From an uncultured Gemmiger sp. (GTDB lineage Bacteria > Bacillota > Clostridia > Oscillospirales > Ruminococcaceae), in NCBI RefSeq assembly GCF_944388145.1, contig NZ_CALXHQ010000003.1: 32,000 nucleotides of DNA; one strand, 5' to 3'. Positions 1 to 32,000 of the stretch are shown piece after piece; position 1 is the stretch's first letter; the number at the start of each line of letters is the position of its first letter. The translations under genes and the position numbers were made by a program. The notes under the pieces are model-generated. The model was not told the DNA's origin. It was given only the letters and a program-made list of their open reading frames with translations, and ran no database searches.

Positions 1-570
1 CATGGCGTTCTCCATCAGCTCAGCCTGCGGATAGACCGCGTTGACCAGGCCGATGCGCAGGGCCTCGTCCGCTTTGATGTTCAAAGCGGAGTAGACCATC
101 TGCTTGGCCATGCCCATGCCCACCAGGCGGGCCAGGCGCTGGGTGCCGCCAAAGCCGGGGGTGATGCCCAGGCCGACTTCCGGCTGGCCGAACACCGCGT
201 TGTCGGAGCAGAGGCGGATGTCGCAGCTCATGGCCAGCTCGTTGCCGCCGCCCAGCGCAAAGCCGTTGACGGCCGCGATGACGGGCAGCGGGAAATGCTC
301 GATCATCAGGAAGATGTCGTTGCCCATCTTGCCGAAGGCTTCGCCCTCGGCCTTGGTCATGGTGGACATCGAGCCGATGTCGGCGCCGGCGACGAAGCTC
401 TTCTCGCCCGCGCCGGTCAGCACGACACAGCGGACGGTATCCTGGTCGATGCCCTCGAAGGCAGCCTTCAGGTCGGCCAGCACTTCGGGGTTCAGCGCGT
501 TGAGCGCCTTGGGGCGGTCGATGGTGACAACCGCCACAGCGCCCTGCACTTCAGTAGTTACAAAAGACAT
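1..570 (-). CDS. crt: Enoyl-CoA hydratase / crotonase (3-hydroxybutyryl-CoA dehydratase), first 190 codons; the 3' end runs off the window
   Basis: Hand translation of the minus strand from ATG 570 gives MSFVTTEVQGAVAVVTIDRPKALNALN...VLTGAGEKSFVAGADI...AAVNGFALGGGNELAMSCDIR, a crotonase-fold signature. GGAGG lies about 10 nt upstream. It is absent from the ORF track because there is no stop inside the window. Confidence 0.85.
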   Translation of the reverse strand, partial: MSFVTTEVQGAVAVVTIDRPKALNALNPEVLADLKAAFEGIDQDTVRCVVLTGAGEKSFVAGADIGSMSTMTKAEGEAFGKMGNDIFLMIEHFPLPVIAAVNGFALGGGNELAMSCDIRLCSDNAVFGQPEVGLGITPGFGGTQRLARLVGMGMAKQMVYSALNIKADEALRIGLVNAVYPQAELMENAM

Positions 571-657
571 TGGATCAATCCTCCAAAATATCAGCCACTT
601 CCCCGTTTGGGGTGAAAGTGAGTGAGGAGTACGGAATTCTTACTTGCTCGCTGCGCG

Positions 658-1845
658 TCAGTCCATCTCGACGATGGTGGCGCAGCCCATGCCGCCGCCG
701 ATGCACAGGGTGGCCAGGCCCTTCTTGGCGCCGCGGTGCTTCATGGCGTACAGCAGGGTGACCAGGATGCGGGCGCCGGAAGCGCCGACGGGGTGGCCCA
801 GAGCAATGGCGCCGCCGTTGACGTTGACCTTGCTCATGTCGAACTCCAGGTCGTGGGCCACAGCCAGGGACTGGGAAGCGAAAGCCTCATTGGCCTCGAT
901 CAGGTCCATGTCAGCCACGGTCAGGCCGGTCTTGGCCATGACCTTGCGGGTAGCGGCCACGGGGCCGACGCCCATGATGGAGGGATCGACGCCGCCCAGA
1001 GCGCCGGCGACCCAGGTAGCCATCGGGGTGATGCCCAGCTCCTTGGCCTTGTCCTCGCTCATGATGACCAGAGCGGCGGCGCCGTCGTTGATGGCGGAGG
1101 CGTTGCCGGCGGTGACCTTGCCGTCCTTCTTGAAGGAGGGCTTCAGCTTGGCCAGCACTTCGGGAGCGCTCAGACGGGGGCCTTCATCGGTGTCGAACAC
1201 GATGTCGCCCTTCTTGTTGTGGATGGTGACGGGGACGATCTCGTCCTTGAATGCGCCGTTCTTGATGGCCTCGGCAGCCTTGACCTGGCTGTTATAAGCG
1301 AACATATCCAGGTCCTCGCGGCTCAGGTTCCACTGGTCGGCCACGTTCTCAGCGGTGATGCCCATGTGGTAGTTGTTGAACACGTCCCACAGAGCGTCGT
1401 TGACCATGGTGTCCACCAGCTCGCTCTTGCCCATGGGGTAGCCCATGCGGTAGCCGTAGCGGCCCTTCATCATGGCAAAGGGGGCCATATCCATGTTCTC
1501 GGTGCCGCCGGCAACCACGATGTCGGCATCGCCGGCCTCGATCATCTGGGCAGCCATGTTGACGCAGTTCAGACCGGAGCCGCAGACCACGTTGACGGTG
1601 ACAGCCGGGCAGGTGACGGGCAGGCCGGCCTTGATGCTGGCCTGGCGGGCGACGTTCTGGCCCAAGCCGGCCTGGATGACGCAGCCCATGTAGACATGGT
1701 CAACCTGCTCCGGGGTGATGCCGGCGCGCTTGATGGCTTCCTTGATGACAACAGCGCCCAGGTCAGCGGCGGGGACAGTGGACAGCGTGCCGCCGAACTT
1801 GCCGATAGCAGTACGGCAGGCACTGGCAATGACGATCTTCTTCAT
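658..1845 (-). CDS. thl: Acetyl-CoA acetyltransferase (thiolase II)
   Basis: 395-aa ORF with thiolase motifs (VNVVCGSGL active-site Cys region, [24 protein letters not shown]). AAGGAGG RBS upstream. Sits upstream of crt, as in butyrate loci. Confidence 0.95.
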
Positions 1846-1944
1846 GAAAACAGCCTCCTTGATGGTTGATGCCTCTCAGAAAAGCAACTTTACTATTTCA
1901 AGCCGTGGGACGGCGTGAACCAAAAAAAGCAGACGGCAGGACGG

Positions 1945-2433
1945 TCAAATTTCTCCCAGCGCAGCCTTGCGCTGCAAAGCCTCGGCCACGCAGGGCGCCA
2001 CAAACTGGGACACATCCACATGGTAGTGGGCGGCCTCCTTGACCACCGTGCTGGACAGATAGCTCCAGCGGATGGAGGTGGCCAGGAAAATTGTCTCGAT
2101 GCCGGGCATGATGGCATGGTTTGTGTGGGCCAGCTGGATCTCGTCCTCAAAATCGGTAACGGCGCGCAGGCCGCGCACCATGACCTTGGCATTGTTGGCC
2201 CTGGCAAAGCTGACGGTCAGCCCGTCGAAGGATTTTACCTCCACATTGGGCATGTCCCTGCAGCATTCCCGCAGCAGCTGCACCCGTTCCTCCACCGTGA
2301 ACAGCGGATGCTTGGCGCTGTTGATCAGCACGGCAACAATCAGCTTGTCAAACATGCGGGCCGAGCGCTTGATGATGTCCAGATGGCCGTTGGTAACGGG
2401 ATCGAAACTGCCGGGATACATGGCAATGGGCAT
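1945..2433 (-). CDS. coaD: Phosphopantetheine adenylyltransferase
   Basis: 162-aa [24 protein letters not shown]..., with the typical CoaD N-terminus and length. Confidence 0.93.
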
Positions 2434-2833
2434 GTCGGGAAAAACCTCACAGTCAGGCGCCCGCAGCTGTTAAAATTGTAACAGCATGGGGCAAAATCTA
2501 AGGCACCGCATCCAGTGCGTGTGAACCGTTTCGGGGCATGCGATCTGATTTGGTGCCAAAGCGGACGCGATACGGCATCCTTACTTATAGTTTTACTATT
2601 TCGTTAAGGTTTTGTCAATGGAAAGTGGCCTTTTTTTCGGTTTTTTGCGGCTCTTACGCCGTTTTTCGGCGTTTTGCCGGTTGGCTTTGCACATTTTCGC
2701 AGGATTTTATCTGTATTGCATCACCTGCCTGTTTCGTGCCGGGGCGCCCCTTGTCCCGCCCCGGCAGTTTGTGCATTTCTTGCCCGGAACCATACATTTA
2801 TTTGGAAAAACTATGGCAACGCACACATAAATA

Positions 2834-2842
2834 TGGTATGAT
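2834..2842 (+). promoter_or_regulatory. Extended -10 element (TGgTATGAT), candidate ddl promoter
   Basis: TGG-TATGAT lies about 65 nt upstream of the ddl start. There is no good -35. Confidence 0.35.
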
Positions 2843-2907
2843 AAAGCTTACATGCCTGCATCCGGTAAAACCACGGCTGCGGGCCAATGGAAAGGAGAAT
2901 CTCCACC

Positions 2908-4020
2908 ATGTCCAACCCCAATTTCCCGCTGTGCGTGGCGCTGTTTTTCGGCGGCGTGTCCAGCGAACATGAGATCAGCTGCATTTCGGCAGCTGCCTGG
3001 GCAGGCGCGCTGAAGGAAGCCCCCTGCCGGGATAAATACACGGTGATCCGTGTGGGCATCACCAAAGATGGCCGCTGGCTGCGCCATGACGGCAGCACCG
3101 CCGCCATGGCGGACGGCAGCTGGCAGAACGACCCCGCCTGCCGCCCCTGCATCCTCAGCCCTGACCGCAGCGTCCACGGCCTGATGGAGCAGCAGCCGGA
3201 CGGCAGCTGGAAAACGGTGCGCATTGATATGGCTGTGCCCATGCTGCACGGCAAAAACGGTGAGGACGGCACCATCCAGGGCCTGTTCGAGATTGCCGGC
3301 ATCCCCTATGTGGGCTGCGGCGTGCTGGGCAGCGCTGTCTGCATGGACAAAGCGGTGGCCAACACCCTGATGGATGCCTCCGGTGTGCCCCACTGCCGTT
3401 GGACCTGGGCCTCTGCCGAGGAAGCCGCCGGCTTTGATCCCCTGGCTGACCGGGTGGAGGCGAAGCTGGCCTACCCTATTTTTGTCAAGCCCGCCAACGC
3501 GGGTTCCAGCGTGGGCATCTCGAAGGCGCATAACCGCAGTGAGCTGCGCACCGCCGTCGGCGTGGCCCTGGCCGAGGACACCAAAGTGCTGTTTGAGGAG
3601 TTCATCGACGGACAGGAGGTGGAGTGCGCCGCCATCGGCAACCCCGAGACCGGCGTGTCCGTCACCCGCCCCGGCGAAATCCTTGCCGGTGCCGAGTTCT
3701 ACACCTATGACGACAAGTACAAAAACGGCGTGTCCCAGGTGGTCATCCCCGCCCGGCTGTCTGACGAAAAGCTGGACGAAGTGCGGGACACCGCAAAGAA
3801 GGCCTATCTGGCGCTGGGCTGCACCGGGCTGGCCCGCTGTGACTTTTTTGTGGAGAAGGGCACCGGCCGGGTGCTGTGCAACGAGCTGAACACCATGCCC
3901 GGCTTTACCGCCATCAGCATGTATCCCAAGCTGATGGAAGCCTGCCGGGGGCTGAGCTTCTCCGCCCTGGCGGATCAGCTGATCGGCCTTGCCCTGAGCA
4001 GGAGAAAGGGTCGTTACTGA
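2908..4020 (+). CDS. ddl: D-alanine--D-alanine ligase
   Basis: The ORF opens at 2887, but AAGGAG at 2892-2897 favours ATG 2908. Motifs GGVSSEHEIS, HGKNGEDGTIQGLFE, KPANAGSSVGISK, NELNTMPGFT. Confidence 0.93.
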   Translation: MSNPNFPLCVALFFGGVSSEHEISCISAAAWAGALKEAPCRDKYTVIRVGITKDGRWLRHDGSTAAMADGSWQNDPACRPCILSPDRSVHGLMEQQPDGSWKTVRIDMAVPMLHGKNGEDGTIQGLFEIAGIPYVGCGVLGSAVCMDKAVANTLMDASGVPHCRWTWASAEEAAGFDPLADRVEAKLAYPIFVKPANAGSSVGISKAHNRSELRTAVGVALAEDTKVLFEEFIDGQEVECAAIGNPETGVSVTRPGEILAGAEFYTYDDKYKNGVSQVVIPARLSDEKLDEVRDTAKKAYLALGCTGLARCDFFVEKGTGRVLCNELNTMPGFTAISMYPKLMEACRGLSFSALADQLIGLALSRRKGRY

Positions 4021-4889
4021 TGGATAATCGTCCCATTGGCGTGTTTGACAGCGGCCTGGGCGGCCTGACAGCGGTGCGCCAGCTGCGCCAGGTGCTGCCC
4101 GGCGAGGACATCGTCTACTTTGGCGACACCGGCCGGGTGCCCTATGGCTCCCGCGGGCGGGAGACCATCATCCAGTACGCCCGGCAGGACATCGCGTTCC
4201 TGCTTTCCCAGGATGTGAAATTCATTGTGGCAGCCTGCGGCACGGTCAGCTCCACCTATCCGCCGTCCGAATCCAGCCATCTGCCGGTGCCCTTCACCGG
4301 CGTGGTTGGGGCCACCGCCCGCTGCGCCGCAGCAGCCACCCGCAACGGGCGCATCGGCGTGATCGGCACCCAGGCCACCGTGCGGTCGGGCAGTTATCAG
4401 GCGGTGCTGCGGCAGCTGGTGCCCGGGGTCCAGCTGTTTGCCAAGGCCTGCCCGCTGTTTGTGCCGCTGGTGGAAAACGGCTACGTGAACGACGGCAACC
4501 CGGTGACCAAGCTGGTGATTGCCGATTATCTGACCGAGCTTCGGGATACCGGGATCGACACGCTGATCCTGGGCTGCACCCATTACCCGCTGCTGGAGCG
4601 GATGATCGGCGAATTTATGGGGCCGGATGTGGCATTGATCGACCCGGGCAAATCCACCGCCAACGCGCTGGAGGACGCCCTGGGGGCGCTGGACCTGAAA
4701 AACAGCCGGGACACCGGCGGCGCGGTCCGCTTTTACGTCAGCGACTCCACCGAGGGCTTTGCCGAACAGGAGGCGCTGTTCCTGGGCAAGTACGGCGGCG
4801 GCCCGGTGGAACAGATTGCCATTGAACAGTACGCCTGGCCGCCGGCCGCCGCCAGCCAGGCCAACAGGCAGGGAAAAACAAATGGATGA
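4020..4889 (+). CDS. murI: Glutamate racemase
   Basis: ATG 4020 overlaps the ddl TGA (TGATG). MDNRPIGVFDSGLGGLT..., with catalytic Cys contexts AACGT and LGCTHYP. Confidence 0.92.
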   Translation: MDNRPIGVFDSGLGGLTAVRQLRQVLPGEDIVYFGDTGRVPYGSRGRETIIQYARQDIAFLLSQDVKFIVAACGTVSSTYPPSESSHLPVPFTGVVGATARCAAAATRNGRIGVIGTQATVRSGSYQAVLRQLVPGVQLFAKACPLFVPLVENGYVNDGNPVTKLVIADYLTELRDTGIDTLILGCTHYPLLERMIGEFMGPDVALIDPGKSTANALEDALGALDLKNSRDTGGAVRFYVSDSTEGFAEQEALFLGKYGGGPVEQIAIEQYAWPPAAASQANRQGKTNG

Positions 4890-5325
4890 AAAGTATCTGA
4901 TCACAATCAAGGGCACCATGGAACAGGGCGGCCACAGCGAAACTGTGGAGCTGATGACCCACGGCGCCTTCCTCAAACGGGACGGCAACTTCTTTATTAT
5001 GTACAAGGAGACCGAAGCCACTGGTTATGCCGGTTGCACCACCACCGTCAAGGTGGGTGAGGACGGCCGCCGGGTGGCCATGCTGCGCTATGGCAAGGCA
5101 CCCAGCCAGCTGATCATTGAAAAGGGCACCCGCCATCTTTGCCACTACGAAACCGGTTACGGCGCCATCTCGCTGGGGGTGGCTGCCGATGTGATCGAGC
5201 CGGAACTGGACGAAAGCGGTGGCCGGGTGAAGTTCAGCTACACGCTGGATTCCGGCAGTGAGGATTTTATCAGCCGCAACCTGGTGGACATCACCGTGAC
5301 CCCGCTGCCAGAGCCGGCACAGTAA
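4882..5325 (+). CDS. DUF1934 / YwiB-like beta-barrel protein
   Basis: ATG 4882 overlaps the murI end by 8 nt. The small protein MDEKYLITIKGTMEQGG... sits directly upstream of argS, as ywiB-argS does in Bacillus. Confidence 0.7.
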   Translation: MDEKYLITIKGTMEQGGHSETVELMTHGAFLKRDGNFFIMYKETEATGYAGCTTTVKVGEDGRRVAMLRYGKAPSQLIIEKGTRHLCHYETGYGAISLGVAADVIEPELDESGGRVKFSYTLDSGSEDFISRNLVDITVTPLPEPAQ

Positions 5326-5409
5326 TTTTCCGCCGGGCCGCAGCCTGGCCCGGCCATAAGGTTTGAACAATCCTGACGATGTAAAAACGTAAAAAGGAGA
5401 GCGTTTTCC

Positions 5410-7170
5410 ATGACCGATTACCGCAACTATAATCCACGTCAGTCTGCGCTGGACGCGGCCCGTTCCCTGCTGACCACCGCCGCCAACGCCGCGATGGACT
5501 CCGGCGCGCTGCCCAAGACCGAGCTGCCCGCCTTCAATGTGGAGATCCCCGCCGACCCCAAAAACGGCGATGTGGCCGCCAACCTGGCCATGGCAGGCGC
5601 CCGCACCTTCCACAAGGCTCCCCGCCAGATTGCCGAAGCTGTGGTGGGGGCCCTGGACCTGACCGGCAGTCCCTTTGCCCGGGTGGAAATCGCAGGGCCC
5701 GGGTTCATCAACCTGTACCTGGGCAGCGAGTGGTTCACCTCGGTGCTGCGGGCCGCCTGCGCCGGGCAGGACTACGGCCGCACCAACGCCGGCCAGGGCA
5801 AGCGCTACAACGTGGAATTTGTTTCCGCCAATCCCACCGGCCCCATGCACATGGGCAACGCCCGCGGCGGCGCCCTGGGTGACTGCCTGGCCGCCTGCCT
5901 GGACTGGGCGGGCTACGATGTGACCCGCGAGTTCTACATCAACGACGCCGGCAACCAGATCCAGAAATTTGGCAAGAGCCTGGCCATCCGTTACCTGCAG
6001 CTGTACAAGGGCGAGGAGGCCTGCCCCCTGCCCGCCGAGTGCTACCAGGGCGCCGACATTATTGAGCGCGCTAAGGAGTTTGCCGCCGTCCACGGCGACA
6101 GCTATGTGGGTGCCGACTTTGAGGAGCTGAAATCCGCCATCATTGCCGATGCCTTGCCCAAGAATATCGCCGGCCTCAAGCGCGACCTGGGCAAGTACCG
6201 CATCGAGTACGATGTCTGGTTCCCCGAGAGCACCCTGCACGAGAGCGGCGCAGTGGAGCAGATTGTCCAGCTGCTGCTGGACAAGGGCGCCTGCTACAAA
6301 GCCGAGGACGGCGCCATCATGTATAAGAGCGCCCAGTACAGCTCCAAGTACGGCGTTGCCAACAAGAAAAAGTCCGATGACGGCACCGAAGAGGAGGCCA
6401 AGGACGAGGTTCTCGTCCGCGCCAACGGCGTGCCCACCTACTTTGCCGCCGATATTGCCTACCACTACAACAAGCTGGCCGTCCGCGGGTTCGAGAAGGC
6501 CATCGACGTGTGGGGCGCCGACCACCACGGCCATGTGGCCCGCATGAAGGGTGCCATGGACGCCATCGGCCTGGACGGCAGCCGCCTGGACGTGGTGCTG
6601 ATGCAGATGGTCAACCTGATCCGCGACGGCAAGCCTGTCCGCATGAGCAAGCGCACCGGCAAGGCCATCACCCTGACCGACCTGCTGGACGATGTGCCCA
6701 TTGATTCCGCCCGCTTCTTCTTCAATATGCGGGAATCCAGCTCCACGCTGGACTTTGACCTGGACCTGGCCGTCAAAAACGACAGCGAAAACCCGGTCTA
6801 CTACGTGCAGTACGCCCATGCCCGCATCTGCTCTATCCTGAAAAAGCTGGAGAGCGAGGGCGTGACCTTCCGCGGGCTGGAGGCTGCCGACGCCGCCGTG
6901 CTGACCGACCCCGCCGAGCTGGCCCTGCTGCGGCTGCTGGCCTCCTACCCGGCCGAGATTGCCGCGGCTGCCGAGAAGTACGACCCCGCCCGCATCACCC
7001 GCTTTGTCATCGACCTGGCCAGCGCCTTCCACCGCTTCTACGGCGCCTGCCGCATCCTGGGTGCCGGGGACAGCGTCCAGCAGGCCCGCATTGCCCTCTG
7101 CCTGGGCGTGCGGGATGTGATCCGCAACGCGCTGACCATGTTCAAAGTCAGTGTTCCCGAAAGCATGTAA
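5410..7170 (+). CDS. argS: Arginine--tRNA ligase
   Basis: 586-aa ORF with a class I HIGH-type motif (ANPTGPMHMGNARG), an MSKR(T)G KMSKS-like motif and the DALR C-terminal region. AAGGAG RBS. Confidence 0.96.
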   Translation: MTDYRNYNPRQSALDAARSLLTTAANAAMDSGALPKTELPAFNVEIPADPKNGDVAANLAMAGARTFHKAPRQIAEAVVGALDLTGSPFARVEIAGPGFINLYLGSEWFTSVLRAACAGQDYGRTNAGQGKRYNVEFVSANPTGPMHMGNARGGALGDCLAACLDWAGYDVTREFYINDAGNQIQKFGKSLAIRYLQLYKGEEACPLPAECYQGADIIERAKEFAAVHGDSYVGADFEELKSAIIADALPKNIAGLKRDLGKYRIEYDVWFPESTLHESGAVEQIVQLLLDKGACYKAEDGAIMYKSAQYSSKYGVANKKKSDDGTEEEAKDEVLVRANGVPTYFAADIAYHYNKLAVRGFEKAIDVWGADHHGHVARMKGAMDAIGLDGSRLDVVLMQMVNLIRDGKPVRMSKRTGKAITLTDLLDDVPIDSARFFFNMRESSSTLDFDLDLAVKNDSENPVYYVQYAHARICSILKKLESEGVTFRGLEAADAAVLTDPAELALLRLLASYPAEIAAAAEKYDPARITRFVIDLASAFHRFYGACRILGAGDSVQQARIALCLGVRDVIRNALTMFKVSVPESM

Positions 7171-7210
7171 CCTTCCCTGCCGGCGCCGCAAAGCCGTCTG
7201 ACAAATAAAA

Positions 7211-7246
7211 CCGCCTGCCGGATTTGCTGCCGGCAGGCGGTTTCTG
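7211..7246. terminator. Intrinsic terminator after argS (bidirectional architecture)
   Basis: Perfect 11-bp stem CCGCCTGCCGG (7211-7221) / CCGGCAGGCGG (7230-7240) followed by TTTCTGTTT. An A-run precedes it, so it could also terminate minus-strand transcripts. Confidence 0.85.
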
Positions 7247-7384
7247 TTTGCGGATACACCGCAACAAATATAGTATAGCACAGTTAGATATGGATTATCA
7301 ACCCCTAAATATGCACAAATAAACCACCGCAAGGTTGTCGGCTTTGCGAATAGACATCTGCCCTGGGGGATGGTATAGTATAGT
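7247..7384 (+). promoter_or_regulatory. Two promoter-like boxes sharing the sequence TATAGTATAG(T)CACAG
   Basis: Box 1 is TATAGT at 7269-7274, preceded by TTTGCG 16 nt upstream. Box 2 is an extended -10, TGgTATAGT, at 7371-7379. The 10-mer TATAGTATAG occurs at 7269-7278 and 7374-7383, each time followed by CACAG. Confidence 0.4.
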
Positions 7385-8800
7385 CACAGAAAGAAAACAG
7401 CCGGAGATAAGGAGTACAGAAACTCCAAGAGCCCGCTTCCCAAAAGGTTCGGCAAAAGAGTTTTGAACATCTTTTCTAAAGGCTTAAGGTCAAGTTCCTG
7501 ACAAGGTTTCTTTCAAAGGAAGTACAAAAACTTCCAAAATCAAATCTTCTGGTCGGTTCCAGAAAACGGGTTTCACACAAGGAAAACGGAATTCCTGAGA
7601 AAGATCTTCTTCGAGAAGGGAAACAAGAACTTTCTGATAAGTCCCTTAAAAAAGGATGAACGGAAAGGAATTGAAGCCGCTTGATAAAGGTCGAAGATCA
7701 GAAAAGTAAGGTTTCAAATGTGGAAGGTCCGGATTGAAATGGAAAAGCAGATGAATTTGGGAAGGGTTCAGCGAAAGCTGGGTGTACTGAAGCAAAGAGA
7801 CGGCAGTGAAACACCTTAAAAGATCCAGAAAAGAAAGACAAAACGCCGAGGGTTTTTGGCAAGCAGTAGAAAAAGAGGCGTGCCGGCAGGATTCGTAAGA
7901 AAGGAGGCTCAGGCCAATGGCAAACTTTAAAGATCCCATTTCTCACCGGCAGGCCTGGGCTTGCTGAGACGAACTGGACCACATCAAGAGCCGCAGGTCA
8001 TAACCTGTAAAGAAGCTACCAATTACTGATGAGTCGGTTCAGAAAATCGATCAAGATGCAATCCCAGGGCCTGTCAAAATCGACAGCTTGATATAGATTA
8101 GATGGAGACGAATGAGTAGGGAAAACTGAAAATCCGCCAGACCCCAACCAATAAAGTTACGCTCAAGAAAGCGTTTCAATCGGCAATATGGGTTTCATCT
8201 AACCAAATAAGGAGTTACTCCAATGTACTAGAGTAAGAGGAATTTTCCTCAGCATCGACCCGTAAAAGTTACCGCATTTTGCAAGATTTCTTCCCGGTTC
8301 CACAGATGCAAGGGATGTGAAGTATCAACCGTTGGCCCCCTGGTTTCAGGCCGGAACAACTCCCAGGTAATCCGAGATAGTTTCAAAGACACCGCAGGGT
8401 AAAACGTTTCAAGGAAAAGGTCAAATACAAACGGTATCTTCTCCCTCAGGCAAATAACGAACGACAGGGCGCTGTTTTAGATGATCCACAGGATACGTTC
8501 CGATTGAAAAGAATGGCCCAAGTAACCATAAGTTTCATGCTCGTTTTCCAGGTACTTTCCAATCGCTCCCCATAAAGGGAATGGAATGGTTTGGTTCCGA
8601 AAGCAACAGGAATGGTCTTTAGGTAAACATCGAAATTTCAGCATTTTCAAAATGACAGGTAATGATCCACAATGTAACCGGAAGAGGTGGCTCATGAAAA
8701 TGAGTACCAGGTCCGAAAAATAGTGAATCACAGGTATGAGGCTATGACTCCGATCATGTAAGACCGGCGGGGTACACAGAAATGTGTGCCCCGCCTTTTT
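7280..8800 (+). ncRNA. Candidate very large noncoding RNA of unknown class. The 5' end is uncertain, about 7281 or about 7386. The 3' end is at the terminator.
   Basis: No plus-strand ORF of 60 aa or more between 7171 and 8785. GC is about 37-45% by hand count of several 60-nt lines, against 60-68% in the flanks. The 5' half is purine/A-rich. Promoter-like boxes lie upstream and a strong plus-strand terminator lies at 8766-8800. Eight copies of GTTTCA are on the plus strand. GNRA-capped hairpins (CAGC-GAAA-GCTG 7769-7780, CTCAT-GAAA-ATGAG 8691-8704). Confidence 0.45.
8766..8800 (+). terminator. Intrinsic terminator closing the ORF-free island
   Basis: 13-bp stem GGCGGGGTACACA / TGTGTGCCCCGCC (one G-U pair) with a GAAA loop, followed by TTTTT (8796-8800). 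Confidence 0.85.
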
Positions 8801-8824
8801 GGTTGCAGCCGGGTGGCCTTTTCC

Positions 8825-8853
8825 TTGCATAATTGGCCTGGGCGCTCTATAAT
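8825..8853 (+). promoter_or_regulatory. SigA-type promoter of the aspartate racemase gene
   Basis: TTGCAT (8825-8830), a 17-nt spacer, then TATAAT (8848-8853). Confidence 0.65.
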
Positions 8854-8896
8854 AGGGATATCTTTCAGCACTGCCCAGGGCAGAGGAGGTTGCGGT

Positions 8897-9628
8897 ATGG
8901 CACAGACGGAAAAGCGCCCGGTACTGGGCGTATTGGGCGGGCTGGGTCCCGCGGCAAGCTGCTACTTGTATCAGATGCTCATTGACCACACGCCGGCAAG
9001 CCGGGACCAGGACCACATCGATGTGGTGATCTCGTCCCGGGCATCCACCCCGGACCGCACCGCCTTCATTGTGGGTCAAAGCAAAGAGGACCCCTTTGCC
9101 GTAATGGAGCAGGACTGCCGCAGCCTGGTGGCCTATGGCGCCACGGTGCTGGCCATCCCCTGCAACACCGCCCATTATTTTTACGACCGGCTGGCCGCCG
9201 CACTGCCGGTGCCGGTTTTGAACATGCCCCGCCTGACGGTGGAAAAAGCCATCCGGCTGGGCTGCCACAAGCTGGGTATCCTGGCCACCGAGGGCACCAT
9301 CCTGTCCGGTACCTACCAGCTGATGTGCCGCCAGTTCGGCCTTGATTGGGCAATCCCCTGCCCCGCACGCCAGCAGGATGTGACCGAGATCATCTACGGC
9401 CAGATCAAGCAGGGGCACCGCGCCAACATGGCACAGTTTCATGCTGCTGCCGACGATCTGCGGCAGCAGGGCTGTGATATGGCCGTGCTGGGCTGCACCG
9501 AGCTGAGCCTGGTCAAGCGAGACGAACATCTGGGCCGCTTTTTCCTGGACAGTACCGAGGTGCTGTGCGAGGCCTCGCTGCGGGCCTGCGGCGTGGACCC
9601 CATCGGCTTTGATGACCTGAAAGGATGA
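8897..9628 (+). CDS. Aspartate racemase (Asp/Glu racemase family)
   Basis: GAGGAGG RBS followed by ATG 8897. MAQTEKRPVLGVLGGLGP..., with two catalytic Cys contexts, CNTAHYF and GCTELS. Confidence 0.88.
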   Translation: MAQTEKRPVLGVLGGLGPAASCYLYQMLIDHTPASRDQDHIDVVISSRASTPDRTAFIVGQSKEDPFAVMEQDCRSLVAYGATVLAIPCNTAHYFYDRLAAALPVPVLNMPRLTVEKAIRLGCHKLGILATEGTILSGTYQLMCRQFGLDWAIPCPARQQDVTEIIYGQIKQGHRANMAQFHAAADDLRQQGCDMAVLGCTELSLVKRDEHLGRFFLDSTEVLCEASLRACGVDPIGFDDLKG

Positions 9629-9705
9629 GCCCGCTTGCTTGAATGTCTGCGGCCGGCTGTCCCTGCGGCCGGTTTGCGATATTTTCCCGAAAGGAACGAT
9701 GCGAT

Positions 9706-10329
9706 ATGAAACGGTTACCCTCCCTGCTCTTGGCGGGATGCCTGGCTTTTGGCCTGGCCGCCTGCCAGGCTGCGAACTCTGCTGCGGACAATCCCCCGCC
9801 GGCCGAGGCGTCCCAATCCACCGCCGCTGCCCCCACGCAGGAGCCTGCCACTCCGGCCCCTGCCGCGGAGGAACCTGCCGAGCCTGCGCCCGTGGAACAG
9901 ACCCCTGCCGACCCCACTGCCGCAGTGCTGATGACGCCCGGCGAGCTGGTGCTGCCCGATGAGGAGGATTTGACGCTGGAGGCGGCGATGCCCGCGCTGC
10001 ACGCCTGCCTGGACGATTCCTTTCCCCATATCACGGTCAGCAACAACGAGGGGGATCTCTCGGTACTGATGTGGAGCGACGGCCTGGGTGCACTGGCCGC
10101 CAGTGCAGACGACGGCGACCCGGAAGCCTCCACCCTGTGGCAGCAGACCGCCGCCAGCGTGACGGAAACCAACAAGATGGTCTACGACGCTTTGCAGGAC
10201 GCCGGGGTGACGGATGCCTCCGTGACCTTTGTGTTGGTCAACGACCTGGACAACGAGTACATCCTGACCTCCGCGGTGGACGGCGAGCTTTTCTTCGATG
10301 TCATCGCCGGTGTCAACATTGACATGTAA
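9706..10329 (+). CDS. Lipoprotein of unknown function with a Pro/Ala/Glu-rich linker
   Basis: MKRLPSLLLAGCLAFGLAAC has a signal peptide plus lipobox (LAAC). A low-complexity PAPAAEEPAEPAPVEQ linker is followed by a folded-looking C-terminus. Confidence 0.75.
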   Translation: MKRLPSLLLAGCLAFGLAACQAANSAADNPPPAEASQSTAAAPTQEPATPAPAAEEPAEPAPVEQTPADPTAAVLMTPGELVLPDEEDLTLEAAMPALHACLDDSFPHITVSNNEGDLSVLMWSDGLGALAASADDGDPEASTLWQQTAASVTETNKMVYDALQDAGVTDASVTFVLVNDLDNEYILTSAVDGELFFDVIAGVNIDM

Positions 10330-10373
10330 CACGGCGGCTGCCCCATGCCGGGGCCTGCCGGCGTGGATTTTGC

Positions 10374-10402
10374 TTGACAGACTGTCCCTGCGCCAGTATA
10401 CT
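10374..10402 (+). promoter_or_regulatory. Consensus SigA-type promoter of the metG leader
   Basis: TTGACA (10374-10379), a 17-nt spacer, then TATACT (10397-10402). Confidence 0.7.
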
Positions 10403-10442
10403 GAAACTGTACCGCCGCGGGTTGGGAAAGGAGCGTGCTGTC

Positions 10443-10520
10443 ATGCAGTTTGAACGCCGTGATGGAATGTATATGTGCAGTTTGCTTCGGCAGCCTGCGC
10501 ATGCTTTCCCCTGCCTGTAA
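10443..10520 (+). CDS. Candidate 25-aa leader peptide MQFERRDGMYMCSLLRQPAHAFPCL in the metG 5' leader
   Basis: AAGGAG lies 9 nt upstream of ATG 10443, and the stop is TAA 10518-10520. Met codons at positions 9 and 11. The 3' end overlaps a segment identical to the terminator 3' arm. Confidence 0.3.
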   Translation: MQFERRDGMYMCSLLRQPAHAFPCL

Positions 10521-10544
10521 GGCCGGGCCCAAACGGAAGCAATC

Positions 10545-10583
10545 ACGGCAGGGCGCCGAACGCGTCCCTGCCGTTTTGTTTTG
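10545..10583 (+). terminator. Leader terminator (attenuator) about 30 nt upstream of metG
   Basis: Stem ACGGCAGGG (10545-10553) / CCCTGCCGT (10566-10574) plus a 3-bp inner extension, followed by TTTGTTTTG. Confidence 0.75.
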
Positions 10584-10614
10584 TCCCCCACTGTGAGAAG
10601 GAGAGATACACCCC

Positions 10615-12627
10615 ATGGAGAATCAGAAGAAATTCTACATTACCACGCCGATCTATTATCCCAGCGACAAGCTGCACATCGGCCACACCTACTGCACTGT
10701 GGCCACCGACGCCATGGCCCGCTACAAGCGGCTGCAGGGCTACAAGGTTATGTTCCTGACCGGCACCGACGAGCACGGCCTGAAGATTGAGCAAAAAGCC
10801 GAAGCCGCCGGCGTGACCCCCCAGCAGTTTGTGGACAACATCGTGGAGGGCCCCCGCGGCGTCAAGGACCTGTGGAAGCTGATGGAGATCAGCTACGACC
10901 GGTTCATCCGCACCACCGACGACTATCATGTGTCCGCCATCCAGAAGATCTTCAAAAAGATGTACGACAAGGGCGACATCTACAAGGGCACCTACAAGGG
11001 CAAATACTGCACCCCCTGCGAGAGTTTCTGGACCGAGAGCCAGCTGGTCAACGGCTGCTGCCCCGACTGCGGCCGCCCTGTGGTGGACGCCGAGGAGGAA
11101 GCTTACTTCTTCCGCCTGTCCAAATATGCCGACCGGGTGCGCGACCTGCTGGTGAACACCGACTTTTTGCAGCCCCGCTCCCGCGTCAACGAGATGGTGA
11201 ACAACTTTATCGACAAAGGGCTGGAGGACCTGTGCGTCAGCCGCACCAGCTTTAACTGGGGCATCCCGGTCAACTTCGACCCCAAGCACGTGGTCTATGT
11301 GTGGATCGATGCGCTGTTCAACTACACCACTGCCCTGGGCTTTATGAACGACCGCTACCCCGACAGCGACTACGAAACCTTCTGGCCCGCAGATGTCCAC
11401 TTTGTGGGCAAGGAGATTGTGCGCTTCCACTCCATCATCTGGCCCGCCATGCTGATGAGCATGGAGATGCCCCTGCCCAAACACGTATTCGGCCACGGGT
11501 GGCTGCTGTTGGACGGCGGCAAGATGTCCAAATCCAAGGGCAATGTGGTGGACCCCTACATCCTGGCCGAGCGGTACAGCGCCGACGCACTGCGCTACTT
11601 CCTGCTGCGGGACTTCCCCTTCGGCACTGACGGCAACTTCTCCAACGAGCTGCTGATCAACCGCATCAACATGGACCTGGCCAACGACCTGGGCAACCTG
11701 CTGTCCCGCACCACCGCCATGGCGGACAAGTATTTTGGCGGCACGCTGCCCGCCGACCAGCAGGAAGGTCCCGAGGACGCCGAGCTGCTGGCCATGGCTG
11801 GCGCACTGCGCGGCAAATACGAGGCCCAGATGGAGAAGTACGCCTTCCAGAATGCGCTGGCCGAGGTATTCAACGTGATCGCCCGCGCCAACAAGTACAT
11901 TGACGAGACCGCCCCCTGGGTGCTGGCCAAGGACGAGGCTAAAAAGCCTCGCCTGGCCCGGGTGCTTTACAACCTGGCTGAGACGCTGCGCATCTGTGCC
12001 ACGCTGCTGCAGCCCTTTATGCCCGCCGCCTGTGACAAGATCTTTGCCCAGCTGGGCGTGACCGACGCCGGCCTGCGCAGCTGGGACAGCGTGGCTGTCT
12101 TTGGCGCCATGCCTGCCGCCTGCACGCTGCACAAGGGCGAGAATATCTTCCCCCGCATCGATGCCAAGAAGGAGCTGGCCGAGCTGGAGGCCATGGAGGC
12201 TGCCCAGAAAGCTGCCGCCCAGGCCGCCCTGTCCAACGAGGAGAAGGCGGCTGCCCAGCCTGCCGATGCGCCTGCCGAGATCATTGACCACGAACCGGAG
12301 ATCAGCTTTGACGACTTTATGAAAACTGAGCTGCGGGTGGGCGAGATCCGCGCCGCCGAGGCCATGAAAGAGAGCAAAAAGCTTTTGCACCTGACCGTCT
12401 TTGACGGCGAGCGGGAGCGCTGCATCCTGTCCGGCATCGCCAAATGGTACAAGCCGGAGGATCTGGTGGGCAAAAAGGTGGCCATTGTGGCCAACCTGGC
12501 CCCCCGCCCGATGATGAAGGGCAAATACGTCAGTGAGGGCATGATTGTCGCTGCCGACACCGCCGACGGCGGCTGCATCATTCCCTTCTTCCCTGCCGAG
12601 GCTCAGGCCGGCAGCCGCATCCACTGA
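10615..12627 (+). CDS. metG: Methionine--tRNA ligase with a C-terminal tRNA-binding (Trbp111/EMAP-like) domain
   Basis: 670-aa ORF with the HIGH motif (DKLHIGHTY), KMSKS (GKMSKSKGN), Cys knuckles (CTPCE, CPDCG), and a C-terminal DFMKTELRVGEI... OB-fold domain. Confidence 0.96.
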   Translation: MENQKKFYITTPIYYPSDKLHIGHTYCTVATDAMARYKRLQGYKVMFLTGTDEHGLKIEQKAEAAGVTPQQFVDNIVEGPRGVKDLWKLMEISYDRFIRTTDDYHVSAIQKIFKKMYDKGDIYKGTYKGKYCTPCESFWTESQLVNGCCPDCGRPVVDAEEEAYFFRLSKYADRVRDLLVNTDFLQPRSRVNEMVNNFIDKGLEDLCVSRTSFNWGIPVNFDPKHVVYVWIDALFNYTTALGFMNDRYPDSDYETFWPADVHFVGKEIVRFHSIIWPAMLMSMEMPLPKHVFGHGWLLLDGGKMSKSKGNVVDPYILAERYSADALRYFLLRDFPFGTDGNFSNELLINRINMDLANDLGNLLSRTTAMADKYFGGTLPADQQEGPEDAELLAMAGALRGKYEAQMEKYAFQNALAEVFNVIARANKYIDETAPWVLAKDEAKKPRLARVLYNLAETLRICATLLQPFMPAACDKIFAQLGVTDAGLRSWDSVAVFGAMPAACTLHKGENIFPRIDAKKELAELEAMEAAQKAAAQAALSNEEKAAAQPADAPAEIIDHEPEISFDDFMKTELRVGEIRAAEAMKESKKLLHLTVFDGERERCILSGIAKWYKPEDLVGKKVAIVANLAPRPMMKGKYVSEGMIVAADTADGGCIIPFFPAEAQAGSRIH

Positions 12628-12639
12628 GCATAGCCTGAT

Positions 12640-12682
12640 GGCCGCCGTCCCCGGTGTTTGTCCGCTGGCGGCGGCCTTTTTG
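12640..12682 (+). terminator. Probable terminator after metG
   Basis: GGCCGCCG (12640-12647) / CGGCGGCC (12669-12676) followed by TTTTT. The loop is large at 21 nt. Confidence 0.5.
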
Positions 12683-12772
12683 TAAGCAGGCAGGCGCGGT
12701 TTGCCCGGCCGGGCGCCGGCTTTGGGAACTTTGCGGGCAATCTGCGCCCGGCACAGAACAAGGAGACCAACC

Positions 12773-13564
12773 ATGACCGACATTTTTGATACCCATGCCC
12801 ATTACTGCTCCCGGCAATTTGACACCGACCGGGATGCGCTGCTGGCCGCCCTGCCGGACGCCGGCGTGGTGGGCGTGCTGGAATGCGCCACCCACTCGGG
12901 GGATGCACCCCGTGTGTTGGAATTGGCCCGCTGCCATCCCTTTGTCCATGCGGCGCTGGGCATCCACCCCGAAAGCCTGGGCGAGGCGGACGCCCCCACC
13001 GTGGCCCTCTACCAGGGCGACTGGCGGGCGGAGTTGAAGGCCATGCGCCCGCTGTTTGACGACCCGGCCGTGATCGCTGTGGGGGAGATTGGGTTGGACC
13101 ATCACTGGCCGCTGCCGGCCCGGGAGCAGTACGATCTGTTTGAGGCACAGCTGCAGTTGGCCGCCGAACGGAACCTTCCGGTATCGGTCCACGACCGGGA
13201 GGCCCATGCCGAGACCTACGATCTTTTGAAAAAGTACAGGCCCCGGGGCGTGCTGCACTGTTACAGCGGCAGCGCCGAGGATGCCGCCTGGCTGGTGGCT
13301 CAGGGGATGTGCCTGGGCTTTGGCGGAGCGGTAACCTACAAGGGCGCCAAGCGGGCCGCCAAGGTGCTGGCAGCCATCCCCCACGAGGCCGCTGTGCTGG
13401 AAACCGACTGTCCCTACATGGCCCCCACGCCGGTGCGCGGCAGCCGCAACGACAGCCGCAACATTGCGTATGTGGCCGGGTATATCGGCGAATTGTGGGG
13501 GATGTCCGCCCAGGATGTGTTGACCCTGACCGCCGCCAACGCACGCCGGGTATTTGGTGTGTGA
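12773..13564 (+). CDS. TatD-family metal-dependent hydrolase / DNase
   Basis: AAGGAG RBS followed by ATG 12773. MTDIFDTHAHY..., then EIGLDHHW, SVHDREAH, ETDCPYMAP. metG-tatD synteny is common in Firmicutes. Confidence 0.9.
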   Translation: MTDIFDTHAHYCSRQFDTDRDALLAALPDAGVVGVLECATHSGDAPRVLELARCHPFVHAALGIHPESLGEADAPTVALYQGDWRAELKAMRPLFDDPAVIAVGEIGLDHHWPLPAREQYDLFEAQLQLAAERNLPVSVHDREAHAETYDLLKKYRPRGVLHCYSGSAEDAAWLVAQGMCLGFGGAVTYKGAKRAAKVLAAIPHEAAVLETDCPYMAPTPVRGSRNDSRNIAYVAGYIGELWGMSAQDVLTLTAANARRVFGV

Positions 13565-13610
13565 CCTTTTTCCCCGTTATCACCAACCATTTTGACAGGA
13601 AGTGATTTCC

Positions 13611-15344
13611 ATGTTTGCTGATTTTCAGCCCCGCAGGCCCCGTCCCCGCAGCTGGTTTGCCGTGGAGCGGGCCGAGCTTTCCGCCATGGGCCGCCCCGCC
13701 CGGGCAGGTACGGCGTTGCTGGCACTGCTGCTGGCGGTACAGCTTGCCTTTTTGTGCTGGTGCAACATGACCCAGTGGCAGAGCCACCTGGATGGGGACT
13801 CCTCCACCCAGATTTTGAAGGTGATGGAGATCGCCAAAGCCGGGTCGCTGTCGCTGCCCAATTGGAACGATACCACCTCCCTGCTGCTGGATACCCCGCT
13901 GATGGTCGCCGCGTTGCTGATGCCGCTGTTCGGCAACGCCTTTGCCGCCTACGGTGCGGGCAACATCCTGCTGCTGGCAGCCTTTGCCTACGCCCTGTGG
14001 CAGCTGCTGCTCCGGGCAGACTGTCCCCTGCCGCTGCGACTGACAGCGCTGTTTCTGATCCTGACGCCTTACAGCTATACCGAGGTGCTTGGCTATGCCA
14101 ACTGCATGGTGGTGCAAAGCGCCCATTACCTGATGCGGGCGCTGTATCTTGTCTATCTGCTGTACAGCCTGGTACAGCTGGACCGGCGGGAAAGGGGCTT
14201 TGGGCATCTGGTCACCTGGCTGTTCACGCTGGGGCTGGGGGCCTGGATCGGGCTTTCCAGCGGGCTGTTCCTGCTGCTGATCGTGCTTTTGCCGGTGGTT
14301 CTTGGTTTTGTGGTGCGGGCCTTTGCCGCCGGCAAGCCGGGGCTGCTGCTCAGCCCCGGGGGCGTGTTTCTCGCGCTGAACCTGCTGGGCTTCGGCGGCG
14401 GCTTCTGGGTACAGCGGTTTGTCATCCACTTTGCCTCCCGGGATGCCTCCATCGCCTGGAACAGTTACACTGAGTTTCTGCCCAACCTCGCAAAGGTCAT
14501 CCAGGGGTATTTCAAGCTGACCGGCGCCCTGCCGTCTGAGGGCGGCGTGACGGTGCTCAGCGGGCGGGGCATCGGTTTTGGCATCGCGTTTATGGTGGCC
14601 ATGGCGGTGGTGCTGGGCGCAGGGCTCTGCCTGTGGCGGATCGGGCACCGGCCTGCCGCCGCCTGCCGGGCCGCCGGGAGCAGCCGCGGCCTGCTGTTCG
14701 CCTGCCTGCTGGGCGTGGTGGGGGTGGACACCCTGATCCTTACCGGTGCGTCGCTGGCCTACGGCGAGACAGTCTATGAAAGCCGCTACCTGATTTTCCT
14801 GTTTGTGGCGGCAGTGCTGCTTTTGGTGCTGGGGCTGCCCTGGCTGCGGCGGACCGGCGGCCTGTACGCTCCCGCGGTGGTGCTGCTGGCCTGCCTGGCG
14901 GCGTCCAACGCTTTTTTGTGCGACAAGGGCTATCTGGACAGCCCCACCTATGATTTTTCCTACGCGGAGGCGGTAACCGGCGCGCTGGACGAAGCCTATC
15001 CCGAAGTCCGGGTGGTGTACATGGTTTCGGACGACCATGACCGCAAGGTGCTGCGCCTGGCCGACCAGAGCAAGGTCTACCGGATGGTGTCAGGCAATTA
15101 CAACCCCGGTGATTACACCTACTACCAGGACGGTACCGGTTTGGAGGCCGGCACGCTGCTGCTGGCCACGGACCAACAGTTTGCGGCACTGGACCCCGCC
15201 GTTGCCGCCGGGTATGAGAAAACCGCCCTGCCCCAGTTCTGGCTGTACATGGATATGACCGGATACAGCACCAGCGACCCCCAACCATACAACGTCTACT
15301 ATTGCCCCAGCGGCGGCATCGACCTGACGGCTCTGCCCAACTGA
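13611..15344 (+). CDS. Large polytopic membrane protein of unknown function, with a C-terminal soluble domain (a GT-C-like glycosyltransferase is only a guess)
   Basis: 577 aa from ATG 13611 (AGGAAG 8 nt upstream; the ORF track starts at GTG 13602). About 10 or more hydrophobic segments, an HLDGDSS motif after the first helix, and a roughly 150-aa hydrophilic C-terminus. Confidence 0.75.
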   Translation: MFADFQPRRPRPRSWFAVERAELSAMGRPARAGTALLALLLAVQLAFLCWCNMTQWQSHLDGDSSTQILKVMEIAKAGSLSLPNWNDTTSLLLDTPLMVAALLMPLFGNAFAAYGAGNILLLAAFAYALWQLLLRADCPLPLRLTALFLILTPYSYTEVLGYANCMVVQSAHYLMRALYLVYLLYSLVQLDRRERGFGHLVTWLFTLGLGAWIGLSSGLFLLLIVLLPVVLGFVVRAFAAGKPGLLLSPGGVFLALNLLGFGGGFWVQRFVIHFASRDASIAWNSYTEFLPNLAKVIQGYFKLTGALPSEGGVTVLSGRGIGFGIAFMVAMAVVLGAGLCLWRIGHRPAAACRAAGSSRGLLFACLLGVVGVDTLILTGASLAYGETVYESRYLIFLFVAAVLLLVLGLPWLRRTGGLYAPAVVLLACLAASNAFLCDKGYLDSPTYDFSYAEAVTGALDEAYPEVRVVYMVSDDHDRKVLRLADQSKVYRMVSGNYNPGDYTYYQDGTGLEAGTLLLATDQQFAALDPAVAAGYEKTALPQFWLYMDMTGYSTSDPQPYNVYYCPSGGIDLTALPN

Positions 15345-15358
15345 TCACCGCACAGTGC

Positions 15359-15387
15359 TTGACCTGACAGCCGTTGCAGGATACAAT
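15359..15387 (+). promoter_or_regulatory. SigA-type promoter of the 77-aa gene
   Basis: TTGACC (15359-15364), a 17-nt spacer, then TACAAT (15382-15387). Confidence 0.6.
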
Positions 15388-15443
15388 AAGGGTACCTGAA
15401 ACGGTCGTTCCGATTCAAATTCAAAATTCAGGAGTGTCATACT

Positions 15444-15677
15444 ATGAAAGCACGGATCCCCAAACACCGCGAATTTATCATCGATTTTCCCAAGGAAGTG
15501 CCCGAGGCCAAAGCCAACGAGGGTTGGAGCAAGCTGATGGCCATTGTGGAGGATTACAAAAAGGCGCATAACGGCCAGTCGGTCTACGCCCCCACTTTCA
15601 TTGAGGACTGTGAGCCTGCGGTCAAAAAACTGCAGGAGGAGTACGGTTTCACCTACACCATCCAGGAAATCCAGTAA
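15444..15677 (+). CDS. Small hypothetical protein (77 aa)
   Basis: AGGAG lies 9 nt upstream of the ATG. The sequence is non-repetitive and charged (MKARIPKHREFIIDFPKEVPEAK...). It has its own promoter and terminator. Confidence 0.65.
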   Translation: MKARIPKHREFIIDFPKEVPEAKANEGWSKLMAIVEDYKKAHNGQSVYAPTFIEDCEPAVKKLQEEYGFTYTIQEIQ

Positions 15678-15692
15678 GTCCCCCCAGGGGTC

Positions 15693-15731
15693 AAAAGCCG
15701 GCGCCGCTTTGGCTGTGCCGGCTTTTGCTTT
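15693..15731 (+). terminator. Intrinsic terminator after the 77-aa gene
   Basis: AAAAGCCGGC (15693-15702) / GCCGGCTTTT (15717-15726), then GCTTTG. Confidence 0.7.
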
Positions 15732-15775
15732 GCCCGCAGCTGCCGGGAGCCACCGCTGTCCGCCATATTTCACGG

Positions 15776-15804
15776 TTGTTTTGTGGGGAAAGCCGCGCTA
15801 TAAT
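15776..15804 (+). promoter_or_regulatory. Candidate promoter of the AlkD-like gene
   Basis: TTGTTT, a 17-nt spacer, then TATAAT (15799-15804). Confidence 0.45.
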
Positions 15805-15840
15805 AAGAAATACAACATCTTTTGGGAGGGGGGACCCGCC

Positions 15841-16548
15841 ATGAACCAGGCTGCCGAGACCATCCGGCAACGTCTGTTTGCGTTGCAAGATACGGCGTAT
15901 CAGGCGTTCCATGCCAAGCTGATGCCCACAGTGGACCCGAGCGTCATCATCGGGGTGCGGATTCCGCTATTGCGCAAGCTGGCCAAGGAGCTGGCCTCCA
16001 CGCCGGAGGCCGCCGCTTTTATGGCGGAACTGCCCCACCGCTACTATGAGGAAAACACCCTGCACGGGCTGCTGATTTGCCGCATGAACGACTATGCCAT
16101 GACGGTACAGGCGCTGGACCGGTTTTTGCCTTTTGTGGACAACTGGGCCACCTGCGACTGCATCAGCCCGCAGGCCTTCCGCCGCCACCCGGATGAACTG
16201 CCCGGCCAGCTGCACCACTGGCTGACTGCCGCACACCCCTATACCGTGCGGTTCGGCATTGGGATGCTGATGCAGTTTTACCTGGACGCCGACTTCCAGC
16301 CGATCTACCTGGATTGGGTGGCGGAGGTGCACAGTGAGGAATACTACGTCAACATGATGATTGCCTGGTACTTTGCCACCGCGCTGGCCAAACAGCCCCA
16401 GATTACCCTGCCGGTCCTGCAGCAGAATCGGCTATCCACCTGGGTGCACAACAAAACCATCCAGAAGGCGGTGGAAAGTTACCGCATCCCGCCGGAGCAG
16501 AAAGCGTACCTGCGCACCCTGCGCCGGAAAGAGCCCGCCCGTTCCTAA
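15841..16548 (+). CDS. DNA alkylation repair protein (AlkD-like HEAT-repeat family)
   Basis: ATG 15841 within the longer ORF. MNQAAETIRQRLFALQDTAYQAFHAKLMPT...IGVRIPLLRKLAKEL...DNWATCD... matches the DNA_alkylation family pattern as I recall it. Confidence 0.75.
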   Translation: MNQAAETIRQRLFALQDTAYQAFHAKLMPTVDPSVIIGVRIPLLRKLAKELASTPEAAAFMAELPHRYYEENTLHGLLICRMNDYAMTVQALDRFLPFVDNWATCDCISPQAFRRHPDELPGQLHHWLTAAHPYTVRFGIGMLMQFYLDADFQPIYLDWVAEVHSEEYYVNMMIAWYFATALAKQPQITLPVLQQNRLSTWVHNKTIQKAVESYRIPPEQKAYLRTLRRKEPARS

Positions 16549-16561
16549 CCCGCGCAAAACA

Positions 16562-16606
16562 CCCCCGGAAACGATTGTGAGGTCGTTTTCGGGGGTGGAG
16601 TGTTTT
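16562..16606. terminator. Shared hairpin between the convergent AlkD-like and blaI-like genes
   Basis: CCCCCGGAAACGA / TCGTTTTCGGGGG (one bulge). A T-run lies at 16602-16606 on plus and TGTTTTG on minus. Confidence 0.5.
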
Positions 16607-16610
16607 TGTG

Positions 16611-17006
16611 TCATTCCGGCTTGCCGCGGCCGGCCTTGAGCTGCGCCAGGTATTCCTCCAGTTCATCAATGTCCCGGTCCGTCAGGGTGTCGCTTTCGGC
16701 CATGGCGGCGATCAGGTTTTTGGCGCTTCCCTCAAACAGGCGGGACAGGGCGCTGCGGCTTTCCACCGGCAGGTAGTCTTTGCGGGAAAGGGCCGCCCGA
16801 TACAGGTAGCCCCTGCCCTGCTTTTCCCGCACCACACAGCCTTTGGCCTCCAGGCGGGAAAGCAGCGCCAGCAGCGTGGTGCTGGCCCAGTTGTGCTGCG
16901 CCAAACGGACCTCCAGCTCAGGGCGGGTCAGGGGGGTATCCGCCTGCCACAGGGCTTTCATCACTTCCAGCTCGGCATCGGGCAGACGTTTGGGGTTGTT
17001 GTTCAT
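16611..17006 (-). CDS. BlaI/MecI/CopY-family winged-helix transcriptional repressor
   Basis: 131 aa, ...LPDAELEVMKALWQADTPLTRPELEVRL...TTLLALLSRLEAKGCVVREKQGRGYLYRA.... ATGA overlap with the upstream M56 gene. Confidence 0.9.
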   Translation of the reverse strand: MNNNPKRLPDAELEVMKALWQADTPLTRPELEVRLAQHNWASTTLLALLSRLEAKGCVVREKQGRGYLYRAALSRKDYLPVESRSALSRLFEGSAKNLIAAMAESDTLTDRDIDELEEYLAQLKAGRGKPE

Positions 17007-19606
17007 TGGGGTTCACCTCCGTTGGGGGCCTGGGTGGCGGCTTGCGCCACCTGCGGCTGCCAGTCTGCCATCCGCCAGGTCTCGCCGTAATCATTGGTGC
17101 AGATGCCAAAGTCATTCTCCAGGCTGTTGCTGCCGTTGGGCGCGCAGCGCACCCATACACCGCCGGGCGTATCCGGGTCCAGCCAGAGGCTGCAGGTATG
17201 GATACCGGTGCGGCTTTCAGGCAGCTGGCTTTCCAGTGCCGTCAGGTCCAGCGGCTGCCAGCTGGCACCGCCGTCCACTGTGCGCCACAGTGAAAAGTGG
17301 GTATAGGAAGTATGCGGCGCCCAGAAGCCCACGTTCTCATTCAGCCACAAAAACGGCTGCAAATGCCAGGCGCCGCGCTCGGCATCGGCGGGCAGACTGT
17401 GGCGTCCGGTCAGCTGCCAGGTGGCACCGCCGTCGGTGGTGCGCAGCACCGCGCAGTCATCATCGGTCCAGTAGCGCAGGCTGCCATCCCCCAGCGCCGC
17501 ATCACCGTCCGTTCCCAGCCGCACCACCAGAAAGCCGGTGCTGTCGCTGACCATCTGGTAGTTGGTGATGGCAAAAGGTTCCTGCCCCAGGGCCGGGGTC
17601 AGGTCGGCATGCTGTTCCTGCCAGTTGGCGCCGCCGTCCAGCGTGGTGTACAACGCCACGCCGCCCGGCTCAGTCGCCGCGTACCCGGTGCGGCCGATGT
17701 CCGGCACGGTGTAATCGTCCATCTGCCAGTAGGGCAGGCCGGCCAGCGCTGCAGGTGGGTCCACCGACAGCGAAGTGGGCCAACCGATCAGCCCCGGCCA
17801 AACCTCCTGCGTGCCGCCGTGGTCAGGGGCCGGCGTGGATGTGGGCGCAGGCTGGTTGAGCGTGTCCAGGCTGTTGGGGGTGTGTTCCACCGTCAGCATG
17901 GCCTGCCCGTCCGCCGCGTCCGCAATGCAGCGCACCAGTGTTGCAGGGTTGGTCAGGATGGCGTCCACCGCGTCCTCCCCGTACCAGATCGTCTCGGCGG
18001 TGCCGCCGGCGGTCTCGGCCGTCTCGGTGCGGCCGGCAAAGCCTGCGCCGCTTTCGGTGTAGCACTCCCGCAGTCTTTCCCGGAAATTCTGGCGCTGCTG
18101 CTCTGTCATAGCCTCGCCCAGCGTCTGGGTCCCGGCCCAGACCGCCGCATAATTGCCGGTCAGGTCCTCCCGATGTGCCCGGTACTCGGCAGAAGAAGTC
18201 AGCACGTCGAAGGTTGTGACGTAGGTAAACTCCGGCAGCGGCTCGCCCAGCCGGGCGGTAACGGCGTCGATCACCGCATCCTGTTCCTCTGCCGGGAACA
18301 GCCCAGACACGCCCCACAACTGCCCTTGAGAATTAAAGCGCAGGTTCAACTCCTGCATTTGGCAGCCGAACAGCGCGGCGTCCCGCAGCTGCAGGGTGTC
18401 CCCGCCGTCGGTGTAGGGGGTGCCGGCGGCGTCCAAGTCCGCCTTGGCGGCGCTGTATGTGGTGGTCCAGGGGTATTCCGGCGCCTGGAGCATCTGCGTA
18501 TCCACAGGGTTTGCAGCCTGGCAGGCCACCAACCCACCGGCCAGCAGGGCAACCAGTGCCAGCCCCGCCAACACAACCCGGCCCCGGCGTTTGGGGGTCA
18601 GGTCCCACAGCTGGCGCAGGCGGTCGGCCCAGTCCCTGCGGGTCAGAGCAAAGCCGGTGGTCAGTGCCGGGGTGCGGCCCATGCGGGCGGCATGGAGCAG
18701 TGCATCGCTGTACGCTGCGCGGAAGGTGCTGCCCTGTCCCGCCACGACCTGCTCGTCACAGGCGGCCTCAATGTCCCGCCCCGCCCGCCGGGCCAGCAGC
18801 CAGAGCACCGGGTTGTACCAGTGCAGCGCACAGGCGGCCGTCAGCAGCAGCTTGAAGGCCAGATCATGCCGGCGCAGATGGGTCAGCTCGTGGGTCAGCA
18901 TCAGGGCGGAATCCACGGGGGCATGGTCTGCCTGCGGCACCAGCAGCACCGGCCGCAGGATACCCGCTGTCACCGGGCCGCGCACTGAGGCACTGGCCAG
19001 CAAACGGGGCCGGCGACGCAGCGGCACGGCGGCTTGGGCGTCATCCAGCGCCTGCTGCCAGTCAGGCCCGGCCGGGACCGCCTGCCCCACTGTGCGCCGC
19101 CGCCAAAGCAGATAGGCTGCCCCCTGCCACAACAGCACCGCGGCCGCACCGGTCAGCCACATGGCGGTCAAAACTTCCAGCCAGGACAGCGCCGGCGCGG
19201 CCGGACCGGATGTTCCCCGCCCATCCGCCTGCAAGGGCTCGGGCGCCTGTGCCGGCGCGCTGTCCGCCGCCGGCGGCTGCACCGTGTCCGGCAGCTGCGC
19301 CGGGGCCGCTGCGGACAAGGCGGGCTGCTCGCCCAAGCCCTGCTGCGGCGGAGTCTCCGTCTGTGCCGTCTGCACTGCCGCCGTCCAGGCAGCCGGCAGC
19401 GTTACCCGGGCGGCGGGCACGGCAGGCAGCGCCAGGCGCAGAGGCAGCACAAACAGCACCGCCAGGGCCAGCCAAAGCCGGCACAGCCAGCGCGCGCCGT
19501 ACCGCCGGCGCAGGCGGCGGGCAAGCGCCAGCAGCACCAGCGCCGCGCACCCCAGCGGGATGCCCTGCGCCGCAAAGGCAAGCATCCAATCGACAAAGGC
19601 AGACAC
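17003..19606 (-). CDS. BlaR1-like M56-family membrane zinc metalloprotease / signal transducer with a C-terminal Asp-box (BNR) beta-propeller-like domain
   Basis: HELTHLRRHD (HExxH at about 18878-18892) followed by EAACDE. Four or more TM segments. C-terminal repeats TLDGGANWQ, TTDGGATWQ, TVDGGASWQ, NDYGETW. The preferred start is GTG 19606, 7 nt after GGAGGTGA; the longest ORF starts at TTG 19660. Confidence 0.85.
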   Translation of the reverse strand: MSAFVDWMLAFAAQGIPLGCAALVLLALARRLRRRYGARWLCRLWLALAVLFVLPLRLALPAVPAARVTLPAAWTAAVQTAQTETPPQQGLGEQPALSAAAPAQLPDTVQPPAADSAPAQAPEPLQADGRGTSGPAAPALSWLEVLTAMWLTGAAAVLLWQGAAYLLWRRRTVGQAVPAGPDWQQALDDAQAAVPLRRRPRLLASASVRGPVTAGILRPVLLVPQADHAPVDSALMLTHELTHLRRHDLAFKLLLTAACALHWYNPVLWLLARRAGRDIEAACDEQVVAGQGSTFRAAYSDALLHAARMGRTPALTTGFALTRRDWADRLRQLWDLTPKRRGRVVLAGLALVALLAGGLVACQAANPVDTQMLQAPEYPWTTTYSAAKADLDAAGTPYTDGGDTLQLRDAALFGCQMQELNLRFNSQGQLWGVSGLFPAEEQDAVIDAVTARLGEPLPEFTYVTTFDVLTSSAEYRAHREDLTGNYAAVWAGTQTLGEAMTEQQRQNFRERLRECYTESGAGFAGRTETAETAGGTAETIWYGEDAVDAILTNPATLVRCIADAADGQAMLTVEHTPNSLDTLNQPAPTSTPAPDHGGTQEVWPGLIGWPTSLSVDPPAALAGLPYWQMDDYTVPDIGRTGYAATEPGGVALYTTLDGGANWQEQHADLTPALGQEPFAITNYQMVSDSTGFLVVRLGTDGDAALGDGSLRYWTDDDCAVLRTTDGGATWQLTGRHSLPADAERGAWHLQPFLWLNENVGFWAPHTSYTHFSLWRTVDGGASWQPLDLTALESQLPESRTGIHTCSLWLDPDTPGGVWVRCAPNGSNSLENDFGICTNDYGETWRMADWQPQVAQAATQAPNGGEPQ

Positions 19607-19720
19607 AAGATCACCTCCAGATTCAGTGGCCGGAACGGCAGGATCTGTTATGTCTGCCAAGCCGGCCGCGGCGTTTGCCGCCGCATTAATTTTACGGTTG
19701 TAGAATATTCCCGTGTCTTT

Positions 19721-19749
19721 ATACTACACTTGTAGTACAACCTTGTCAA
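19721..19749 (-). promoter_or_regulatory. Promoter of the blaR1/blaI-like operon with an overlapping TACA/TGTA-type operator palindrome
   Basis: On the minus strand: TTGACA (19749-19744), a 17-nt spacer, then TAGTAT (19726-19721). A perfect inverted repeat TACTACA-CT-TGTAGTA at 19722-19737 overlaps the spacer and -10. Outer arms are GGTTGTA (19696-19702) / TACAACC (19736-19742). Confidence 0.7.
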
Positions 19750-19788
19750 GGCAGCATTTTTACCAAGAAAGCCAGTTCAAATTGGTGT

Positions 19789-19823
19789 AAAAAACCGGTG
19801 CGCCGCCTGCGCGGCACACCGGT
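19789..19823 (-). terminator. Intrinsic terminator at the end of the his operon
   Basis: Hairpin CCGGTGCGCCGC / GCGGCACACCGG (one mismatch), followed on the minus strand by TTTTTT (A-run 19789-19794 on plus). Confidence 0.75.
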
Positions 19824-19846
19824 GGTTTGTTGTATGGTCAAAGCCC

Positions 19847-20674
19847 TTACAGTTCACAGGGGGTAAAGCCTTCCTTGCCCAGGACCTGCACTTTTGAATA
19901 GCCCAGGGCCTTCAGCTGGGCAGCGGCCTCCTCAAAGCCGAAGGTCAGCTTGTCGGCAGCGTGGGCATCGGCCGTGATGACCACATTGCCGCTGAGGGCC
20001 AGCCACTCCTTCAAAATTGCCTCGGAGGGGAAGAAATCCTCCCGGAAGCCGCGGGCCACGCCGCTGGTGTTGACCTCCAGCACACAGCGGTTTCGGGCGG
20101 CGGCAGCCAGCGCGTCGCTGGCGGCCTTCTGGTAGCGGGGGGCCTGCTCGTCAAAGAACCGGCCGTCCTTGTTGATCTTTTTGATCAGGTCAAAGTGGCC
20201 CAGGATGGTGGGGCGCATGGCCGCCAGCTGTTTGACATTGTCAAAATAGGCCTCCACAGCAGCCAGGCCGTCGCCGTCAAACTCGTTGTTGATGCAGTCG
20301 GCCAGGTCGCTGGGGCGCCAGTCAATCTCGTAATATTTGCCGGTTTTGGGGCCGTGGATGTAATGGGTGGAGCCGATCCAGTAGTCATACTTGGACGGGT
20401 CGTCATCTGAATACAGGTCCCATTCCAAACCGTACAGGATATCCAGCTTGCCCTCGTACTGCTTTTTCAGCTTGGCGATGTCACCCTTATAGCGGGCGGT
20501 GCGGCTGGGGCTCATGCAATATTCCAGGTCACAGGGGGTATGGCTGTGGCCGGTAAAGCCCAGTGTTTTCAGCCCCATGTGCCAGGCGGTAACCGCCAGT
20601 TCTTCCAGTGTATTCTTGCCGTCACACAGCTTCGAGTGCACATGCACCGAGCTGAGCATGTATTCGCCTGCCAT
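19847..20674 (-). CDS. hisJ: Histidinol-phosphatase, PHP family
   Basis: 275 aa, ...HVHSKLCDGKNT...GFTGHSH...GHFD..., PHP-domain His/Asp motifs. The start overlaps the hisIE stop (TAATG). Confidence 0.88.
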   Translation of the reverse strand: MAGEYMLSSVHVHSKLCDGKNTLEELAVTAWHMGLKTLGFTGHSHTPCDLEYCMSPSRTARYKGDIAKLKKQYEGKLDILYGLEWDLYSDDDPSKYDYWIGSTHYIHGPKTGKYYEIDWRPSDLADCINNEFDGDGLAAVEAYFDNVKQLAAMRPTILGHFDLIKKINKDGRFFDEQAPRYQKAASDALAAAARNRCVLEVNTSGVARGFREDFFPSEAILKEWLALSGNVVITADAHAADKLTFGFEEAAAQLKALGYSKVQVLGKEGFTPCEL

Positions 20675-21330
20675 TACTGCATCCTCTCCTGCTTGACTTT
20701 GTGGTCGATGACGTGTCGTTTTTCCAGTTCCCGGGTGATATCCTCCACCGAGATACCCAGTTCGATCATCAAAACCAGCACATGGTAGGCCAGGTCGCTG
20801 ATCTCAAAGATGGTCTCGGCTTTGTCCTGCTTCATGCCGGCGATGACCACCTCGGTGCTCTCCTCGCCGACCTTTTTCAAAATCTTTTCCAGGCCCTTGT
20901 CGAACAGGTAGCTGGTGTAGCTGCCCTCCTTGGGGTCGGTCTTGCGGCCCTGGATCAGCTCATACAATTCCTGCCAGGTGAACTGCTTCAGCTCCTCGGA
21001 CACATAGACCGGGTTGAAAAAGCAGCTCTCGGCGCCGGTGTGGCAGGCGGGGCCGTCCTTGACCACCTCCACCACCAGGGCGTCCTTGTCGCAGTCTGCG
21101 GTGATAGACACCACGCGCTGCACATTGCCGGAAGTTTCGCCCTTGCGCCAGATTTCCTGGCGGCTACGGCTGTAAAAGACGGTGCGGCCCTCGGCGATGG
21201 TCAGGGCCAGCGTCTCGGCGTTCATGTAAGCCAGGGTCAGCACCTCGCGGGTATAATGGTCCTGCACAATGGCAGGGATCAGACCGTGGGCGTCAAATTT
21301 CAGGGTCTTTTGGGTATCGGGATATTGCAT
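20674..21330 (-). CDS. hisIE: Bifunctional phosphoribosyl-AMP cyclohydrolase / phosphoribosyl-ATP pyrophosphatase
   Basis: ATG 21330 after AAGGAG. ...GLIPAIVQD...[11 protein letters not shown]...[16 protein letters not shown]...DCDKDAL (HisI), then ...SYTSYLF...[13 protein letters not shown] (HisE). Confidence 0.92.
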
Positions 21331-21422
21331 GGTCGATCGCTCCTTGTCAGAAACGCAGCCTATTCTTCCCCACTGCACCGATACCAGGCGCACCGGGCGG
21401 CGAAAAGAATAAGATACTTATT

Positions 21423-21451
21423 AGTTTACCTTGTCACAGCACATTTTGCAA
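21423..21451 (-). promoter_or_regulatory. Possible internal promoter in the hisF-hisIE gap
   Basis: On the minus strand: TTGCAA (21451-21446), a 17-nt spacer, then TAAACT (21428-21423). Confidence 0.3.
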
Positions 21452-21517
21452 CGGGTGTCAGGGGAAAATTTTTGTAAAGAACGGCAAATATACACTGCAT
21501 TCGGCTGGCTTTGCCGG

Positions 21518-22276
21518 TCAGATGCGCATCTCAACGCCGTTTTGCCGCAGGTATCGCTTCAGGTCGCGGATATCCACCTGGCGGGTATGGAAGATGCTGG
21601 CGGCCAGGCCCGCGTCCACCCCCGGATGGCCCTTGAACAGGGTGAGGAAGTCCTCCATGCAGCCCGCACCGCCGGAGGCAATGATGGGCACGGCGCAGCG
21701 CTTTGCCACCGCGTCCAGCAGTTCCAGGTCGAAGCCGTTTTTGACGCCGTCGGTATCGATGGAGTTGACCACCAGCTCGCCGGCACCGTTTTTGACCCCC
21801 TGTTCCAGCCAGTCCAGCGCGTCGATGCCGGTATTTTCCCGGCCGCCCTTGGCGAACAGCATGAATCTGCCGTCCACCCGCTTGATGTCCGCCGACAGCA
21901 CCACGCACTGGTCGCCGTACTTCTGCGCGGCGGCCGGGATGATGCCCGGGTTTGCGATGGCGCCGGAGTTGACGCTGACCTTGTCGGCGCCGCATTTCAG
22001 CACCCGGTCAAAGTCCTCCAGCGTGCGGATGCCGCCGCCCACCGTCAGCGGGATGAAAATTTCGGCAGCCACCCGGCGCAGGATGTCGGTGAACAGGGTA
22101 CGGCCCTCCACGCTGGCGGTGATGTCGTAGAAGACCAGCTCATCGGCGCCGGACTCGTTGTACCAGCGGGCCATCTCGACCGGGTCGGCCAGATCGCGCA
22201 GGCCCTCGAAGTTGACCCCCTTGACCACCCGGCCGTCCTTCACGTCCAGGCAGGGGATGATGCGTTTGGTGATCAT
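21518..22276 (-). CDS. hisF: Imidazole glycerol phosphate synthase, cyclase subunit
   Basis: 252 aa, MITKRIIPCLDVKDGRVVKG...DELVFYDITAS..., a canonical HisF. Confidence 0.96.
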   Translation of the reverse strand: MITKRIIPCLDVKDGRVVKGVNFEGLRDLADPVEMARWYNESGADELVFYDITASVEGRTLFTDILRRVAAEIFIPLTVGGGIRTLEDFDRVLKCGADKVSVNSGAIANPGIIPAAAQKYGDQCVVLSADIKRVDGRFMLFAKGGRENTGIDALDWLEQGVKNGAGELVVNSIDTDGVKNGFDLELLDAVAKRCAVPIIASGGAGCMEDFLTLFKGHPGVDAGLAASIFHTRQVDIRDLKRYLRQNGVEMRI

Positions 22277-22300
22277 GGCGCGCTCCTTTCTGTTCTGCCG

Positions 22301-23017
22301 TCACTGGGGGAAGCGGCGGACCGCTTCGGCCAGGTCGATAGCGCCGGTGTAGACCGATTTGCCCAAAATGGCCGCGTGGCAGCCCATGGCTGCCAGGGCG
22401 TCCAGCTCCGCCATGGCGGCGATGCCGCCGGAGGCGGTGATCTCCACGCCGGGGATCTGCAACAGCCGGCGGTACAGGTCCAGGTTGGTGCCCTGCATGG
22501 TACCGTCGCGGGAGATGTCGGTGGCAATGATGGCCTGCACGCCGGCATCCGCCAGGCGGCGGCAGAAGTCGATGCCGGGTTCGGGGGTGACTTCCCGCCA
22601 GCCGGCCACGGCCACAAAGCCGTCCTTCATGTCCACGCCCACCGCGATGCGGCTGCCGTAGGTTTTTGCTATGCGGGCGGTGAAATCAAAATCCCGCACC
22701 GCGACGGTGCCCAGGATGCAGCGCCCCACCCCCATATCCAGGTAGCGGCGGATGCGGGCTTCGTCCCGGATGCCGCCGCCCACCTCGATGTACAGGCCGC
22801 CCACAGCCGCGATGGCCGCCACCGCGGGCAGGTTGGCGGTGTCGTCGTCCTTCGCGCCGTCCAGGTCGACGACGTGCAGGTATTTCGCGCCCGCGTCCCG
22901 GAAGGCCTTTGCCTGGGCGGCGGGGTCATCGTTGTAGACGGTCATCTGATCGTAATCGCCCTGGTACAGCCGCACGGCCTTGCCGCCGCGCAGGTCAATG
23001 GCGGGGAACAGTTTCAT
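22301..23017 (-). CDS. hisA: ProFAR isomerase
   Basis: 238 aa, MKLFPAIDLRGGKAVRLYQGDY...LHVVDLDGA...EVGGGIR..., a canonical HisA. Confidence 0.95.
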   Translation of the reverse strand: MKLFPAIDLRGGKAVRLYQGDYDQMTVYNDDPAAQAKAFRDAGAKYLHVVDLDGAKDDDTANLPAVAAIAAVGGLYIEVGGGIRDEARIRRYLDMGVGRCILGTVAVRDFDFTARIAKTYGSRIAVGVDMKDGFVAVAGWREVTPEPGIDFCRRLADAGVQAIIATDISRDGTMQGTNLDLYRRLLQIPGVEITASGGIAAMAELDALAAMGCHAAILGKSVYTGAIDLAEAVRRFPQ

Positions 23018-23081
23018 GGTTTTCCCTTCCCTCCCTTGGAATTTGTGCCGCGCCGCCTTGTTTGCGGGCGGCTTTGTGCGC

Positions 23082-23702
23082 TCACCCCAGCTCGGCGAAG
23101 GCTTTCAGCAGCCGCAGGCCGGTGTCGCCGGACTTTTCGGGGTGGAACTGGGTGCCGTAGACAAGGCCGTTGCGCACCGCGCCGGTGACGGGGATGCTGT
23201 ACTCGCTGGTGGCCAGCGTGTTGGCGGCGCAGTTCTTGGCGTAATAGCTGTGGACGTAATAGACATACTCACCGGGTTTGACATAGCGGAACAGCGGGTC
23301 GTCCTCCCGACCGGGGGTGATGTCCAGCGCGTTCCAGCCGATGTGCGGCACCTTGAGGGCGGGGTCCTTCAGGTCATCGGCCAGCGGGCAGACCTGGCCG
23401 GGCACCAGGCCCAGGCCGGGGTGCTCGCCGTACTCGTAGCTTTTGTCAAACAGCAGCTGCATGCCCAAGCAGATGCCCAGCAATGGCTTTTTTTGACATT
23501 CGGTTTTGATGACCGGCACCAGGCCGGTGGCAGCCAGCTTGTCCATGGCATCGGCAAAGGCGCCCACGCCGGGCAGCACGATGTGCGTGGCGGCGCACAG
23601 CCGGTCGGCATCGCGGGTGACCTCCACTTCCAGGCCCAGGCTTTTCAGGCTGGACGAAAGGCTGAACAGGTTGCCCACACCGTAATCCACAATGGCGATC
23701 AT
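23082..23702 (-). CDS. hisH: Imidazole glycerol phosphate synthase, glutaminase subunit
   Basis: 206 aa, MIAIVDYGVGNLFS...VLPGVGAF...GICLGMQLL...FHPEKS, the class I amidotransferase triad. Confidence 0.95.
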   Translation of the reverse strand: MIAIVDYGVGNLFSLSSSLKSLGLEVEVTRDADRLCAATHIVLPGVGAFADAMDKLAATGLVPVIKTECQKKPLLGICLGMQLLFDKSYEYGEHPGLGLVPGQVCPLADDLKDPALKVPHIGWNALDITPGREDDPLFRYVKPGEYVYYVHSYYAKNCAANTLATSEYSIPVTGAVRNGLVYGTQFHPEKSGDTGLRLLKAFAELG

Positions 23703-23867
23703 AATGGTTCCCTCCCCGGATATGTTATGGCCGGTAAAACCGGTCGATTGCCCACTTTTGCGGGTTCGTGCAAATGTAGTTTGCGATGCGCAGATAATCG
23801 GCTTCGCCGCGGATTACATGATCGCAGAAAGAGCGCCGGAACAGCGGCCATCCGCTTTGGATGCGGG

Positions 23868-24947
23868 TCATTGCCCCAGAATTTCCTCCAGCGCTGCGAA
23901 AAAGCCCTGCATCTGCTCGGGCGAACCGATGGTGATGCGCAGCCAGTCGGACAGGCGCGGGGTGTCGAAATGCCGCACCAGCACGCCGTTTTCCTTCAGG
24001 CGGCGGTAAAGCGTGCCGCCCGGCATCCGCGGGGTGCGGGCAAAGACAAAGTTTGCGCTGGAATCCAGCACGGTGAAGCCCATCTGCCGCAGCCTTGCGG
24101 TGGCATCGGCGCGGGTGGCGCGGATGGCGGCACAGTTTTTTTCAAAATACGCCGGGTCGGCCAGGGCGGCAACTCCCGCGGCCTCGGTCATGCGGTTGAC
24201 GTTGTAGGGGTTCATGCTGTACTTGACCCGTTTCAGGTCGGCAATCAGCGGCTCCGGGGCAATGCACAGCCCCAGCCGCCCGCCCGCCAGGCTGCGGGAC
24301 TTGGAGAAGGTCTGCACCACCATCAGATTGGCGGGCTCCCCCTTTCGCACAAAGGGCACGCAGCTCTCGCCGCCGAAATCCACATAGGCCTCGTCCACAA
24401 TGACGACGGCGTCCGGGTTATGCCGGGCAATCTCGGCCAGCGCCGCGGTGGGCAGGGCCAGGCCGGTGGGCGCGTTTGGGTTGGCGATGACGATGGCCCC
24501 CACGTTTTTGGCGCTGTCCAGGCCGTAGTAGTCCGCTGGGTCTAGTGTGAAATCCTCCCTTAGCGGCAGCACCGCCTGCGGGATGCCGAACAGCTGGCAC
24601 CAGACCGGGTAGAACCCGTAGGTCACATCGGCGAAAGCCAGCGGCCTGTCCTTGGCGCAGAAGGCCCGGATGGCCAGCATCAGGTTCTCGTCGCTGCCGT
24701 TGCCGCAGAGGAGATTTTCTGGCCGGACGCCGAACCATTCGGCGGCGGCCTTGGTCAGCGCCCCGCTCTCGGGGTCAGAATAAAGAGCCAGCTTTTCAGC
24801 CGCCCCGGCCACGGCTGCGGCCACGCCCGGGGCGGGCGGATAGGGGCTTTCGTTGGTGTTCAGCTTGATGTACTGCCGGTTTTGGGGCTGCTCGCCGGGG
24901 GTGTAGGGTTCCAGTGCGCCCAACTCGGGGGTGAAGTAGCGGCTCAT
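23868..24947 (-). CDS. hisC: Histidinol-phosphate aminotransferase
   Basis: 359 aa, ...IKLNTNESPYPP...VVIVDEAYVDF...QTFSKSRSLAGGRLG (PLP-Lys motif). ATGA overlap with hisD. Confidence 0.94.
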   Translation of the reverse strand: MSRYFTPELGALEPYTPGEQPQNRQYIKLNTNESPYPPAPGVAAAVAGAAEKLALYSDPESGALTKAAAEWFGVRPENLLCGNGSDENLMLAIRAFCAKDRPLAFADVTYGFYPVWCQLFGIPQAVLPLREDFTLDPADYYGLDSAKNVGAIVIANPNAPTGLALPTAALAEIARHNPDAVVIVDEAYVDFGGESCVPFVRKGEPANLMVVQTFSKSRSLAGGRLGLCIAPEPLIADLKRVKYSMNPYNVNRMTEAAGVAALADPAYFEKNCAAIRATRADATARLRQMGFTVLDSSANFVFARTPRMPGGTLYRRLKENGVLVRHFDTPRLSDWLRITIGSPEQMQGFFAALEEILGQ

Positions 24948-26230
24948 TGTTCGTCCCCCTCAAACCGGATGGTCACGCTCTTAGCATGGGCGTGCAGGCC
25001 CTCGTGCTCGGCAAAGTCGGCGATGCGGTCCTTGACCTGGCCCAGGGCGTCCCGGGTGTAGTAGATGAAGCTGGACTTTTTGACAAAATCGTCCACACTC
25101 AGCGGGCTGGAGAACCGGGCAGTGCCGCTGGTGGGCAGCGTGTGGTTGGGCCCGGCGAAGTAATCGCCCAGTGCCTCGGGCACGTTGCGGCCCATGAAGA
25201 TGCTGCCGGCGTTTTTGATGCGGCTGAGCACGGCGAAGGGATCGTCCAGGCAGATTTCCAGGTGCTCGGGGGCGATGATGTTCACCGCGTCGATGGCCAG
25301 GTCCAGGTCAGCCGCCACAACGATCTTGCCGTTGGTGTCCACGCTGGCGCGGGCGATTTCGGCGCGGGGCAGCCGGGGGATCTGCGCCTCCAGCTCGGCC
25401 TGCACCGCTTTGGCCAGTTCCATGCTGTCGGTGACCAGCACCGGGCTGGCCAGCTTGTCGTGCTCGGCCTGGCTGAGCAGGTCGGCGGCCACCCAGGCGG
25501 GGTTGCTTTTGCCGTCGGCCAGCACCAGGATCTCGGACGGGCCGGCGATCATGTCGATGCCCACCTTGCCGAACACTTTGCGCTTGGCGGTGGCCACATA
25601 GATGTTGCCGGGGCCGATGATCTTGTCCACGGCGGGGATGCTCTGTGTGCCGTAGGCCAGGGCCGCCACAGCCTGGGCGCCGCCGGTCTTGAAGATCAGG
25701 TCAATCCCCGCGGTGACGGCAGCGGCCAGGATGGCAGGGTTTACCTTGCCGTCGGGACCGGTGGGGGTGGTCATAACAATCTGTTTGACGCCGGCCACCT
25801 TGGCGGGGATCACGTCCATCAGCACGGTGGAGGGGTAGGCCGCGGTGCCGCCGGGTACATAGACGCCCGCCTTCTCGATGGGGGTGTATTTCTGGCCCAG
25901 CAGCACGCCGGGGGCGCGCTCGAATAGGATGTCCTTGTGGGTCTGCTGCTCATGGAAGGCGCGGATGTTGTCGGCGGCCATCTGCAGGGTCTTGATAAAG
26001 TCCGGCTCCATGGCGGCGAAAGCCTCGTCAATTTCGGCCTGACTGACCCGCAGGTCGTCGATCTCGGCGTGGTCAAACTTACGGGCGTAGTCTTTCAGCG
26101 CGTCATCGCCCCGGGTGCGCACATCGGCGATGATGGCGTCCACGGAGGCCTCCACGTCGGCCTCGGCGCGGATGTCCCGGTTGAGGATCTCCTCCGGTTT
26201 CAGGGTGTCAAAGGGAATGATGCGGATCAT
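24944..26230 (-). CDS. hisD: Histidinol dehydrogenase
   Basis: 428 aa, ...GVYVPGGTAAYPSTVLM...IAGPSEILV...SQAEHD...HLEI..., a canonical HisD. ATGA overlap with hisZG. Confidence 0.96.
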   Translation of the reverse strand: MIRIIPFDTLKPEEILNRDIRAEADVEASVDAIIADVRTRGDDALKDYARKFDHAEIDDLRVSQAEIDEAFAAMEPDFIKTLQMAADNIRAFHEQQTHKDILFERAPGVLLGQKYTPIEKAGVYVPGGTAAYPSTVLMDVIPAKVAGVKQIVMTTPTGPDGKVNPAILAAAVTAGIDLIFKTGGAQAVAALAYGTQSIPAVDKIIGPGNIYVATAKRKVFGKVGIDMIAGPSEILVLADGKSNPAWVAADLLSQAEHDKLASPVLVTDSMELAKAVQAELEAQIPRLPRAEIARASVDTNGKIVVAADLDLAIDAVNIIAPEHLEICLDDPFAVLSRIKNAGSIFMGRNVPEALGDYFAGPNHTLPTSGTARFSSPLSVDDFVKKSSFIYYTRDALGQVKDRIADFAEHEGLHAHAKSVTIRFEGDEQ

Positions 26231-27804
26231 TTTGCCAGCGCCTCCTTCATGGCGTTCTGCAAAGCGGCGATGGCGCTCTGCTTGAATTTATAGCTTGATT
26301 TGTTGGCGATCAGCCGGGCCGAGATGGGCATGAACTCCTCCAGCACGGCCAGGTCATTTTCCCGCAGGGTGGTGCCGGTCTCGACAATATCCACAATCAC
26401 GTCGGACAGGCCCAGGATCGGGGCCAGCTCGATGGAGCCGTTCAGCTTGATGATGTCGATTTCCCGGCCGGAGCCCTCATAGTGGGCGCGGGCGATGTTG
26501 ACAAACTTGGTGGCCACCCGCAAAGCCCGCCTCTCGTCGTCCACAAAGGTTTTGGGACCGGCCACGCACATGCGGCAGCGGCCCATACCGGTGTCCAGCA
26601 GCTCGTAGACGTCGGCGCCGCTCTCGGCCAGGATGTCCTTGCCCACCAGGCCCACATCGGCAGCTCCGTGTTCCACGTAGATGGCCACATCGCTGGGCTT
26701 GACCAGGAAGTAGCGAACCTTCGCTTCCGGGTTTTCCACCACCAGCTTGCGGCTGTCGGTGTAGTCTCCGGCGCCGTAGCCCGCCCCGGCCAGCAGGGCG
26801 TAGGCCTTATCGCCCAGGCGGCCCTTGGGCAGGGCGATGTTCAGCCAGGTGCCCTCCTCCCCCGCGCGGACCGGGGGCAGCGGGGCAGACAGGCGGTCCA
26901 GCTCGTCCAGATAGAGGGCAAATCCGATGGCTCGTGCGCCGGGGGTGAAGCGACGGATCAGCAGGTCGTAGCGGCCGCCTTTGAGCACCGGGCGGGCCGC
27001 GCCGGACAGGTATCCGGTAAAGACCAGGCCGTTGTAGTATTCCATATCGCCGGCCAGGCTCAAATCCAGGCAGACGCCGCGGGCATCCTCGCCCAGATCG
27101 TTCTGCAAAGCGGCCAGGTCCTCCAGCGCCTGCCGCTGACCGTTGAACCTGCAATGCCTGCGGGCGGCGGACAGCGTGGCGGACAGCGGACCGTGCAGGC
27201 CCAGGAACGCGGCCAGATCGGCGGCGTCCTCCGCCGACAGGCCGGCGGCTTTGGCAGCTTCGGCCAGGCCGTGGGGGTTTTTCTGCTGCAGCATGGCCAG
27301 CAGTGCCGGACGGTCCGGCCCGGCCACTCCCACGCCGTCCAGCCAGGCGGTGACAAAGCCCATGTGCCCCAGCTCCAGCAGATTGCTGCCGCCCAGGGCA
27401 TTCAGGCTGCGGCGGGCCAGGCGGATGACCTCGGCCTGCTCGGCATTGCCCACCGCGCCCAGGCATTCCAGGCCCATCTGGCTGATCTCGGCAAACACAT
27501 GGCTTTCCCGGCTGGGGCGGCAGACCTGCTCGTTGTAATAATACTTTTTGCAGCTGCCGGGGGCAGGCTGGGCGTTCTTGGCGATGGAAAGCGTCACGTC
27601 CGGGCGGATGGCCCGCAGCCTGCCGTCCAGGTCGGTGAAGGTGACCACCTGTGGGTCGGGCAGGAAATTCTCGTACTGCTGGTAGAGAGAGTATTCCTCA
27701 AACCGGGCCATGCGGTATTTGCGGTAACCGGCCTGCTCGTACAGCACCCGCAGCTGCAGGGTGCTGCGCTCAGCCGGGGAAAAAGTTGTCAAGTCCAGGT
27801 TCAT
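26227..27804 (-). CDS. hisZG: Fused HisZ (regulatory, HisRS-like) and short-form HisG ATP phosphoribosyltransferase, a single 525-aa polypeptide
   Basis: ATG 27804 (AAGGGGG upstream) within the 595-aa ORF. The N-terminal ~320 aa are HisZ-like (LRVLYEQAGYRKY..., RPDVTLSIA, YYNGLVFTGY). The C-terminal 207 aa are HisG-like (LNIALPKGRL..., DVAIYVEHGAADVGLVGKDIL, GSIELAPILGLSDVIVDIVETGTTLRENDL). There is no stop between the halves. Confidence 0.88.
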   Translation of the reverse strand: MNLDLTTFSPAERSTLQLRVLYEQAGYRKYRMARFEEYSLYQQYENFLPDPQVVTFTDLDGRLRAIRPDVTLSIAKNAQPAPGSCKKYYYNEQVCRPSRESHVFAEISQMGLECLGAVGNAEQAEVIRLARRSLNALGGSNLLELGHMGFVTAWLDGVGVAGPDRPALLAMLQQKNPHGLAEAAKAAGLSAEDAADLAAFLGLHGPLSATLSAARRHCRFNGQRQALEDLAALQNDLGEDARGVCLDLSLAGDMEYYNGLVFTGYLSGAARPVLKGGRYDLLIRRFTPGARAIGFALYLDELDRLSAPLPPVRAGEEGTWLNIALPKGRLGDKAYALLAGAGYGAGDYTDSRKLVVENPEAKVRYFLVKPSDVAIYVEHGAADVGLVGKDILAESGADVYELLDTGMGRCRMCVAGPKTFVDDERRALRVATKFVNIARAHYEGSGREIDIIKLNGSIELAPILGLSDVIVDIVETGTTLRENDLAVLEEFMPISARLIANKSSYKFKQSAIAALQNAMKEALAK

Positions 27805-27950
27805 CTTTGGTACCCCCTTGGGTTGGGAATGAGGGATGCGGAATTGGGGAACGGGCCGGTCATGGCCTGCTGTCCGCCGCAGCCCGCCATTCCTCAGTCC
27901 GACTTTCCCATGATTTCTAGTTGCCCGGCCTCCCCTTCCAGCCGGGTTTG

Positions 27951-28001
27951 AAAAAACGAAAAGCAGGCGCGCTTTGCACGTTGGTACAAAGCTGCGCCTG
28001 C
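27951..28001 (-). terminator. Intrinsic terminator after the Pro-rich membrane protein gene, upstream of the his operon
   Basis: Stem GCAGGCGC(A)GCTTTG / CAAAGCGCGCCTGC, followed on the minus strand by TTTTCGTTTTTT. Confidence 0.8.
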
Positions 28002-28014
28002 AAAAAAACATCAT

Positions 28015-28494
28015 TTAACCCTTGCAGCCAAGATCGTCCCAATTTGCGAAATCCTCGGGCGCGGCGATCTTTGTCGCGTCCACCTTGCCGTCCACCACCG
28101 GCGGGGCAGGGCTGAAATGTTCCACAGGGTTCACATTGGGTCCGCCCTCCGGCTTGACCGGCCGGTAGACCGGCGCTTTGGGGGCGGGTTCGGGCTGCGC
28201 GTCGCCGGCCGGGGCCGCATCCTGCGCGGGGGCAGGTTCCGGCTGTTCCGGGGCAGGCCCGGCCGGTTCCTCCGCCGGCTGGGCGGGCAACGACTCAGGG
28301 TCCGGCAGGTCATCTGCCGGGGCATCGGGTTCACAGGCAGGCGCAGTGTTCGGGGCCTCGGCGGCTGCGTCAGTGCCAGCCTCCGGGCCCTTGGTATGCT
28401 CGTGCTCCTGCTTGCGGCTGCGCAGCCAGTACATTGCTGCGCCCGCAGCTGCCGCCAGAACAGCCAGCTTCAAGAAACGATGCTTGCGTGCCAT
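28015..28494 (-). CDS. Single-pass membrane protein with a Pro/Ala/Glu-rich low-complexity region, unknown function
   Basis: 159 aa. The N-terminal TM is FLKLAVLAAAAGAAMYWL, and the C-terminus is ...VNPVEHFSPAPPVVDGKVDATKIAAPEDFANWDDLGCKG. GGAGG RBS, with its own promoter and terminator. Confidence 0.7.
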   Translation of the reverse strand: MARKHRFLKLAVLAAAAGAAMYWLRSRKQEHEHTKGPEAGTDAAAEAPNTAPACEPDAPADDLPDPESLPAQPAEEPAGPAPEQPEPAPAQDAAPAGDAQPEPAPKAPVYRPVKPEGGPNVNPVEHFSPAPPVVDGKVDATKIAAPEDFANWDDLGCKG

Positions 28495-28587
28495 GCCGGA
28501 ACCTCCGTTTCAAATGGATCTTTCTGCCGCGGGCAAAGCCTGCGGCGGTGTGGGCGGTGTTTGCCGCTTTACACCTTTACAGCGGTT

Positions 28588-28616
28588 ATTATACCACGTG
28601 GAACTGCGCTTCGCAA
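28588..28616 (-). promoter_or_regulatory. SigA-type promoter of the 28494 gene
   Basis: On the minus strand: TTGCGA (28616-28611), a 17-nt spacer, then TATAAT (28593-28588), with a TG extension. Confidence 0.65.
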
Positions 28617-28661
28617 GGGTGCAGGGGAAAAATTGCGCCGGGGAGCGGCGGCATTCCCCGC

Positions 28662-29666
28662 TCAGCCTGCCCCCTGTGCAGCCTCAGCTGCCTGCTCGGC
28701 GTTGGGGATGGCCTTGGCCATGGTATCAGCCCAGGTTGCGGCATCCTCCTCCCAGTGGGCATAGGCGGGGTCGCCCCGGTGGTCGGGCAGGTCATAGCGG
28801 GCGGTCAGATACTCCCCCAGCGCCGCAGTCAGCTTGCGGGCGCCCAGCACATTCAGGTGGCTGCCGGTATCGGGGGTATCGGTGGACCAATCCAGGCCGA
28901 AAGTTCCCTCCGGGTCCAGGTTATAGTCAATGTAGGTCAGCCCCCGGGCATCGGCATAGGCCTGGATACCGTTGTGCCGGCTGTGGTTCCAGCTGGTGGC
29001 CGCCGGCACCGTGATCAGCAGCAGCTGGCTGCCGTGGTCGGCGCACAGGCGGACAATGCGGTCAAGATACCACTCCGTCAGCAGCGGGATGGCCTGCCTG
29101 CCCTGGTCGTACATATAGCTGCCGCCGCCATAGGCCGCCACGCCGGTCAGCGGCATAAACCCCTTGTTGGGGTCCCGCCAGTTGTAATCGTGGGGCTGGA
29201 AAAGGTTGCCGGCGGTAAGCTCCTTCCAGTTGTCGTGGTAGCGCAGCAGCGGCAGCAGCTCGCCGGAGATATTGTTCACTGCGCTGCCAAAATAAGTTTC
29301 GGTGCCACGCTTGCTGTACACAATGTCGGTGCAGAGCACCACCACCTCCGGTGACTGCTCCGAGTAGATATCCTTGAGGCGGTAGTAGACATTGAACACC
29401 GAGAACCAGGCTGCGCCGTAGGTATAACCGGTAAAGCCGTACTGCTGGTACCAGTCCATGGGGGCGATGCCCTGGGCGGCGTTGGAATCCCCCAGCACCA
29501 GCACGTCAATGGTGTCAAAGTCCTCGCCCAGGATGCCGCCGGCGGTGTACCCCTCCAGATAGCGGTTGGAGTGGGGCATCAGATAGTTGCCCACCAACAG
29601 CAGGCAGGCCAGCAGCACCAGGCAGAAGGCCACGATGCGCAGCACGGCGTTTCGCAATGCGTTCAT
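28662..29666 (-). CDS. Membrane-anchored SGNH/GDSL-like protein (DltD/PatB-type partner of the MBOAT)
   Basis: ATG 29666 after AAGGAGG. N-terminal TM helix, VLVLGDSNA (GDS block I), and ...DTGSHLN near the C-terminus (block V-like Asp/His). Confidence 0.8.
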   Translation of the reverse strand: MNALRNAVLRIVAFCLVLLACLLLVGNYLMPHSNRYLEGYTAGGILGEDFDTIDVLVLGDSNAAQGIAPMDWYQQYGFTGYTYGAAWFSVFNVYYRLKDIYSEQSPEVVVLCTDIVYSKRGTETYFGSAVNNISGELLPLLRYHDNWKELTAGNLFQPHDYNWRDPNKGFMPLTGVAAYGGGSYMYDQGRQAIPLLTEWYLDRIVRLCADHGSQLLLITVPAATSWNHSRHNGIQAYADARGLTYIDYNLDPEGTFGLDWSTDTPDTGSHLNVLGARKLTAALGEYLTARYDLPDHRGDPAYAHWEEDAATWADTMAKAIPNAEQAAEAAQGAG

Positions 29667-29679
29667 AGGTGCCTCCTTG

Positions 29680-31248
29680 TCAGAACTGTGCGTAGATAAA
29701 GCCGGCGGGGTCGTAGTTGTCGCCGTAGGCGCCAAAGATCAGGATGGCCAGCACCCCCGCAATGTACACCGCCCAGCGCAGCGGCAGCGGGGCTGCTGCC
29801 AGCCGCTGCCGGATGGGCACACCCCGCTCATGCAGCAGGTCCACCGCCAGCAGCGCCGCAGCGCCCACCGCCAACACAACCATGTCCCGGGCGTCCAGCT
29901 GGATGAGCAGCGATCCCGTGTAGGGCACCGCCAGGCTTTTGACCATGGCGATCACCGCGCGGGTGCCGTTTGCCCGGAAAATCAGCATACCGCCCAACAC
30001 CAGCGCAAAGGTGCGCAGCCGCTGGAACAGCCGGTACCACCAGCGCTGCCGCAGAGCCGTAATCCGTGGGAAACGGCCGGTCCAGACCGGCTCAAAGATC
30101 TCGCCCAGCAGCTGCCAGAAAAAGTAATACAGGCCGTACACCAGGTACAGCCATCCGGCGCCGTGCCACCAGCCGATGGCCACCCAGGTAACGCCCAGCG
30201 CCGCCCAGACCGGCAGGCTGCGCCCCATCGCCGCGCCGAAATGGCTGCGGCAGAATTTGCCCAGCGTTTTCCACGGGGCGGAGAGGATCAGCGGCTGGAA
30301 GAGGTATTCCCGCAGCCAGGCGCCCAGCGTCATGTGCCAGCGGCGCCAGAACTCCCCCACCGTGCGGGAGAAGAAGGGCTGGCGGAAGTTTTCGGCCAGC
30401 GGGATGCCGAAGCACTGGGCCGAGCCCAGCACAATGTCCATGCAACCGGAGAACTCGGCGTACAGCTGCAGGGTGTACAGCAGGGTACCCACCACCACCG
30501 CCATGCCGGAATATTGCGTATAATCGTCAAAGACTGCCTTGACGTACATATTGGCCCGGTCGGCAATGACCATCTTTTTGGCCAGACCCCAGACAATGCG
30601 CTGCACGCCGAAGGTCAGGTTTGTGTAGGCGGGTCGGGGCGGGTCCAGCAGCGGGCCGGAAACCGCATTCCACCGGTCAAAGGGGCCTTCCACCACATGG
30701 GGCCAGAAGCACAGGAAGGACAGCACCTGCCAGTAGTGCTGTGCCGGGCGGCAGGTGCCCCGGTAAACGTCCACCAGGTAGCCCACCGCCATCAGGGTGA
30801 CAAAGCTCAGCCCCAGCGGCAGCACATAGCTGGGCACTGCCAGCGACAGCGCGCCGGGCAGCCTGTCCAGCACCGCGGCAATGCTGCGGGCGGCAAAGGG
30901 CCAGTATTTCAGCCAGAGGAACACCCCCAGCAGGATCGCCGCGCCGCCGCCCACCGCCAGCCGCTTGACAGCCCCTGCCTGCTTTTTCATAGCTTTGCGG
31001 CCGGGCGGGGAAAGCTCGGCCCGGGCAGTGGTGAGCAGGTCATCCACACGGCCCAATATCAGGCCCACCAGCCAGGTGACACCCGCGGCGGCCAGTATCC
31101 ACAGGATGTAGCGCCCGGCGCTCATCCAGTAGAAAAACAGGCTGGCGGCTAGCAGCACCGCCGGCCGGGCCCGCCGGGGCAGCACTGCCCACAGCAGCCA
31201 CACCAGCGGCAGAAACAAAAACAGATAGCCAAAGGATGTGTAAGACAT
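29680..31248 (-). CDS. MBOAT-family membrane O-acyltransferase (DltB/AlgI-like)
   Basis: About 522 aa and polytopic. MSYTSFGYLFLFLP... N-terminus, ...FWRRWHMTLGAWLREY... (the conserved MBOAT His region). The start could be ATG 31248 (AGGTG upstream) or ATG 31263. Confidence 0.88.
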   Translation of the reverse strand: MSYTSFGYLFLFLPLVWLLWAVLPRRARPAVLLAASLFFYWMSAGRYILWILAAAGVTWLVGLILGRVDDLLTTARAELSPPGRKAMKKQAGAVKRLAVGGGAAILLGVFLWLKYWPFAARSIAAVLDRLPGALSLAVPSYVLPLGLSFVTLMAVGYLVDVYRGTCRPAQHYWQVLSFLCFWPHVVEGPFDRWNAVSGPLLDPPRPAYTNLTFGVQRIVWGLAKKMVIADRANMYVKAVFDDYTQYSGMAVVVGTLLYTLQLYAEFSGCMDIVLGSAQCFGIPLAENFRQPFFSRTVGEFWRRWHMTLGAWLREYLFQPLILSAPWKTLGKFCRSHFGAAMGRSLPVWAALGVTWVAIGWWHGAGWLYLVYGLYYFFWQLLGEIFEPVWTGRFPRITALRQRWWYRLFQRLRTFALVLGGMLIFRANGTRAVIAMVKSLAVPYTGSLLIQLDARDMVVLAVGAAALLAVDLLHERGVPIRQRLAAAPLPLRWAVYIAGVLAILIFGAYGDNYDPAGFIYAQF

Positions 31249-31289
31249 ACTTGCACCTGCCATCAATCAAAATCATGGGGCTGCGGGGG

Positions 31290-31526
31290 TCATTCCTCCT
31301 CCAGCCGGTTGACCAGGGCGCAGATGGCCGCCACTGTGTGGAAGTTTTCCTCCCGCAGGTCGGTGGGGGTGATCTCAATGTCAAACTCCTCCCCCAGTGC
31401 CATGACCAGCTGCATCACCTCCACCGAGTCCAGCAGCCCGGACTTGATCAGCTCGGTGTCGGGCGCCGGGGCCAGCCCCGGCTTGACTTCGGCCAGGATC
31501 TTCAAAATTTCTTCATTGGTATGCAT
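31290..31526 (-). CDS. Acyl/D-alanyl carrier protein (DltC-like)
   Basis: 78 aa with a GLLDSVEVMQL phosphopantetheine-attachment serine motif. Confidence 0.85.
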   Translation of the reverse strand: MHTNEEILKILAEVKPGLAPAPDTELIKSGLLDSVEVMQLVMALGEEFDIEITPTDLREENFHTVAAICALVNRLEEE

Positions 31527-31561
31527 AAGAATCTTCCCTTCACAAAAATAGTTTGAGTGGG

Positions 31562-32000
31562 TCAGTCAAGTTCTGCCAGGGCCGTTTTCAGCGCGGCACG
31601 GTCCAGCTTGCCGTTGGCGTTCTGGGGGATGGTGCGCATCCGGCAAAGTACCGCCGGGCGCATGTAGGCGGGCAACGCCCCGGCCAGATGGTCCCGCAGC
31701 GGATCGTCCAGCCTGCGGCGGGCCTGGTAAAACAGCACCAGCCGGTCGCGGGGAGCGTCATACAGGCAGACCGCCGCCTCCACCCCGGGCAGGGCCAGGG
31801 CGGAGGCCTCCACCTCGCCCGGCTCGATGCGGTAGCCCAGATGCTTGATCTGGCTGTCGATGCGGCCGCAATAGTACAGCAGGCCGTCCGTCCCCTGCTT
31901 GGCCAGGTCGCCGGTACGGTAGATGGTCTCGGGGTAGTTGGGCTGCAGCGGGTTTTGCACAAAGCGCTGGGCGGTCTTGTCCGGCATGGCGTAGTAGCCC
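31562..32000 (-). CDS. Adenylate-forming carrier-protein ligase (DltA-like), C-terminal part; the 5' end lies outside the window
   Basis: ...GYYAMPDKTAQRF...YRTGDLA...GRIDSQIKHLGYRIEPGEVE...IPQNANGKLDR, adenylation-domain core motifs A8-A10. The frame stays open to the window edge. Confidence 0.85.
   Translation of the reverse strand, partial: GYYAMPDKTAQRFVQNPLQPNYPETIYRTGDLAKQGTDGLLYYCGRIDSQIKHLGYRIEPGEVEASALALPGVEAAVCLYDAPRDRLVLFYQARRRLDDPLRDHLAGALPAYMRPAVLCRMRTIPQNANGKLDRAALKTALAELD

Follow-up and report, generated by a model that had tools for sequence, protein, structure and literature searches.

The low-GC island downstream of argS in this stretch of Gemmiger DNA (32,000 nucleotides, hereafter the window) is probably the gene for a new family of structured, ribosome-engaging RNAs, akin to dual-function RNAs and present in Gemmiger/Subdoligranulum and Faecalibacterium, a reading to which we give a probability of roughly 0.55 on sequence grounds. 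The argS gene (5410-7170; TIGR00456 match, 372 bits) is separated by 1,726 nt from the start codon of a racemase gene (ATG at 8897), in line with the 1.7 kb given in the first-pass annotation of this DNA, which had called the second gene an aspartate racemase; its top score is instead to the cysteate racemase CuyB. As had been noted, there is no plus-strand ORF of 60 aa or more within 7171-8785 (the longest has 45 aa), and GC drops from 0.59-0.72 in the flanks to 0.395-0.51 inside the island. The 5' half is indeed purine-rich, with the excess at its maximum at 7600-7900 (GC skew of +0.40 to +0.42, AT skew of +0.31 to +0.38). The argS terminator, previously placed at 7211-7246, forms the upstream boundary (Table 1). 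At its 3' end the element has, as described before, an intrinsic plus-strand terminator of its own, which covaries strongly across the family (59 double-sided change cells, counted without regard to phylogeny, versus 18.7 in shuffles, 0/500). The promoter of the next gene had been considered consensus; its -10 is perfect (TATAAT, 8848-8853), but its -35 (TTGCAT) matches at 3 of 6 positions and the promoter scan did not call it.

A promoter box invariant in the family precedes the element and is kept in both genera, Gemmiger and Faecalibacterium. It includes a TAGACA-17-TATAGT promoter with an upstream TG (7351-7379, a 10/12 match to consensus), which corresponds to the second of two promoter-like boxes reported earlier (7269 and 7374); for the first, the scan gave no plus-strand promoter but only a minus-strand match at 7301-7272. 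In all the DNA fetched, 115 of the 117 occurrences of CTGCGAATRGAC sit 5' of a copy of the element, and a regulon shared through this box was ruled out because the box is found essentially at the element alone. From the positions of promoter and terminator we infer a primary transcript of about 1,415 nt (7386-8800) and, judging by its promoter, the RNA gene is probably strongly expressed. Block profiles run with nhmmer matched 7341-7444, 7880-8099, 8195-8261, and 8680-8800 and no other place in the window. Promoter box, body, and terminator are conserved jointly in 116 unique copies, some of them away from argS, which supports the original proposal of a separate transcription unit.

Table 1. 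Features of the island and its upstream boundary, in window coordinates
Feature	Position	Strand	Remarks
argS intrinsic terminator	7208-7251	+	Perfect 14-bp inverted repeat 7208-7221/7230-7243, then T-rich run; upstream boundary, outside the element
Promoter box, family-invariant	7344-7379	+	(C/T)TGCGAATAGACA, including -35 TAGACA, 17-nt spacer, and extended -10 TGgTATAGT
Predicted transcription start	7386	+	From promoter and terminator
Helix P1, 5' strand (GAA...GCCGG)	7393-7404	+	Pairs with 7883-7894
Hairpin P2 (GGAGT-ACAGAA-ACTCC)	7411-7426	+	Covariation
Hypervariable purine-rich expansion enclosed by P1	7440-7875	+	Holds hairpin 7518-7535 and most GTTTCA copies
Helix P1, 3' strand (CCGGC...TTC)	7883-7894	+	Pairs with 7393-7404
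Perfect Shine-Dalgarno (SD) GAAAGGAGG	7899-7907	+	9 nt 5' of ATG
16-codon ORF, MANFKDPISHRQAWAC then stop	7917-7967	+	SD-led, intact in 113/116
Helix P3, 5' strand	7948-7964	+	Codons 11-16 of the 16-codon ORF; 14 pairs with 8058-8075
Helix P4, nested inside P3	7977-7985/8028-8039	+	99% paired, few changes
Hairpin P5, nested inside P3 (CAGGT-CATA-ACCTG)	7993-7998/8003-8008	+	99% paired, few changes
Helix P3, 3' strand (GCAATCCCAGGGCCTGTC)	8058-8075	+	Pairs with 7948-7964
Mini-ORF module	8195-8262	+	SD AAGGAG 8209-8214, 8-nt spacer, ATG TAC TAG 8223-8231, hairpin 8237-8250
SD GAGG and 9-codon ORF	8684-8723	+	SD 8684-8687; MKMSTRSEK then stop 8694-8723; frame kept
Invariant motif GAGGCTATGACTCC and overlapping 5-codon ORF	8738-8761	+	Motif 8738-8751; ATG ACT CCG ATC ATG TAA 8744-8761, ending 4 nt 5' of the terminator stem
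Intrinsic terminator of the element	8766-8800	+	13-bp stem, GAAA loop, T5; stem and loop 8766-8795

Homologues come from 22 genomes of Gemmiger/Subdoligranulum, about 10 of Faecalibacterium, and at least 120 metagenome contigs, most of them from the gut; the invariant 3' motif used as bait retrieved 120 true homologues. The 116 unique copies thus recovered from related genomes and metagenomes range from 0.64 to 1.6 kb, and the element is a strongly conserved, single-copy gene. The idea of a "giant" RNA, larger than OLE, GOLLD, ROOL, and raiA, did not survive this comparison, since the conserved family core is about 640 nt, within the range of those RNAs, and the present copy is expanded to about 1.4 kb. 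That length is lineage-specific, owing to purine-rich, poorly conserved insertions at 7440-7875, 8100-8195, and 8265-8680. The equivalent of the first insertion is only about 20-170 nt in L021, L013, L018, and L026, and 40-85% of relatives have gaps across 7500-7800. The strand-specific hexamer GTTTCA, with eight copies in the present element, was rejected as a repeated binding motif of the family (0-4 copies in relatives, most having none), and no tandem array was found inside the interval, where repeat families are short and at chance level. An obligatory linkage to argS was ruled out, as the compact class and several Gemmiger-type copies are located elsewhere; argS/racemase synteny is not general either, some copies being near neither gene. 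Neighbors differ between contexts and no co-occurring partner gene was found among them.

No match was obtained in the window with Rfam 15 at the gathering score, and at E ≤ 10 within 7100-8950 nothing rose above chance level, COG3943 coming closest with 23.7 bits where its gathering score is 71.8. As to a CsrB/RsmZ-type protein sponge, the Csr/Rsm models gave CsrC only, also at chance level (11.6 bits against 61), and no Rfam match lay inside the element in four divergent homologues (L131, L054, L029, and L026). The earlier impression that no known RNA family is involved was therefore correct at gathering level, including for OLE, GOLLD, ROOL, raiA, and HEARO. ARAGORN detected no tRNA or tmRNA in the window, and Rfam no tmRNA. 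We found no published description of this family in the literature on the organism, argS, large ncRNAs, minigenes, small proteins, dual-function RNAs, and peptide strings; the family is previously undescribed, being outside both Rfam 15 and the literature searched. The low GC (about 0.42, in a genome of 0.62) would suit a decayed protein gene, a mobile-element remnant, or a neutral spacer, an explanation that is effectively refuted: each reading frame has 12-26 stops, the ten longest stop-free segments gave nothing in Pfam at E ≤ 0.1 bar one chance match below the cut-off, blastn against 50,697 phage and 72,556 plasmid records showed no similarity, and the blocks of the element are 80-97% identical across genera, with covariation. 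An alternative genetic code was also ruled out, since at least three of the stops in each frame are TAA and no recoding scheme opens any of them.

The covarying helices sought in the homologues are present: P1, P2, P3, and the terminator exceed both 500 shuffles and slid controls, in change counts that, here and below, ignore phylogeny. P1 has eight pairs, 100% paired in 29 sequences, with three double-sided changes (equalled by 1/500 shuffles), and comparative alignment shows it as the predicted closing helix of a 5' domain tolerant of large insertions. In P2, pair 4 is G-C in 13 sequences, A-U in 10, and unpaired in none, and the covariation score is 0.274 versus 0.148 in shuffles (0/500). 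This hairpin had been described as one of a near-identical pair; both exist where they were placed, but only 7411-7426 is conserved and covarying, the other (7518-7535) falling in a stretch gapped in 50-85% of 22 aligned relatives. P3 is 97.8% paired, with 18 double-sided change cells versus 5.6 in shuffles (0/500) and compensatory exchanges such as A-U in 9 and G-C in 20 sequences or U-A in 8 and C-G in 19. It emerged separately from 31 Faecalibacterium-type sequences, where its strands differ in sequence and have compensatory changes of their own, and these alignments show a putative long-range helix of 14-19 bp closing a central domain. At the location of P4 and P5, Faecalibacterium has a hairpin of different sequence (UGGGU/ACCCA, CGGG/CCCG).

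Minimum free energy z-scores were -4.3 for the compact form and -3.5 for 7386-8100, the 5' half of the present copy, versus -1.1 for its 3' half, which is without excess thermodynamic stability; with a cross-class alignment of the 3' domain, RNAalifold predicted only a 3-bp stem, located within the invariant motif. Two further pairings were discarded. Between the 5' end and the invariant 3' motif, inspection by eye gave only 4-5 bp, uncompensated between classes, and the local hairpin that RNAalifold proposes as a mask for the first SD and AUG lacks covariation support (127/500 shuffles reach it). In the ORF modules GGAG is invariant even where its potential partner shifts from CUCC to CGCC, whereas in the structural hairpin P2 it shifts to GGAA with compensation.

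The most conserved positions of the family are SD sequences, start codons, and stops. The label "noncoding" must consequently be revised, since these most invariant positions are the translation signals of successive micro-ORFs that keep their frames and stops; they had been invisible because only ORFs of 60 aa or more were screened. The comparison shows that the RNA bears, in fixed order, strong and apparently unsequestered ribosome-binding sites followed by putative ORFs of 16, 2-4, 9, and 5 codons, with 3-8 SD-like motifs per RNA and an SD-to-ATG spacing of 8-10 nt, which is optimal. In the intact copies of the 16-codon ORF, ATG alternates with GTG and TGA with TAA, and GAAAGGAG is at least 95% conserved in 39 representatives of all classes. 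The length of 16 codons is kept in both genera despite indels, and the peptides differ almost completely between them. The substitutions found in L013 are conservative (N/K, F/V, K/E, D/E, and I/V). The coding signal is weakened by several "synonymous" variants that RNA pairing explains: GCT/GCC and CGG/CAG change in concert with 8061 and 8072. Faecalibacterium-type copies have a 12-codon ORF with conservative V/I/L replacements at first codon positions. The SD spacing, the intact frame in 113/116 unique elements, the swapping of stop codons, and the whole-codon indels (L039 and L105) are favorable to translation of the embedded small ORF, against which stands the pairing explanation for part of the apparently synonymous variation.

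The mini-ORF module is even more widespread, its motif CCNATGTAC being present in 116/116 unique elements. SD-led two-codon ORFs number 47 in the 39 representatives versus 1.7 ± 1.3 in shuffles (27-fold), with 1-4 copies per RNA and a preference for TAC as the second codon and TAG as the stop; the Faecalibacterium version is ATG ATT TAA/TAG. An in-frame stop always follows within four codons, often in tandem, and the hairpin of the module covaries. The CCA 5' of the ATG and the second codon TAC are conserved beyond the needs of translation, and CCA-ATG-TAC could be a binding site for a protein or an RNA. The next ORF has nine codons in 23 of 32 distinct contexts (longest in-frame ATG), with a variable interior and a kept frame; L105 has an exact one-codon deletion, and one Gemmiger subgroup (L006-type) does not have this ORF. 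The codon following GAAAAA is a stop in all 32 contexts (TAA in 14, TAG in 12, and TGA in 6) and never TGG. Translation of the 5-codon ORF is doubtful, because the closest GAGG stands just 2 nt away from its ATG and its stop is lost in three representatives (L013, L019, and L022). The motif that it overlaps, GAGGCTATGACTCC, is invariant in Gemmiger and Faecalibacterium; it is single-stranded and a candidate base-pairing seed.

These patterns bear on two other interpretations. The RNA might be purely noncoding, with SD-like and AUG motifs that are not translated but bind the 30S subunit, the 3' end of 16S rRNA, or an RNA-binding protein, or act as elements of tertiary structure; it would then be a sponge or a scaffold, and the first-pass proposal would stand except for the size. 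We consider this improbable, even though nucleotide conservation is extreme and includes synonymous sites, ORF variants are compensated in P3, GAGGCTATGACTCC is without any synonymous variation, a repeated AAGGAG...CUCCAAUG-like module without a start codon occurs in hairpin P2, and both the lack of peptide conservation between genera and the excess conservation of CCA-ATG-TAC agree with it. Structure does not predict the retention of a stop in 32/32 contexts by three interchangeable codons, the tandem in-frame stops of the mini-ORF, the whole-codon indels, or the constant 16-codon length, and the optimal spacing and the V/I/L replacements of the 12-codon ORF count against it as well. In the other interpretation the transcript is an ordinary polycistronic mRNA for small bioactive peptides of 16, 9, and 12 aa, for instance signaling or antimicrobial ones, with a structure that merely stabilizes the message. 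The conserved SD-led ORFs, the conservative substitutions in L013, and genus-specific peptide sequences, typical of signaling peptides, fit such an mRNA, which we nonetheless regard as distinctly unlikely: the most universal ORFs, of 2-4 codons, are too short for a functional peptide, more than 85% of the transcript lies outside ORFs and yet has conserved covarying helices, the peptides are hydrophilic and without signal or leader features, and no export, modification, or receptor gene was found to co-occur with the element, whose neighbors vary by context.

With its tiny ORFs, its alternative helices, and its terminator, the element also resembles a leader-peptide attenuator, in which read-through into the gene behind it would depend on translation of these small frames, the last one above all; the 5' arm of the terminator would be covered by a ribosome standing at the stop codon 8759-8761. 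Such attenuators have a fixed downstream gene, but here the downstream genes differ between copies (the present one is followed by a racemase gene with its own -10, that of L054 by a T-box-regulated gene, and others by different genes or by genes in other orientations) and the strong promoter of the element is kept in all contexts, so that a very long leader of this kind is highly unlikely.

The closest known systems are dual-function RNAs such as RNAIII/delta-haemolysin of S. aureus, SgrS/SgrT of E. coli, and SR1/SR1P and SR7/SR7P of B. subtilis (reviewed in PMC12612679; SR7 in PMC7834092). Like them, the present RNA appears to be transcribed on its own, from its own promoter to its own terminator, and joins a conserved predicted structure to a short SD-led ORF that partly overlaps a functional RNA segment. 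It has no sequence or covariance-model relationship to them, however, and instead of one ORF it carries four to eight in fixed succession (some of two codons); it is also much longer, and its peptide is not conserved between genera. The two-codon ORFs recall minigenes such as bar of phage lambda (AUG AUA UAA/UGA), that of axe-txe (PMC8708949), and that of the LEE1 leader (PMC3262186). The likeness lies in an SD at optimal spacing, an AUG, one sense codon, and a stop, here AAGGAG-N8-ATG TAC TAG at 8209-8231. Known minigenes are isolated, occur inside phage or operon leaders, and either affect the neighboring gene or become toxic once peptidyl-tRNA hydrolase runs short (lambda bar), whereas those described here, in 1-4 copies, belong to a structured RNA of the chromosome and are conserved throughout its family.

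With OLE, GOLLD, ROOL, raiA, and HEARO the element shares the character of a large, conserved, structured RNA, phylogenetically restricted, intergenic in Firmicutes, and with variable insertions in a conserved scaffold, but it matches none of their Rfam models and those RNAs are not built on ribosome-binding sites and micro-ORFs. tmRNA is also a structured RNA holding a short reading frame for ribosome entry; the present RNA differs in lacking a tRNA-like domain and in having several ORFs, with canonical SD and AUG, which the tag ORF of tmRNA lacks. Finally, the 9 nt of the first SD, fully complementary to the 3' end of 16S rRNA, are identical to STAB-SD of cryIIIA, one of the ribosome-binding 5' stabilizers of Bacillus mRNAs, which lies in the untranslated leader of an ordinary protein-coding gene and has no start codon after it. 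By this analogy, it is plausible that the repeated SDs protect the long RNA by ribosome binding, although here no protein gene is involved and each SD leads into a start codon with its maintained micro-ORF.

Returning to the ribosome-engaging RNA that we favor, it would work through ribosome loading in cis and would for that reason resemble a dual-function or translation-sensing RNA and not an inert ncRNA or an ordinary mRNA. Since codons 11-16 of the 16-codon ORF are the 5' strand of P3 and the stop codon comes directly after, translation of this ORF would have to unwind P3, and ribosome traffic could thereby toggle the central domain between a closed and an open form. The two-codon ORFs cannot give a useful product and may instead be sites where ribosomes land and are released, which would gauge or use up translation capacity and shield the long RNA. 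A more specific version, which we put forward only tentatively and hold to be considerably less probable than not, is a new RNA class, a "micro-ORF array" riboregulator in which ribosome-binding sites and two-codon or tiny ORFs are set in a conserved fold and the signal is ribosome loading and release, with no peptide involved. If so, global translation capacity could be sensed through the ribosome-driven opening of P3; alternatively, the array could act as a catalytic tax on initiator tRNA, tRNA-Tyr, RF1 at UAG, and peptidyl-tRNA hydrolase, setting the growth state of commensals that are among the most abundant in the human gut.

Faecalibacterium and Gemmiger/Subdoligranulum rank among the most abundant gut bacteria of humans and animals and among those most associated with health, and to our knowledge their RNA biology is almost unexplored; we also know of no physiological role described for conserved chromosomal two-codon ORFs. 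The family described here joins covarying long-range helices to maintained reading frames of 2-16 codons, and its detection indicates that screens for ORF-free, low-GC islands can reveal genes missed by protein and RNA annotation pipelines alike. If ribosome engagement is real, the family would offer a natural system to study translation-driven remodeling of structure in trans-acting RNAs, to ask whether minigenes serve a physiological role, and to examine how long untranslated RNAs are stabilized in Firmicutes.

The 1,726-nt gap between argS (5410-7170; TIGR00456, 372 bits) and the ATG of a racemase gene at 8897 has a GC content of 0.395-0.51, against 0.59-0.72 in the flanks, a strong purine excess at 7600-7900 and no plus-strand ORF longer than 45 aa, as expected from the first-pass annotation of an isolated, ORF-poor, low-GC island. 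Both terminators and both small hairpins named there are present. Of the promoter-like boxes, one is a good match (table), while the promoter scan found no plus-strand promoter at 7269; the consensus promoter proposed for the next gene has a perfect -10, but its -35 matches at only 3/6 positions. That gene (8897-9628, Asp/Glu type), labeled an aspartate racemase, does match the general asp_race subfamily (TIGR00035, 176 bits), but its best score is to the cysteate racemase CuyB (NF052483, 203 bits; curated cut-off, 190). Two minus-strand antisense ORFs of 864 and 350 aa (4738-7332 and 8477-9529), overlapping argS and the racemase gene, are non-genes of a kind that is a typical artefact of high-GC coding DNA. 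The hexamer GTTTCA occurs eight times on the plus strand of 7511-8650 (e.g., 7569, 7711, 8173, 8192, 8343, 8380, 8406, and 8532; about 0.4 expected from length alone), compared with one occurrence of its complement TGAAAC; this enrichment is limited to the window's lineage, relatives having 0 to 4 copies and most of them none.

Among 80 genome loci gathered with ArgS as bait, 22 Gemmiger/Subdoligranulum-type genomes keep the interval after argS, and approximately 10 Faecalibacterium genomes have a divergent form of it. Searching metagenomes with the invariant 3' motif of the unit between argS and the racemase gene (hereafter, the element) gave at least 120 contigs, and every contig among the matches listed is a true homologue. 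The unique copies gathered number 116, with length modes of ~650, 850, 1050, and 1300-1550 nt. Conservation is mosaic, with sharp blocks (7340-7445, 7876-8100, 8195-8262, and 8680-8800) in which 20-nt bins reach 86-97% identity, separated by stretches where most relatives have gaps. The compact form (~640 nt) keeps every conserved feature; hence, the element is not inherently giant, and its 1.4 kb in the window is due to lineage-specific insertions (7440-7875, 8100-8195, and 8265-8680). Synteny with argS is only partial, since the compact form does not adjoin argS and several Gemmiger-type copies lack it upstream. These copies away from argS, together with a promoter box (CTGCGAATRGAC) of which 115 out of 117 occurrences belong to the element, bear out the proposed stand-alone transcription unit, and this near-exclusivity points to a self-contained gene. 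A second match to the box in the window, with one mismatch (CTGCGGATAGAC, 25-36; two matches versus 0.25 expected), may be due to chance.

In Candidatus Faecalibacterium intestinavium (L040), a further promoter box and 5' end (CTGCGAATAGACA-17-GGTATAAT-AAAGCCACAGACAAGGAAGTACAG; minus strand, position 646 on the reverse complement) lie upstream of argS on the opposite strand and run off the locus end, so the position of the element relative to argS has shifted in the course of this genus's history. In another Faecalibacterium locus (L054), the element terminator is directly followed by a T-box leader at 9204-9470 (88.4 bits, slightly below the gathering score of 93; E = 6e-18), and the downstream gene there thus has its own riboregulator. 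Matches to the ribosomal protein L10 leader in two Faecalibacterium loci (L029 656-798, 52 bits; L054 700-839, minus strand, 37 bits) are located ~5-7 kb upstream of argS and are unrelated to the element. The element could be read as a long attenuator of the downstream gene, but this is very unlikely because that gene is not conserved.

The search against Rfam 15 with the window and four homologues gave no match, in agreement with the first-pass failure to recognize a known family, and neither tRNA nor tmRNA was detected. Stops number 12-26 per reading frame in all frames, with at least three TAA in each, so no recoding opens the element. The ten longest stop-free segments had no Pfam match, and comparison with phage and plasmid DNA revealed no similarity. 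A pseudogene or mobile remnant, the decayed protein gene that had been raised as a counter-explanation, was rejected on these grounds and is extremely improbable. No description of the element was found in the searchable literature, although supplementary tables of large small-protein or structured-RNA surveys might include one.

The suggested check of the homologues for covarying helices gave P1, P2, P3, and the terminator stem, while P4 and P5 are paired with few changes (table). P1 encloses P2 and the entire hypervariable expansion, so that the expansion resembles a stretch inserted into a closed domain. When the partners of P3 are slid, pairing falls to 29-50%. An equivalent of P3 was recovered independently from an alignment of 31 Faecalibacterium-type sequences; it has 19 pairs, compensatory changes of its own, and a different sequence (ACAGACUGUCGGG..UUCGCU paired with AGCGAAU..GAACAGUCUGU). 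This replacement of the helix sequence between genera is a stronger argument than the covariation counts, which are not phylogeny-corrected. The compact form has a minimum free energy z-score of -4.3; in the window, the values are -3.5 (7386-8100) and -1.1 (8101-8800).

Features of the element and its boundaries. Covariation counts were compared with 500 shuffles and are not phylogeny-corrected; SD, Shine-Dalgarno.
Feature	Position	Strand	Description
argS terminator	7208-7243	+	Perfect 14-bp inverted repeat
Element promoter match	7351-7379	+	TAGACA-17-TATAGT, TG upstream, 10/12
P1	7393-7404 with 7883-7894		8 pairs, 100% paired, 3 double-sided changes; 1/500 shuffles
P2 (first of the two hairpins)	7411-7426		Pair 4 G-C in 13, A-U in 10, unpaired in 0; 0/500 shuffles
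First SD	7899-7907		GAAAGGAGG, perfect 9-nt SD, 9 nt before ATG 7917
16-codon ORF	ATG 7917 to TGA 7965-7967
P3	7948-7964 with 8058-8075		14 pairs, 97.8% paired; double-sided change cells 18 vs 5.6; 0/500 shuffles
P4 and P5	7977-8039		Nested within P3; ~99% paired, few changes
Mini-ORF	8209-8231		AAGGAG-N8-ATG TAC TAG; formal two-codon minigene layout (SD, ATG, one sense codon, stop)
9-codon ORF	8694-8723		GAGG-N6-ATG; MKMSTRSEK, stop
5-codon ORF			Inside invariant motif GAGGCTATGACTCC; ends 4 nt before terminator stem
Element terminator	8766-8795	+	13 pairs, GAAA loop, T5; double-sided change cells 59 vs 18.7; 0/500 shuffles

The label "noncoding" is not supported as it stands. Across 39 representatives drawn from every class, translation signals make up most of the positions with at least 95% conservation. 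The 16-codon ORF is intact in 113 of the 116 unique copies, varying in its start (ATG/GTG) and stop (TGA/TAA) and, in L039, by the loss of one whole codon, and has 16 codons in both genera even though the peptides differ (MANFKDPIHHRRAWAC versus MVDMEPAQYAQTVGVR). The three disrupted copies, all metagenomic, have a 2-nt insertion (L105) or deletions that remove the ORF end and part of P3 (L182 and L186), and may reflect misassembly or decay. The mini-ORF core (CCNATGTAC) is present in 116/116 unique copies, once or twice in each. SD-led two-codon ORFs number 47 in the 39 representatives, against 1.7 +/- 1.3 in dinucleotide shuffles, with TAC (30), ATT (9), or TTC (4) as second codon and TAG (36), TAA (10), or TGA (1) as stop; a lost first stop is backed up by another no more than four codons on, and stops commonly come in tandem (TGA TAA, TAG TAA). 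The 9-codon ORF, absent from one Gemmiger subgroup, keeps frame and length (one exact codon deletion) around a freely variable interior, and in 32/32 distinct contexts GAAAAA is directly followed by a stop codon (TAA 14, TAG 12, TGA 6). Translation of the 5-codon ORF is doubtful because only 2 nt separate its ATG from the nearest GAGG and the stop is missing in three representatives. Faecalibacterium-type copies have up to four two-codon ORFs and an extra SD-led ORF of 12-13 codons before the mini-ORF module (L131 6775-6850, L054 8228-8285, and L029 8385-8445), which falls into two groups by sequence (MKKAFVRNVLFE / MMKAFIRIPVFE, 12 codons long with conservative V/I/L replacements, and MIRRFCTRPISTI / MKRFCTRPISII); no clear counterpart was seen in Gemmiger-type copies.

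The 16-codon ORF overlaps P3, its codons 11-16 supplying the 5' strand of the helix, and its apparently "synonymous" GCT/GCC variants and R/Q variants (CGG/CAG) are matched by covarying changes at 8061 and 8072. Some of what looks like a coding signal thus reflects RNA structure, and translation of this ORF is likely but unproven; any ribosome on it must melt P3 and would sit on the helix at the stop. A plain polycistronic mRNA encoding peptides is unlikely. In P2, a structural hairpin, GGAG gives way to GGAA and the change is compensated. The ORF modules offer a telling contrast, since GGAG never varies there, even where its possible partner turns from CUCC to CGCC. Covariation gives no support to a fold that would mask the first SD or AUG. 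On a purely noncoding reading, improbable on balance, the element would be a scaffold or sponge that binds 30S subunits or a protein through its SD/AUG motifs.

Judged from sequence comparison, the element is a conserved promoter-to-terminator unit with conserved helices and a maintained SD, ATG, and stop architecture. In its working it would be most like dual-function RNAs (RNAIII, SgrS, SR1/SR7; PMC12612679, PMC7834092); it holds parts formally equivalent to two-codon minigenes of the lambda bar type (PMC8708949, PMC3262186) and resembles OLE, GOLLD, and ROOL in size and phylogenetic pattern. It belongs to none of them, since covariance-model tests were negative and it has neither a tRNA-like domain nor a fixed downstream gene. 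The element is real and conserved and appears to be undescribed, and we consider it, with a probability of roughly 55%, a structured RNA of a dual-function or ribosome-engaging kind. The best candidate interaction site is GAGGCUAUGACUCC, an invariant motif beside the terminator that appears unpaired. Such an RNA would act through ribosome engagement in cis, with translation of the 16-codon ORF toggling the central domain, while the two-codon ORFs, from which no useful product would be possible, would serve as places where ribosomes land and are let go, so as either to sense or to consume translation capacity, and would probably shield the long RNA.
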